Of a stretch of 52,425 nucleotides of DNA, positions 1 through 52,425 are shown in pieces. A model generated the notes under the pieces. That model had not been told where the DNA came from, ran no database searches, and worked only from the letters and a program-made list of their open reading frames with translations. Every line of letters begins with the position of its first letter. The first letter of the stretch is position 1. The position numbers were made by a program, and so were the translations under genes. This stretch comes from a virus (taxonomy: Duplodnaviria > Caudoviricetes), in IMG/VR virus record IMGVR_UViG_3300033508_000175, positions 1 to 52,425 of that record; one strand, written 5' to 3'.

Positions 1-135
1 CGCGAAGCTTGTGCCAAGGTTTGCCACGATGTCCAAATGGGTACTTATTTACACCAGTCAAACGATTACTACGACGGCGAAAACGAAGGCGCAAAGAAGT
101 GCTGGCAGCGCATCAGAGCAAGGAACGAATCATGA
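1..135 (+). CDS. partial hypothetical phage protein (3' end)
   Basis: Open frame REACAKVC...QRIRARNES*, a pattern common in small phage proteins; stop overlaps the next ATG (ATGA 132-135). Confidence 0.5.
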   Translation, partial: REACAKVCHDVQMGTYLHQSNDYYDGENEGAKKCWQRIRARNES

Positions 136-368
136 CCACCACCCACTACCGCCCCCATGCCGACCCCCAAGGCCGCGTCTGGTATCCGTACGCATTGCAG
201 TACCGCGCCGACGGCATGACGTTCGCCGTCACGATCACCGTCAGAACTAAAGCCGGACTCGGGTATTCGTTCCATCCCGGATACGGCAAGAGTGCGTCCG
301 AAGCTGTGGACGAGCTGGTGGCGCAGATCAACGCAGCAGATCAGCCCGCCAGCAAGTCCACCACCTGA
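132..368 (+). CDS. hypothetical protein
   Basis: ATG 132 after AAGGAA, coupled to the upstream ORF; converges on the Nudix gene. Confidence 0.4.
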   Translation: MTTTHYRPHADPQGRVWYPYALQYRADGMTFAVTITVRTKAGLGYSFHPGYGKSASEAVDELVAQINAADQPASKSTT

Positions 369-1207
369 TGGTCCACCTTCGCGTCCAGAAACCCGGTCAG
401 CTTGCTGATCGGGCATAGGTGAATAGCCTGTGACTCCCACGTGACATCCGCCGCAGGATTGCCCGCCACACGCCGCGCCAGGTAGTAGCGGGTCACTGAG
501 GTGGTCCGCTCCACATCACCCAGCAGGCCGACGATGTTGGCCTTGATGCCGCCCTCCTCCCAGGCCTCCTTAATCGCGTTCGCCTGAAACGACAACTCGG
601 GCTCCACCTTGCCCTTGGGGAACGTGTTTGAGTATCCGCCGAACTTGTTGGTGGGAGACACCACCCAGACCCGGCCATCCGTCTCCACGATGATCAGGCC
701 AGACGCGGGCTCTTTGCCAGCCGGGCAATGCAGCTCAGGCTCCACCAGATCGTCCTTCTGGCCTTCCACGTAATCCCACTGGTCATCATCGGGCGGTGTC
801 CACGGGGCGAACGGGATGCCATTCAGGCTCTCTGGCATGTCGCCACCGGGGATGACCGTGGCAATGGCGCCAGGATCATCGAACCCGGCGATGTTGGTAG
901 CGCTTGGGCTGTAGATGCCGACCTTCTGGCCTTTGTCGCCAGGCTTGGGGTGAAACGCCTTTGGCTTGGGCTTGGGCGCATCGCTGAACAGCGACCCAGA
1001 CGAACCACCACCCCACAAGGATGGCGTCTTTGGAAAGCCGTACTGCGGAGCAACGACGCTGGACCCAATGCCAGATGACCACTTGGCCGGGGCCTTGGGC
1101 TTGGCAGACCGCTTGTCCTCATGGGGTTTGACGACCGTGCCGTCGGCCTTGGTGTAGCCTTTGACGTGGGACTTGGCCAGGGCCTCGGATACGAGCAGGA
1201 TGGTCAT
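341..1207 (-). CDS. Nudix hydrolase with long N-terminal extension
   Basis: Nudix box FPKGKVEPELSFQANAIKEAWEEGGI; start MTILL at 1207 has ATGA overlap with upstream stop. Confidence 0.85.
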   Translation of the reverse strand: MTILLVSEALAKSHVKGYTKADGTVVKPHEDKRSAKPKAPAKWSSGIGSSVVAPQYGFPKTPSLWGGGSSGSLFSDAPKPKPKAFHPKPGDKGQKVGIYSPSATNIAGFDDPGAIATVIPGGDMPESLNGIPFAPWTPPDDDQWDYVEGQKDDLVEPELHCPAGKEPASGLIIVETDGRVWVVSPTNKFGGYSNTFPKGKVEPELSFQANAIKEAWEEGGIKANIVGLLGDVERTTSVTRYYLARRVAGNPAADVTWESQAIHLCPISKLTGFLDAKVDHQVVDLLAG

Positions 1208-1671
1208 GCGATCACCCCCAGAATGCGGCCACGGACGTCGTCCAGAATCTCTTTCAGGTGGGCGCCAACCTTGGCATCGCCATGACCATCCGCCAGGGAC
1301 ATGGCTGCTTTCATGCACTGCAGCGCCAGGAACTTGAACAGCGCCTCGCCAGGGTCGTCGTCGCCATTCATGTCCGGCAGCGCGGCCAGCAGCTTGCCCT
1401 TCATGCGCTTGCCCTGCCAGGGCGCAATCTCATAGCGCGGGTCGTTGCCCATGAAAGCCTCTCCGTGCTCGCGGACCAGGTCGTTGATCTGGCGTTCGGC
1501 CTCGATGCTTCCCACGCGGCCAGAGAGAAAGCCGTCGTAAGCGCGAATCACGTCGCTGGCAAACTTGCCGACAAAGGCATGCACCACCGTGGCATCACCG
1601 AGGTACTGCCGGTCACGATCGACGGGGTCGATGGTGAGCTGGGCGTCAAGGAACTGGTCAATCTGTGCCAT
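1204..1671 (-). CDS. hypothetical protein (155 aa)
   Basis: Tightly packed between the polyvalent and Nudix genes on the same strand. Confidence 0.7.
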   Translation of the reverse strand: MAQIDQFLDAQLTIDPVDRDRQYLGDATVVHAFVGKFASDVIRAYDGFLSGRVGSIEAERQINDLVREHGEAFMGNDPRYEIAPWQGKRMKGKLLAALPDMNGDDDPGEALFKFLALQCMKAAMSLADGHGDAKVGAHLKEILDDVRGRILGVIA

Positions 1672-1673
1672 GG

Positions 1674-4600
1674 TTATGCTTTCGGCTTGATGTTAGCAAC
1701 GTAGCTCTCGTCGGGAGGGAGCATGAGAACGGTGAACTCGGTCGTTGAACCATCATTCTTTGTTTCCATGAGCATGAAGCGCTGCCCGGGGATGGTGGTG
1801 ATCTCGCCCTCGCCGTTGTAGCTCCCGACGCCAATGTTGTAGAGCGCCTTCGCTCCCTTGGCATAGACGATCTTCAATCTGGCATTACCACCCCAGGACC
1901 AATTCTCATTGATGCTGCAGCACATGCTGCCCGGGTTCTGGAATACGTGCCCTGGAGGCAAAGCCATCATCTGCTTCAGCATCGCATCCGGCATCGAAAT
2001 CCCCTTGGTGATCCGGGTGCCCTCGTCCAATTCTACAGCGTGGGCGTAGGCGTCTGTCAGCACATCGCGGGCTTTCAAGCCGCTGTTGTCGATCTCCTTA
2101 CCCTCCCGATATGGGGTGTTGTATGAGCCCGACTGTTTCACTGCGGCCATCCATTTCTTGAGGATAGCGGTCATACCCTTGGTTGACGCCACCCCCTTTG
2201 CCTTGCCAGCAGCAGAAATGTATTCAACCTTTGGCGGCATGAATTCCTTCGCAGCATCAGCCTGCCCCAAGCTGATCCAGAAGCCCAGGCGCTGGTTGGC
2301 TGGCACTTGACCGACTGTGACGCCGTAATAGTGCGCCTTGAAGCCGTCCGACAGTTCATTGATGTCGGAGTAGTCGCCAATATCCCACGACTTCGCCTTC
2401 TTAGCGGCCGGGTTGGCGACAACTTCCATGTAGTCCAGAACGGTCGAATAGAAGTCTTTGACGTGCTGGCTTGGGTGATCACCAAACAGCGCGCCCTCTT
2501 TGACCGCGCCAGTTGCCTTGTCAACGATGTGGAACTTCAGCTTTTTCAGCGCCACAAAGTCTCCATTCATGGCCGCCGTATAAATCTGATCGACTGCCGC
2601 CTGGTTAACCTCATTGACCTTAGCTGTGCCAGACAAGCCCTGCCCCGCACCCTTCCAATTCAAAAAGTCGAGCTTCTTAGGCAGACTCGAGGTGTCAACC
2701 GGCAGCTTTCGCGGGTCGGGCTTGGGCGGGTTCACGATCAGATCGGCTCCCGGGTACTTCTTGGCCAGGTCGTTCTTGCGAGCAATCAGCTTGGCGGCCA
2801 GCGCAGCCTTCGCGGCATTGTTGCCAGGGCCGAACTTGGACACGATCTGCTGAATGATGTCATCTGGCACGTCCAGCACCAGGGCGACGGACTCGTTGAG
2901 CTTTTCCTTGGTGATGGTGGAGAACACCGAGGCTCCAAACTGGTTCTTTGCCGCATCGCGCATGGCGTCAATCTCGACAACTTCATTGCCGAAACCGTCG
3001 CCTTTGGGCGCACCCTGCGCGCGGTACAGCAGCGAGCCTCCCACGTCGATGCGGATCGCCTTACCGTCCTTGGTTTTCAGCAAGTTGTCATAGCCGGTGC
3101 CCACCGAGTCGTAGTTACCGAGCCAGGCATCAACCGCGAAACCTTCCATGGCGCCCGAAGCATTCTTGATGCCAGCGCCGACCTTTGTCACGCCGTCAAC
3201 AATCTTCGATGCAATCCCGATCTTGCCGTCCTTCTCGACCATGCGCAACGTTGGCACGTCAACACCAGCGGCCTTGTAGAGCTTTGATGCGAGCAACTCG
3301 TTCTTGACGTGATCTTCAGACGCAGGGAACTTGCAGTACCACTCCTGCCCGTTTTTGTCCTTGAACTTGCCGCCAGGGTTGGATCCCTTCTGCGGGCCAG
3401 TCTGAGCCCAACCATCGATCACAGTGACACCAGGCTTGCCAGGTGGGGCGGTGACAAAGACCTTGGCCTGTGGCGCAGCCTGTGCGGGTTTTGTGGCCGT
3501 CGCTGCAGGCTTTGGCATCGCACCAGGCGCGGCCGTGGTGAATGCGACCTTCTTGCCCTTGGGCGTCTTCTGGGCTTCGGCTTTCAGGGCCATCACCAGT
3601 TTGAACATAGCGTCCTGGCGGGCCTTCTTCTGAGGTGGGCTTGGGTGCGCGTTGCCAGTCAGCCCTTTCAACTTTGTGCCAGGGACATCGACTGTGATGC
3701 TGCCATTTTTATGGAACACGACCAGCTTCTTGAGCCCGGCCAGGCCATCACTCGCCACGGCAGCGGTCAGCACAGAAGCGACATTGGCATACATCGTCCC
3801 GTACTTGCCCGGGGAAAGGGACTCAAAATCCGGAACCACTACCCCTTGCTTGTGCCAGCGGCCGTTCTTGAACACCAGCGTGCCGCCATCGACGGCCAGC
3901 TTGGTATCGCCGTCCTTGGGGCCAGAGGCCGGGTCAAGGGATTGAATGTCGGCAGCCAAGGGGAACGGCAGGCCCGCGTTGTTGCCCATGATGTACTGGC
4001 CCATCTGCGCAGCCGCGTCCTGGGCATCGGAGTAATCGCTGTGCTCCACAGGGTTTCCTTCAGGGTCAATGACCCCTACCTGAAACACCTTGACGCCGTA
4101 GGGGCTGTCGGTTTTCGCAACGTAGTAGGTGTAGCCGTCCTTGGTTTCCTGCGTCAAAGAAGGCGCACCACTGAGAACCCCGTCGGACGGGTCGAGCTTC
4201 CAGCCACCGGACAGATGTTTGATCTTTCCGCTCTGCTGTTCGGCAAGCAGCTTCTCCAGGTAGCCTTTCACCTCCAGCTTGAGCCCACCGGTGTCCAGAA
4301 TTTCCTGCAAGGTCTTGAAGTCACCCTGCGCCGCCAGCTTGTCGAATTCAGCCTTCACCTGGGGCGGCACACCCGCGACCTTGGGTGCAGCAGGCGCAGC
4401 GGGCGGTACCGGCGCTCCGGCCTTGTGCTCGTACTCATGCGTGCCAAGGCTATCAAGTTTGTACCCCTTGGCTTTCTTTTCATAGATCAGCTTTGCAGCA
4501 GCCGCACCGGCAGCACTTGGCGACGCAAACTCCTTGGTCGTGGTGGACCCCATGGTCCCGATCTTCCCGTAGGTGGTCTTCATGACATTGCCATGGGTGG

Positions 4601-7391
4601 ACACCGACCAGAACTTATTGTGGCCCGGGGTGGTGTTCATGAACACCTGGGACGTGACCTTGGTCGTGGCATTGGCCTCGGCGTGCTTCTTGGCCGCCTG
4701 CGCGCTGACCCAGCCCATGAACAGGTTGAGCTTTTCGGGGCCGTAGAACTCGATGGCCTTGGCTACATCCACCTTTTCCTCGTCTGACAGCTTCTCGAAG
4801 GCAGCAATCTCTGGCGGATCCAGCAGATCGTCAATCGGCAGGCCCTGCGCAGCCTTGCCACCGTGCATCTTGAACATGGTGATGAAGCTGAGAACGTCCG
4901 GGTTGGTCTTGAACTTGTCCTTGTGGGTGTTGACCGGTGCAGGCGCAGCGACAGGCGGGGCCGTCACGAACACCTTGGCGGGCTCGGCGGGCTTCACCGG
5001 GGTCATGGTCACATTGCCAGATGCCGGGAAAGCCCCGGCCTTCACTGCCTTGGCGTGCGCCTGCGACACCAGCACAGCCAGCTTGTCGCCGCCGATCACC
5101 CCCTGGACCTCGGCGAGCATCTTGCTCGCCTTGGCCGAGTCCTGCGACGCCAGGACAGCAAACGCCTTGACCTCGCCCGGGGTTGGTACCTGACCGGCCA
5201 GCATGTGCTTCTTCCAGCCTGAGACAGCCGCAGCCTGCGACGCAGCGCCCTGCAGCGCCTGGTACTTGGCCTGGGCCAGGTCATGCTGCTGGGTCGGGTG
5301 CATGGCGTGCCAGGCGGGACCGTGCTCGGCCTTCAGCTTCTTGATGGCCTCTTTCTGATAGAAAGCGCCGCCCTCCATGGCAGCCACAGCGGCCTTGTGC
5401 TTGGCGGTGTCGTCGGCCTGGACGGCAGCAGCGACCGCGTTGGCAGAGTTTCCGGGGCCGGTGCTGGGCTTGACAACCAGCGCAGCCGCAAGCTCGGCTT
5501 CTTTTACCCAGCCTTTGTACCAATCGTTCATGGCCTCAATCGTTTGGCTTGAGCTGCCAACCAGACCACCGTCAACGCCATAAACAGCGACAAAATCCGG
5601 GTCAGCCGCTGGAACCTTGATGCCTGCAGCATGGGCATACGCCCCAAACTTATGCGCAGTCAGGATGATCCCTGTTGCGCCGACCCGGTGCCATTTGCCG
5701 TTGTGCAGCGCATAGGTCTTGCCGTTTTCCGTCTTGGTGTCGCCCTCTTTGGGGCCAGCAGCGACCGCAGGACCACCAGGCAGGGCATGCCCCAGGTCCA
5801 GCGCGTACTTCATCAGGGCGAGCGTGTCGGGGTCGTTGCCCAGCGCCGGGTTGGCTTTCATGTTCCCGGCCAGCGTCGTGATGCTGGCCGTGAGCCCTTT
5901 CAGATCCCCACTGTCGTACATTTTTGCCCATTGCTTCGCAACCAGGCCATGGTTCATGTCGGTGAACTTGGGCGGTGGCGGGGCCTTGTGCGATGCCTTG
6001 GCCGCCTCGAACGCCGCCTTTGAAGCCGCCTTCTTCTCCAGATACCGAACGCCAGCCTCGGCATAGGCCAGCGCGGTCTTGGCGCTGACGCTGCTCATGC
6101 CGGTGAGGTTGAACACCGCATCCTTCAACTGCTCTGAATTGCCGTCCTCAATCCAGTTCTCGATGTCTGTGATGGTGGACTGGAACGCAGGAGGCTCGGG
6201 CTTGATCGGGAAGCCGTCGTGGGTGTGCTTGATCTTGATCGGCTCCTCTTTGGCGACCACCACCGATGGCGCGCCTTTGACCTTCATGTAAGGTGCCCAC
6301 TGCAGAAACTTGGTGTAGCCAATCTTGCCGCCAGGCTTGGTGACGGCCACCTCATGCGCCAGTTTGACGTGCGGGATGCCGCCATGCAGCACCACCTTGC
6401 CCTCGTAGTGGTTTGCCGACAGGAAGGCCCCGGTCATGGTGAACGCGACCGTGTCGCCCAGCTTCACCCCGGCAGCGTTCATCTCAGCAACCAGCGCCGC
6501 GCCGGTCTCGGCCTTCTTGTCGTCAAACTCCTTCTTCACCACGGCATAGGCAGCCTTGACCTTCGGGTAGGCATAGTGGAATTCGTGGGACGACTGAAAG
6601 TCGGACTTGGACATGCCAAGCGCCTTCGCCCGCGCGGCGATCCAAGCCTGCGCCTCGGCATAGTCGGCAAAGTCGGGCGCTGGGGCGAAGGTGGTCGGCC
6701 CGATCTTGCCAAGCATGGCCGGGACGGTGATGGGCTGCGGCTCTGGCGTGCTTACCGCTGCTTGACCCGCGACACCAGGCTCTGCGACTTCTGCGGGCTT
6801 TGCAGGCCCGAAGGCTGGGGCTGCTGCGCCTCCTTGGGTTTGTCCCGGCGCGCCAGTTTCGACGGCTTCAACGGTTTTAGGCTCATTGGTTTTTCCTTTG
6901 GTTTGGTTGGCTTTGGCAGAAGCCGCAAACAGCAGCTTCATGTACTGGCTTTCTCCGATGGCCATCGAGCAGGCATCCGCCACAGCGCCCTGGACCAACG
7001 TCGAGGCGTTCTGCATGGCGAAATACTGCGCTGGAGTGGGCACCTTGCCAGCGAGCATGGATGACTTGAAGCCAGACACCGCAGCCGATGCGCTGGCGGC
7101 CAGCTGCAACTCAGTGGCGTGCGAGAGGATGACGGCTGCCTTTTCCTCGGGGTGCATCGTGTTGAAGTGGTCCAACTCTGTGGACAGCTTCTTGTGCGCC
7201 TGTTTTTGGTAAAACGATCCGTAGCCAGACGCGACATTCAGATCGTTGTGGTCGTCTGATACCAGCACTTTCTTCTGGTACGGACTAACCCAGTTTCCGC
7301 CGTGAACGTGGCCGGGGACCGTGATGGTTTTGTAGTGGGAAGCCTTGAGCAAGTCCTCGCGGACAAATAGAACTGCGGACATTGGGTTCAT
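1674..7391 (-). CDS. large polyvalent protein: internal repeats + WGR + HipA/PI3K-like kinase + ADP-ribosyltransferase-like domain
   Basis: NKFWSV...YGKIG...KLIYEKKAKGY (WGR); GSNPGG...WYCKF...NELLASKLY...DAWLGNYD...DNLL...IDVG (kinase); C-terminal TKG...SMCCS...EGEI (ART-like). Confidence 0.75.
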   Translation of the reverse strand: MNPMSAVLFVREDLLKASHYKTITVPGHVHGGNWVSPYQKKVLVSDDHNDLNVASGYGSFYQKQAHKKLSTELDHFNTMHPEEKAAVILSHATELQLAASASAAVSGFKSSMLAGKVPTPAQYFAMQNASTLVQGAVADACSMAIGESQYMKLLFAASAKANQTKGKTNEPKTVEAVETGAPGQTQGGAAAPAFGPAKPAEVAEPGVAGQAAVSTPEPQPITVPAMLGKIGPTTFAPAPDFADYAEAQAWIAARAKALGMSKSDFQSSHEFHYAYPKVKAAYAVVKKEFDDKKAETGAALVAEMNAAGVKLGDTVAFTMTGAFLSANHYEGKVVLHGGIPHVKLAHEVAVTKPGGKIGYTKFLQWAPYMKVKGAPSVVVAKEEPIKIKHTHDGFPIKPEPPAFQSTITDIENWIEDGNSEQLKDAVFNLTGMSSVSAKTALAYAEAGVRYLEKKAASKAAFEAAKASHKAPPPPKFTDMNHGLVAKQWAKMYDSGDLKGLTASITTLAGNMKANPALGNDPDTLALMKYALDLGHALPGGPAVAAGPKEGDTKTENGKTYALHNGKWHRVGATGIILTAHKFGAYAHAAGIKVPAADPDFVAVYGVDGGLVGSSSQTIEAMNDWYKGWVKEAELAAALVVKPSTGPGNSANAVAAAVQADDTAKHKAAVAAMEGGAFYQKEAIKKLKAEHGPAWHAMHPTQQHDLAQAKYQALQGAASQAAAVSGWKKHMLAGQVPTPGEVKAFAVLASQDSAKASKMLAEVQGVIGGDKLAVLVSQAHAKAVKAGAFPASGNVTMTPVKPAEPAKVFVTAPPVAAPAPVNTHKDKFKTNPDVLSFITMFKMHGGKAAQGLPIDDLLDPPEIAAFEKLSDEEKVDVAKAIEFYGPEKLNLFMGWVSAQAAKKHAEANATTKVTSQVFMNTTPGHNKFWSVSTHGNVMKTTYGKIGTMGSTTTKEFASPSAAGAAAAKLIYEKKAKGYKLDSLGTHEYEHKAGAPVPPAAPAAPKVAGVPPQVKAEFDKLAAQGDFKTLQEILDTGGLKLEVKGYLEKLLAEQQSGKIKHLSGGWKLDPSDGVLSGAPSLTQETKDGYTYYVAKTDSPYGVKVFQVGVIDPEGNPVEHSDYSDAQDAAAQMGQYIMGNNAGLPFPLAADIQSLDPASGPKDGDTKLAVDGGTLVFKNGRWHKQGVVVPDFESLSPGKYGTMYANVASVLTAAVASDGLAGLKKLVVFHKNGSITVDVPGTKLKGLTGNAHPSPPQKKARQDAMFKLVMALKAEAQKTPKGKKVAFTTAAPGAMPKPAATATKPAQAAPQAKVFVTAPPGKPGVTVIDGWAQTGPQKGSNPGGKFKDKNGQEWYCKFPASEDHVKNELLASKLYKAAGVDVPTLRMVEKDGKIGIASKIVDGVTKVGAGIKNASGAMEGFAVDAWLGNYDSVGTGYDNLLKTKDGKAIRIDVGGSLLYRAQGAPKGDGFGNEVVEIDAMRDAAKNQFGASVFSTITKEKLNESVALVLDVPDDIIQQIVSKFGPGNNAAKAALAAKLIARKNDLAKKYPGADLIVNPPKPDPRKLPVDTSSLPKKLDFLNWKGAGQGLSGTAKVNEVNQAAVDQIYTAAMNGDFVALKKLKFHIVDKATGAVKEGALFGDHPSQHVKDFYSTVLDYMEVVANPAAKKAKSWDIGDYSDINELSDGFKAHYYGVTVGQVPANQRLGFWISLGQADAAKEFMPPKVEYISAAGKAKGVASTKGMTAILKKWMAAVKQSGSYNTPYREGKEIDNSGLKARDVLTDAYAHAVELDEGTRITKGISMPDAMLKQMMALPPGHVFQNPGSMCCSINENWSWGGNARLKIVYAKGAKALYNIGVGSYNGEGEITTIPGQRFMLMETKNDGSTTEFTVLMLPPDESYVANIKPKA

Positions 7392-10189
7392 TCCTTGGAG
7401 TTGTCGGTACCGAGAATCAGCGCGCGCTCGTCGTCCAGCTCGGGGTCTTCACCGTCGAACTCGGCGGCATTGCCTGCCAGGAAGTGCTGGCGGCCAGTGG
7501 CCTCATCCTTGACGATGGACCCGGCCTCGCCCGCCTCGACGGTGGTCAGCGTGCGCTCGGCGCGCTGCTTGTGGCCCAGAAGGGCATCCCACGGCACCCC
7601 AACGCGGCCAGACTTGTGCTCGGCAGTGAAGCCATCAGCACCATAGGCCAGCACCTTGCCGGACGTGGCCCCATGCTGCGGGTGATGGAAGAACACCTCG
7701 TCGTGGACGCCGACACCGTAGCTGGACGGGTGCGGCTTGGCTTCTTCATTCTCTGGCTGGCCGCGTTTGGCGGCAGCCAGCAGTGATGACGTGGGGATGG
7801 CCTTCGCAAACACATCAACGTTGACAACGGAAACAGCATCGGCATAATAGACATTGAGCGGCTCAACCGCCTGCTGAACGATTGAAAGGTCACAGGACGG
7901 TATCTGGTGTTTGAGGGCAAACAACTCTCCACCGGGATTTGAGTCGCTCTTTTTCATTTGAGGCGCAACAACATGAATCGACACAACGTGGTTGTGGTCG
8001 TCCTTGGCCTTGAACCGACTGGCAGCGTAAACCACGGTCTCACCATCGAATCTCGGGCGCTGCCACTCCCAACGCACCGGGTCTTCATTTGCGTCAAGAG
8101 CAATCGATGACGGCATAGTCCTCAAGACTTCCGGCAAAGCCATCACGTCCCCGCGCGTGACCCGCATACCGTCAGGCTTGCCAGACTTCTCGCCGTGACG
8201 CCAGATCACCTTGACCATGCCGCTGCCTTTGGTGGTGCCGAACTGGCGACTTAACCGTTTTCCCGTGACCTCAATGCGACCATCGCCAGCCTCAACCGAT
8301 GGGCCGTGCTCCATCTGCACACGAAGGTCGTCCTCCCCCATGTTGACCAGCATGGAGTCCGGCGAGGCAAGCGGGTACTTGCGCGTGAAGTTATAGAGAT
8401 CACGAAGGCTGCGCTTTTCCATCCGTACTTGGTGCGTTCGCCCGATGAATTGCCCCGTCACGAGGTCATGCTCGTCGTTCGCCTTGCGCATCGGCTGATC
8501 GCCAGGATCAGCCCCAGGATCGGCCTGTTGCTGCGCCTGGCCAGGTTGCTCATCCTCGCCCGCGTCATCGCCGGGTGCGCCATCGTCGCCAGCCTGGTCG
8601 CCATCTTGGCCGCCAAAGCCGGGCGCTTGGTCGGCCGATTGCATGTCGGGCCCTGGTTGCTGGGCGGCCTGCTGCGTCTGCGACCACGGACCAATCAGCG
8701 ACGGGTTCAGCGGAGCCTCCCCCCATGAGTCGGTTTGCGCATCCAGGCCCAGCTCGGCGCGCATTTCGTTCACCGACATGACCAGCTTCTTGAGTTCGTG
8801 CCGTTTGTCCTGGTCGTCCTCGTCCACGCCGGTCCAGCGGAACACATACGAGTCGCCAAAGTCGGCCAGGATGTAGTCGCTGAACAGGCTCTCGTAGTAG
8901 GCCAGCAGCGGGCGCAGGCCCGAGTCCTTGGACGCGGCCAGCTTTTCAGCCGTGTCGGAGCCGCCCAGCGGCGAGGTGTTGCCACCAGAGAAGCTGTCGA
9001 AGTTGATCTCGGCCGGGCTCATGCCGTAGATGGCGCAGATGATCGAGGTCAGGAATGTCATCCACTTGCTGAACTGCATTTCGTCGAACGAAACGCCGAA
9101 GTTTTCAAACGCCGCCTTCGACTCCTGATCCTTGGACACCAGCACCGGCACCGACCAGGCGTTGTTCACACCTTTGACCATGCCGTTCCAATAGCGTTTG
9201 AAGCTGGCCAGGTCGGACTCTGAATAATTGCCAGACAGGTGCAAGACGCCCTTGGGGATGGAGTTGTCCGAGAAGCCCCGGATGTTGAGCGTCATGGCAT
9301 TCAAAAATCCGGTCACCACCTTGACCAGCAGCTCAGTCTCGGACAGCCCGTAGCCAGACGCCATCACGTCGGTGCGAGGGTTGCGCGGCTCGTAGATCAA
9401 GCCGTTGTAGTCATAAGCCGTGCGGACGTTGCCCTGGACCACCTGAAGCGCGAAAATCTCGTCGTTCTCGCGGTAGCCCTCGTCGGTGCAAAGCCGGATG
9501 GTGGCGCCGTCCACAGCGTAAAAGCCATCAATGCCCAGCGCCTTGTTGCGCTTCATTTCCGTCTCGATCGGCGCGGAATCCATGGCCAGCGAGTCGCGCA
9601 CCGACAGCGCAATGAACTGGCGCAGCGACTGGCGGCCCAGGCGCTTGCGCTGGCGAGGGTTGAACTCCCAGCCGGTGTTCAGGAAGAACCGCTGCAACAG
9701 CTCAGTGGTCTTGCGCTCGTCGTCGGTCAGCTTGTGCGCCTTGTCAGCGTGCCGGATGACAAAGCCAGGCCCAAAGCCGGACTCTTGGACCTTGCAGAAC
9801 GCCTGTACCTGGCGCACGCGGGTCATCACCACAGCAGATAACACCGGGGTCTGTTCGACCATGCCGCGCAACACAGTGAAGTTCATGGCGCCAGGGCGCT
9901 CGACATACTCGCCCGTGATGGCGTAGTTCAGGTCATCCACCACAATGGACTGGACGCCCTTCTTGCCCGCATTCTTGCTTGGGAACGGCACGACCGTGCT
10001 GGACGCCTTGACCAGCTCCTGCTCTTCAAAGCCCTTGACCATGAAGTCGATCAGGGGTTTTAAGTGCTCTGGCGGGATCAGGCTGGACCGGTCAATGTGG
10101 GCGCTTTGCAGCTCGGCCTGCGCATCAAAGCGTTCAGCCTCGGGCGCGGACGGGTCAAAAGCAGTGGTGGCGGTGGATTTTTGGCTCAT
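7388..10189 (-). CDS. portal protein with C-terminal inserted BECR-like RNase domain
   Basis: Portal core (VDGATIR, YGLSETE, PKGVL, DEMQFSKW, SVNEMRAELGL) then acidic linker, RHGEK...TRGDVMALPEVL domain and a terminal beta-rich domain; lies just downstream of terL and the lysis genes. Confidence 0.85.
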   Translation of the reverse strand: MSQKSTATTAFDPSAPEAERFDAQAELQSAHIDRSSLIPPEHLKPLIDFMVKGFEEQELVKASSTVVPFPSKNAGKKGVQSIVVDDLNYAITGEYVERPGAMNFTVLRGMVEQTPVLSAVVMTRVRQVQAFCKVQESGFGPGFVIRHADKAHKLTDDERKTTELLQRFFLNTGWEFNPRQRKRLGRQSLRQFIALSVRDSLAMDSAPIETEMKRNKALGIDGFYAVDGATIRLCTDEGYRENDEIFALQVVQGNVRTAYDYNGLIYEPRNPRTDVMASGYGLSETELLVKVVTGFLNAMTLNIRGFSDNSIPKGVLHLSGNYSESDLASFKRYWNGMVKGVNNAWSVPVLVSKDQESKAAFENFGVSFDEMQFSKWMTFLTSIICAIYGMSPAEINFDSFSGGNTSPLGGSDTAEKLAASKDSGLRPLLAYYESLFSDYILADFGDSYVFRWTGVDEDDQDKRHELKKLVMSVNEMRAELGLDAQTDSWGEAPLNPSLIGPWSQTQQAAQQPGPDMQSADQAPGFGGQDGDQAGDDGAPGDDAGEDEQPGQAQQQADPGADPGDQPMRKANDEHDLVTGQFIGRTHQVRMEKRSLRDLYNFTRKYPLASPDSMLVNMGEDDLRVQMEHGPSVEAGDGRIEVTGKRLSRQFGTTKGSGMVKVIWRHGEKSGKPDGMRVTRGDVMALPEVLRTMPSSIALDANEDPVRWEWQRPRFDGETVVYAASRFKAKDDHNHVVSIHVVAPQMKKSDSNPGGELFALKHQIPSCDLSIVQQAVEPLNVYYADAVSVVNVDVFAKAIPTSSLLAAAKRGQPENEEAKPHPSSYGVGVHDEVFFHHPQHGATSGKVLAYGADGFTAEHKSGRVGVPWDALLGHKQRAERTLTTVEAGEAGSIVKDEATGRQHFLAGNAAEFDGEDPELDDERALILGTDNSKE
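7821..7848 (+). promoter_or_regulatory. antisense sigma70 promoter inside portal gene
   Basis: TTGACA (7821-7826), 16-nt spacer, CATAAT (7843-7848). Confidence 0.7.
7855..7954 (+). ncRNA. putative structured small RNA antisense to the portal linker
   Basis: 5' GAGCGGCTCAA (7856-7866) pairs with TTGAGTCGCTC (7939-7949), followed by TTTTT; two internal hairpins; begins about 7 nt after the -10. Confidence 0.6.
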
Positions 10190-10195
10190 GCACCC

Positions 10196-10211
10196 ATGGT
10201 GCAGTCACGAC
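10196..10211 (-). promoter_or_regulatory. late promoter motif (portal; probably leaderless)
   Basis: GTCGTGAC-tg-CACCAT, 6 nt before the ATG. Confidence 0.7.
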
Positions 10212-10724
10212 CTACCGCGGCCAGCGCGCGTCCTCAATGTCGAGGATTTGGTTCAGTTGGCTGGCGACCTCGGCGTACCAGGCGCGGCAGGTTGCGATGT
10301 ACCCGGCAACGTCTCGCTCTGTGGCAAACCGGTCATCAGCATCGGTGGGAGTGGCCTCGGGCGCACCCGCAGGCTGTCGGGCAGCGGCTGGGCCTGGCTG
10401 GTCACCACCAATGGCATCGAGCATCCGCACAGTACCGCTGTCAAGGCAACGGCGACCAGAGAGTAGGGCAATTTTTTCACGGGCGGTCCCAAGTTGTTGA
10501 TTGATGGCCACCAGCTCGGCGGCGTGATTCCCGGCTGCCTTGCTGGCATTGCGCGCCTGCTCGGCAATGTCGACCTTCAGGGCGTCGGCCACGACCTTGT
10601 CCTGCTTGGCCTGGGAAGCGCGCGCCAGGTCACCGCCCAGCGAATAAGCCTGCCAATGCGAAAAAGCCAGCGCAGCGACCAGGGCTAGGGCTGCCCACGG
10701 GCGCCAGTTGAAGGATGCAATCAC
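10212..10724 (-). CDS. Rz-like inner-membrane spanin
   Basis: N-terminal TM helix then helical periplasmic region; downstream of endolysin; contains a nested lipoprotein gene. Confidence 0.7.
   Translation of the reverse strand: MIASFNWRPWAALALVAALAFSHWQAYSLGGDLARASQAKQDKVVADALKVDIAEQARNASKAAGNHAAELVAINQQLGTAREKIALLSGRRCLDSGTVRMLDAIGGDQPGPAAARQPAGAPEATPTDADDRFATERDVAGYIATCRAWYAEVASQLNQILDIEDARWPR
10253..10480 (-). CDS. Rz1-like outer-membrane spanin (nested lipoprotein)
   Basis: GTG start MKKLPYSLVAVALTAVLCGC with lipobox; Pro-rich tail; alternative frame inside Rz. Confidence 0.65.
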   Translation of the reverse strand: MKKLPYSLVAVALTAVLCGCSMPLVVTSQAQPLPDSLRVRPRPLPPMLMTGLPQSETLPGTSQPAAPGTPRSPAN

Positions 10725-10771
10725 GGTATTGGCCTCCAGAAGTTGTCAAACCAGCGCTTTGCACGCCACCA

Positions 10772-11086
10772 TCAGAACACAAAAAACAGAGCCGTGACTC
10801 CACGGGCCATCTCGCTCTTTTTCATTGGCCTGCGGTACCCGGTATCACCGACCACGACGGACCCTTCAAAGGTAAAAAACGATTTCCAATGGGCGTCCAG
10901 ATCACCAGGCGGGACAAAAGAACTGAACACCCCGGATTGGTTGTCGTAATTTCCGAAGTGCTGCCAGTTCCAGTTTTCCTGCGGGTTTGCCCGCGTGCTC
11001 ATGCCAATGCAGATATACCCACCGTCTCTGTTCACGACGTCAAAGGCGTGCATGAAGCAGTTGGTCCTTTTGACGGGCTCGGACAT
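10772..11086 (-). CDS. hypothetical protein
   Basis: Co-oriented ORF filling the operon gap. Confidence 0.55.
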   Translation of the reverse strand: MSEPVKRTNCFMHAFDVVNRDGGYICIGMSTRANPQENWNWQHFGNYDNQSGVFSSFVPPGDLDAHWKSFFTFEGSVVVGDTGYRRPMKKSEMARGVTALFFVF

Positions 11087-11089
11087 GGG

Positions 11090-11281
11090 TCAAAACGCCG
11101 CAATCCGCTCGGCCAGCACAGCAGAGAGTTGGCACATCAAAGATAGCTGCAGGCAAAGCCGGGCCTGCTCAGCTTCAGGCAGCCCGTGAAAAACCGTGCA
11201 GCCGACGAAACCCTCCAGCTTTCCCAGACGGTCGTCAAGGTCCGTCTTTTCGTTCAAGACGCGGTGCTGGTACATCTGCAT
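11090..11281 (-). CDS. conserved phage helical protein (crAss001_48-like)
   Basis: YQHRVLNEKTDLDDRLGKLEGF...L..RIAAF pattern. Confidence 0.65.
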   Translation of the reverse strand: MQMYQHRVLNEKTDLDDRLGKLEGFVGCTVFHGLPEAEQARLCLQLSLMCQLSAVLAERIAAF

Positions 11282-11490
11282 CAGTCAAACCCCTTTTTAT
11301 GCGAGTGGGTGACATCGGCCAGAAAAGCAAGATTCACATCGTCCATGTCGCCATTGCCGTTCATGCGCTTGCGAAGCTGAGCCAGGCGGCGTGCGGCCAT
11401 GCGTTCGTCTTCCTCTCGCACGGCGCGCAGCTGCTCGGGGGTCAATTGCTCTTCGCACCGCTTGGCGGCTTCTGGTGTGATCAGTTTCAT
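11281..11490 (-). CDS. hypothetical protein
   Basis: Translationally coupled ORF. Confidence 0.5.
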   Translation of the reverse strand: MKLITPEAAKRCEEQLTPEQLRAVREEDERMAARRLAQLRKRMNGNGDMDDVNLAFLADVTHSHKKGFD

Positions 11491-11499
11491 TGGCTTAAC

Positions 11500-11682
11500 T
11501 CACGGGGTTGGTGGCAGTTCTGGCAGGTTGCGCGCGTATCGCGGGCCACCTTGGGCGTTTTCAAGCAGGCGGCGCTCAGCCAGCACGCGGTCACACTGCT
11601 CGGCGTGCAGGGCTTGCTTCAGCGCGGCGTTTTGGGCCAGCGCGGCGGCGAGCTGGGCGGCCAGGGTGTGCGGGGCGTTCAT
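11500..11682 (-). CDS. hypothetical protein
   Basis: ATG overlaps the endolysin stop (ATGA). Confidence 0.45.
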   Translation of the reverse strand: MNAPHTLAAQLAAALAQNAALKQALHAEQCDRVLAERRLLENAQGGPRYARNLPELPPTP

Positions 11683-12155
11683 GCGGCACCTATCAGATTG
11701 GAAGCAATGCGGCGAGCCCAGCCCTTGCCAAAAGCTGGCCACGTTGGCAGGTTGGTCATAAACATCAGGCGCTGCCCGGTGTAGCGCTGCGCGAGGTTGC
11801 TGGCAGACTGCGCAGCAGCCAGTGTCTGAGGGCCGATCACGCCATCCTCACGCACGCCCAAAGCACGTTGCAGCCACTTGATGGACTGACTAACACCGCT
11901 GTTGACCGCACCATCGAACACGTCAAAGCGAATGCTCACGGGCAGCTCGTCGCAGCGGCACAGCTTCCAATAGCCGTTGTAATAGACGCTTTTGGCAAAA
12001 TCCTGCGGCAGATCGCGCATGGAGCCTTGAAAGCCGTTGGAGCGAGCCACAGCTTCAGTCACGCCCCACATCGTCTGGCCGCCAGGGTCAGCAGCGTGGC
12101 TGCTGTATGAGCCCTCGTGGCCTAAAAGTCGAGTGAATGCCTGGTCAAAGTTCAC
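11679..12155 (-). CDS. endolysin, glycosyl hydrolase family 108 with peptidoglycan-binding domain
   Basis: HEGSYSSHAADPGGQTMWGVT, FDGAVNSG, DGVIGPQT, FGKGWARR. Confidence 0.92.
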   Translation of the reverse strand: MNFDQAFTRLLGHEGSYSSHAADPGGQTMWGVTEAVARSNGFQGSMRDLPQDFAKSVYYNGYWKLCRCDELPVSIRFDVFDGAVNSGVSQSIKWLQRALGVREDGVIGPQTLAAAQSASNLAQRYTGQRLMFMTNLPTWPAFGKGWARRIASNLIGAA

Positions 12156-12373
12156 GGCTTGGCCTCAAGGTTCTGCTTGATGAACCGCGTCACCAGCGTG
12201 CCAATGCCACAGATGGCGGCCAGCGCAGCAAACGTCTTGCTGGGAACGAAGGTGCTGACAAACGGCAAAATCTCATTGGCCAACTCAAAAAGCGAGAAAA
12301 GCGTGGTGGCAGCAGCCAGGCGCACGCTCCAGGCTTTGAGCAAAACTTCGCGGGCGTTGTCGATCAAAATCAT
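12152..12373 (-). CDS. putative holin
   Basis: 73 aa, two TM segments, MILIDNAR...AWSVRL...RFIKQ; directly upstream of endolysin. Confidence 0.65.
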   Translation of the reverse strand: MILIDNAREVLLKAWSVRLAAATTLFSLFELANEILPFVSTFVPSKTFAALAAICGIGTLVTRFIKQNLEAKP

Positions 12374-12383
12374 GGCGAGCCTT

Positions 12384-12734
12384 TCAGCAGTGGTTGCCGG
12401 TCGGGTCCAGCGGGTCGAGCAGGTTGTCGCAGACGTAGGCGGCCACATTGGCGCGCCAGGTGCCCGGGTTGAGCATGTAGCGCTGCAGCCGGTCGGTCAC
12501 CAAGTGCTCACCTTTGGCTGGCCAGTCAGCAAACAGGACAATTGCCAGGGTGTATTGGCACAGCAGATCGACCAAAAAGCCCAGCGCCACAAGCGGATAA
12601 GCCATCACCTTGAGCCCGTCGACCAGTCGCCCGGCAAGGTGCGCCCGGTAGAGGCCCATCACCGCGACGTAAAGCACCCAAAAGCCATATAGGTACACCG
12701 CAGCGAGTGCAATGCCGAGCAGCAGCGGGCTCAT
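12384..12734 (-). CDS. membrane protein
   Basis: Hydrophobic segments; ends LLDPLDPTGNHC. Confidence 0.65.
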   Translation of the reverse strand: MSPLLLGIALAAVYLYGFWVLYVAVMGLYRAHLAGRLVDGLKVMAYPLVALGFLVDLLCQYTLAIVLFADWPAKGEHLVTDRLQRYMLNPGTWRANVAAYVCDNLLDPLDPTGNHC

Positions 12735-13114
12735 GAACCCAGCCCCAACTTGTTCACCGCGTACATAAACACCATCATCAGCACCCCGAGAACACCGCGG
12801 TCAACCCAGGCGGAAGTTCGGTCCTGCTGCGGGGACTTGGTCTCCAGCACCGACACGCGGCCCTCGATCTTCTCCAACGCCTTGAAAATGCGCTCCATGG
12901 CGGCCAGCTGCTGGGTCTGGCGTTCTTCGAGCAACACCAGCTTGGTAAGGGAGAGGCTCAGTTCTTTGAGAGTGAGCCTGATTTCAGTGATGTCGTCACG
13001 AAGGTCGTGGCGTATGGCGGCGATCTTGGCGTCGATGCGGGAATCACACTCGGGCGATGGGCGCCGGTCGATCCCATCGCGGCGTTCAATGGGCTGGAAA
13101 TTCAGCTCAGGCAT
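12731..13114 (-). CDS. coiled-coil membrane-anchored protein (lysis cassette)
   Basis: Coiled coil plus C-terminal TM helix; GGAG RBS. Confidence 0.65.
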   Translation of the reverse strand: MPELNFQPIERRDGIDRRPSPECDSRIDAKIAAIRHDLRDDITEIRLTLKELSLSLTKLVLLEERQTQQLAAMERIFKALEKIEGRVSVLETKSPQQDRTSAWVDRGVLGVLMMVFMYAVNKLGLGS

Positions 13115-13151
13115 TGGGGCTCCAGTCGGTGGATTGCTTTCTCATGCCCAA

Positions 13152-13167
13152 ATCATCCCGTCACGAC
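13152..13167 (-). promoter_or_regulatory. late promoter motif (lysis cassette)
   Basis: GTCGTGAC-gg-GATGAT. Confidence 0.7.
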
Positions 13168-13346
13168 ACCCCGGCCCGCTACCAACAGACCGGGGGTCAG
13201 GCCACCCATTGCGACACACACCACACGGTGCTGGGCGGCTGCGCTCCTGAATTGCCTAGTTTTTCCCCGCTTTCAGTGAACGGAGGAAGGCCAACAGAGG
13301 GAAATCCCAAAACCCCTGCAGGCTGCGCACCAGGCACTGCATGGGA
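13168..13346 (-). ncRNA. putative structured late RNA (or 28-aa leaderless ORF)
   Basis: Own late-promoter variant, nested stems and a 12-bp terminal hairpin (13169-13195). Confidence 0.4.
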
Positions 13347-13348
13347 AC

Positions 13349-13364
13349 AGTGTGGTGTTACGAC
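13349..13364 (-). promoter_or_regulatory. late promoter motif variant
   Basis: GTCGTAAC-ac-CACACT overlapping the terL stop. Confidence 0.55.
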
Positions 13365-14971
13365 TCGGTACCGGCGTACAAAGCGCAGCCGGGGTCTTGG
13401 GGTTGGACGGAAAAATTGCGCTCGGTGCAAAAGCTGGCGTCCTTATCAAACGAGGCACAACGGCCACAGACGTCACCCTTGGGCAGCGCCGCAAGCGCAT
13501 CAAACACGCCGGGCGCCAAGTGCGACATAGACGGGGCCAGCATTTGCTGCACCGGATTCAGCTCATCCTTGCCGCTCCAGAAAATCTGAACCGGATCATT
13601 GCCAATCAGCAGCGAAAAGGCGCGCGAGCAGCCATCGACTTGGTCATCCCAGGTACCGTTGGGGAACATCCTCATCTCGTTGATCAGCGCATCATTCCAG
13701 TCAGCCTTGAGCATCATGACGTTGCCAATGTTGACCTGGGAAGCGAAAGGCTCGGCGCGCACCACCTTGTTACCCGTCTCGGGGGTGGCCTTGACAGAGT
13801 AGCCCGCCAGCTTGCGCACCAGGTACTTGACCTGGGTGAGTCCGGCCTGCCCCGGGTCTTGCGGGATGGACACCCGGCAGTTGGAGCCATCGCGCGCCGT
13901 GGCATTCACCAAGGCAGCATCACGCTCGTCTGGCCCGACACGCACGCGCACCATGTCCGCGATGATGATGCGCCCGTCCGGCAGCTTGCCCAGCTTGGCA
14001 CCAGCGGTCCAGTCGCCGGTAGTGGTGCTGGCGAAGTCCCAGCCACGGACCCAATCGATGGGGCCAACGGGCAGGGCCTCGATGATCGAAATGTTGTCGG
14101 GCTTGAGAATACCGCCAGACAGCGGCGACGGGCGCTGCATGTACTGGCCAGAGAAGGTGTAGGGGTCAGCCTGCTCCATCATCCGCAGGGTCTCGATCGG
14201 GTGTTTTTCAGGCCAAAGCGCATCGCCATCCTCGGTAATGGACGGGATGCAAAGGTGCTCCCACTTCTCCCCGCTCCCGCCTGCCAGCAAGAACCCGGTC
14301 ATATCGTTTTCGTGCAAACGCTGCATGATGACGATGATCGGGGTCTCGGGCGAGTTGGTCCGGCTGGCAATAGTGTTGGTAAAGCGCCGGTTGATGCGGT
14401 CTCGCATGGTGTCCGAGAAGGCGTCGTCGGGCTTGACCGGGTCATCGATCAGGATGGCACCAGCAAACCCATCAGCAGGAGAGCCTGTCCCAATTGGCAC
14501 GCGACCCATGCCGCCAGCACCGAAGCCGGTGATCGCGCCACCAGCCGCCGTGGCGTACAAACCGCCACCGACACTGGAAAACCACTTTTTCTTTGAGTCC
14601 GAGTCGGCACGCAGGGCCATCGGGAAAAACCGCTGAAACTCGGCTGACTTGACCACATCACGGATCGCGCTCGAATTGTCCAGCGCCAGGTCATCAGAAT
14701 AGGACAGGTGGATGAACTTGGCGGCCGGGCTGTTGGCCAGGCACCAGGCGACGAACATCTTCACCGCAATCTCGGTCTTGCCGTAGCGCGGCGGGATGTT
14801 GATGATCAACCGCCTGGTTTCCCCGCTGACAACCCGCGTCAGGGCGTCGATGATCTGGCCATGATGCCCAGCAACCATGAACCGTTTGTTGTACTGCGCT
14901 TTGAAGAAATACCGGACAAAAAAGCCAAAGTCGTTCAGCAGCTTGGCCTTGCACACCGCATCAGCAAGCAT
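13358..14971 (-). CDS. terL: terminase large subunit
   Basis: Walker A PPRYGKT, Walker B ILIDDP, MQRLH, nuclease GWDFA...DDQVD; extra C-terminal 4-Cys tail. Confidence 0.95.
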   Translation of the reverse strand: MLADAVCKAKLLNDFGFFVRYFFKAQYNKRFMVAGHHGQIIDALTRVVSGETRRLIINIPPRYGKTEIAVKMFVAWCLANSPAAKFIHLSYSDDLALDNSSAIRDVVKSAEFQRFFPMALRADSDSKKKWFSSVGGGLYATAAGGAITGFGAGGMGRVPIGTGSPADGFAGAILIDDPVKPDDAFSDTMRDRINRRFTNTIASRTNSPETPIIVIMQRLHENDMTGFLLAGGSGEKWEHLCIPSITEDGDALWPEKHPIETLRMMEQADPYTFSGQYMQRPSPLSGGILKPDNISIIEALPVGPIDWVRGWDFASTTTGDWTAGAKLGKLPDGRIIIADMVRVRVGPDERDAALVNATARDGSNCRVSIPQDPGQAGLTQVKYLVRKLAGYSVKATPETGNKVVRAEPFASQVNIGNVMMLKADWNDALINEMRMFPNGTWDDQVDGCSRAFSLLIGNDPVQIFWSGKDELNPVQQMLAPSMSHLAPGVFDALAALPKGDVCGRCASFDKDASFCTERNFSVQPQDPGCALYAGTES

Positions 14972-15461
14972 CTTCCAAGTCCTGGTTGATCTTGCGCAGT
15001 TGCTCCGGCGTGTGATTGACGACCTGAACCGCGTTGGTGTTGTTTATTACCAGCTCTGGAGCCTTGCCCAGCACCGACTCCTGGGTCCGGCCGAGAGCCT
15101 GCGCCGCCGACGCCAGCTCTTTGAACGATGCGTTCTGGCCTTCACGCTTGACCTTGGCTGCGACCGTGTTGGCAACCAGCATGTTTGCCCCACGGAAGAA
15201 GGTCTGAAACCGAGCAATTTCATCAACGGCTTCGTGAACAGCGTTCACCATGCGTTCATCATGGCTTGCAAGTGCTTGATTTATTTGAACTTGTGCGTTC
15301 ACGATGGGGGCGACATCCTGATCCACCCCTTTGCAAATCTTGTTGACCAAGCCAGCGCTGACCTTGTGCTTGTCGGCAATGTCACGCTGACTCAGGCGAC
15401 CAACGCGCCAGTCGATCAGGATGGCATCGGAAACCGCCTTGTTGACCGGCTTGGCTGCCAT
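14961..15461 (-). CDS. probable terminase small subunit
   Basis: N-terminal HTH (LSQRDIADKHKVSAGLV); overlaps the terL start. Confidence 0.7.
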   Translation of the reverse strand: MAAKPVNKAVSDAILIDWRVGRLSQRDIADKHKVSAGLVNKICKGVDQDVAPIVNAQVQINQALASHDERMVNAVHEAVDEIARFQTFFRGANMLVANTVAAKVKREGQNASFKELASAAQALGRTQESVLGKAPELVINNTNAVQVVNHTPEQLRKINQDLEDAC

Positions 15462-15464
15462 CTG

Positions 15465-16892
15465 TTAACCATCCCACTTCACAGTCAGCCGGTCAATAAC
15501 CTCCTGGGGGAACGGCTCACCGGTGACAGCGTGAACAGGCAGGCGCCCGGTGTAGTTGGCATAGCGCACACAGATGACGTCCACGAACTTAGGGTCATAT
15601 TCCATTGAGCGCGAGCACATCCCCAGGCGCTCGGCGGCCATCATGGTCGTTCCAGAGCCACCAAAGGCGTCGATCACGATGTCGTTGGTTCGGCCATGGT
15701 TGCGGATCAGGCGCTCCCACAAGGCTACCGGCTTCATGGTGGGGTGCATCGCTGACCTGTTTGGTTTGTGGAAGTGCAGCAAGGTCGTCGGAGCTTCCTC
15801 CACCACCGCGTCAGCATTCACATAAAGCACGGTGTCCCCATGGCGAACAGCGTAGCGGCCATCCTCCACCTTCTCGAACGGCGATTCTTCACCGAACGAC
15901 TGGACTGTGGTCTGCTTGCGGCCACCGAACCAGGCGCGCTTGGCCCCGGGCTTGATGGCATAAAGGATGGGCTCATGGCGGAAGTGGAAGTCACCACGGC
16001 CCAGGACCAGGGCGTTCTTGACCCACATCAGGCATGACTTGAGCTGGAACCCGGACTCCAGCAGTGCCGTCCGAAAGTTGATGCCCTCGGTGTCAGCGTG
16101 CGCCACATACAAGGCAGCCCCGGGCTTCATGGATGCGAACGAGCAGCGGTAGAACCCAAGCAGGAACTCCTTGAAGGCAGAATTGCTCATGCTGTCGTTC
16201 TTGATGGAGCCCGCCAGCTTTGACTCATAAGCCACGTTGTACGGCGGGTCACACACCTGAATGTCGGCCAGTTCGCCAGCCATCAGCGCGGACCAATCCT
16301 CCATCTTTGTCGAATCACCGCAGCGAACGCGGTGAGGGCCACACACCCACTGGTCGCCCATCTTCGAGAAGGCCACCTCCGGCACGTCCGGCACCTCGTC
16401 CGGATCCTTGTCGTTGAGCAAGTCGGGGTCCAGAATGTCCGTGAGCTGGTCCCCGAAGCCCAACAGCTCCAGGTCAAAGCCTTCCAGCTTGAGGTCGGCC
16501 AGCTCCAGCTTCAGGAGATCCATATCCCAGCCTGCGTTCATTGCCAGCTGGTTGTCACTCAAAATATAGGCCTTGCGCTTGGTGTCGCTCCAGCCAGAGC
16601 AATCCACCACGGGCACGGTACCGGCAGGGATGGCCTCGCCACTCGGCAGGGTGATGGTCTTGCCAGCGGCATACAGCTGCTGGGCACCCAGAACGCGGCC
16701 GTGGCCAGCCACGATGCCTTTCTCGTCAGCCAGGACGGCATTGGTGAACCCAAATTCAGCGATGGAGGCTGCGATTTGTGCCACTTGCGCGGTGCTATGG
16801 GTCCGAGCGTTGCGGGCATACGGAATGAGGGAATCGACCGGCGCAAACCGAGACTTCAGACCGGCAGGCATTGTGGGGGCTTCTGTTTTCAT
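15465..16892 (-). CDS. ParB-N domain + N6A/N4C DNA methyltransferase
   Basis: IPYARNARTH/AGHGR (ParB); DPPY; HPTMKP; DAFGGSGTT. Confidence 0.92.
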   Translation of the reverse strand: MKTEAPTMPAGLKSRFAPVDSLIPYARNARTHSTAQVAQIAASIAEFGFTNAVLADEKGIVAGHGRVLGAQQLYAAGKTITLPSGEAIPAGTVPVVDCSGWSDTKRKAYILSDNQLAMNAGWDMDLLKLELADLKLEGFDLELLGFGDQLTDILDPDLLNDKDPDEVPDVPEVAFSKMGDQWVCGPHRVRCGDSTKMEDWSALMAGELADIQVCDPPYNVAYESKLAGSIKNDSMSNSAFKEFLLGFYRCSFASMKPGAALYVAHADTEGINFRTALLESGFQLKSCLMWVKNALVLGRGDFHFRHEPILYAIKPGAKRAWFGGRKQTTVQSFGEESPFEKVEDGRYAVRHGDTVLYVNADAVVEEAPTTLLHFHKPNRSAMHPTMKPVALWERLIRNHGRTNDIVIDAFGGSGTTMMAAERLGMCSRSMEYDPKFVDVICVRYANYTGRLPVHAVTGEPFPQEVIDRLTVKWDG

Positions 16893-16898
16893 GGGTTT

Positions 16899-17138
16899 TC
16901 AGTGGGTTACCGCTGGCTTTTCCAGCATGGCCACAAGCTCGGGCACGTTGGTCGCCACCAGCTTGTAGTTCGAGTCGACGCAGGCGACAAACACACCCTC
17001 GGGCGCTTGCATGTTGACGTGGCGCAGGACCGACATCACCTCGTCAAGGCTGGCCTCGGGCGGGCACTGCAGCAGAAGCACCTGGCCGGGCGTCGGGGCC
17101 AGCTTGGCCAGGGATGCGTCAACAAAATCGGGGCTCAC
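16899..17138 (-). CDS. hypothetical protein
   Basis: Coupled ORF. Confidence 0.5.
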   Translation of the reverse strand: MSPDFVDASLAKLAPTPGQVLLLQCPPEASLDEVMSVLRHVNMQAPEGVFVACVDSNYKLVATNVPELVAMLEKPAVTH

Positions 17139-17398
17139 AGCACCAGCATCTTCGAGCGTTTGAACTTCACACCGTAGGAGGCGGCGATGAACACCACCTC
17201 ACCAGTGCGCGGATTGCGGCCAGGGCGCGCGGGGCGAGCCACCTTGGTCAGCTTGCCGATGCCCTTCAGGTTGACTTCTCCCACGGTGCGCAGCTCTTCG
17301 GCGATGACCACCATGGCGCCATTGATGGCATCGTTGACCACGTTGATGGCCAAGTCGGTCTGTTTTGCGGTCGCGCGGACCAATTCAGTGTGAGTCAA
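17135..17398 (-). CDS. HU/IHF-family DNA-binding protein
   Basis: GIGKL...RPARPGRNPRTGEVVFIAA...KF; TTG start after GGAG. Confidence 0.88.
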   Translation of the reverse strand: MTHTELVRATAKQTDLAINVVNDAINGAMVVIAEELRTVGEVNLKGIGKLTKVARPARPGRNPRTGEVVFIAASYGVKFKRSKMLVL

Positions 17399-17435
17399 AG
17401 GTTTCTCCAGTTGGTTGCCGAGGCCGTCGGCGCGG

Positions 17436-17855
17436 TTATTCATGCTCATCCAGAAGTTCATGGGCAACCTTGCGGTACTTCAGCGGCTGCACCGCGGGCT
17501 GCGGGCGCGGGACCACGGCCACCTTGCGGCGAATCATGTAGTTCAACTCGTTGGCCCAGCCAGGCTGGACAGCGCAGCGCAACAAAGCGTCGTGCTTGCC
17601 CACGTGAGCGCCACAGACACAGATGGTCTCGACCTTGCCGTGCGTGCTGGAGCCGCAGGTGGCGCACCAGTAGTAATCGCTGCCCGGCACCCGGAGCAGC
17701 TGCGACTCGCAATGGCGGCAGACGTGGCCCGTCTCAAACTGCTTGGACGCCTCGATAGCCTGGTCACGTGGCACCTCTTGACCCGATAGCCATGTTGCGA
17801 TTAACCGCTGGACCACACCCTGGAGTTTTCGCATAAATCGTCTTTCCATCTTCAA
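17436..17855 (-). CDS. Cys-rich zinc-binding protein (true start may be about 17773)
   Basis: CRHC, CATC, CVC motifs. Confidence 0.6.
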   Translation of the reverse strand: MKMERRFMRKLQGVVQRLIATWLSGQEVPRDQAIEASKQFETGHVCRHCESQLLRVPGSDYYWCATCGSSTHGKVETICVCGAHVGKHDALLRCAVQPGWANELNYMIRRKVAVVPRPQPAVQPLKYRKVAHELLDEHE

Positions 17856-18330
17856 AAATGCTGATTTGGTTCGACCAGGCCGACCGGCGCAAGTCCAAAA
17901 CCAGATCCGTCAACCCCCACGACTTCTGTGCCACCAGCCGCGCCTCGACCGCACAGGAAGCCTCAATCAAGTACCTGCGGCAAGACGCCACGTGAACAAA
18001 CAAGAACCGGCCCAGCGGCCTGTATTCACGCGGCACGCCACCCTTGGCGTTCTTGCCCAAGCGCCACTCGCGCTCGCGGTTGTAGCAACTCATGCACAAC
18101 CGACCCATCACCATCCGACCCTCGCCAGACCCGCAGCGGACACACAGCGCCTTGTGCTGAAAAGGTGTCCCCACCTCCAGGCCCGCGTTCTTGGCGCCGA
18201 TCTGGCAAGACACACAGTGCGGCAGCCGGTACCGCCAATCCTTCGTCTGGGCGGCTTTGTACTGGTTGGCACAGCTCACCTCCGACAGCGTCAGCTTCCC
18301 CGGAATGCTTGGGCACTGAAAGATTTCCAT
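17764..18330 (-). CDS. Cys-rich zinc-finger protein
   Basis: CVSC, CVRC, CMSC; AAGGAG RBS; first gene after a late promoter. Confidence 0.7.
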   Translation of the reverse strand: MEIFQCPSIPGKLTLSEVSCANQYKAAQTKDWRYRLPHCVSCQIGAKNAGLEVGTPFQHKALCVRCGSGEGRMVMGRLCMSCYNREREWRLGKNAKGGVPREYRPLGRFLFVHVASCRRYLIEASCAVEARLVAQKSWGLTDLVLDLRRSAWSNQISIFEDGKTIYAKTPGCGPAVNRNMAIGSRGAT

Positions 18331-18344
18331 GTCCGCTCCTTGAA

Positions 18345-18360
18345 ATGATGCTGTCACGAC
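18345..18360 (-). promoter_or_regulatory. late promoter motif (packaging operon)
   Basis: GTCGTGAC-ag-CATCAT. Confidence 0.7.
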
Positions 18361-18410
18361 CAGAGGTCAGGAAACCTTTTGTGGCTCAAGGGCTTTGCAC
18401 CGAATGGCCA

Positions 18411-18950
18411 TCACATCAACCCCGCCCAATGGCCGGAATACTCACGCCAGCGGGTGCCCGCCTTGATGCCACTGATCAGCGTCCGATGAACGCCGTACCG
18501 CTCAGCCAGCACCGGTCCGCTCTCGGTGCTCACGCGAATGGCCCGGGCATCGTCCAGCGTCAGCTTGGAGTGTTTGCGCTGGGCTGCGGCAATCTTGGCG
18601 CGACGGGAGTGCGTGCTGAGAGCGCCACGGTCACCGGCCGCCTTGGCAACGGCCTGAGTGGTGGACTTTTCCAGGTGGGCAGGGTGAATGCACGACTTCT
18701 CGCCACAGGTGGTCACAATGGGAACGCGGGGCTCCAGCGCGCCGCCGTTCAGCTCAAACATCTTCCGGCGCACCAACGTGCATGGCTTATCAAACGGCTT
18801 GTAGATCGGGTACCCCTGGTCGGAAGTAGCACCGGTCCACAGAAAGCAGTCGGCGAACTCTTCCGTTTTCTCTATCAGCTTCATCATTTCCAGCGTCTGG
18901 GTGATCAGCACGCGCGTCAGGATCCGCTTTGCTTTTGGCTTTTTGATCAC
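18411..18950 (-). CDS. degenerate HNH-like protein with C-terminal HTH
   Basis: CFLWTG...GYP...TCGEKSCIHPAHL; LAERYGVHRTLISGI. Confidence 0.65.
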   Translation of the reverse strand: MIKKPKAKRILTRVLITQTLEMMKLIEKTEEFADCFLWTGATSDQGYPIYKPFDKPCTLVRRKMFELNGGALEPRVPIVTTCGEKSCIHPAHLEKSTTQAVAKAAGDRGALSTHSRRAKIAAAQRKHSKLTLDDARAIRVSTESGPVLAERYGVHRTLISGIKAGTRWREYSGHWAGLM

Positions 18951-19624
18951 AGCACCACCATCGTTTCGCTGTTCCCGGTGCGAATCCGGTCAGCGGTTTT
19001 CTTGACCAAGGCCTCGTACTCAGACCGGGCCACCGACAAAATCTGCAGCCGGTGATACTCAACCAGTTCCCGAATGGCGATGATTCCTGCACCAGACAAC
19101 CCAAAGACCCGGCTGGTTTCATACCGCAAGGCTGCATCTTTAAGCGCATCGTCCGCTTGTTTGCACCAGGGCAACACCTCTGGCCCCAGGCCGAACAGGC
19201 CTGCCGTCTCACACGTATTAACCAGATCCACCAACTGACGAAAGTCCGCCAGCGTGCCGTGGCCGTGCGTCATGGCCTCAAGCGCACTCAGGATGCGCAT
19301 GGTCAATGCGTCCAGCGTCTCCTTGTTGGTGACACAGGCCCCAGCGATGGCGTGCGCCACCGGGTCAAAACCTGGGCTGGTGTTCCAGTGCTTGCGAATA
19401 CATTTTTTACGAGACATATCAAACCCTTCAAATAATTCTTGTTGGCCTTCATCAACCCAAACAGACCGTCGACGTTCGACAAAAGCGGCGGTTGGAGCGC
19501 GCTGATGCGCAGGCGCACCCACCGGCACCAAGTCCATGATCTGGGCGCACGTTGGGCCGAATGGCAAGCTGCCCGACCACGCGGCTGCCGCTTGGATGGG
19601 ACGGTTGCACCTGGCGCACTTCAT
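18947..19624 (-). CDS. hypothetical protein, N-terminal zinc finger (possibly two in-frame genes)
   Basis: CARC...GPTC, then an internal MSRKK start. Confidence 0.6.
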   Translation of the reverse strand: MKCARCNRPIQAAAAWSGSLPFGPTCAQIMDLVPVGAPAHQRAPTAAFVERRRSVWVDEGQQELFEGFDMSRKKCIRKHWNTSPGFDPVAHAIAGACVTNKETLDALTMRILSALEAMTHGHGTLADFRQLVDLVNTCETAGLFGLGPEVLPWCKQADDALKDAALRYETSRVFGLSGAGIIAIRELVEYHRLQILSVARSEYEALVKKTADRIRTGNSETMVVL

Positions 19625-19881
19625 GCATTCATGGCCTCGATGGTCATGGCCAGCAAATCCATCTCATCGAGCTTGCGGGCCTTGAGCAACCGACGATCGC
19701 CGTGGATTCCCTGTGAACCGGTGTGGCAAGTTGGGCAAAGCGGTACCGCCAGCCAGTTCTGCGCGCGCTGGGCCATGCCCTGCCCTTCGCGGACGTGGTG
19801 GATGTGGACACCTTCAGCACCGCACACCATGCATGGCAAAGAAGCCACGCGGTCGAGGTAGCGTTTCTCGGACTTGGTCAT
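19621..19881 (-). CDS. Ref/DUF968-like HNH nuclease
   Basis: LPCMVCG...HHVR...PLCPTCH. Confidence 0.75.
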   Translation of the reverse strand: MTKSEKRYLDRVASLPCMVCGAEGVHIHHVREGQGMAQRAQNWLAVPLCPTCHTGSQGIHGDRRLLKARKLDEMDLLAMTIEAMNA

Positions 19882-20354
19882 GGCCGGTTGAACTCCGCGT
19901 GCCAGGACGCAATGCACTCATACCGCTGCGCATCCTCCAGGTGAGGCCAAAGGGCAGCCTGTGCGTAATCGGTCCACAGAAAATCATTCACCGCTCTGTG
20001 CCATTCGATAAATTGCTGCTCGTCCATGTTGGTCCAGTTGATCGACTTCGGGATCGCCACAAACACCCCATCGCGCCCGGGGAACAGGTCAACATGGCCC
20101 GCCCCAACCTTCAAGAAGTCGATCAGCCGCTCAAAGTCGTCAAACCGCTCCTGGCGCTCAAACAGGCCGGTCAGCTTGGCAAAAGTAAACCGATGGTGCT
20201 GCGGGCTGCGCGGCATCCGCCAACTGAACTGCAGCGTCTCGCCTATCTCCAGCTCGGCAACGATCTTGCGGAACTTTTGCCACGCGCGGCGGCCCTTTTC
20301 GCCAAACCCGGCAAGCTGGCCAGCCTCATCTTTGAAAATCACAAGATCAGGCAT
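19878..20354 (-). CDS. DUF1367-like (NinB-like) protein
   Basis: PRSPQHHR...KVGAGH...PKSINWTNMDE. Confidence 0.7.
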   Translation of the reverse strand: MPDLVIFKDEAGQLAGFGEKGRRAWQKFRKIVAELEIGETLQFSWRMPRSPQHHRFTFAKLTGLFERQERFDDFERLIDFLKVGAGHVDLFPGRDGVFVAIPKSINWTNMDEQQFIEWHRAVNDFLWTDYAQAALWPHLEDAQRYECIASWHAEFNRP

Positions 20355-20619
20355 TCATCACCGCCAGATTCCCGTCCGTCAACTTCGGTCCACGCCGATA
20401 GATGTAGCCGTGTTCATCGCCGACATTCCGAGTCAACAACTTGGCTTGCAGGTACAAAGACAACTCAGAATGAACCGAGCAGCGCGGCACACCCCACTTG
20501 ATGCTGATGGCGTCCAAGTCCAGAAACTCGTCCGGGTTGCGAAGCAAAAAGTCACAGACCTTGGTCGCCAAGCTGGCGTCGGTCAGGCCGGATGCGACCG
20601 GCACGTCGATGTGCATCAT
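20347..20619 (-). CDS. hypothetical winged-helix-like protein
   Basis: Coupled ORF; FLLRNPDEFL motif. Confidence 0.55.
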   Translation of the reverse strand: MMHIDVPVASGLTDASLATKVCDFLLRNPDEFLDLDAISIKWGVPRCSVHSELSLYLQAKLLTRNVGDEHGYIYRRGPKLTDGNLAVMNA

Positions 20620-21005
20620 TTGCCACCCCGCAACCGAAGCTCAAGCACGGCCAAGGTGTTCCAGGCTTCGTGCGCGGCGTGCAGCAGGCCAGAGTCAGGG
20701 TCCAGATCCTCATGGCGGCTTGTCAAAAGGTGCCGCCACTTCGCATCGGAGTAGCGCTCTTGGCCGTTGGGCACATGCTGCCAGCCACCCCGGCTGTATT
20801 TTTTGGCCCCAAAATCGCCGACGGCGGCCACCGCCTGCAGCGCCAGAGAGAAGTCCAACAGCACACCCGCCATGGGCTTGTTGGCGTCCAACTTGGCTCC
20901 CGGCTGGTGCGGATCAAAACCGTTCGGGTCGGCCTCTGGTTTATGGCCGTTTTGGCCTCTAGCCCTCGCCAGCCGTGCGTCAGCAGCTACTGAATTGATA
21001 GTCAT
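20616..21005 (-). CDS. DUF5664 dATP/dGTP diphosphohydrolase-like protein
   Basis: GAKLDANKP...FGAKKY...RY...RH...DPDSGLLHAAH. Confidence 0.8.
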   Translation of the reverse strand: MTINSVAADARLARARGQNGHKPEADPNGFDPHQPGAKLDANKPMAGVLLDFSLALQAVAAVGDFGAKKYSRGGWQHVPNGQERYSDAKWRHLLTSRHEDLDPDSGLLHAAHEAWNTLAVLELRLRGGK

Positions 21006-22159
21006 GCCGCCTCCATCACGGCCTCAACGAAGCTTTGCGCTTGGATCGCGTTGACCGCGTTACCGTAGGCGCGCAGCTTGACCACTCGGGCGGCAACCCC
21101 ATGAGCCAGCGGGAATGTTCCGGGTTCAACTGCCCGCCACTTGTCATCCCGGCATCCGAGCCAGTCAGCAGCTCGCCAGTAACCGTTAGTCGGGCCGGGC
21201 CGCAGATCGTGGAAAAGTCCTGTAGTCGCTGCTGAACTTTCGACCCATCCGAGCGTGTCATCGACATGGCAGATTCCGGGTTGCCCGTCCGGTCGTTGCT
21301 GCATGAGGGTGTCGGCCAGCCAGCCAGCGCTGCCGCATTCGGAAGCTGTACCTGGCCGCCGTCTTTTCTGATGGTTGATGCCATCCAGTGATCCATTGCC
21401 ATCGGCGTTGGCCAGCCCGACAGTTGAACCTGATGCGCTAGACATGTCGCCACAGCCCCGCAGTTCGCATCCAACTTCCTGGCTATCGCTTGCTCTGGTG
21501 TTCCACCCGGCGTGTTCGCCGTTGGCGTCCCCCAACCAGCCAGATGCACCGCCACATCCGCCAGTCCAATCTGCGGGTCGGTCGGCTTGCGGTTGCCCAT
21601 GATCGGAGGGTTGGGCTTGGCGTCCACGATGGTGCTGCTGGGCGTCGGCCACCCAGTACAGTCGTTGGCGGATGTGCGGCGCACCGAAGCCCGCAGCGCA
21701 GGTATCAACCGCCCCTGCGGCGTAGCCCTGTGCTTCCAGATCAGAGAGTACAAGGTCGATCCAAGCGAGGCCGTCTTTGCTTGCAACCTGTTCGCCAAAA
21801 ACTGTGTCAGGCTTGCACTGCTCGATGAGGTGGTTGAAGGCTGGCCACAGGTGCCGCTCGTCAGCAAACCCAGCGCCTTTGCCTGCCGCGCTGAAAGGTT
21901 GGCAGGGGCAAGAGCCAGTCCATACAGGTCGGTCGTCTGACCAACCGGCAGAACGCAGGGCGTGTGACCAAACTGCAATGCCTGCAAACCAGTGGCATTG
22001 GATAAAGTTTCTGACATCGCCTGGGCACACATCTTCGATTGATCGTTCATCTACCTCTCCTGGGGCCACAAGGCCCGCCTTGATTAAGTTGCGAATCCAT
22101 TCCGCAGCGTGCGGGTCAATTTCATTGTAGTAAGCCCATTTGTTAGTTAAAATATTCAT
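21002..22159 (-). CDS. DNA (cytosine-5) methyltransferase, alpha-type chain
   Basis: FAGIA (motif I), PCQPFS (IV), EQV (VI), HIRQR (VIII), LRAYGNAV (X). Confidence 0.88.
   Translation of the reverse strand: MNILTNKWAYYNEIDPHAAEWIRNLIKAGLVAPGEVDERSIEDVCPGDVRNFIQCHWFAGIAVWSHALRSAGWSDDRPVWTGSCPCQPFSAAGKGAGFADERHLWPAFNHLIEQCKPDTVFGEQVASKDGLAWIDLVLSDLEAQGYAAGAVDTCAAGFGAPHIRQRLYWVADAQQHHRGRQAQPSDHGQPQADRPADWTGGCGGASGWLGDANGEHAGWNTRASDSQEVGCELRGCGDMSSASGSTVGLANADGNGSLDGINHQKRRRPGTASECGSAGWLADTLMQQRPDGQPGICHVDDTLGWVESSAATTGLFHDLRPGPTNGYWRAADWLGCRDDKWRAVEPGTFPLAHGVAARVVKLRAYGNAVNAIQAQSFVEAVMEAA
21016..22050 (-). CDS. nested alternative-frame chain carrying MTase motif IX and WPTP repeats
   Basis: 344-aa open frame inside the MTase; four GW[PG]TP repeats; ends LNPEHSRWLMGLPPEW; start uncertain. 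Confidence 0.6.
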   Translation of the reverse strand: MNDQSKMCAQAMSETLSNATGLQALQFGHTPCVLPVGQTTDLYGLALAPANLSARQAKALGLLTSGTCGQPSTTSSSSASLTQFLANRLQAKTASLGSTLYSLIWKHRATPQGRLIPALRASVRRTSANDCTGWPTPSSTIVDAKPNPPIMGNRKPTDPQIGLADVAVHLAGWGTPTANTPGGTPEQAIARKLDANCGAVATCLAHQVQLSGWPTPMAMDHWMASTIRKDGGQVQLPNAAALAGWPTPSCSNDRTGNPESAMSMTRSDGSKVQQRLQDFSTICGPARLTVTGELLTGSDAGMTSGGQLNPEHSRWLMGLPPEWSSCAPTVTRSTRSKRKASLRP

Positions 22160-22182
22160 TTTTAATAAATGGTATTACGCAT

Positions 22183-22722
22183 ATGTATAAAAAGGTTTGC
22201 AGCCACTGCTCGTCTGAGTACGAGACAAAACACTCAAAAAGCATTTACTGCTCACAGAAATGTGGCGCAGCTTATCGGTGGGCCGCGTCTGAAAAAGACA
22301 CATCAAAACCAAGGGAATGCTTGGAGTGCAAAAAGCAATTTTTTGCAAAACCAGATGCAAACCAGCAAAGACTTTGCTCAGATGAATGCAGAAGAATGAG
22401 GAACAGCAGAAAGGTTCGTGAGTTTCATTCTGCGAATCCAGACCGTGAAAATTGGTACAGGGCTCGGACGAAAGAAAAGCAACTTCCCGACTCAAATCAG
22501 ATTCGCTTTTTTCGCACAAATCCACTTGCTCCAAGATGTTGCGAGTCATGCGGGGAGACCCGTGTTTTGGAAATTGCACATCGCCCAGAGCACGAAAGGA
22601 ATGGAAAAGGCAGAAGCATCTCAAACTGCAAATGGCCTGAAATGGTTTGGGTTCTGTGCCCAACATGCCACAGACTTCTTGATCGGATGAACTACCCACC
22701 ATCTGATCTTGGTTTGAAGTAG
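22183..22722 (+). CDS. HNH homing endonuclease with zinc-ribbon repeats
   Basis: CSHC...YCSQKC, CLEC...CSDEC, CESCG...AH...N...LCPTCH; low GC; opposite strand to the operon. Confidence 0.8.
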   Translation: MYKKVCSHCSSEYETKHSKSIYCSQKCGAAYRWAASEKDTSKPRECLECKKQFFAKPDANQQRLCSDECRRMRNSRKVREFHSANPDRENWYRARTKEKQLPDSNQIRFFRTNPLAPRCCESCGETRVLEIAHRPEHERNGKGRSISNCKWPEMVWVLCPTCHRLLDRMNYPPSDLGLK

Positions 22723-22903
22723 CAAAGAAGTGCGCTCTGTCATATCCAGCAAGCTCATTTGGTAAGACATCTTCAATACTCCGTTCGTCAACATAGCCAG
22801 GCGCAATGTGCCCGGCTTCAATCAGGTTGCGTAGCCATTGGGCGGCGGCTGGGTCAATCTCGTTGTAGTAAGCCAGCGGCCCCTTGGCGGCTTTGAAAGT
22901 CAC
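22721..22903 (-). pseudogene. orphaned original 5' end of the C5-methyltransferase
   Basis: AYYNEIDPAAAQWLRNLI...DERSIEDV...HFFA duplicates the N-terminus of 21002-22159; similarity ends at the HNH stop. Confidence 0.8.
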
Positions 22904-23190
22904 AGCAACCCTCCCTGCGCCTGCTGCGCGGCCAGCTTGTCGGCTTTGCTGGCGGATTTCAGACGGGCAGCCTTCTCGCGCGCCTCGCGCTGCAGGACAT
23001 CGCCACGCACCAGGGGGTCATCGACTGTCGGGCCTGAAACAAAATACTGTCTGCCGTGAACGGTGACGCTGCCGTAAAAGCGGGCAAGGGATAACTGAGA
23101 ATTGAACCAGCCATAGATGCGCTCGGGCGGTTCCTCGGGCTTGATCAGCCGGTCGATGGCGGCCAGGTCTTCTGGGGTTGCGGTGCTCAT
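22900..23190 (-). CDS. hypothetical protein
   Basis: Coupled ORF. Confidence 0.6.
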   Translation of the reverse strand: MSTATPEDLAAIDRLIKPEEPPERIYGWFNSQLSLARFYGSVTVHGRQYFVSGPTVDDPLVRGDVLQREAREKAARLKSASKADKLAAQQAQGGLL

Positions 23191-23606
23191 GACAACGGCC
23201 CCACAACAACATCGACCCGTGGGGATTCACCGTAAACCTTTGAACACGCACCCATGGCGGCCACCTGGCAGTCATCTACCCAGACGACGCCGTTCATGCC
23301 ATCGCACAGCGCCTTGACCAGATTGTCAAAGTCAGGCCGCTTGGTGACGTATTCAGGCTCCTGCAGGTTGGCTGCCTTGCGCTTTTTTGACCACGATGCT
23401 GGCACCTGGAACACCGCCTGCACTGTCAAGGACACCGGCCCCGTCAGCGGTGCCTGCGCGCCCATGGCTTGACTGGCGAACAGTGCTACCTTGGATTCGT
23501 AGTTGAGCGTCTTTGTCGGCGTGTACATGCGAGCATGGCCACCAATCGTGGTGACTTTGGCTCTGCCTTTTGCTACAGGCTCCCCCGGGATGGAAAACTG
23601 GATCAT
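23187..23606 (-). CDS. rusA: RusA Holliday junction resolvase
   Basis: KRPDFDNLVKALCDGMNGVVWVDDCQV. Confidence 0.92.
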   Translation of the reverse strand: MIQFSIPGEPVAKGRAKVTTIGGHARMYTPTKTLNYESKVALFASQAMGAQAPLTGPVSLTVQAVFQVPASWSKKRKAANLQEPEYVTKRPDFDNLVKALCDGMNGVVWVDDCQVAAMGACSKVYGESPRVDVVVGPLS

Positions 23607-23737
23607 TGCTCCCCCGCAATCAGCGCACCCACCGCCACCAAGGCGATGCCAACCAAGTCAACGACGACGGACGCCCCAACAAACACCAGGGCCAGCAACA
23701 CAAAGGGTGCGGCAAGGATTTGGCGAGCGGCCTTCAT
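23603..23737 (-). CDS. small membrane protein
   Basis: 44-aa hydrophobic ORF with ATGA overlaps at both ends. Confidence 0.5.
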   Translation of the reverse strand: MKAARQILAAPFVLLALVFVGASVVVDLVGIALVAVGALIAGEQ

Positions 23738-23934
23738 CGACGCCCCCCATTCGCAGCAGCCTGCCAAGCATCCCGGCACGGGGCTGAACACCAGCGGACA
23801 CCGTCACCGGTAATTTCGTCGCACCAAAGACACCGACCCGTGGCCACAATCGCCGGGCGCGCCATGCGGGCAACACGGATGGCGTTGGCCAGGCCAATCT
23901 CTTCCTTCTCCTGTGCTGAATCAATCTCATCCAT
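23734..23934 (-). CDS. TraR/DksA-like zinc-finger protein
   Basis: MDEIDSAQE...CLWC...WCSAPC. Confidence 0.65.
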   Translation of the reverse strand: MDEIDSAQEKEEIGLANAIRVARMARPAIVATGRCLWCDEITGDGVRWCSAPCRDAWQAAANGGRR

Positions 23935-24115
23935 TTTTCTGGTCCTGTTTTTGTTTCTCGATGGCTTCGCTTAGGCCCCGGCCGATGTTCCACTCGGGCA
24001 GCAGGCTGCGGTAAAACTCGGCAGCGGCACTGGCGTACTCGGGCTGCGGGGTGGTTTTGTCGGTACCGTTTTTCATGGTCAAAAGGTGGGTGATCAGTTC
24101 GTCGCGGGTGAACAT
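23927..24115 (-). CDS. hypothetical protein
   Basis: Coupled ORF. Confidence 0.5.
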   Translation of the reverse strand: MFTRDELITHLLTMKNGTDKTTPQPEYASAAAEFYRSLLPEWNIGRGLSEAIEKQKQDQKNG

Positions 24116-24318
24116 GCGCGCCCGGCGCGCTCATCAAGACGCGGCTTCCAGTTGGTTGCCATGCTGTAGCAGGCGTCTGCCGTGCCCACCATCAGGACGA
24201 TGGAGTCATGCGGCTGGTCGTTGATGAAGCATTCCTGGTTCTTCGCCAGGAGATCGGGCACCGACCGGACGCGCAACACGTTGTCCGACTGGCTCCACTC
24301 AAGCGCGTGCTGGCTCAT
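24094..24318 (-). CDS. hypothetical protein
   Basis: ATGA overlap with the dnaB stop. Confidence 0.5.
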   Translation of the reverse strand: MSQHALEWSQSDNVLRVRSVPDLLAKNQECFINDQPHDSIVLMVGTADACYSMATNWKPRLDERAGRACSPATN

Positions 24319-25673
24319 AGACTGTTACCCTTTGACGACATTGAAGATTTGGATGGCGCAGGGCCAGACCAACCGGCGAACTTGGTCTGCTCGCCCAGGT
24401 AGTGCAGGTTGATCACGCCGCACCGGCCATTGCGGTTTTTCGCAATCGAGCACTTGGCGTAGTGGGTCCAATCGCCACCCAGCTCCGGCTTGGCCTGGAT
24501 CGGGCGATGCACGAACACCACCACGTCGGCGTCCTGCTCGATGGCGCCGGAATCACGCAGATCACTGAGCTGCGGTGTGGCGTCGATGCGTTCCTCGACT
24601 TTGCGATTGACCTGGGCCAGACAGAGCACGGCCATGTCCAGCTCTTTGCCCAGCGTCTTCAGGCCGCGGCTGATTTCCTCCAGCTGGTACGCCCGCTGCT
24701 GCTTGGCGTCCAGGCCGGACATCAGGCCGATGTAATCCACGATCAGCACGTTCAAACCGTGCAGCCGCTTGATGGCGCGCGCCTTGCTGCGCACTTGGTT
24801 GATGTTCAGGCCACCCTGGTCGGTAACGAAGAAGTTCAGCCGCTTGGACCGCTCCACGCCCTCCACCACCCGGTCCCACTGCAGGCCACGGTTCGGCCGC
24901 TTGACATGCGACAAGCTGACGTTGCCCACCATGGCGGTCATGCGGTCACGCACCTCGGTGTGAGGCATTTCCATCGACAGCATCGCCACCGAGTAGTGCT
25001 CCGACATGGCCAAGCCAATGGTCATCGCCAGCGCGGTCTTGCCCATGGATGGTCGGGCACCGATGATCACCAGTTCACCCGGGCGAAAGCCACCCTCCAG
25101 CAAGTCGTCCAGGTCGGTCAGGCCGGTGGCCCAGGCCCTGACCTTGCCGTCGGCCCGGTCCTCCAGCACCTGGGTGTGGCTGCTCATGCCCTGGTAGGCG
25201 CTGACCCATTCGTCCCGCGGCGCGTCATCGATCAGCTTCACCAGCTGGCCCTGCGCGGCCTCCACGCGGTCCTCGATGGTGCGGTTATGGTCCTGCGCCA
25301 GTTCGGTGATTTCGGCACTGACCGACAGCAGCGCCCGGCTTTTGAACCGTTCAATCACCACGTCGGCATAGCGCCGGATGTTGGCCGCGCTGGGCACGTA
25401 CTGCGCCAAGGCGTTCAGCTCGGACAACTCGACCCGGCCCTCCAGCGCCATCGCCACGGTGACCACATCGCACTGGTGACCGCGGCCGATCTGGGCTGAG
25501 ATTTCGGCGAAGATTTCGCGGTTCAACGAGGTGAAAAAGTGCTCGGCCTTCAGGCGGTCGCTGATGCGGTCGAAAGCGCCGTTGTCCAGCAGCAAGCCGC
25601 CGATCAGGCCGTTTTCAGCGTCGATGCTGGCGACGGCTTCGGTGAAATATTTGGTTTCTGTGGGGGCGTTCAT
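24315..25673 (-). CDS. dnaB: replicative DNA helicase
   Basis: GARPSMGKT, SMEM, VDYIGL, LRDSGAIEQDAD, KNRNG. Confidence 0.95.
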   Translation of the reverse strand: MNAPTETKYFTEAVASIDAENGLIGGLLLDNGAFDRISDRLKAEHFFTSLNREIFAEISAQIGRGHQCDVVTVAMALEGRVELSELNALAQYVPSAANIRRYADVVIERFKSRALLSVSAEITELAQDHNRTIEDRVEAAQGQLVKLIDDAPRDEWVSAYQGMSSHTQVLEDRADGKVRAWATGLTDLDDLLEGGFRPGELVIIGARPSMGKTALAMTIGLAMSEHYSVAMLSMEMPHTEVRDRMTAMVGNVSLSHVKRPNRGLQWDRVVEGVERSKRLNFFVTDQGGLNINQVRSKARAIKRLHGLNVLIVDYIGLMSGLDAKQQRAYQLEEISRGLKTLGKELDMAVLCLAQVNRKVEERIDATPQLSDLRDSGAIEQDADVVVFVHRPIQAKPELGGDWTHYAKCSIAKNRNGRCGVINLHYLGEQTKFAGWSGPAPSKSSMSSKGNSL

Positions 25674-26482
25674 GATGCGTCCGTTTTGTTTTCGTACTTG
25701 CCGGACAAGACTTTTTCAAAGTTCGACTGGTTGACCAGCCACCCAAGGTCACAGGTGAACTTGCCGTTTTTGCCGGTCAAGAAATCGGACTTGGCGACGT
25801 ACTCGAAAAAACGCGTAAACCAAGCTACACCATCGTCTTTCGACAACGCCATGCGCTGGCCAGCACGCTTGCCAGATTCGTATTTCTCGGTCAAGACCCA
25901 GCGCCACCGGGAACGCAGTGCTGGTGCGTTCTTGCCAGCCCTCCACAAACTTTTTCTCGGCTGAGCCATCGCTGGCAGGCATTGGGCAAAAAGATCGATG
26001 AGGTCTTCGTGAGGGCAGTCGGGGATTTCCGATCCCGACGAAGGAGCTTTAGCTCCTTGGTATTCTTCTAAGCTATGAGGAGTTAAACCAGGGATATCCG
26101 AATTGGTTTCATCTTGGAAACCCACTGGGTTATTGTTTTCAAACTCAATCGGTTCCTTTCTTGGTCGTCCGCCCTTCGTTCCATTTAACCTAGCAGCTTC
26201 CAAAGAAGGTGATGCCAGGTTCAATTCAATGGAAGCCCGTGGGTTATGGCGCAGGCCGCTGTCACCAACCGGAAAGTACAGATCTGCCACAACACGCACG
26301 GCAGACTGCTCGTCCTTGGTCATAGCCCGGCAAATGCGAAACAGCTCGCTCACATCAGCCGGTAACGGTGATTCAGTTGAATAGACCTCATCCAAAAGCA
26401 GCGTGTAAGCACCGTGCTGGGCCAGCGTCAACCGCGCCGTTTTTTTGGCGTAGTCAGACATGAAGCGCTTGTAGAAATTCAT
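25670..26482 (-). CDS. replication initiator (YdaU/DUF1376-like)
   Basis: MNFYKRFMSDY...HGAYTLLLD...NGTKGGRP; C-terminal NFEKVLSGKY. Confidence 0.85.
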   Translation of the reverse strand: MNFYKRFMSDYAKKTARLTLAQHGAYTLLLDEVYSTESPLPADVSELFRICRAMTKDEQSAVRVVADLYFPVGDSGLRHNPRASIELNLASPSLEAARLNGTKGGRPRKEPIEFENNNPVGFQDETNSDIPGLTPHSLEEYQGAKAPSSGSEIPDCPHEDLIDLFAQCLPAMAQPRKSLWRAGKNAPALRSRWRWVLTEKYESGKRAGQRMALSKDDGVAWFTRFFEYVAKSDFLTGKNGKFTCDLGWLVNQSNFEKVLSGKYENKTDAS

Positions 26483-26490
26483 GCAAATGC

Positions 26491-26751
26491 CTACAGGCGA
26501 CTCGCGGCAGTTGAGTCATCCACGGGCCACGGCTCACAGACGCCCGCCAGGCTTTCGTGGTCATCAATCTGATCTGCAAGCCGAATCAGCTCAGCAGCAA
26601 TTACGCGCGCTCTTGCGGCTGAAAACGTCACTATCGCAACACTTGTGGCTTCGCAGTTCAGGCACTCCTCGTCGGGCTGAGAAACGGCGATGAAACTGTC
26701 TTCGGTAAGAAAGACATCAGTCATGGATTCTTTTGGTAGCAGCATGATCAC
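26491..26751 (-). CDS. hypothetical protein
   Basis: Co-oriented ORF with GAAGGGG RBS. Confidence 0.5.
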   Translation of the reverse strand: MIMLLPKESMTDVFLTEDSFIAVSQPDEECLNCEATSVAIVTFSAARARVIAAELIRLADQIDDHESLAGVCEPWPVDDSTAASRL

Positions 26752-26893
26752 CCCTTCACCACCCGATAGAACACAGTGGCAGGCAGCGGGTGAGTCTGCT
26801 TTTCCCTTCGGGGAGCAAACCCGTTGGTAGCCATGTGAAAACCTTTAGCACCACCTGAAATCCAGCAAACCCATACGGCAAAACACGTATCCA

Positions 26894-27130
26894 TCAAGTA
26901 ACCCCCTTGTCGCGCTGCACTTGACCTTGATCAAACATCACGGCGCGACGATCATTGGCAACATGCTCAGTAAACGTCTTCCCCGTAAACACCAGGAACA
27001 AGCCTTCCCGAAGAATTTCGGAAGGCAAGCACTTGGCTTGTTTTGCCAAGAAGGCAATGTGCTCATCAAGCTCCTCTGTGACCATCGTCCTGGCCTCATG
27101 GGTCAACTTGCCGGTGTGAAAAGAGGTCAT
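26894..27130 (-). CDS. small DNA-binding regulator (CII-position protein)
   Basis: Position downstream of cro; ribbon-helix-helix-like SEILRE motif. Confidence 0.5.
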   Translation of the reverse strand: MTSFHTGKLTHEARTMVTEELDEHIAFLAKQAKCLPSEILREGLFLVFTGKTFTEHVANDRRAVMFDQGQVQRDKGVT

Positions 27131-27238
27131 GGTTTTTGTTTGGGTTTAGACGCTTTGTTCAGCCGACAACATCGGCTGGAAAAAACGCCCGTGGTTAGCG
27201 GGCAAAAGCGGCCCCAGGCCGCCAGGGAGGAAATCGGG

Positions 27239-27982
27239 TCAGTGGGTGGTAGTGGTGAGGCTGGAGTCCCCCGTGTAGCGTTTGGCAACCCAGGCGATGC
27301 CTTCGGGTGTGAAGCGGGTCTGGTGGAAGGCATGCCCGTTGGCCTCGCCCGCCTTGACGGTGAACCGGCCAGCGTGCTGATGCGCGGCCACGGGAAGCCA
27401 GTTGCTGCCCTGTTTGAAGATGATCTTGTCGGCGGCCAGGTCGGCAATGAAGTCGCGCTCCTTGACGCCCAGAATCTTTGCCACCTCGCGGAAGCCCTTG
27501 GCGGACTTGGCCTCGACAAAGCGGTCAACGAACTCGACGGCGGGCTGCTGCTGCGCAACGACGTGGGTCAGAGCCAGCACCTCGGCCTCGGCTTTCAGGC
27601 GGCCCTCCTCGGATTCCATGGCCAGCTTGAGGATGTCCATCTTGGACAGTTCGACCTGTGGCGCCTGAAACTTTCCCGTTTTACGAATGGCTGGGAGCAC
27701 ATCCTTCGTCACCCAGCGCTTGAACCGCTTTGCAGCATCCAGCGTGCTGCCGAACGTGAGGGCATAAAGGCCGGACTCGTTGATGTGAGTTGTGGCCTGA
27801 ATTCCACCAGCGGTAAGGGTGTCGCGTTTCACGACATCCTCTTGATCGACATGGCGGGCAATAGCATCGCGCGCATTGCTGAATCCAAGCACAGCGCACA
27901 CCTCACTCGCACGGAACCAGAGATCGTCGTCATCCTGAATGACGGTGAGATCGTGGCCTTCAAAGACGTAGAGGTGTTCCAT
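27239..27982 (-). CDS. antirepressor (Bro-N + KilAC/ANT domain)
   Basis: WFRASEVCAVLG...INESGLYAL...FKRWVTKDVLPAIRKTG; QTRFTPEG. Confidence 0.9.
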   Translation of the reverse strand: MEHLYVFEGHDLTVIQDDDDLWFRASEVCAVLGFSNARDAIARHVDQEDVVKRDTLTAGGIQATTHINESGLYALTFGSTLDAAKRFKRWVTKDVLPAIRKTGKFQAPQVELSKMDILKLAMESEEGRLKAEAEVLALTHVVAQQQPAVEFVDRFVEAKSAKGFREVAKILGVKERDFIADLAADKIIFKQGSNWLPVAAHQHAGRFTVKAGEANGHAFHQTRFTPEGIAWVAKRYTGDSSLTTTTH

Positions 27983-28267
27983 TTAGATAACCTCCGCAAC
28001 GATGAAGTCCAAAACCGGTCGGCCACCAGGATGAGGCCAGCTCGGGTCTGGAATCCGAATCCAGTTCAAATCTGGCAACAAATCCTCGCAGGCAACAACC
28101 GCGTTGCAAGCCTTTTCAATTGCTGGGCATTTGTCGTTCGGGATTGGTCTGGTCTTTTTGATCCACTGAAACACAGCAGCCGGAAGAACACCAACCATCC
28201 TGGCCAGATTGGCCTGGGAGCCAACCCTGTCACAGGCCAGCTCGATAGGGGTTTTGTTTGTATCCAT
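27983..28267 (-). CDS. Cro-like repressor (YdaS family)
   Basis: GSQANLARMVGV...QW...CPAIE...LLPD; divergent from cI. Confidence 0.85.
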   Translation of the reverse strand: MDTNKTPIELACDRVGSQANLARMVGVLPAAVFQWIKKTRPIPNDKCPAIEKACNAVVACEDLLPDLNWIRIPDPSWPHPGGRPVLDFIVAEVI

Positions 28268-28275
28268 GCCGATAC

Positions 28276-28340
28276 TGTAGCACTGCTACACGGCCAGATG
28301 TGAAGCCCTGCTTTATTTATTTATCGATAGCATCGCTATA
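28276..28340. promoter_or_regulatory. three OR-like operators at 25-bp spacing
   Basis: TGTAGCACTGCTACA (28276), TGAAGCCCTGCTTTA (28301), GATAGCATCGCTATA (28326). Confidence 0.8.
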
Positions 28341-28942
28341 TGTCAACAGAATGGCCCACTAACGAAGAAGCGGCTGCGCTTCACAAGCGTTTTGACGACC
28401 TGAAGCTCAAAGGGGGAGGTCAGGCTGAATTTGCACGCAAGTGGAAAATTCCAGGCGGACCATCAATGGTCAGCCAGCACATAAAGGGCAGGCGGCCCAT
28501 AAGCCTGGAATCAGTAGCAGCGTACGCTGCAGGGTTTGGTTGCTCGATTCACGACATAAGCCCCAGACTGGCGAGAGAAATTGAGAAGGCAGCAAACGTA
28601 GGCACGATGACGCCATCGGAACCAACACAGCCCATCTCAGCTTTTACACAGAACCCTCCTCCAGCCCCCGCCAGCATTGCCCACACAGATATCAATAACG
28701 CAGCGCTATCCCCTGATGCGTTGCGCCTGGCTCAGTGGCTTGACGAGGTGCCCGACCCCGCGCTGAAAGCACGCGCCTATGCTGAGTGCATGGGCATCAT
28801 CAACCGGCGACTTGATGAAGCTGACAGAAACGCAGAGCGCGCTGCCAGTGTTGCTGCCGGTACACCGCTCGAAGAATCCCCCGATCTGCCAGTTGAGCGG
28901 CAAACCGTGAGGCGAACTGGTACTGATCGTCGCGGACGATAA
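28340..28942 (+). CDS. CI-like repressor (XRE HTH)
   Basis: GQAEFARKW...SMVSQHIKGRRPISLE...ISPRLA; no S24 peptidase motif seen. Confidence 0.8.
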   Translation: MSTEWPTNEEAAALHKRFDDLKLKGGGQAEFARKWKIPGGPSMVSQHIKGRRPISLESVAAYAAGFGCSIHDISPRLAREIEKAANVGTMTPSEPTQPISAFTQNPPPAPASIAHTDINNAALSPDALRLAQWLDEVPDPALKARAYAECMGIINRRLDEADRNAERAASVAAGTPLEESPDLPVERQTVRRTGTDRRGR

Positions 28943-29228
28943 CCGCTGACGGCGGGGTACCAGGCGGCCATCCCGCATCACAGACAACCACATCCCCCAG
29001 AGTGACAAGCGCTTGATCCATGCGCTCCATGGTCACGGGCGCGAGCCTGCGCAGTCTGAGAGCGGTTTGATCCAGGTGATGAAACCCAACGCGCCCGATG
29101 CCACCGATATATTCGATGCGCAGCAGGCCGTCAATCATTGAGCACCGTGCCACCGATGCGCCAGAGCGTATCTCCCAGCGGGGACTTTGTTGATCAAGGG
29201 GGAATGTGTGTGTGTGTGCATTAACCAT
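28800..29228 (-). CDS. hypothetical protein converging on and overlapping cI
   Basis: 142-aa ORF that extends beyond cI, so not simply a shadow frame. Confidence 0.4.
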   Translation of the reverse strand: MVNAHTHTFPLDQQSPRWEIRSGASVARCSMIDGLLRIEYIGGIGRVGFHHLDQTALRLRRLAPVTMERMDQALVTLGDVVVCDAGWPPGTPPSAVIVRDDQYQFASRFAAQLADRGILRAVYRQQHWQRALRFCQLHQVAG

Positions 29229-29362
29229 GCCAACGATTCAATCTTTTTGTTACAAATGTCACGCTAAGTTGACATTGTCTGTGCGGTGACAAACATAAGC
29301 AATCCCCCGTTAGGGGTTGTATTTTCATACAGTTAATCAGTTCTTACAAGTAGGTCCGCACC

Positions 29363-29387
29363 AACCGCCCGCCAAGGCGGTTTTTTT
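29363..29387 (+). terminator. intrinsic terminator
   Basis: AACCGCC-cgccaa-GGCGGTT followed by a T run. Confidence 0.8.
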
Positions 29388-29427
29388 ACGCCTGGATGTA
29401 GGCGTTTTCCCGATGATTGAAAATAAA

Positions 29428-29480
29428 TATAGCAATGCTACGGTTTTTGCTCGCTTTTAGCGTGTAGCAGTGCTACAGTA
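29428..29480. promoter_or_regulatory. OL-like operators and early promoter
   Basis: TATAGCAATGCTACG (29428), TGTAGCAGTGCTACA (29463); 29462-29480 is the exact 19-bp reverse complement of 28273-28291; -10-like TACAGT. Confidence 0.8.
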
Positions 29481-29509
29481 CATCCACACCAACAAAAACG
29501 GAGTGGGAA

Positions 29510-29746
29510 GTGAAAAAGCAAACCAAACAAGACATCCAAACCCTGCTGAAAGCAGGCCAGATTGCCATCACCGCCGCTGCGCGCCTTGCCAACGACGGCC
29601 AGCCCGCACCCAAGGACGTCGCAGAACTGATGGCTGCCTGGGGAACCATCGCCAAGGTCATCAACCACCCCCGCGCCGATTCTCACAAGGCATTCACCAC
29701 CGCCCAGCTTGACATGCTCTCCGGGCTGATGGGAGAGGCAGCGTGA
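29510..29746 (+). CDS. hypothetical early protein
   Basis: GTG after GGAG; first gene after OL. Confidence 0.6.
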   Translation: MKKQTKQDIQTLLKAGQIAITAAARLANDGQPAPKDVAELMAAWGTIAKVINHPRADSHKAFTTAQLDMLSGLMGEAA

Positions 29747-29979
29747 GAACCATCGACACCCGCATCCAAGGCATTCCATGCCAGATCGAATACACGGTCA
29801 AAGGCCGGTATGTCCCGGCAAAAACCAACGCCGACCCGGACTCCTGCTACGAAGCCGAGTACCCAGAAATCGAGTTTGAAGTCCTCGACCAGCGCGGCCG
29901 CCCGGCCCCATGGCTGGCTCGCAAGCTGACCGACAACGACACCCAGCGCATCGAAACACAAATCTTGGAGGCAGCATGA
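29743..29979 (+). CDS. hypothetical phage protein
   Basis: GIPCQI...LDQRGRPAPWLARKLT pattern; coupled. Confidence 0.7.
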   Translation: MRTIDTRIQGIPCQIEYTVKGRYVPAKTNADPDSCYEAEYPEIEFEVLDQRGRPAPWLARKLTDNDTQRIETQILEAA

Positions 29980-30188
29980 AAACCACCCCCTACGACACCG
30001 GCAAAGTCAAGATCGGCTGCAACTACACGCCACCCCAGCGCGTGTATGAACCCAGCCGCACCGAAATCATGCTGCAGCGCGCGCTGCTGAAAGACAAGTC
30101 GCCGGTCGACACCAGCGGCATCTGGATTGTGGTCATCACCGGCCTGCTGATGGCGCTGCCTTACATCATCCTGGCGGTGCGGTCATGA
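29976..30188 (+). CDS. hypothetical membrane protein
   Basis: MKTTPYDTGKVKIG; GGAGG RBS; C-terminal TM helix. Confidence 0.6.
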   Translation: MKTTPYDTGKVKIGCNYTPPQRVYEPSRTEIMLQRALLKDKSPVDTSGIWIVVITGLLMALPYIILAVRS

Positions 30189-30406
30189 CCGACGGAATTG
30201 CCCATATCAAATCCAGCCGCCCGAAAGACGGCGCTGGTATCCCAGCCGAAGCCGGAAACGTCCGGCTGATTGTGGACGAGCCGGACGAAGACATGACCGT
30301 CATGGACGCCATCGGTGTCCTGGCGATTTTGGCAACCAGCGCCACCGGGATGCTTTACGGGCTGGTTCAGCTGGCCGACAAGTTTTTTCCCAACATTTTC
30401 AACTGA
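30185..30406 (+). CDS. hypothetical membrane protein
   Basis: Coupled ORF with a TM segment. Confidence 0.55.
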   Translation: MTDGIAHIKSSRPKDGAGIPAEAGNVRLIVDEPDEDMTVMDAIGVLAILATSATGMLYGLVQLADKFFPNIFN

Positions 30407-30417
30407 AGGAGAGGCAA

Positions 30418-31662
30418 ATGAGTGAAGTTTTAGAGGAATTGGCGATCATGGCAGCAAGCCTGGAAATCGCCGAGTACAGCCCGGTGGAAGCCGGTCTGGC
30501 CGATCTGCGCAGCAGGCTGGCCAACGTCACCTATGACCTGACCACGGTCAAAGGCATGGCGGTGGCAAAAGCCGACCGCGCCGAAGTGCGAAGCCTGCGC
30601 ACCGGGCTGGAAGCCAAGCGCAAAGCGATCAAGGCCCCCGCCCTGGCGCACTGCAAGCTGATCGATGCCGAGGCAAGCAGGATCACTGCCGAGCTTTTGA
30701 AGCTGGAAGAACCGATCGACCAGCAGATTAAGCGCAGAGAGAGCGAGCTGGAAGCCGAGCGCGCCGCCCGCGAGCTGGCCGAACGCACCCGCATCATGGC
30801 CATCACCGAGCGCATCGCCGGAATCCGCCAATACGTGGAGCTGGCCGCCTCTTGCCGGACCTCAGAACGCATGCAAGCGCTGCAAGACAAGCTGGCCGAA
30901 TACAAGCTCGAAGGGTTTGAGGAATATGAAACCGACGCCGAGTTGGCATGGAAGCAAACCTGCGCCAAAGTAGAAGAACTGCTGAACGACAAACTGGCGC
31001 AGGAAGCCGAGCAAGCCCGTATCAAGCAGGAGCAGGCCGACGCCGCCGCCAAGCTGGCAGCAGAGCGCGCCGAGTTTGAAGCTGCCCAGGCAGCCGCCAA
31101 GCTGAAAGCCGAGCAGGACGCTGCAGCCGCCAAAGCTGAAGCCGACCGGCTGGCTGCAGAGCAAGCTGCCCAGGCTGCCAGGCGCCTGGCAGACATTGCC
31201 GCCGAGGTCGAAGCCCAAGCTGCCGCGCGCAAAGCTGCCCAGGCCGAACTGGACCGCCAGCGTGCAGAGCTGGAAACCGCCTCCGCAGTAGCCCTGGCTG
31301 CAGCCGAGTCCCAGCGCGCCGCCCTGGCTGCAGAGCGGGCAGAGTTTGAAGCGCAGCAGGCAGCTGCCAAGCAAGCTGCAGAGCAGGCTGAAGCCGACCG
31401 CATTGAAGCCCTGCGCGAAACAGAAGCGCCGGTTGTCAAAGTGGTTCAAGAGCTTGACGAGTTGCCCCTGCCTATCAGCCTTCTGGAGCCCGCCGCAACC
31501 GACGACGCCCGCGAAGAAACAGCCATGTGGAAAGCCATCACCAACGCCGAGCCATCTGATGCGGACCTTATGTGGCTGTGCATCAGTGCAGTTGCCAAAG
31601 AGTACAGCTGGACCACCGAACAAGCCACGACCCGCCTCGCAGCGGTGAACTGGAACCTTTAA
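30418..31662 (+). CDS. long coiled-coil protein (DUF1351-like, recombination module)
   Basis: LEAKRKAIKAP...IDAEA...LEEPIDQQIK, then an Ala/Glu coiled coil. Confidence 0.75.
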   Translation: MSEVLEELAIMAASLEIAEYSPVEAGLADLRSRLANVTYDLTTVKGMAVAKADRAEVRSLRTGLEAKRKAIKAPALAHCKLIDAEASRITAELLKLEEPIDQQIKRRESELEAERAARELAERTRIMAITERIAGIRQYVELAASCRTSERMQALQDKLAEYKLEGFEEYETDAELAWKQTCAKVEELLNDKLAQEAEQARIKQEQADAAAKLAAERAEFEAAQAAAKLKAEQDAAAAKAEADRLAAEQAAQAARRLADIAAEVEAQAAARKAAQAELDRQRAELETASAVALAAAESQRAALAAERAEFEAQQAAAKQAAEQAEADRIEALRETEAPVVKVVQELDELPLPISLLEPAATDDAREETAMWKAITNAEPSDADLMWLCISAVAKEYSWTTEQATTRLAAVNWNL

Positions 31663-31682
31663 CCACCAACCCCGAGAAAACT

Positions 31683-32795
31683 ATGAACGCACCAACAGAA
31701 ATCAGCAACGTGGTCGCCATGCCACCCCAAAACGCCATGGTCCGCGTCGGCGGAGCCGCCATGATGCTTGACAACGGAACCATGGACAAGATGATGCGAG
31801 TCGCGGAAATCATGGCGACATCCAAGGTCACCATCCCTCTCCACCTCCAGAAAAGCCCGGGCGACTGCCTCGCGGTGGTCATGCAAGCAACGACCTGGGG
31901 CATGAACCCATTCTCGGTCGCGCAGAAAACCTACCAGATCGGCGGTCGCCTGGGGTACGAATCCCAACTGGTGTCGGCGGTCATCAACAACAGCGGGGCT
32001 GTCAAAGACCGCTTTCACTTCGAGTGGTTCGGACCATGGGAAAAGATCATCGGCAAGTTCAAGACCGTCGAATCCAAGACCAAGAAGGATGACAACGGAA
32101 ACGCCAAGAAGTACATCGTGCCGGATTGGGACACCAAGGACGAAGCCGGGCTCGGGATCAAGGTGTGGGCCACCATCAAAGGTGAAACAGAACCCCGCGT
32201 CCTGACCTTGCTGATGACCCAGGCGCGCACGCGCAACAGCACACTGTGGACGGAAGATCCAAAGCAACAGATCGCCTACCTCGCGCAAAGCCGCTGGTCC
32301 AGGCTGTACACACCAGACGTGATCCTTGGGGTGTACACGCCAGATGAACTGGAAGAACTTGCACCACCGCGCGACATGGGTCCGGTGCAGGTTGTCCCAA
32401 CAGCAGAACAAGGCGCCAGCGACGAACTGGTAACCGCCGCCCGCGCCGCCGCCGCGCAGGGTAAGGCAGCGTTTGCCAAGTTCTGGAACAGCACGCCGAA
32501 AGACATCCGGCCACAGCTGCGCCACATCCGCGCCGAGTTGGACCAGACCGCTGCTGATTTTGACGCTGCGCGCACGGTCGAAACAGCACCATCCAAACCT
32601 GCCGCCGCGCAACCAGCCACCGCCCAGCCAGCACGCAAGACGCTGGAAGAAGTGATGGCCATGCTGGTGGCAGCCAAGAACCTGGACGCCCTGGCGGTAG
32701 CCGGTGACTGGATCGGCGACCTGGACGACCCGGAAGAACGCCGGGTTTGCCAGGCGAAGTTTGAAGAACAGAAGTTTGTCCTCGAAATGGAATAA
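31683..32795 (+). CDS. recT: RecT-family ssDNA annealing protein
   Basis: PGDCLAVVMQA...GMNPFSVAQKT...LGYESQL...DPKQQIAYLA...PDVILGVYTPDE. Confidence 0.85.
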   Translation: MNAPTEISNVVAMPPQNAMVRVGGAAMMLDNGTMDKMMRVAEIMATSKVTIPLHLQKSPGDCLAVVMQATTWGMNPFSVAQKTYQIGGRLGYESQLVSAVINNSGAVKDRFHFEWFGPWEKIIGKFKTVESKTKKDDNGNAKKYIVPDWDTKDEAGLGIKVWATIKGETEPRVLTLLMTQARTRNSTLWTEDPKQQIAYLAQSRWSRLYTPDVILGVYTPDELEELAPPRDMGPVQVVPTAEQGASDELVTAARAAAAQGKAAFAKFWNSTPKDIRPQLRHIRAELDQTAADFDAARTVETAPSKPAAAQPATAQPARKTLEEVMAMLVAAKNLDALAVAGDWIGDLDDPEERRVCQAKFEEQKFVLEME

Positions 32796-32798
32796 CCC

Positions 32799-33470
32799 AT
32801 GAAAGTCACCTTCAACACAGCGCCGCAAGGCAGTGATGACTGGCTGGCCGCCCGCAAGGGCAGGGTCACCGGATCCAAGTTCAAGTACGCCCGCGACCGG
32901 ATGAAGAATGGCAGCCCGACCGGAAAGTGCATCTTGTACGCCCAAGACGTGGCCCGAGAGCGCCTGGGTGGGTCAGCCGCCCCGGTGTTTGTCAATGCCG
33001 CCATGCGCAAAGGCACCGAGCAGGAGCCCGAGGCCAAGTTTGCCTACGAAACCATGACCGGCTATCTGGTCAACGAGGTGGGCTTTGCTGCCACCGACTG
33101 CGGCATGTACGGCCTGAGCCCAGACGGGCTGGTGGATGACGACGGTGTGATCGAGATCAAAACCATGGTGGGCAGCGACAACTTGTTCACTTGCGTGATT
33201 GAGGAAGATTACAGCGCCTACATGGACCAGTGCCTGGGCTACCTGCTTTTCCTTGGCCGCCAGTGGGTTGATCTGGTGATGTGGACCCCGGACCTGGAGC
33301 ACACCGGCCTGGGCCTGGTCATCCACCGCATCAACCGCTGCGACCACGAAAAAGAGATCGCAGCCTTGAAGGCTGACCTCGACTCCTTCGCCGCCATGGT
33401 GCGCAAGTTCGAGCACCAGCTGCGCGCCAAAGCCGCAGCAAACATCGACACCTTCAAGCAAGCCGCCTAA
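32799..33470 (+). CDS. YqaJ/lambda-type exonuclease
   Basis: QGSDDWLAARKGRVTGS...EPEA...SPDGLV...IEIK. Confidence 0.9.
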   Translation: MKVTFNTAPQGSDDWLAARKGRVTGSKFKYARDRMKNGSPTGKCILYAQDVARERLGGSAAPVFVNAAMRKGTEQEPEAKFAYETMTGYLVNEVGFAATDCGMYGLSPDGLVDDDGVIEIKTMVGSDNLFTCVIEEDYSAYMDQCLGYLLFLGRQWVDLVMWTPDLEHTGLGLVIHRINRCDHEKEIAALKADLDSFAAMVRKFEHQLRAKAAANIDTFKQAA

Positions 33471-33500
33471 TTTTTAACCACCCCCCGAAAGGAAATCACC

Positions 33501-33857
33501 ATGACCGCAACCAAACCAGAATCCGCCGCGACCGACATCGCGGACTTCTTCGCCGAGCTAGACGGCGGCAACTTCGATACCAAGCTGAGTGTCGCCCTGT
33601 CCCAAGTGGCCGCCGCCGCGATGGATAACGAAAAGACCGGCGAAGTCAGCATCAAGTTCGAGTTCAAGCGCATCCCGGGCACCGCCCAGATCCACTGCTC
33701 GCACACCCTGAAGTTCATCCGGCCGACGCTGGATGGCAAGGCAGGCGAGGAAGAAAAGCGCACCACGCCGATGCACGTCGGCAAGTACGGCAAGTTGACC
33801 TTTGCGCCGCCGAACCAATTGGAATTCATGGACAAAAAGACGGGGGAGATTTACTGA
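33501..33857 (+). CDS. YfdP-like prophage protein
   Basis: FFAELDGG...TPMHVGKYGKL; precedes DUF2303. Confidence 0.7.
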   Translation: MTATKPESAATDIADFFAELDGGNFDTKLSVALSQVAAAAMDNEKTGEVSIKFEFKRIPGTAQIHCSHTLKFIRPTLDGKAGEEEKRTTPMHVGKYGKLTFAPPNQLEFMDKKTGEIY

Positions 33858-33952
33858 TTCTGTGACAGCAGAGTGGCATGGCGCAGCGCCATAAGCTGAC
33901 CTGACAGACCGGAAAGACGGTCACGATTTACCAACCCTGAAAGCAAATCATC

Positions 33953-34789
33953 ATGTTCGACAAAGACACTCTCATCGCCTTGCAAGAATCGCAAGCCATC
34001 GTCAGCGCAGCCAGCTGCATCGCCAACTCAGCCCTGGCCAAAGACCTGGCCGCCCTGCCCAGCGACTACAAGATCAGCGACCTGGAGCCATACCTGCCCA
34101 ACCGCCGCCGCGCCCGGGGCGTCATGAGCACCAACTCGCTGGACAGCTTCGCCAGCTACACCAAGGCCCATGCCGAGCCCGGCGCCTCGGTGTTTGTGGA
34201 GCAGGAAACCATGTCGGCCACCAGCGTGCTCAACCTGGGCAACCCAGCCACACCTGGCCACGCGGACAACCGCGCCAAGCTGCAACTCAAGCGCACGGCA
34301 GCCTTCAGCGCACTGGTGGGTATTGCCACCGGCACCGGGCACAAGCAAACGACCGTGGCCGAGTTTCTGGAGGATTGGCCCGACATGGTGAGCTGCTTCA
34401 ACGAAGCCGGACCGATCACCAACACCAAAGCGATCGCCGCGGTGCGCAAGCTGACCATCGAGTCGATGCGCAAGCTGGAAAGATCCGAGCAAAGCCTGAG
34501 CACCACCCGGTCAGCGTTTGAGTCGGTGCAAGCCACCAGTGTGGACCCGATCCCGACGACGCTGGTATTCCGCTGCGTGCCTTACAACGACTTGGCAGAG
34601 CGCGCCATTGCCATCCGCGTGAGCATCCTGACCGGCAACGACAAGCCGACCGTCGCACTGCGCATCATCACGCCGGACACGCACAACGAGCAGATGGCCC
34701 AAGAGCTGGCCGACCTGATCACCCTGGCGTTTGAAGATAGCGAGATCGACCCCCTGCCGGTGCTGCTGGGAAGCTACAGCAAGTCGTAA
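33953..34789 (+). CDS. DUF2303 (YfdQ) family protein
   Basis: DLEPYLPNRRRARG...PGHADN...AEFLEDW...CVPY. Confidence 0.85.
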   Translation: MFDKDTLIALQESQAIVSAASCIANSALAKDLAALPSDYKISDLEPYLPNRRRARGVMSTNSLDSFASYTKAHAEPGASVFVEQETMSATSVLNLGNPATPGHADNRAKLQLKRTAAFSALVGIATGTGHKQTTVAEFLEDWPDMVSCFNEAGPITNTKAIAAVRKLTIESMRKLERSEQSLSTTRSAFESVQATSVDPIPTTLVFRCVPYNDLAERAIAIRVSILTGNDKPTVALRIITPDTHNEQMAQELADLITLAFEDSEIDPLPVLLGSYSKS

Positions 34790-34860
34790 CCGAATCGGGG
34801 TGCCGCGCTCTGGGGGTTCCCGGGGCGTGCAAACGGCACCCCACCCAACCACACATCATC

Positions 34861-35250
34861 ATGCGCGAAATTATCAGCAAACACCAAGCCGCCATCCTGC
34901 AAGAGCTTGAACGCACCGTCGACTCCAGGCACTCTGAACTTGTTGAAAAGATGCGCCTGCCACAGCGCACCTACGAAACGGCCATGCAGGACTTGCGCGA
35001 GCGCGATCTGGTGCTGGGCACCAAGTCTGGCAGCAAACACATCCTGCGCCTGGCCATCACGATGGCTGGCATTCGGGCGCTGCGCGATTACATCGACCAC
35101 CAGGCTCGGATGGCGATCAACCCGTCCATGGCCGTGCCAGCGCGCATCAATGTGATGTCCAAAGATTACCCCGCTTGGCAGCCCAAGCCGATGACCAGCT
35201 GCCGCAATGACGGCCACAAGACCCGCCGCAGCCTGGGAGCGTTTGCATGA
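34861..35250 (+). CDS. hypothetical winged-helix protein
   Basis: HTH-like N-terminus; phage-type C-terminus. Confidence 0.6.
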   Translation: MREIISKHQAAILQELERTVDSRHSELVEKMRLPQRTYETAMQDLRERDLVLGTKSGSKHILRLAITMAGIRALRDYIDHQARMAINPSMAVPARINVMSKDYPAWQPKPMTSCRNDGHKTRRSLGAFA

Positions 35251-35546
35251 AAGAGCCTCTCAAAAACGGAGACATGGCCGAAGTCGTTGGTGGCCTCGGT
35301 CGCGCCAAGAGCCCCAACCTGGGCAAGATTGTCACGGTCGGTATGCGCATATTCGGCGCACATGGCGCTGACCATAGCCAGTTCGGCCCGGTCCACCGCT
35401 GCAGCGGCGATGGTGTTGTCCAGCTTGGCGACACGGGCGAATACATCATGACCGGCTGGGCGGATTTTCCAGACGCGTGGCTGCGCAAGATCGAGCCCCC
35501 GAAGCTGACCACCAGCACCACAACCGGGCAGGAGACAACAGCGTGA
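35247..35546 (+). CDS. hypothetical protein
   Basis: GDMAEVV...NLGKIV...WLRKIEP; coupled. Confidence 0.6.
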   Translation: MKEPLKNGDMAEVVGGLGRAKSPNLGKIVTVGMRIFGAHGADHSQFGPVHRCSGDGVVQLGDTGEYIMTGWADFPDAWLRKIEPPKLTTSTTTGQETTA

Positions 35547-35959
35547 GCACAGCCCTATCCCGCACCCAGCGCCGCCTGGCCAGCAAGCACATGGCCAAAG
35601 TCGCCACCCAATACCCAGGCCACCTCGTCCAGATCCCAAAGGACGAGTGGCCAGCCAGCGCTAACCCAGGAAAGCAGCCCGTCGAAGTCTGGCGCAGCCG
35701 GGACTACCTTGTCCAAATTTACCTCGAACCGGCACCGTGCTCGGCCCGTCTGAGCATTCTGCGCACATCGCTCGACAGCGCTGGCGGCTGGCAGGATGAC
35801 ATCCCGTGGACGGTGCTGCAAAAGCTGAAAAGCGAATGCGGGCGCGGGATGCTGGATGCCGTCGAGGTGTTCCCATCTGACAAGGACGTCGTCAATGTAG
35901 CGAACATCCGCCATATTTTTGTCATGTCCGCGCCGCTGTCGTTTGCCTGGAGGAAGTGA
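35543..35959 (+). CDS. conserved phage hypothetical protein
   Basis: W..LQKLKSECG...AVEVFP...VVNVANIRH; GTG start. Confidence 0.7.
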   Translation: MSTALSRTQRRLASKHMAKVATQYPGHLVQIPKDEWPASANPGKQPVEVWRSRDYLVQIYLEPAPCSARLSILRTSLDSAGGWQDDIPWTVLQKLKSECGRGMLDAVEVFPSDKDVVNVANIRHIFVMSAPLSFAWRK

Positions 35960-36279
35960 TGACCAACAAACAACTGCTCACCGAGCTGACCGCATGGAAG
36001 ATGCAGATCGACCAGAGCAACGAGATGCTCGACACCCTGATCACACCGCTGATGTTGAGCCCTGAGAGCCCGCTGTACAGCACCGTCTGGGCGCTGCAGG
36101 GCGCGCTGACAAAAGCCGTGGCTAAGATCGTCGGCGATGAAAGCGAGTGGCTGGACTGGTTTTTAGCAGAGAACAACATGGGCAAGGGCGCCGGGGGAGC
36201 CTGCCCTGGAACCGGCAAACCTACCCGCAAGATTAAAGACTTGGCCGATTTGGCTTGGTTGATTGAGGAATCTAAATGA
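35956..36279 (+). CDS. hypothetical protein
   Basis: EWLDWF..EN..G...DLA pattern; coupled. Confidence 0.65.
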   Translation: MMTNKQLLTELTAWKMQIDQSNEMLDTLITPLMLSPESPLYSTVWALQGALTKAVAKIVGDESEWLDWFLAENNMGKGAGGACPGTGKPTRKIKDLADLAWLIEESK

Positions 36280-36500
36280 GTGCCAAACGACTGATCAACC
36301 GCAAAACCCTGCTGGAGATGATCCCGCTATCAGACCGCGCCATCTACGACCTGGAAAAGCGCGGCGACTTCCCGGCCCGCATTGCCCTCACAAGCCGAAA
36401 CGTGGCCTGGGAGCTGGGCGCCATCGAATCGTGGATTGAGTCCAGGAAAACGGCCAGCGTTCACGTCCTGCGCCCAGGCCCGGCTACTCAACACGCTTGA
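36276..36500 (+). CDS. AlpA-family excisionase/regulator
   Basis: LSDRAIYDLEKRGDFP.RI.L...VAW....IESWI; converges on int. Confidence 0.85.
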   Translation: MSAKRLINRKTLLEMIPLSDRAIYDLEKRGDFPARIALTSRNVAWELGAIESWIESRKTASVHVLRPGPATQHA

Positions 36501-37674
36501 CCCAGCCGTCGATCATGTCGGCCCAATCTTGCAGCATGGCCGCGCGCTGCTCTTTGTATTCGGCCTTGTTGTAGACCGCCCGCACACCCTTCTGCTCATG
36601 GGCCAGGCACTTCTCGATCCAGTCGGTGTTGTACCCGGCTTCGTGCAGCAACGTGGACCCCGTGCGCCGCAAGTCATGGGGGCCGAACTTGGGCAGGTCG
36701 TGCCCGTCTTTTTGGGCCAGCCGGTAGGTCAAGGTCAACACTTGGTTCAAGGTGGCGCTGGACATGGGCAGGTCCGGGTCGTAACGGGACGGCAGCAAGT
36801 ACTTTGATCCACCGGCAAACGTCTTGAGCGCAAAGAAAATCTCCAGCACCTGACGGGACAGGTAGACGTTGTGCGGGTTGCGCCGCTTCATGCGCTCTTT
36901 GGGGATGGTCCACACGGCATTTGAAAAACTCACCTCGTCCCATGTGGCGTCTGTCAGCTCAGACTTGCGCACCATGGTCAGCAGCAACAGCTTGGCCGCC
37001 GAGCGGATCGACGGTGACGTTCCGATGCGCTCCAGGTACTCATACATCAGCTTGATTTCAGCGGGGCTCAGCGCCCGGTCCCGTGGCTCAAACTTGGCAA
37101 TCGAGTTGGGGCGAACCAGATCAGCCGGGTTCTCGACTCGCACACCCCGCTCTGCTGCCCAGCGGTACACCAACATCACCACCTCGCGCGCATGGACCGC
37201 CGTGGCTGGCGCGCCGCGCGCAACGATGGCAGTGGTCAGGCGCCGCAGATCGTCGTGGGTGATCTCGTTGAGCTTGGACTTGCCAAACGGCCCTTTAAGC
37301 TCGCGGTCAAACGTAGCCTGGCGCATGTCCCGGGTGGAGTCGGCCATGGTGTGCCCCTTGAGCCAATTCGCCGCCCACTCGCCAAACGTCTCTGCATCGC
37401 TGGCCTTGGCCTTGACCCGGGCCTTTTCTTTGGCTGGTGACCGTCCGTCGGCAATCAGCTTCTTTGCCGCTACAAGCCGCTCCCGCGCTTCATTCAGGGT
37501 GATGACTCCGTACTTGCCAATGGTCAGCGTCTCCTGGCGGCCATTGAGCGTGTAGTTGTACCGAAACGATACCCCGCCAGCAGGCGACACGGCCACATAG
37601 AGCCCGTCCCGATCCGGCACCTTGTAAATCTTGTCCTGCGGCTTGAGGTTACGCAGCTTGGTATCGGTCAGCAT
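36484..37674 (-). CDS. int: P4-like tyrosine integrase
   Basis: MLTDTKLRNLKP arm-binding domain; catalytic R (MVRKSE), HDLRR, LAH, Y (AVYN). Confidence 0.95.
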   Translation of the reverse strand: MLTDTKLRNLKPQDKIYKVPDRDGLYVAVSPAGGVSFRYNYTLNGRQETLTIGKYGVITLNEARERLVAAKKLIADGRSPAKEKARVKAKASDAETFGEWAANWLKGHTMADSTRDMRQATFDRELKGPFGKSKLNEITHDDLRRLTTAIVARGAPATAVHAREVVMLVYRWAAERGVRVENPADLVRPNSIAKFEPRDRALSPAEIKLMYEYLERIGTSPSIRSAAKLLLLTMVRKSELTDATWDEVSFSNAVWTIPKERMKRRNPHNVYLSRQVLEIFFALKTFAGGSKYLLPSRYDPDLPMSSATLNQVLTLTYRLAQKDGHDLPKFGPHDLRRTGSTLLHEAGYNTDWIEKCLAHEQKGVRAVYNKAEYKEQRAAMLQDWADMIDGWVKRVE

Positions 37675-37908
37675 GGCGCCCCCAGGGAAAGGGCTGGAAA
37701 TACCATGATTTCAGGGGTCAGTTTTTTAGCCATTTTCCTGTTACAGATCAACAACTTAGGCATAAAAAATACCATGCTCGTCTGAAAAACGGTGGCATGG
37801 TATCGGCTCTGGGGCATGGTATCCCCAAACACCATGCCAGCGTCAATACCATGAAAAATAATTGCTTGCCGAAAGTCGTCAATGCCAGTCAATGCGACAA
37901 GCAGACAA

Positions 37909-37934
37909 GAAAAAGCCCGCAATGACGCGGGCTT
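37909..37934 (-). terminator. intrinsic terminator downstream of the guaA-like att core
   Basis: AAGCCCGC-6nt-GCGGGCTT followed by a T run on the minus strand. Confidence 0.8.
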
Positions 37935-37980
37935 AGGTTCGTGGGTTGCTTTTGGGAACCCGTCAATGCTAGACGGGAAA

Positions 37981-38000
37981 TCACTCCCACTCGATAGTGG
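37981..38000 (-). other. attP core duplicating the 3' end of guaA
   Basis: CC ACT ATC GAG TGG GAG TGA encodes TIEWE*, the conserved GMP synthase C-terminus; no guaA body upstream. Confidence 0.85.
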
Positions 38001-38141
38001 TTAAGGCTGGTTTTGCCTTGATTTCATTGGGTTTTTTATACATGGCCTTGCCCTCTGCCATGAAAAATACCATGTTTATGTCTTGAGCGGCCTGTTTCGG
38101 TTGATTTTGGTCGTTTTTTGATGCATGGCCTGATTTGGCAT

Positions 38142-39161
38142 TTAGGCTGCTGCGTGTTCGCCGACGCTGGTCATTTTAAAGACCGATGGCAAATTCACAA
38201 AGAGATCGGGGTGATCGTCATGCAGGCTGCGCAACAGATGGCGCAGGCTGCCGGTGCGCATGGCATGACCGAGGATTGATATGACACTTTCTTTGGCGCC
38301 AGATTTCGCAGCCCGGCTCAGGCTGTAGATGCTGTGCTTGCGCACGAACCGCGTGCGTCGCCAGGTGCGAAATCCAACAAAGTTGATGCCGCGCTTGACT
38401 TTGTGCAGGCTGTAGCGCGAAAGCTCCAGCTGCAGGGTGTCGCGTAAGAATTCAATGATGCGATTCAGCGCGTCCAAGCACCGCTCCCGGCTCCAGCCAA
38501 AAATCACACAGTCATCCACGTAGCGGCAATACAACCTGGCGCCCAGCTCGCGCTTGATGAAGTGGTCAAGCTGATTCATGTAGATCAACGCATAGGTCTG
38601 GCTGAGCAGGTTGCCAATCGGGATGCCGACCGGCTGGCCGTAATCTGCAAATTGCATCATCACATCGACAAATCGCTGGTCTTTGATCTGACGCACAATT
38701 TGCGTGCGCAATACGGCCCGGCTGATGCTGTAGAAAAACTTGCGAATGTCGAGTTGCAGGATGTAGCTATCGGGGGCGCAGCGGCGCAATGCCTGTTGGG
38801 CGTAATCGGCAGCGGCATGGGTGCCCTTGCCTTTGCGACAAGCGAAAGACTGGTCGATAAAAGTCCGATTGAAGATGGGGTACACCAGCCGGTAAATGGC
38901 GTGCTGCACCACCAGATCACGGAACGCGGGCGCAAAGATGGTTCGAGGCTTGGGCTCGAACACCTGGAATTCATGATAGGGCTGCGGGGCGTAGGTGCCG
39001 CTGTGCAGCTCTTTGTGCAATGCATCCAAGTTGCTAGCCAGATGCCGGGAAAACTCGAAGGTGGCGCGCTTGGCGCGTTTGCCTGCGCTGGCATCAACCC
39101 ATGCCTGGTAGAGAGATTCCCTGGTGAAGGCTATGTCAAACAAAAAACCGATTCGTTTCAA
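38142..39161 (-). CDS. DGR reverse transcriptase
   Basis: FRDLVVQHA, LDIRKFFYSI, GIPIGNLLSQ, YVDD, FVGFR. Confidence 0.95.
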   Translation of the reverse strand: MKRIGFLFDIAFTRESLYQAWVDASAGKRAKRATFEFSRHLASNLDALHKELHSGTYAPQPYHEFQVFEPKPRTIFAPAFRDLVVQHAIYRLVYPIFNRTFIDQSFACRKGKGTHAAADYAQQALRRCAPDSYILQLDIRKFFYSISRAVLRTQIVRQIKDQRFVDVMMQFADYGQPVGIPIGNLLSQTYALIYMNQLDHFIKRELGARLYCRYVDDCVIFGWSRERCLDALNRIIEFLRDTLQLELSRYSLHKVKRGINFVGFRTWRRTRFVRKHSIYSLSRAAKSGAKESVISILGHAMRTGSLRHLLRSLHDDHPDLFVNLPSVFKMTSVGEHAAA

Positions 39162-39297
39162 AGGATGACCCCCAGACGGTCGAGCACAGCATGGTGCCTA
39201 CTGGAAAAGGGGCGTCCGGCAGATTTCGCAAAAGCTCTCGCTAAATGCAGGAAAGCGCCTCCCTTTGTTCCACCGTTTCTTTTCAGAATTCGAGGTC

Positions 39298-39417
39298 CAG
39301 AGTCGGGGCGAGCGCCAATGTTGTTGTTGGAATTCGTCCGGGTGTTGTTGCAATTGAGAGCGAACACCCCAGAGGTAGCCGCGTTGTTCCAATCACCGCC
39401 ACGGATCGGCAGAGCCT
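39298..39417 (-). repeat. DGR template repeat (TR) with IMH*
   Basis: Asn-codon-rich copy (9 AAY codons) of the target 3' end, between avd and RT. Confidence 0.95.
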
Positions 39418-39425
39418 GTAACATA

Positions 39426-39854
39426 TTAAGACGCATCCCTTTTGTTCCCCGCAGTCGGGGTAATGGGTGCTGGGTTCTCATCCCGAATCCAGCCGCCAAT
39501 CAAGCGCCCAATCTCATCGATCATGCGACTGAGCGTTTCATAGCGATCTTCTGGCGACTTTTGATGTGCCGCACTGAGCGTGCCGTCTTTGTAAGCGAAA
39601 TAGCCCAACTCGAAGGCCAGCCGGACAAACATGCGCAACTGCTCGTGGCTGATGTCCAGATTTGTCAGACTGGTTTTCTTGTGATATCGCTTTTGGGACT
39701 CAACAATGAAGCCATACACCTCGTAAGCCTTGGTCCGGATTTGCAAGCAAATGCCGTACTTTTCATGGCGCGGGAAGTGATTCAGATACAGGTTCATTTG
39801 ACGAGCAAAATCAACGAACTTTGTGTCCAGCTTGGCTTCAGCGTGCGTGCCCAT
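39426..39854 (-). CDS. avd: accessory variability determinant
   Basis: FPRHEKYG...IR...LDI..EQLR..VRLA..LGY...IDEIGRLIGGW. Confidence 0.93.
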   Translation of the reverse strand: MGTHAEAKLDTKFVDFARQMNLYLNHFPRHEKYGICLQIRTKAYEVYGFIVESQKRYHKKTSLTNLDISHEQLRMFVRLAFELGYFAYKDGTLSAAHQKSPEDRYETLSRMIDEIGRLIGGWIRDENPAPITPTAGNKRDAS

Positions 39855-39871
39855 CGCTATCGCTCAGGCAC

Positions 39872-40951
39872 TCAGAGAACAAAGGCGGGGCGAGCGCCAA
39901 GGTTGCTGAGGGAATCCGTCCGGGCGTTGTAGCAAGCGAGAGCGAACACCCCAGAGGCAGCCGCGATGTTCCACTCACCGCCACGGAACGGCAGAGCCTC
40001 AATGGACGTGTCGATCCAGAAGCCGTCGCCATTGGCAGCAGGCACGGCAATCGTCCCACCCAACAATGCGGCCACCGGGAACAAGCCATATGCCTTGAGC
40101 AGGGCCAGGGCTGTTGCACCAACAGGTGTGGTTCCTGGATTTGTCATCGCCTCAAACGATGAGCCAGATGCACACACCAATGTGTAGGCAGCTGTGCCAG
40201 AAACTGCATATTTCACCGTATTGGCAGAACCAGGAGCGACCAGCGCGCCGGTCGCACCATCGATGGCCTTCCATGCGGCCGAGCTGACGCCAAAGTCGGT
40301 GGCGTTCAAGGCCGCGTCGTTGTTGGCGATGATCTGAATTTCACCCAAATTGACGCGCATACCAGGCGTCCACTCCCAGGTGTTGCCGCAAAGATCGGCC
40401 ATGCCGCTGTTGGAGTTGTCGTGGTTCCAGCTATTGGGGCCGGAGCCAGTCAAGATGCGGGGCGTTCCTGATGTGTTTCCAGGGGCCAGACCATCAATAC
40501 GGCGGCCGGTTTCCCATGCGGCATCCGATGATTTGCCGTAGTTGGTGCTGCCGCGTGGCTGGAAACTATTGGCACGGCACCAAAGCGCCATGGCTGCGAA
40601 TTCGACGTTGCTCATGACGTGGAAGCCTGCGCCACAGTCGCGCGCACGGGTCACGGCTGTGTCGTGGTTGATTGACGTGGAGCAGTCAACGCCAGGCAAA
40701 CTCAAAAGCTCGTTGTTTTTAACGATGCCAGTGTAAGAGCCCAAAAACAGCTCCGATTTTTCAACGCCATTGACGATAAAGGCCGGGTGAACGCCAGCAG
40801 GCAGGCCTGCATCAACGTCTTGCCCGTTGAATTTCGGGATGATGTTCATGTAGGTGGGCTGGCCACTGGCGGTGTAGAGCACCGTCTGCTTGCTGCCAGA
40901 TGCCGCTTCGACAGAAGCACGCAGGTCGTCTTTGATAAAAATAGTAGGCAT
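39872..40951 (-). CDS. DGR target, Mtd-like C-type-lectin/FGE-fold receptor-binding protein
   Basis: HPAFIVNG, DLCGNTWEW, C-terminal RGGEW...GARP variable region; follows the tail fibre genes. Confidence 0.9.
   Translation of the reverse strand: MPTIFIKDDLRASVEAASGSKQTVLYTASGQPTYMNIIPKFNGQDVDAGLPAGVHPAFIVNGVEKSELFLGSYTGIVKNNELLSLPGVDCSTSINHDTAVTRARDCGAGFHVMSNVEFAAMALWCRANSFQPRGSTNYGKSSDAAWETGRRIDGLAPGNTSGTPRILTGSGPNSWNHDNSNSGMADLCGNTWEWTPGMRVNLGEIQIIANNDAALNATDFGVSSAAWKAIDGATGALVAPGSANTVKYAVSGTAAYTLVCASGSSFEAMTNPGTTPVGATALALLKAYGLFPVAALLGGTIAVPAANGDGFWIDTSIEALPFRGGEWNIAAASGVFALACYNARTDSLSNLGARPAFVL
39880..39999 (-). repeat. DGR variable repeat (VR) with IMH
   Basis: Ungapped match to TR at offset 582; 12 of 13 core mismatches are at TR adenines. 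Confidence 0.95.
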
Positions 40952-40972
40952 GTTTTTTTCTCCGAAAATGGG

Positions 40973-41293
40973 TTATGCGGTGGGCCAGAGGGTGACTTGC
41001 ACGGCATTGGGGTCAAGTGCGATCAGCTCCTGGATGGAGGTCGGGTTGCCATTGGCGTCATCCGGCCCAGCTACTGCGGCGTAGCGTTTGGGCGGAATGG
41101 CGATGTGCGCCAGGTAAGCGCCGGACCCGCCCTCTTGCGCACCATTGGCGCCGGTGCGGATTTCGACAACAACAGACGAGTCGAGCTGACGATCGGCGCA
41201 GTCCACGGCAATACCGGCAACAATGACGACAGCACCAGAAAAGGCAAAGTCAGCCACGGGCTGGCCGGGTTGTTTCAAGACGATTTGAGGCAT
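40973..41293 (-). CDS. tail fibre-associated protein
   Basis: MPQIVLK start after AGGAG; between the fibre gene and the DGR target. Confidence 0.65.
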   Translation of the reverse strand: MPQIVLKQPGQPVADFAFSGAVVIVAGIAVDCADRQLDSSVVVEIRTGANGAQEGGSGAYLAHIAIPPKRYAAVAGPDDANGNPTSIQELIALDPNAVQVTLWPTA

Positions 41294-41309
41294 GGAATAA
41301 GCTCCTGGG

Positions 41310-42245
41310 TTAATAAGTAGATGGAGAGGCGGCGTGCAGGCGGTCAATCCAGCCGCTTGACAGGGGTTGTTCGACAGGCAAGCTCAAGGCGGACAGGCGC
41401 CAGCGCACTACCACGTTGTCAGCGGCACTGGCAAGCTGCATGGTGAAGCCGTTTGAGGCACGACTTGCTACGTCAATGGCTGTGCGGCGGCACGGCGCGC
41501 CGTCAGATGACACCACATCGAAGTCGAGGCGGTAGCTGTTGTCTGACAAAGCATTGATGGCGCAATACGTTTGCACCGGAGAGTCAAGCTGGGTTGGGTA
41601 ATTGGCCTCAACACGGGCATCGCTGGTGACCGTGACGCCAACCAGGCCAGCGTCGGTATTGCCAGCAGGGACCGTGATGGTGCAGGCTTTGATGCCATTG
41701 GATGGGACAGCATCGCCCAATGCTGTGATGTAGAACTTGATGATGCTGCTGCCATCGAGGAACAAATACCCGTAGCAGACCGCCGATGACGCGCCGCCAA
41801 CCGGCACAGACAAGCTGTTTTGGGCGTCGACGTTGTAGGCGCGCCCGTTGATGAAGCATTTTCCAGCGGCAATCGACAGCAACCGGCTGGTGCCGAGTTT
41901 AGTGATGGCTGCGCCAGACACCAAGCCGCGGTTGGTGATGGTGACCTCGCCTTCTTGCTGGACTTGCTGGCGTAGCGCTTTGACGCTGTAGTTGGCAAGT
42001 GCGGCTTGGTTCAATGCGTACTTGATGGCCGCATCGCTCATGTTTTTTGAGTCGGTGGACACCGTGATGTTGATTCCACCTACTGTTGTGGCCAAAGCAT
42101 CCAAGACGCTTTTCAGATACGCGGTGCGATTGGTCAAGTGCTTGTGCGGCAAGTTGTCAATGCCGTTGACGCCACCCGTGATGGGGTCGGTGCTTTCGAG
42201 TTGGTAAACCGGGTCCCAGGACGCGGATTCAGCAAGGTTTGACAT
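41310..42245 (-). CDS. tail fibre protein
   Basis: MSNLAESASW..VYQLE..DP..GG...N...L.NRT.YLK, a myovirus fibre N-terminus. Confidence 0.8.
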   Translation of the reverse strand: MSNLAESASWDPVYQLESTDPITGGVNGIDNLPHKHLTNRTAYLKSVLDALATTVGGINITVSTDSKNMSDAAIKYALNQAALANYSVKALRQQVQQEGEVTITNRGLVSGAAITKLGTSRLLSIAAGKCFINGRAYNVDAQNSLSVPVGGASSAVCYGYLFLDGSSIIKFYITALGDAVPSNGIKACTITVPAGNTDAGLVGVTVTSDARVEANYPTQLDSPVQTYCAINALSDNSYRLDFDVVSSDGAPCRRTAIDVASRASNGFTMQLASAADNVVVRWRLSALSLPVEQPLSSGWIDRLHAASPSTY

Positions 42246-42266
42246 GTTGGTTTGTCCTTTCGAGGA

Positions 42267-42710
42267 TTAATAAATGAGCGTCCACGTCCCGGAAAGGGAA
42301 ATGTCGATGTCTTTGAGCAGAGGGCCGCCACGCACTTTTCTGGCGTGCAATATCCCGGATGAGGTCAGCAAACCAAACTCCCGAATGGACAGGCCAATCG
42401 CCTCAGAAGTGGCAAGAGAAAAGTTGAATTGCACCGATGTGCTGACGGGGTAGGAGTGCGAGTCAATGGCTTTGACGAATGCGCCGGTTAACGCCGTATC
42501 GGCCGGGTTGGCTGCCGTTCCATTGGTGCCAAATCCGATATTGACCACACTTCGGCTGGCTACGTCGCCAGCCACCAATCTGACGACGCTCTCGCGCCCT
42601 TTGGTCACGATCAGGTTGTCGTCTTCAAAATGCTCGATGAGCTGACCACGGCGGTAAATGTCAAGCGCAAAAATGCCTCTCGGTTTTTGCGATGGGTCAA
42701 GGAGATTCAT
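42267..42710 (-). CDS. tail fibre/baseplate attachment protein
   Basis: NLIV..G...IGFGT...EFGL...ARKV...W. Confidence 0.7.
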   Translation of the reverse strand: MNLLDPSQKPRGIFALDIYRRGQLIEHFEDDNLIVTKGRESVVRLVAGDVASRSVVNIGFGTNGTAANPADTALTGAFVKAIDSHSYPVSTSVQFNFSLATSEAIGLSIREFGLLTSSGILHARKVRGGPLLKDIDISLSGTWTLIY

Positions 42711-42739
42711 GCGTTACGCCTCGTGCTGGATTACCAGCG

Positions 42740-42755
42740 AAGGTAGCGTCACGAC
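42740..42755 (-). promoter_or_regulatory. late promoter motif (fibre/DGR operon)
   Basis: GTCGTGAC-gc-TACCTT. Confidence 0.7.
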
Positions 42756-43822
42756 TACAGAGACTCGCTCCAGGAGATGGCTCCGCCGTAGAAAACCGTG
42801 CCAAAAGTTCGAGAAACACCGTTGTAGCGCAGGCTGCCGTCGCGCACAGAACCGCGAGAGTAGCGGCCGTCACGCGCTAAAACTTTGGTGAGATTCAGCT
42901 CAGCCAGGTCCAAGCCGTCGCTCACGGTTCCGCGCCGGTTCATGGTGCCATCCCGCTCGTACCCGCTGCCATAGGTCACAGTCTGCGCAAAGCTGTCTTG
43001 CCAATCGAGGTTTGCCGCCAGGCTGGCGGGGTCGATCTCGTCGCCATAGGTGGGCGCGCCAGCCAGCACGTGAAACCCATCGCGCAGGGTTAAGCCGTTT
43101 CTGGCAATGTTGCTGCCATAGGTATCAAGCTGCACAGCGCCACGGTAAAGCGACCCATCCCGAATGGGCCTGGCGCCACGGTACAAGTCTTGCAGCGGGG
43201 CGTGCTCCAGTTGGTGCAAAAGGCTTGCATCTACACCGGGTGATGCGGCGTCTGACAAACTGCCCGTAAACGCGAGCGTCCGCAGCTTGGTGCCAGCGTC
43301 ACGAAGCCGCTCAATGACAGCTTTGATTCGCGTTGACAGGTCGGTCAGGATTTCGCTGGACGTCAGGTCGTAGTGGGAATTGACATCAAATTGACCGTAG
43401 AAGTTTCGCGTGCGTGACTGGCGGTCTTTTTTCCCGTCAAAGAAGGTAGCGCCATCGCGGTACAGGCTGGTGGTGGTCGATGCGACGGGCGCATCGGTGA
43501 CCGTGACATTCAGCCCGTTGACATACAAGCTGATGGCGTTTTGCAGAGCAATGTTGTTGCCTTTGGGCTGGATCAATTCTGAAATGATGCGCGGCTTGTA
43601 GACGGCATCAGGCTCAGAAGCGAGCCGTGGAATGCCAAAATAACCACCCCACTCGTCCAGCCACTCCCCATCGGCTGTGGTCAACAGCATTTGATCCAGC
43701 GCCGACGTGATGCCAGACTGCGCCTGCGTCAGCTCCTGCGCAATGGGCGCCAAGAAGTCCAGCAATGCACCAGGCTCCTTGTTGAAGGAGCTGGGCAGGC
43801 TGTTGAGCAATTTGTTGATCAC
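42755..43822 (-). CDS. baseplate wedge protein (P2 gpI-like) with RDG repeats
   Basis: TADGEWLDEWGGYFGIPR..E.D..Y..RI; follows baseplate J. Confidence 0.75.
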   Translation of the reverse strand: MINKLLNSLPSSFNKEPGALLDFLAPIAQELTQAQSGITSALDQMLLTTADGEWLDEWGGYFGIPRLASEPDAVYKPRIISELIQPKGNNIALQNAISLYVNGLNVTVTDAPVASTTTSLYRDGATFFDGKKDRQSRTRNFYGQFDVNSHYDLTSSEILTDLSTRIKAVIERLRDAGTKLRTLAFTGSLSDAASPGVDASLLHQLEHAPLQDLYRGARPIRDGSLYRGAVQLDTYGSNIARNGLTLRDGFHVLAGAPTYGDEIDPASLAANLDWQDSFAQTVTYGSGYERDGTMNRRGTVSDGLDLAELNLTKVLARDGRYSRGSVRDGSLRYNGVSRTFGTVFYGGAISWSESL

Positions 43823-44910
43823 AGCGCCACCGTTCCAGGCATGGCCTTCTGGATGGCGCTGACAACGACATCAGCAGCAGGGCTTGAGAGGGACACGTTG
43901 TACACCCCGCTGATCGCCATGATGATGGAAATCAATTCAGATCGGACCACCTTCTGGCCGATGCCCAACGACTGGATGTAGCTCTTGATGGCATCACTGG
44001 CTGTGACCGAGACGCTGGCTGTGCCGCTGTCCAAGGTGATGGACCCGGTCACGTTCACCAAGTAGTCCTGTGCAGCATAGACATCAACCACCACACCGGC
44101 CGCTTTCCAGCCCGGAGTGGTTCCAGTGCCGTCCACGTCAGATTGCACCTTGGCCACCAAAGTTGCCGACGTGTTTCCTGAGCCATTGTGAACGTACAGG
44201 TTGACCAGGCCGATCGGCTGCGCCGCATCTGTGAGGTAGGGCTCAATGATGGCGATGTGGCGAGCCTGCTCCACGATAGAGCCAACTGAATCGACCACGG
44301 CAGATTGTGATGCGCCATAACGCAGAGCTGCGCCCGTGCCGCGTGACAGAGTGGAAATGTAAGCTGTGAATCGGCTTTTTCTGGAGGCATCGGTTTCGGC
44401 ATCTGCCCCATTCGCCAGCGGCAGCGGGTTGGTGACGCTGGTGATGCCGCTGATGGAGGCAACCATGGTGGTCAGCGTGTTGGCGGCGCAGTTGGTTGAT
44501 GAGCCCGCCTGCGTGCAGGCCACCTGCACATCCGCGTAGCTGCTGCCCGCCTCTATGGCAACGAAACTTGCTGTGGCATATTCAAACCCCGAGCTGTCTG
44601 ATTTGATGGTTGTTACCAAGGGAATCTCAACACGATTGCCAGAAACGTCACAGGAGAACCGCACCGTACCGCTGGCAGCAATGGCTGGCATGGCGGCAAA
44701 GTTGAATGAGTTGAACACCGACACCGGTATGGCTTCTTGCAGTCCGAGCAGAATTTGCAAGTACAACTCTTCAATCTCGACGGCAGAGGCCTCCATCAGC
44801 GTGCGCGCAACCGAGCCCACCGAGAAGTCGGTGATCTTGCTGCCGTTGGCGCGCGAAACATTGATCATGCTTGCAGCAATGCTGCGGAAATCTTTGATTT
44901 GGAAGGTCAC
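43819..44910 (-). CDS. baseplate J/gp47-like protein
   Basis: TDFSVGSVARTL.EA...VTNP...GADAETD...R.RF. Confidence 0.9.
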   Translation of the reverse strand: MTFQIKDFRSIAASMINVSRANGSKITDFSVGSVARTLMEASAVEIEELYLQILLGLQEAIPVSVFNSFNFAAMPAIAASGTVRFSCDVSGNRVEIPLVTTIKSDSSGFEYATASFVAIEAGSSYADVQVACTQAGSSTNCAANTLTTMVASISGITSVTNPLPLANGADAETDASRKSRFTAYISTLSRGTGAALRYGASQSAVVDSVGSIVEQARHIAIIEPYLTDAAQPIGLVNLYVHNGSGNTSATLVAKVQSDVDGTGTTPGWKAAGVVVDVYAAQDYLVNVTGSITLDSGTASVSVTASDAIKSYIQSLGIGQKVVRSELISIIMAISGVYNVSLSSPAADVVVSAIQKAMPGTVAL

Positions 44911-44919
44911 GGGCTACTC

Positions 44920-45531
44920 CTAAATTTCGACTTGCAGCCGCAAAGGCGTGCCGTCATTGATCATGGCGGTGACCTCCACCTTGATGGCGTCGCCGTCTTG
45001 TGTGGCAACGCCGTCCCGCACGGACACCACGCGCGGGTCGCCCAGCAGGCACTCTTCACAAAACCGCAGAGCAAGCAAGTTGGCATTGGCGTCGGCTTTA
45101 TGGCCGCGCAGCTTGTAAGCGTCGTTGCCGTACTTGGGGTGGAACTGCAGGCAGCCTTTGTCATTGCGCAGGCGCAGCTCCAGGGCCTGTTTCAAATTGG
45201 GCGAGCCGACGGCCAAGTCCAGGTCGCCATTGGTGACGGTTAGCAGGCCATCGGTCAGCCTGACATCAACACCAAACGACTGCGCTGGCGTTACGCCCCG
45301 CTTTTGCCCTTGCGCCACGGGGATTCTGATGACGCCGCCAAACACCAGGATGCGACCCGATGCCACACCCGGCAACAAGGGGTCGGCGGTGAGATACGGT
45401 GGCAGCAGGTTATTGAGCCAAGCCAGCTCAGGCCAACGGGAGGCGTCGCCAAGCTCGCGTGCTGCAATCCTTGCCAGGGTGTCGCCGTATTCGGTCTTGG
45501 CGGCTTTCCATCCGGTGGTCATGAGGGTCAT
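44920..45531 (-). CDS. LysM-like + gpW/gp25-like baseplate protein
   Basis: GDTLARIAARELGD...W; NLKQAL..RL...HPKYG...DPRV. Confidence 0.8.
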   Translation of the reverse strand: MTLMTTGWKAAKTEYGDTLARIAARELGDASRWPELAWLNNLLPPYLTADPLLPGVASGRILVFGGVIRIPVAQGQKRGVTPAQSFGVDVRLTDGLLTVTNGDLDLAVGSPNLKQALELRLRNDKGCLQFHPKYGNDAYKLRGHKADANANLLALRFCEECLLGDPRVVSVRDGVATQDGDAIKVEVTAMINDGTPLRLQVEI

Positions 45532-46700
45532 GCGGAAGCCTTGGTGTTAACAGAGATTCCGGCGGAAATTTTTCGCAGGCCAATTTCTATGGCAGCTGTG
45601 TCTGGCAGTAGCGTCAGGTCTGCTGGCCTTTTGATGCTTGCAATGGCGGCAGTGGCTGACTCATTTTTCAGCACAACCGGCGTAATCTCTTTGTTGTCAA
45701 AAGGGTTGTCAGTCGACAGGTTGACCGGTGACCCGCCTAGCGAACTGGAGCAGTTGGATGCGCCATACCAACTGCCGTAGTCCTGAGAGGACGCCGCCGC
45801 CTGGTAGCCGTTGGTCAGCACGCATTGCAGGTTGGACATGGCCCCTTTGACGCGCATGACCTCCGACTTGACGCTGTTGGGCAGACTGGCGACCGCAGCC
45901 ACTGCCGCCCATGCCTGAGCACCCACTACGCTTAAATCTGATGCCAGATCGACGGCCACCTGGCCCGCTGCACTGATGACGGCCTTGGCGTCGTTGGCTG
46001 TTTGGATGACTTCTTGTGCCACTTTTACGACGGGGCCGAAGGTTTTATCGGTCCAGTCGTGAACTTTTGAGCCAAACTCGCCAATATCGGCCAAAGCGCC
46101 TCGTAATGACCGCTGGATGCTGTTGATGTCTTCAACTGATTTGTTGAGCGACTTGATGGCCTCTTCCGGGTCGTTGACCGGTATGACTGGCTCCATCAGG
46201 TAGGGGTACGGGTTGACGGCCTTGTCGTTGACCACTGTCAGGCTGATGTTGTACGTTAAAAGCAATGGCTGAGACTTGCTGCGGCGCAGCACAAAGTTAA
46301 CAGGAGCAACATCGGCGACGTAGCTTCCGTTAAGTGGATCAATAAATAGCAGCCGGATGTCTGCCGGGTCTAGCCCGGCCTCGATCATCATCTCTCGAAA
46401 TTTGTGCCAGTGATGAATGAAATCGTCACGCAACTTGGTGAACTGCGCAATGCCGTCGCCCTGCCCTGTTCTGTCGCGCCAGCCGGTGTTGCCGGTGATG
46501 GTGATGGTGGATAGACCGCGGCCAAATGAATCGACCCAGGCGCCACCCAAGGCGTTGACCGCCGACACGCGCGATGGCTCAGTGCGCGTCAGCTCCTCCG
46601 GCTTGATGGGTAGCGTGAAAAAATTGAATGCGTCGCCTGCCGCCAGGACAAACGACACATTCAGGTATTTCTGGTTGGTGATGGGGTAGGTTCTCGCCAT
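45528..46700 (-). CDS. tail/baseplate structural protein
   Basis: PEELTRTEPSR...GGAWVDSFG.G...ITITGNTG...RSKSQPLL. Confidence 0.65.
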   Translation of the reverse strand: MARTYPITNQKYLNVSFVLAAGDAFNFFTLPIKPEELTRTEPSRVSAVNALGGAWVDSFGRGLSTITITGNTGWRDRTGQGDGIAQFTKLRDDFIHHWHKFREMMIEAGLDPADIRLLFIDPLNGSYVADVAPVNFVLRRSKSQPLLLTYNISLTVVNDKAVNPYPYLMEPVIPVNDPEEAIKSLNKSVEDINSIQRSLRGALADIGEFGSKVHDWTDKTFGPVVKVAQEVIQTANDAKAVISAAGQVAVDLASDLSVVGAQAWAAVAAVASLPNSVKSEVMRVKGAMSNLQCVLTNGYQAAASSQDYGSWYGASNCSSSLGGSPVNLSTDNPFDNKEITPVVLKNESATAAIASIKRPADLTLLPDTAAIEIGLRKISAGISVNTKASA

Positions 46701-46706
46701 GGCGCC

Positions 46707-46722
46707 AGTGTTGCGTCACGAC
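46707..46722 (-). promoter_or_regulatory. late promoter motif (baseplate operon; probably leaderless)
   Basis: GTCGTGAC-gc-AACACT, 6 nt before the ATG. Confidence 0.7.
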
Positions 46723-48557
46723 ACCAAAGCCTTCTGTTTGGCGGCTGCTTCGGCTTGGTATTTAGCCATCTTTTCTTTGACGCCCGCCATGAAGGCGTCG
46801 TACTTGGCCGGGTCAACACCGGAGAATGGTAGCCAACGGCCGCGGCAATGCGGGTGCTGGGCGCCAGCCGCGATCCACCACAGCTCGTCTGGCTCGCGGT
46901 CGTACAGCTTGCCGTCGACCCGCTTCTTGGGCGCCGACGACCGGCCGATGTTGGTCTTGCCCGCCCAAATCTCGTTCATGCCGTCTTTGTTCGGCTTGGC
47001 CGGATCCACCACCGTGACCACCCGGCCGTCGATCTTGTGGCACCAGGCGCAGACGCCTTTGTACTGCTCGATGCGTTTGAGCTTGGCGCCTTTTTCTCTG
47101 GCAGCCACCACCCCCTGCGCGGCATTTTCTGACACCTCGGTGACCGCGATGCGCCGCCAGTCGCGGTTGGCCGCGGCGAACTTGTCGAACAGGCGCTGCT
47201 CCAGGCTTTGCGGCTTTCCGCCCAGGATCAAGTTCTGCTGATGGTCCAGGATCACCGAGCGCACACCGGATCGCAGCTGGTCGCCCATGTCCACAATGGC
47301 CTGCGCACACCGCTCGCGCGCAAAAGCGATCATGGCCTGCGTGACCTTGGAGACTGGCAGGCCCAGCTCCACAATGGCCGGGATGCTGGTGGGCATGGCC
47401 GCCGCCACACCAGCGGCCAGCAGCGCACTCGGTGGGTTGGCGGCCAGGCCAGCCTCGATCTGCCCGAGCAGGGTGGACTTGACCGACAGCCAGTCGGCCA
47501 TGCTGGACGCCCACTGCGGGCTCCAGTATTGCTGCAGCAGCCACTCGACCAGCATCGAATAATCCTCGGGCAGCCACAGCGCGCGGGGTTTGGAGTGGAA
47601 ATAGGCGCTCCAGGCAGACAGCTCGGTCGGAGTCCAGTGCACCGGCACGTCGGGCATCAGCAGGGCCGGTAGCGCATTCTTTTTGTGGGGTTGACCGTGG
47701 GCCGCGAGCCAGCCGGAAAGAGCCTCCTTGAAGGACTGGAGGTGGGCTTGGCCGGTGTGGGTGAAGGCTTCGACCAAGTCGCTCAAGTAGGGCGAATCGA
47801 ACGGTGCCCAGATGTCGTGTTCGTGGCTTGGCTTGATGGCCTTGCCTAAATAGGTTCCTTGATTTTCGACAACATCATCATCCATGTGAGTCTTGCATAA
47901 ACGCCAAGAATCCGCGATACTTTCGTTGTGCATGCCGTTACCAACCAGAAATGGCGGTAGCCACCGAAGGGAGTCCCCCGACTCAGTAGAGTTATGAAGT
48001 TCGGCGAACACGGTTGATGGCCCACTCTTTTGCAGTGGGCCTTCGTTTTTAGGGTCTTGATGCGCGCTAAGGTATTTCACCTCATTGATGGATTTGAAAT
48101 GGGCGCTGTGAAACTCATACACTTTTGCAACTGGTCGCCACGTCAGAACAATGGTGTACTGATCGCCATCCACGGGCGCTTCAAACATCAAATCAGCATG
48201 AAGGTTGCGTGATCTGTGCTTGGGGTACTCAATAACATTGAGTATTCGCTCCATTGCTTTTGCGCGCCTCGAATCGAATGAACGGACTCCTGTTTTTTGC
48301 TTCCCGCCCATATCAGATGAGTAAGCATGATCGTTCTTCGGGTCGAATCGGACCTTGATCGGTATTGGCTTCTTTTCTCGGTCTGAAAAATGAACATTCA
48401 GGCTAATCGTTTTCCCGCCATAGTTATCCGCCCAGTATTGATGCGCCACCTCCTGTGAGTCGATGTCTTTGCTTGAAGCGACATGCGTGCCGTCGGGTGG
48501 CGATTTCCAGCCAGAACCCGGGCCACCTTTGATAAACAGAATTTTGTGCTTTTCCAT
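46716..48557 (-). CDS. MuF/gp7-like head morphogenesis protein with N-terminal BECR-like RNase domain
   Basis: NRDWRRIAVTE, CAWC, HPHCRG (MuF); lower-GC N-terminal domain DHAY...RRAKAMERI..VIEYP...FHSAH; frame open up to 48629. Confidence 0.8.
   Translation of the reverse strand: MEKHKILFIKGGPGSGWKSPPDGTHVASSKDIDSQEVAHQYWADNYGGKTISLNVHFSDREKKPIPIKVRFDPKNDHAYSSDMGGKQKTGVRSFDSRRAKAMERILNVIEYPKHRSRNLHADLMFEAPVDGDQYTIVLTWRPVAKVYEFHSAHFKSINEVKYLSAHQDPKNEGPLQKSGPSTVFAELHNSTESGDSLRWLPPFLVGNGMHNESIADSWRLCKTHMDDDVVENQGTYLGKAIKPSHEHDIWAPFDSPYLSDLVEAFTHTGQAHLQSFKEALSGWLAAHGQPHKKNALPALLMPDVPVHWTPTELSAWSAYFHSKPRALWLPEDYSMLVEWLLQQYWSPQWASSMADWLSVKSTLLGQIEAGLAANPPSALLAAGVAAAMPTSIPAIVELGLPVSKVTQAMIAFARERCAQAIVDMGDQLRSGVRSVILDHQQNLILGGKPQSLEQRLFDKFAAANRDWRRIAVTEVSENAAQGVVAAREKGAKLKRIEQYKGVCAWCHKIDGRVVTVVDPAKPNKDGMNEIWAGKTNIGRSSAPKKRVDGKLYDREPDELWWIAAGAQHPHCRGRWLPFSGVDPAKYDAFMAGVKEKMAKYQAEAAAKQKALVS
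47893..47921 (+). promoter_or_regulatory. antisense sigma70 promoter inside the MuF-like gene
   Basis: TTGCAT (47893-47898), 17-nt spacer, GATACT (47916-47921). Confidence 0.65.
47928..48050 (+). ncRNA. putative structured small RNA antisense to the MuF linker
   Basis: Hairpins 47933-47956 and 47971-47984; stem CCGAA/TTCGG; ends in an intrinsic terminator. Confidence 0.6.
48019..48050 (+). terminator. intrinsic terminator of the antisense RNA
   Basis: GGCCCACT-7nt-AGTGGGCC then TTCGTTTTT. Confidence 0.75.
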
Positions 48558-48649
48558 AACTGCCTTTACGCGCCCTAGACAAGGAGTCGCGGCACGCCAG
48601 TCAGGCAGAACCGGCTTTCGGCAGATCAAGACCTAGCCGCGACACCAGG

Positions 48650-48665
48650 ATGGTGGTGTCACGAC
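48650..48665 (-). promoter_or_regulatory. late promoter motif (MuF-like gene)
   Basis: GTCGTGAC-ac-CACCAT. Confidence 0.7.
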
Positions 48666-49438
48666 ACGCTGGCAATCGCGCTGGTCACCTCGGTCTGGAG
48701 CATTTGCTTGGCCTGCTCGGAAATCGCTCTAACGATGAACGTGCCAGGCTTGGCCGGGATGACCCAGCCGGTGGACCATTCGCCGAGAATTCTGAACGTA
48801 AGGTACGAACTAGACTGCTGCCCGCCGCTTGATGTGTTGAACCTCACCATGCCCTTGAACCGCTTCGGGATGTCCGCACCGTCCAGCCGATCGCCCCAGG
48901 CATAGGTGTTGCGCATGGTCATCAGCGGCCCCTTGGTGCGCAGGCTGGAAGCCCCCAGGCCCGAGCGCATCGACACCTTGCCAGTCACTGTGGACTTGGT
49001 CATCTGCTTGGCCTGCTCGTACACCGCCTGCGGCATGGCCCCGGCCAGCGCCGTGTTGCCGGGCGTGTTGTGCCGCATTGGAATTATGAGATACCGCTGG
49101 CCAGCGTGCTTGCCCCCCTTGGCAACCCGCACCTTTGCCGAGGTGTCCAGTGCCTTCTTCTGGTCGCGCGCCGGGAAGCCATTCTCAACCAGCGAGGACA
49201 CCGGGTCGTCTGAATAGATCCTGGCCCCCATGCGGTCCGGGTCAAATTCGACCTTGATGCTGGCCGCGTACCGGTCCTTATAGAACGACGGGACGCCGGG
49301 CGAGCGCAGCACGGTCTCGTACCAGGCCGCGTAAGTGGTCACCGCCGTGGTTTGCACCGCCTGGGCGATGGCCGCCTCAAGCTGGGCGTGCAGCCCTTTG
49401 ATCAGGGACGAGGCGTTGAACGATACCGAGTAGCTCAT
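48659..49438 (-). CDS. neck/tail-completion protein
   Basis: Y..SI...ENG..ARDQK...YLIIPMRH...YLTFR; position among neck genes. Confidence 0.6.
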   Translation of the reverse strand: MSYSVSFNASSLIKGLHAQLEAAIAQAVQTTAVTTYAAWYETVLRSPGVPSFYKDRYAASIKVEFDPDRMGARIYSDDPVSSLVENGFPARDQKKALDTSAKVRVAKGGKHAGQRYLIIPMRHNTPGNTALAGAMPQAVYEQAKQMTKSTVTGKVSMRSGLGASSLRTKGPLMTMRNTYAWGDRLDGADIPKRFKGMVRFNTSSGGQQSSSYLTFRILGEWSTGWVIPAKPGTFIVRAISEQAKQMLQTEVTSAIASVS

Positions 49439-50154
49439 CGGCCAAATACAGGATTTAACTGCCCGACATCAAACTCCCAGAAAAACCCTTTGTGGGTGCG
49501 CTGTTTGTTGTTGCAGCACTTGCTAATGGGGCCATTGTCAAAGCCAGACTCTCTCGCCATCCTCATTGATTCAAACCGAAATGGATGACCCCCACCAAAC
49601 TCAGGGAATGCAACAACTGGACGACTGGCTGGGTTCAAACTTCCTCGGACTCCGTACTGACTGTTTTTATCGCCCATTCTGGCAAGGGCCATTCTTGCGC
49701 AGGTGCTTTCAGGTAGAGGTTTTCCGGTCCGATTAGCAGACAACTTTGCACGAGTCGCCTTCGAGTGAGAGTTCCCATATCTCGGGTTTTTCTCGCCACG
49801 GCGAGATATGCTCATCTTTTGTCTTGTGGCCAACGACAGCTTAATACCGCGTGTTGTTGAAGGATTCGCACAAATGTTCATGCAATAAGGGCTCTCAATC
49901 ATTTCTGATAGCCACCACGCCTCTAGGTCATCAAGCTCAGATATTGCGCAAGTTTCTATCACCTCGAAGGTGAAACATTCTGGACCGTATTTATTCCAAT
50001 GCCTCTGAAGAATTTCATTGTCGTGGGTGCCACGAACAAGAGTTGACCGATGGCAGTTCATTCTTCTTTGAACATGGCAAGATTGACCAACGTAATACTT
50101 CCTCCTGATTGGCGTGTTTACGGTGATCAAATAGATGCCGATTATTTTTCCCAT
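49435..50154 (-). CDS. GIY-YIG homing endonuclease with NUMOD3/NUMOD1-like repeats
   Basis: GIYLI...YYVGQS...R...H.N..LQ; S.ATR.KMS repeats; low GC. Confidence 0.9.
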   Translation of the reverse strand: MGKIIGIYLITVNTPIRRKYYVGQSCHVQRRMNCHRSTLVRGTHDNEILQRHWNKYGPECFTFEVIETCAISELDDLEAWWLSEMIESPYCMNICANPSTTRGIKLSLATRQKMSISRRGEKNPRYGNSHSKATRAKLSANRTGKPLPESTCARMALARMGDKNSQYGVRGSLNPASRPVVAFPEFGGGHPFRFESMRMARESGFDNGPISKCCNNKQRTHKGFFWEFDVGQLNPVFGR

Positions 50155-50164
50155 AAAAACGGCT

Positions 50165-50794
50165 TCAACGATTGAATAAGTCAAACCTGCGAAGCTGCGC
50201 CCGCTTCGGCAAGGCCGCGCCAAAGTGGTGACCCCGGTCGGTCGGGAACTCTTGAAACACGAAGTACTCGCTGTACTTGGTGCCGGTGACCGAGTAAGCC
50301 ACACCAGCCGGTGGCGCGCCATCGGCGAACACCAGCGCGCCGGTGGCGTCTTGCACAGGAATGCCGCCTTCCACAATGTCGGCCCCCACGATCCAGAACA
50401 CCCGGTCGATCTTTTTGGCCGTCCAGGGCAGCTTGTCGTTGTGGCCTTTGCGCAGGTTGATGGAGAACGGGTCGTCCCCGTTCAACTGCATCACCCGGTC
50501 GCGCTCGCCCATGCCGTACAGGGGTGAGTCGCTGCCCACCGTCAGCATCATGTCGCCACTTTCCCATTGGCCCAGCTTGGCAAACTCGCGCTGCACTTTC
50601 TGGCTTGGCACGCCAGCGACACCGGTCACAGCGGCCGTCCACATGAACCCTTTGCCGTGGCAGTGCGGGCACGACGGCTGGGGCGCGTTGGTGGATGGGC
50701 TCACGCAGGGGCAGACAAAGGCCTTGCGCCAGGCGAAGGTCTGGCCGATGTGGTTCAGGAGCCCGTTGAAGGCAAGTGGGTCGAGCTGCATCAC
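50165..50794 (-). CDS. neck protein with CPC...CxxC motif
   Basis: W.KA..CPC......P...CPHCHGKG, as in Twort/SPO1-like neck proteins. Confidence 0.65.
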   Translation of the reverse strand: MMQLDPLAFNGLLNHIGQTFAWRKAFVCPCVSPSTNAPQPSCPHCHGKGFMWTAAVTGVAGVPSQKVQREFAKLGQWESGDMMLTVGSDSPLYGMGERDRVMQLNGDDPFSINLRKGHNDKLPWTAKKIDRVFWIVGADIVEGGIPVQDATGALVFADGAPPAGVAYSVTGTKYSEYFVFQEFPTDRGHHFGAALPKRAQLRRFDLFNR

Positions 50795-51834
50795 ATCACC
50801 ATCAAAGGGATGCCATGGATGCGCTGCCGCAGCGTCTCCAGCTGCTTGTCGATGCCGTCCTGCATTTTTTCCAGATCCGGCGCGCTTTTGCTTTGGCTCA
50901 GGCCATCGGCGCTGATGGACTCGGAAGCCGACACCACCGCGTCCGATATCAGCCGGTACAGCACCATGCGCTGGATCAGATCCAGCAGATCGGGGTAGTC
51001 GTTGACCGCATCACGCAGCCCAGCGGTGTAGCGCACCTCAATGAACTGCGGCGTGCCCTGCAGCCCCATGCCGCCAATCAGCATGCCGCCCAGCGCACCC
51101 AGGAAGGCATTGGTCGGCAGGAACCGGATGTGGCCGTACTTTTTGTCGATCTTGATCCACTCAGGAGGCACCGTGAGGACCGTGCCGCCAAACGGGTAGA
51201 TGAACTTGATGGACTCCAGCGCGATCACCGGGCGTTGGCGCAGTGGAATGAACGTCCAGCCGCCAGGCTGGATCATGTCCTCGGTGTAGTCATAGCCCGG
51301 GTCCACCGCCCAAGGGGCGCCCGCCAGGGCGTCAATCTCGGCCTGGGTGGGGTCGTTGGGGAAAAGCACGGTGGGCGTCAGGTAGACGTGCAGCTCGCGC
51401 TGGGCGTCGGCTTCGGCGGCCTTGAGCTTTGCCCACAGGTAGTCATCGGACACGCTGCCAGACAGGAAGCGGCTGGCCGACGGCAGGCGCTCGGTGCGAA
51501 AGCGCGCCAGGAACTCGTCGCGGTAAAACATGGCGCTTTTGACCAGCGGCGTCTTGGCGGTGACGTACAGCAAGAAGGTGCGCGAATCTTTCCGGCCAGC
51601 CGATGTTTCTACGCTGTTGATGATCCGGTACAGGCCAGGCGTTGCGCATTCAACCCAGACGGTTACCGTATTGCCAGAAATAGACGCGCCAGAAAATGAG
51701 ACAGAGGGAACTGGCGTCCAAATACTAGACGTGATGACGTCACCTTCCGAAAGCAAGTTCTGGTAGGTTTGCGAGTAATCTAGCTTGGCTGAAACATCCT
51801 GTTCAGTCCATTGAATATCAGTCGTGGTGGTCAT
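50791..51834 (-). CDS. head-tail adaptor-like protein with N-terminal beta domain
   Basis: AAEADAQRELHVYL...DY...LRQRPV...RYTAG...SISADGLSQS. Confidence 0.65.
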   Translation of the reverse strand: MTTTTDIQWTEQDVSAKLDYSQTYQNLLSEGDVITSSIWTPVPSVSFSGASISGNTVTVWVECATPGLYRIINSVETSAGRKDSRTFLLYVTAKTPLVKSAMFYRDEFLARFRTERLPSASRFLSGSVSDDYLWAKLKAAEADAQRELHVYLTPTVLFPNDPTQAEIDALAGAPWAVDPGYDYTEDMIQPGGWTFIPLRQRPVIALESIKFIYPFGGTVLTVPPEWIKIDKKYGHIRFLPTNAFLGALGGMLIGGMGLQGTPQFIEVRYTAGLRDAVNDYPDLLDLIQRMVLYRLISDAVVSASESISADGLSQSKSAPDLEKMQDGIDKQLETLRQRIHGIPLMVM

Positions 51835-51843
51835 GATTGCCTG

Positions 51844-52173
51844 TCAAGTTGATGCAATGCTCATGTCACGACAAGATGAAGCGGAAAATGAGCGCAGGTT
51901 GCTGTCTGAGGAAAGCGCGCGCACTTGCAAAGTTGGCGCCATGGAGCGCACTTGGCTTGATATCAGGCGGTCTCTGGGCGAGGTAGATAGCTCAATTGCG
52001 CGCGACAGATCGTGGTCAAGAAATGCAGATGGGCTGCTTTTGATGTAAAGCTCCCTGGGAAAACCATCCACTTGAAAGACGTAGCGCAGACCGACAATCG
52101 GCGGCAAAATTGGTGCGATTGCACCCCATGCCGCGCCAAAGGCAGCGCCCCACGACTTGCCCCAGGCCGACAT
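51844..52173 (-). CDS. hypothetical virion protein
   Basis: MSAWGKSWGAAFGAAWG repeats; TGATG coupling. Confidence 0.55.
   Translation of the reverse strand: MSAWGKSWGAAFGAAWGAIAPILPPIVGLRYVFQVDGFPRELYIKSSPSAFLDHDLSRAIELSTSPRDRLISSQVRSMAPTLQVRALSSDSNLRSFSASSCRDMSIAST
51857..51872 (-). promoter_or_regulatory. late promoter motif (neck operon)
   Basis: GTCGTGAC-at-GAGCAT. Confidence 0.65.
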
Positions 52174-52425
52174 CAGCCAGGCCCCCACGGGTTGGCCTCG
52201 GTGCCGTCGCCGCCAATTGATCCGCCTTTGATCTGGGTGAGATTGACCGGGATGATCGTGGCCTGCAACGTCGCCAGCACAGCCGCCGCAATCTCCGCCG
52301 CCGTCGGCCCAGTGCTACCCGAGGTACTGATGCCTTGCGCCTGCACGGGCACCGTGTAGTTGACGTTGACCTGATACGGCCCAAGCGTCCGCACCACGGG
52401 CACGCCGCCACCTTCGACAAACAAG
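52173..52425 (-). CDS. partial virion protein (3' end)
   Basis: PTAAEIAAAV...VN...I.G.GTEANPWGP; runs off the window. Confidence 0.6.
   Translation of the reverse strand, partial: LFVEGGGVPVVRTLGPYQVNVNYTVPVQAQGISTSGSTGPTAAEIAAAVLATLQATIIPVNLTQIKGGSIGGDGTEANPWGPG

Follow-up and report, generated by a model that had tools for sequence, protein, structure and literature searches.

An antisense RNA gene embedded behind a putative RNase domain in a phage head protein gene may encode the built-in antidote of the domain

Related systems and the present locus

Type I toxin-antitoxin pairs in which a convergent antisense RNA overlaps the 3′ end of the toxin gene are exemplified by txpA/RatA and bsrG/SR4 of Bacillus subtilis. 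The sRNAs of these systems are transcribed from their own promoter up to an intrinsic terminator, are often encoded on prophages and function without a protein antitoxin. A short cis-antisense RNA of a phage, OOP of lambda, covers the 3′ end of the protein gene cII. For the polymorphic and polyvalent effectors of phages, neutralisation is generally assumed to be brought about by protein immunity factors, if it occurs at all. In the type III systems ToxIN, CptIN and TenpIN, as outlined in PMC8860590 and PMC3475682, a structured RNA is combined with an endoribonuclease-type protein on which it acts. PBECR domains, for which packaging and injection are assumed, have been predicted to be metal-independent RNases that are fused to MuF or portal proteins or reside in giant polyvalent proteins (Iyer et al. 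2017, PMC5512222). The main text of that source mentions no antisense, small, noncoding or structured RNA and no RNA antitoxin. The MuF polymorphic toxins of temperate phages are, in the account of Jamet et al. (2017, PMC5576092), provided with protein immunity genes. A published description of a domain paired with an antisense sRNA was not found in searches of the literature.

The locus described here is situated in a 52,425-nucleotide stretch of viral DNA, which was analysed as a whole and is termed the window. It consists of an ORF encoding an N-terminal effector-like domain, a linker and the core of a MuF-like minor head protein in this order, and of a predicted sRNA gene placed on the opposite strand wholly inside the linker-coding part (Table 1). 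As in the type I systems, the sRNA is convergent, has its own predicted promoter and intrinsic terminator, is complementary to the mRNA of its partner by virtue of its position inside the ORF, and is not accompanied by a protein antitoxin. In contrast to type I, where the partner is a small membrane peptide, the RNA is paired here with a soluble domain of ca. 170 residues that has a putative RNase-like fold and belongs to a virion protein; the RNA gene lies within an ORF, where it encodes the linker, and specifies a conserved multi-helix structure. With OOP it shares the character of a short cis-antisense phage RNA overlapping a protein gene, but OOP regulates a regulator gene and forms no part of a mobile domain cassette. 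The pairing of a structured non-coding RNA with a putative RNase-type protein is reminiscent of type III systems as outlined in the above sources. However, the present RNA is free of tandem repeats and of a conserved pseudoknot, its partner has a fold unrelated to that of the type III toxins, and RNA and domain are convergent, whereas type III systems are co-directional with a terminator between RNA and toxin. The missing repeats and the unconserved pseudoknot count against the likeness to type III antitoxins that the preliminary description based on a possible pseudoknot. The fusion of a PBECR-like domain to MuF, portal or polyvalent proteins corresponds to the arrangements reported for PBECR (PMC5512222), but the domain in the window has no Pfam PBECR match at threshold. 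As described for the MuF toxins (PMC5576092), MuF carries a variable module exchanged as a cassette; here, in contrast, the module is N-terminal and its co-exchanged partner is only an RNA gene.

Table 1. Features of the locus, with positions in the window
Feature	Position	Strand	Basis
Sigma-70-type promoter of the sRNA, TTGCAT-N17-GATACT (−35 box 47893–47898, 17-nt spacer, −10 box 47916–47921)	47893–47921	+	sequence; pattern at the aligned site in 10/10 loci
Predicted sRNA, ca. 120 nt	47928–48050	+	covariance model R1, covariation; start inferred from the −10 box
Intrinsic terminator, 8-bp stem GGCCCACT/AGTGGGCC with 7-nt loop (48019–48041) and T-tract tail TTCGTTTTT (48042–48050)	48019–48050	+	consensus scan, conservation
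Fusion ORF, 613 aa, ATG at 48557	46716–48557	−	ORF list and translation
Core of the low-GC PBECR-like domain, aa ca. 25–170	48048–48485	−	GC, AF2 model, relatives
MuF-like core	46716–47865	−	common to relatives without the cassette
Cassette block, domain plus whole sRNA gene, ca. 686 bp	47866–48551		missing in close relatives; diverged allele in L012

The antisense RNA and its conservation

The promoter, the terminator stem and tail, the CAACC and GGTTG stretches and a 21-codon ORF had been read correctly in the preliminary description, each being present in the sequence where it was placed. The window alone is unconvincing, because the promoter matches the consensus at 7/12 positions and remained uncalled in a consensus scan that did detect the hairpin with its T-tract, because terminator-like sites in the region are at background (11 versus 9.0 expected, i.e. 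no enrichment), and because in single-sequence folding the ORF strand (z = −3.63) is superior to the + strand (z = −2.09). Rfam contains no family that matches the element, either at E ≤ 10 for the window or at E ≤ 1 for seven loci, ARAGORN found no tRNA or tmRNA, and tandem repeats are absent between 47600 and 48700. A search of the window for a second copy of the element motifs with 12- and 15-nt patterns returned only the known site and mismatched matches at chance level. Read on the ORF strand, the terminator DNA encodes KNEGPLQKSGP.

That the antisense unit is more than chance is concluded from its relatives, which share both the promoter pattern and the hairpin. The pattern TTGnnn-N17-nAnnnT is found at the aligned antisense position in 10/10 distinct loci with diverged spacers, positions 2 and 6 of the −10 box being kept in each of them; the controls gave 0.12 matches per shuffled strand and two in total over the ten sense strands. 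Likewise, the same hairpin followed by a T-tract ends the element in 10/10 loci, and synonymous sites within it carry compensatory A-U/G-C changes. Covariation, observed in a small sample of related sequences, supports a structure of seven helices. In the seed alignment A5 of seven sequences, 91.9% of the cells pair compared to 32–50% in slid controls, and 13 of the 41 pairs are changed on both sides (3–5 in slid controls); for A7, a model-fitted alignment of 11 rows, the values are 93.7% and 25 of 41 (5–11 in controls). A strand test (56 G-U cells versus 8 A-C cells) favours the antisense strand. The covariance model R1, whose seed left out the window, L003 and L006, recovers all three omitted elements with 40.2, 46.1 and 49.8 bits, respectively, the match in the window extending over 47948–48051 of the + strand (E = 7e-10). 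The unpaired motif CGAAAGACCGAAGG is invariant. The suspected pseudoknot of CAACC (47942–47946) with GGTTG (48012–48016) is not kept; instead, ACGG (48009–48012) pairs with CCGT (47936–47939), with covariation in 3/3 sequences.

The element of L005 is read in three frames by different proteins, frame 0 corresponding to its own ORF, frame 1 to P0036 (score 115) and frame 2 to P0021 and P0010, which locates the conservation at the level of the nucleic acid and not of the protein. In L016, the ORF stops directly after the hairpin and the element carries on past the stop codon. The TTG of the −35 box (CAA in sense direction) is invariant, the encoded residue being K or N. The peptide motif xGPLxK at the end of the domain is kept in distant proteins too (30 of 58), and protein-level selection may thus add to the conservation of the hairpin. 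A 21-residue ORF (47932–47997), considered earlier as an alternative to an RNA, proved to be unconserved; L003 and L016 contain no ORF of at least 10 codons. A short ORF with the pattern M..TGLLPVG occurs in 4/7 class-B RNAs and is absent from those of L005, L011 and L016. Comparative sequence analysis hence indicates that the + strand unit is a genuine sRNA gene with its own predicted sigma-70-type promoter and intrinsic terminator, and that the predicted antisense RNA represents a new structured family, which is maintained at the nucleic acid level and exchanged along with the domain (see below). The earlier assertion of an antisense RNA gene directly behind the domain is borne out by the promoter pattern and hairpin in all ten loci and by the covariation.

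In 8/10 loci, the terminator extends over the final codons of the domain or of a domain remnant; L015 contains only such a remnant. In the other two loci, L011 and L019, the RNA is encoded without an adjacent domain, L019 carrying two copies in tandem. These two loci count against a strict coupling of domain and RNA. Among viral contigs, a class-A pattern gave no match and an RNA-core pattern matched L012 only, and R1, run over 64 genomes from the family to which G001 belongs, found nothing beyond the two genomes already known. Five further rows (L010, L017, L018, L020 and L021) were discarded as chance, their likeness being limited to a 32-nt pattern and a domain being absent.

The fused domain and its exchange as a cassette

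Residues ca. 237–590 of the ORF product are 35–41% identical to proteins of Bordetella phage PHB04 and Yersinia phage fHe-Yen8-01, which are encoded after the portal gene and lack the N-terminal part. The profile Phage_Mu_F (PF04233) scores 12.8 bits (E = 0.2) on the C-terminal core, below the Pfam gathering cutoff of 29.6, and the label MuF is based on the annotation of the homologues as minor head protein and on their position after the portal gene. The GC content is 0.47–0.51 in the N-terminal domain versus 0.62–0.70 in the MuF core. The low GC noted in the preliminary description is thereby corroborated, while the place of the domain had to be revised to the N-terminus of the MuF-like protein, with a core at ca. 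48048–48485.

The AF2 model of the domain (pLDDT 87.1, pTM 0.79) closes with two helices followed by four strands, its elements being arranged in the order H96–110, E114–118, E121–125, E132–141 and E146–156; this order would fit the BECR core fold, in which a four-stranded antiparallel sheet is preceded by helices. However, Foldseek of the model against the PDB returned nothing at E ≤ 1e-3, HigB and Cami1 appearing at E ~1. In Pfam, the domain of the window matches no family at E ≤ 10 and consequently neither PBECR1–5 nor MuF_C at gathering score; in the alignment A3, which has 29 members, the strongest but still weak matches are PBECR2 (E = 0.1) and MuF_C (E = 0.067), each with one member. 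Weak hints in the same direction are provided by the nearest Atlas clusters, labelled PBECR3, PBECR1 and MuF_C. The best BFVD matches are polyvalent proteins (E = 2.5e-3), and a profile search of the PDB sequences returned solely a portal chain (9b41_L, E = 0.017), matched to the N-terminal stretch. In the alignment, H77 is nearly invariant, and S151 and H153 are invariant among the close relatives, H153 being replaced by Y in the L012/L013 clade. BECR RNases are described to contain a conserved His ahead of the helices and another on the last strand (bioRxiv 10.64898/2026.08.28.747851). For the RNase-like nature attributed to the domain at the outset there are weak PBECR-like hints, but neither a Pfam match at threshold nor a significant Foldseek match in the PDB; the domain is a putative RNase.

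A full-library search with the domain detected 58 representative relatives, in which it is placed N-terminally, internally or C-terminally in proteins of up to 1798 residues. Their architectures are polyvalent, portal and MuF fusions, as illustrated by the portal-like P0031 and P0055 and the MuF-like P0014 and P0044. Three of the 58 representatives (P0034, P0054 and P0059) are long repeat proteins that look unrelated. A single-protein query against viral contigs and an alignment query against genome contigs each yielded no relatives.

The cassette forms an in-frame insertion immediately behind the start codon. Contigs of the runs X2, X3 and X4 join 47865 to 48551 or 47867 to 48555, further contigs join 47863 to 48658 (X2, X3 and X4) or 47860 to 48658 (X6), and the contigs of X3, X4 and X6, which are strandless and silent on expression, leave 48016–48391 uncovered. 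In blastn, the window is 76% identical to the sister phage L012 up to 47858 and 89.5% identical from 48550 on; between these positions the match is limited to the hairpin (48016–48050). Within flanks of 76–90% identity, L012 thus harbours at the same site a domain of 38% identity together with a different RNA subtype. The contig joins across 47866–48551 and the diverged allele of L012 indicate that domain and sRNA move as one cassette, in agreement with the portable in-frame cassette envisaged beforehand. A protein immunity gene is absent from it. The RNA accompanies the domain also into unrelated host genes and stand-alone genes.

The same layout exists with unrelated sequence at a portal gene. 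The portal unit, located at 7821–7962, has the promoter TTGACA-N16-CATAAT, which matches the consensus at 11/12 positions. This promoter is preserved in L022, where its spacer has diverged, and 6/36 pairs are compensatory. The domains of MuF and portal display no similarity to each other, and R1 has no match at the portal. A third unit is found in L015, with TTGAAT-N17-CATACT and a 15-bp hairpin plus U6 lying behind a distant copy of the domain. Behind three types of domain, one and the same position is taken by three unrelated types of RNA. The recurrence of the layout at the portal with unrelated sequence, noted earlier, is supported, and the L015 unit adds a further case. Overall, the interpretation given in the preliminary description is partly supported.

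Proposed function and alternatives

Judged from sequence, we consider it somewhat more probable than not (roughly 0.55) that the domain is a PBECR/BECR-type RNase effector carried in the virion and the convergent sRNA its dedicated brake or antidote. The RNA may then be the built-in antidote of the domain, which would act in the phage-carrying or phage-producing cell. Mechanistically, the RNA might pair with the complementary linker or with the 3′ part of the domain mRNA, in analogy to type I systems with 3′ overlap, or it might bind directly to the protein. We lean to the latter option because the helices are conserved and the unpaired motif is invariant.

An unlikely alternative is a plain cis-antisense regulator comparable to lambda OOP, which would do no more than set the level of the domain-MuF mRNA or the time of its appearance, e.g. 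through silencing of leaky late transcription; the domain would be no toxin in need of an antidote. Such a role would suit an RNA that is by position fully complementary to the mRNA linker and a sigma-70 promoter inside a late structural gene, and the toxicity of the domain is unproven. However, in relatives the same MuF gene lacking the domain manages without the RNA, the RNA moves with the domain to unrelated host genes and to stand-alone genes, and conserved helices together with an unpaired motif exceed the needs of simple antisense pairing.

We regard as rather improbable that the permissive disordered linker merely accommodates an RNA without functional tie to the domain, either an independent phage sRNA acting in trans or an anti-defence decoy. 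The copies lacking an adjacent domain in L011 and L019, in the latter in tandem, are compatible with this idea, and the invariant unpaired CGAAAGACCGAAGG could serve as a seed or binding site. It is opposed by the position of the terminator over the last codons of the domain or its remnant in 8/10 loci, by the joint gain, loss and swap of domain and RNA, and by the three unrelated RNA types at the same place behind three domain types.

A function of the RNA as cofactor or cargo, i.e. as partner, guide or packaged ribonucleoprotein of a perhaps catalytically weak RNA-binding domain, appears highly improbable, as there is no evidence of packaging and as a convergent overlapping arrangement, which is typical of antagonists and not of cofactors, speaks for an antagonist. 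A structured RNA co-inherited with an RNA-directed fold would fit such a function, as would the prediction that the inactive PBECR of Mu gp30 binds RNA (Iyer et al. 2017, PMC5512222). Least probable of all is that no RNA is made and that promoter and terminator look-alikes are by-products of a peptide linker with protease sites (L-x-K, then S/G/A) or of DNA signals for recombination: xGPLxK and hydrophobic-x-K-[STA] motifs do fall on the hairpin and the −35 box, and conserved DNA at the cassette ends could aid recombination, but all three frames of the element are used and it is kept past a stop codon, CAA is invariant although the residue is K or N, the seven-helix covariation and the G-U excess lie on the antisense strand, and −10 positions 2 and 6 are kept in 10/10 loci.

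A wider and tentative, rather doubtful reading is that PBECR-type effectors are generally policed by cognate antisense structured RNAs that bind the protein directly. Each domain family would possess its own RNA family, written antisense into the linker behind the domain, and this RNA immunity would represent a repeat-less relative of the type III systems. Orphan and tandem bacterial copies, as in L019 and L011, would protect their cells against the effectors of incoming phages.

Should the proposed antidote function be true, an RNA-based layer of immunity would be added to the polymorphic and polyvalent effector systems of phages, conserved linkers behind such domains would be explained, and a class of ORF-internal sRNA genes would be seen to escape gene callers. 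With two alleles of the cassette at one locus and the unrelated portal pair, a testable set is available, by which it can be asked how injected RNases stay harmless in the producer cell. An integrase is encoded within the window, so that a temperate lifestyle of the phage is possible.

An antisense RNA gene in the linker

The linker of the MuF-like gene carries a gene for a conserved, structured small RNA (sRNA) on its antisense strand. All features named in the preliminary description were found in the sequence at their coordinates, and the antisense unit is unimpressive when judged from the window alone. Its promoter agrees with 7/12 consensus positions and was not called by a consensus scan. 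The hairpin and T-tract were called, terminator-like sites being not enriched in the region (11 observed, 9.0 expected). The single-sequence fold of the + strand (z = -2.09) is surpassed by that of the ORF strand (z = -3.63).

With the N-terminal 235 aa as query, HMMER retrieved 58 representatives from the full library (40 at E<=1e-10), three of which are apparently unrelated repeat proteins. The domain occurs stand-alone or, in N-terminal, internal or C-terminal position, as part of longer proteins (up to 1798 aa), among them portal-like and MuF-like ones. Because several representatives matched the linker alone (aa 124-219, 68-71% identity) beside quite different neighbouring sequence, the comparison was performed at the DNA level. 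Loci were gathered by a related-locus search and a degenerate 32-nt pattern spanning the hairpin. After removal of five chance matches (L010, L017, L018, L020, L021) and merging of duplicates (L009 is the L003 contig, L004 carries the L005 element, L007 and L008 the L006 element), 10 distinct element sequences were obtained: the window, L003, L005, L006, L011, L012, L013, L015, L016 and L019. The MAG contigs L015, L016 and L019 are labelled Methylococcaceae, uncultured gammaproteobacterium and Methylococcus, respectively.

In all 10 loci, TTGnnn-N17-nAnnnT with an unconserved spacer is found at the aligned position opposite the domain ORF, and the shared hairpin with its T-tract closes the element; the former pattern occurs 0.12 times per shuffled 252-nt strand and twice in total on the 10 sense strands. 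The A-U/G-C exchanges in the terminator hairpin fall on ORF-synonymous positions. Seven of the 10 sequences constitute class B, a subtype of the sRNA with a consensus of 7 helices and 41 pairs, in which 91.9% of the cells pair, compared with 32-50% for slid partners, and 13 pairs are altered on both sides (3-5 in slid controls). The covariance model built from these seven recovers all three left-out elements (the window; L003, 46.1 bits; L006, 49.8 bits) and also a partial second copy in L019. An 11-row alignment, which was fitted to the model and is biased toward it, has 93.7% paired cells and two-sided changes in 25 of the 41 pairs, compared with 5-11 for slid partners. Since G-U pairs outnumber A-C pairs by 56 to 8, the antisense strand is the RNA strand.

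The reading frames speak against conservation of the element as protein. Frame 0 of the L005 element is used by its own ORF, frame 1 by the representative P0036 (score 115), and frame 2 by P0021 and P0010. P0006 and P0052 match the linker of the window in frame 0 at its two ends and in frame 1 mid-linker. The L016 ORF stops right after the hairpin and the element continues past the stop; five representatives end exactly at ...GPL, where the hairpin loop presumably contains a stop codon. A protease site at the -35 position is countered by the sense CAA (TTG on the other strand), which is invariant while the encoded residue is K or N. At the domain end, xG[PS]LxK is present in 30 of the 58 representatives, so that some protein-level constraint may contribute at the hairpin region.

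Coordinates of the antisense units and other features
Feature	Location	Strand	Details
MuF-like gene	window 46716-48557	-	613 aa
Hairpin	window 48019-48041		T-tract TTCGTTTTT
Covariance-model match	window 47948-48051	+	40.2 bits, E=7e-10
Cassette junction	window 47866-47872		ATGGAAAA
Cassette junction	window 48551-48557		TCGAAAAT
RNA without adjacent domain	L019 1513-1657	+	first tandem copy
RNA without adjacent domain	L019 1750-1873	+	second tandem copy, no terminator
RNA without adjacent domain	L011 4033-4174	+	
Portal antisense unit	window 7821-7962	+	TTGACA-N16-CATAAT (11/12), ~100-nt structured RNA, U5 tract
Third antisense unit	L015 6505-6672	+	TTGAAT-N17-CATACT, after ~130 nt a 15-bp hairpin with U6 (by eye; hairpin folded)
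Second MuF-type domain copy	L015 7186-6749	-	distant
Unpaired GAAAG(A/G)(C/U)C	window 7870-7885		portal RNA
Unpaired GAAAG(A/G)(C/U)C	L012 6325-6340		class-B RNA (example)
Tyrosine recombinase/integrase	window 36484-37674	-	PF00589, 77.7 bits
GIY-YIG/NUMOD3 homing endonuclease	window 49435-50376	-	NUMOD3 E=6e-13; PHROG 314 E=2.6e-26
int-alpA RNA motif (RF02996)	window 48573-48643	-	38.1 bits (gathering score 35.8)
int-alpA RNA motif (RF02996)	L012 6961-7033	-	38.7 bits

Domain and RNA gene as one mobile cassette

The sRNA gene and the domain form one mobile cassette, which contains no protein-coding partner. Contigs of relatives from the sequencing runs X2, X3 and X4 join 47865 to 48551 or 47867 to 48555; further joints, with ~21-24 other letters in between, connect 47863 to 48658 (X2, X3, X4) and 47860 to 48658 (X6). 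Close relatives of the MuF-like gene therefore lack the block holding the domain and the entire sRNA gene. The sister phage L012 is 76% identical to the window up to 47858 and 89.5% from 48550 on, and matches it in between at the hairpin only; its domain shares 38% identity with that of the window, and its RNA belongs to class B. The locus is thus known both empty and with either of two diverged alleles of the cassette. A short GAAAA stretch common to both junctions leaves an uncertainty of 2-4 nt in the placement of the joints and is suggestive of insertion by microhomology.

A complete domain directly precedes the terminator in 7/10 loci, a remnant in one (L015) and none in two (L011, L019). 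The RNA is present in two of the 64 genomes of the family of G001 and therefore sporadic, as for a mobile element. L019 has HicA/HicB-like ORFs (by eye) near its RNA copies, and L011 carries a 51-aa piece from the N-terminus of the domain, in opposite orientation.

The domain, its host gene and a proposed role

The AF2 model of the domain (pLDDT 87.1, pTM 0.79; disordered from aa 179 on) displays extra strands, two helices and then four strands; His77 and Ser151/His153 are conserved. The element order and conserved residues fit those described for PBECR-type BECR proteins (Iyer et al. 2017, PMC5512222; bioRxiv 10.64898/2026.08.28.747851), and the domain is a candidate member of this type. Foldseek produced no match in the PDB at E<=1e-3 (HigB and Cami1 at E ~1), and the top-scoring entries in BFVD are parts of polyvalent phage proteins (E = 2.5e-3 to 6e-2). 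Pfam scans of 29 individual members gave PBECR2 (E=0.1) and MuF_C (E=0.067) in one each; labels as PBECR3, PBECR1, MuF_C and LPD3 are borne by 10-24% of the members of the closest Atlas clusters, which serve as leads only (scores 0.87-0.89).

The host ORF consists of an N-terminal part of low GC (0.47-0.51), the linker and a C-terminal part of high GC (0.62-0.70). Residues ~237-590 share 35-41% identity with ~360-390-aa proteins of ~90-kb myophages (15 matching records), annotated in some records as 'minor head protein'; in Bordetella phage PHB04 and Yersinia phage fHe-Yen8-01 the genes of these homologues come after that of the portal, and the N-terminal part is missing. Pfam Phage_Mu_F reached only E=0.2, and 'MuF-like' is reasonable as a label short of Pfam membership.

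The domain would act as an injected RNase-type effector restrained by the sRNA, which might pair with the mRNA or bind the protein. The tyrosine recombinase hints at a temperate phage and therefore at a possible lysogenic phase, during which this restraint would be relevant. Literature searches found no description of an RNA partner for such domains: Iyer et al. 2017 (PMC5512222) make no mention, in their main text, of antisense, small, noncoding or structured RNA or of an RNA antitoxin, and bioRxiv 10.64898/2026.08.28.747851 mentions no RNA antitoxin, antisense or type III.

The record (52,425 bases) has an estimated completeness of 53%. Upstream of the MuF-like gene, at a distance of two genes, is a low-GC homing-endonuclease gene. 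The 5' leader of the MuF-like gene, 89.5% identical between window and L012, contains the int-alpA motif.

The same layout at the portal and in L015

The preliminary description had noted an alike layout with unrelated sequence at the portal. This is borne out, and the RNAs of the MuF, portal and L015 units are mutually unrelated. The portal unit lies on the opposite strand of the portal gene (7388-10189) behind an inserted domain. Its sole DNA relative, L022 (57% aa identity), has TTGACT-N16-CATAAT with a diverged spacer and retains the closing stem and U5 tract, 6/36 pairs being compensatory between these two sequences only. The L015 unit follows the second MuF-type domain copy. An unpaired GAAAG(A/G)(C/U)C common to the portal and class-B RNAs may be a coincidence or a shared recognition site.
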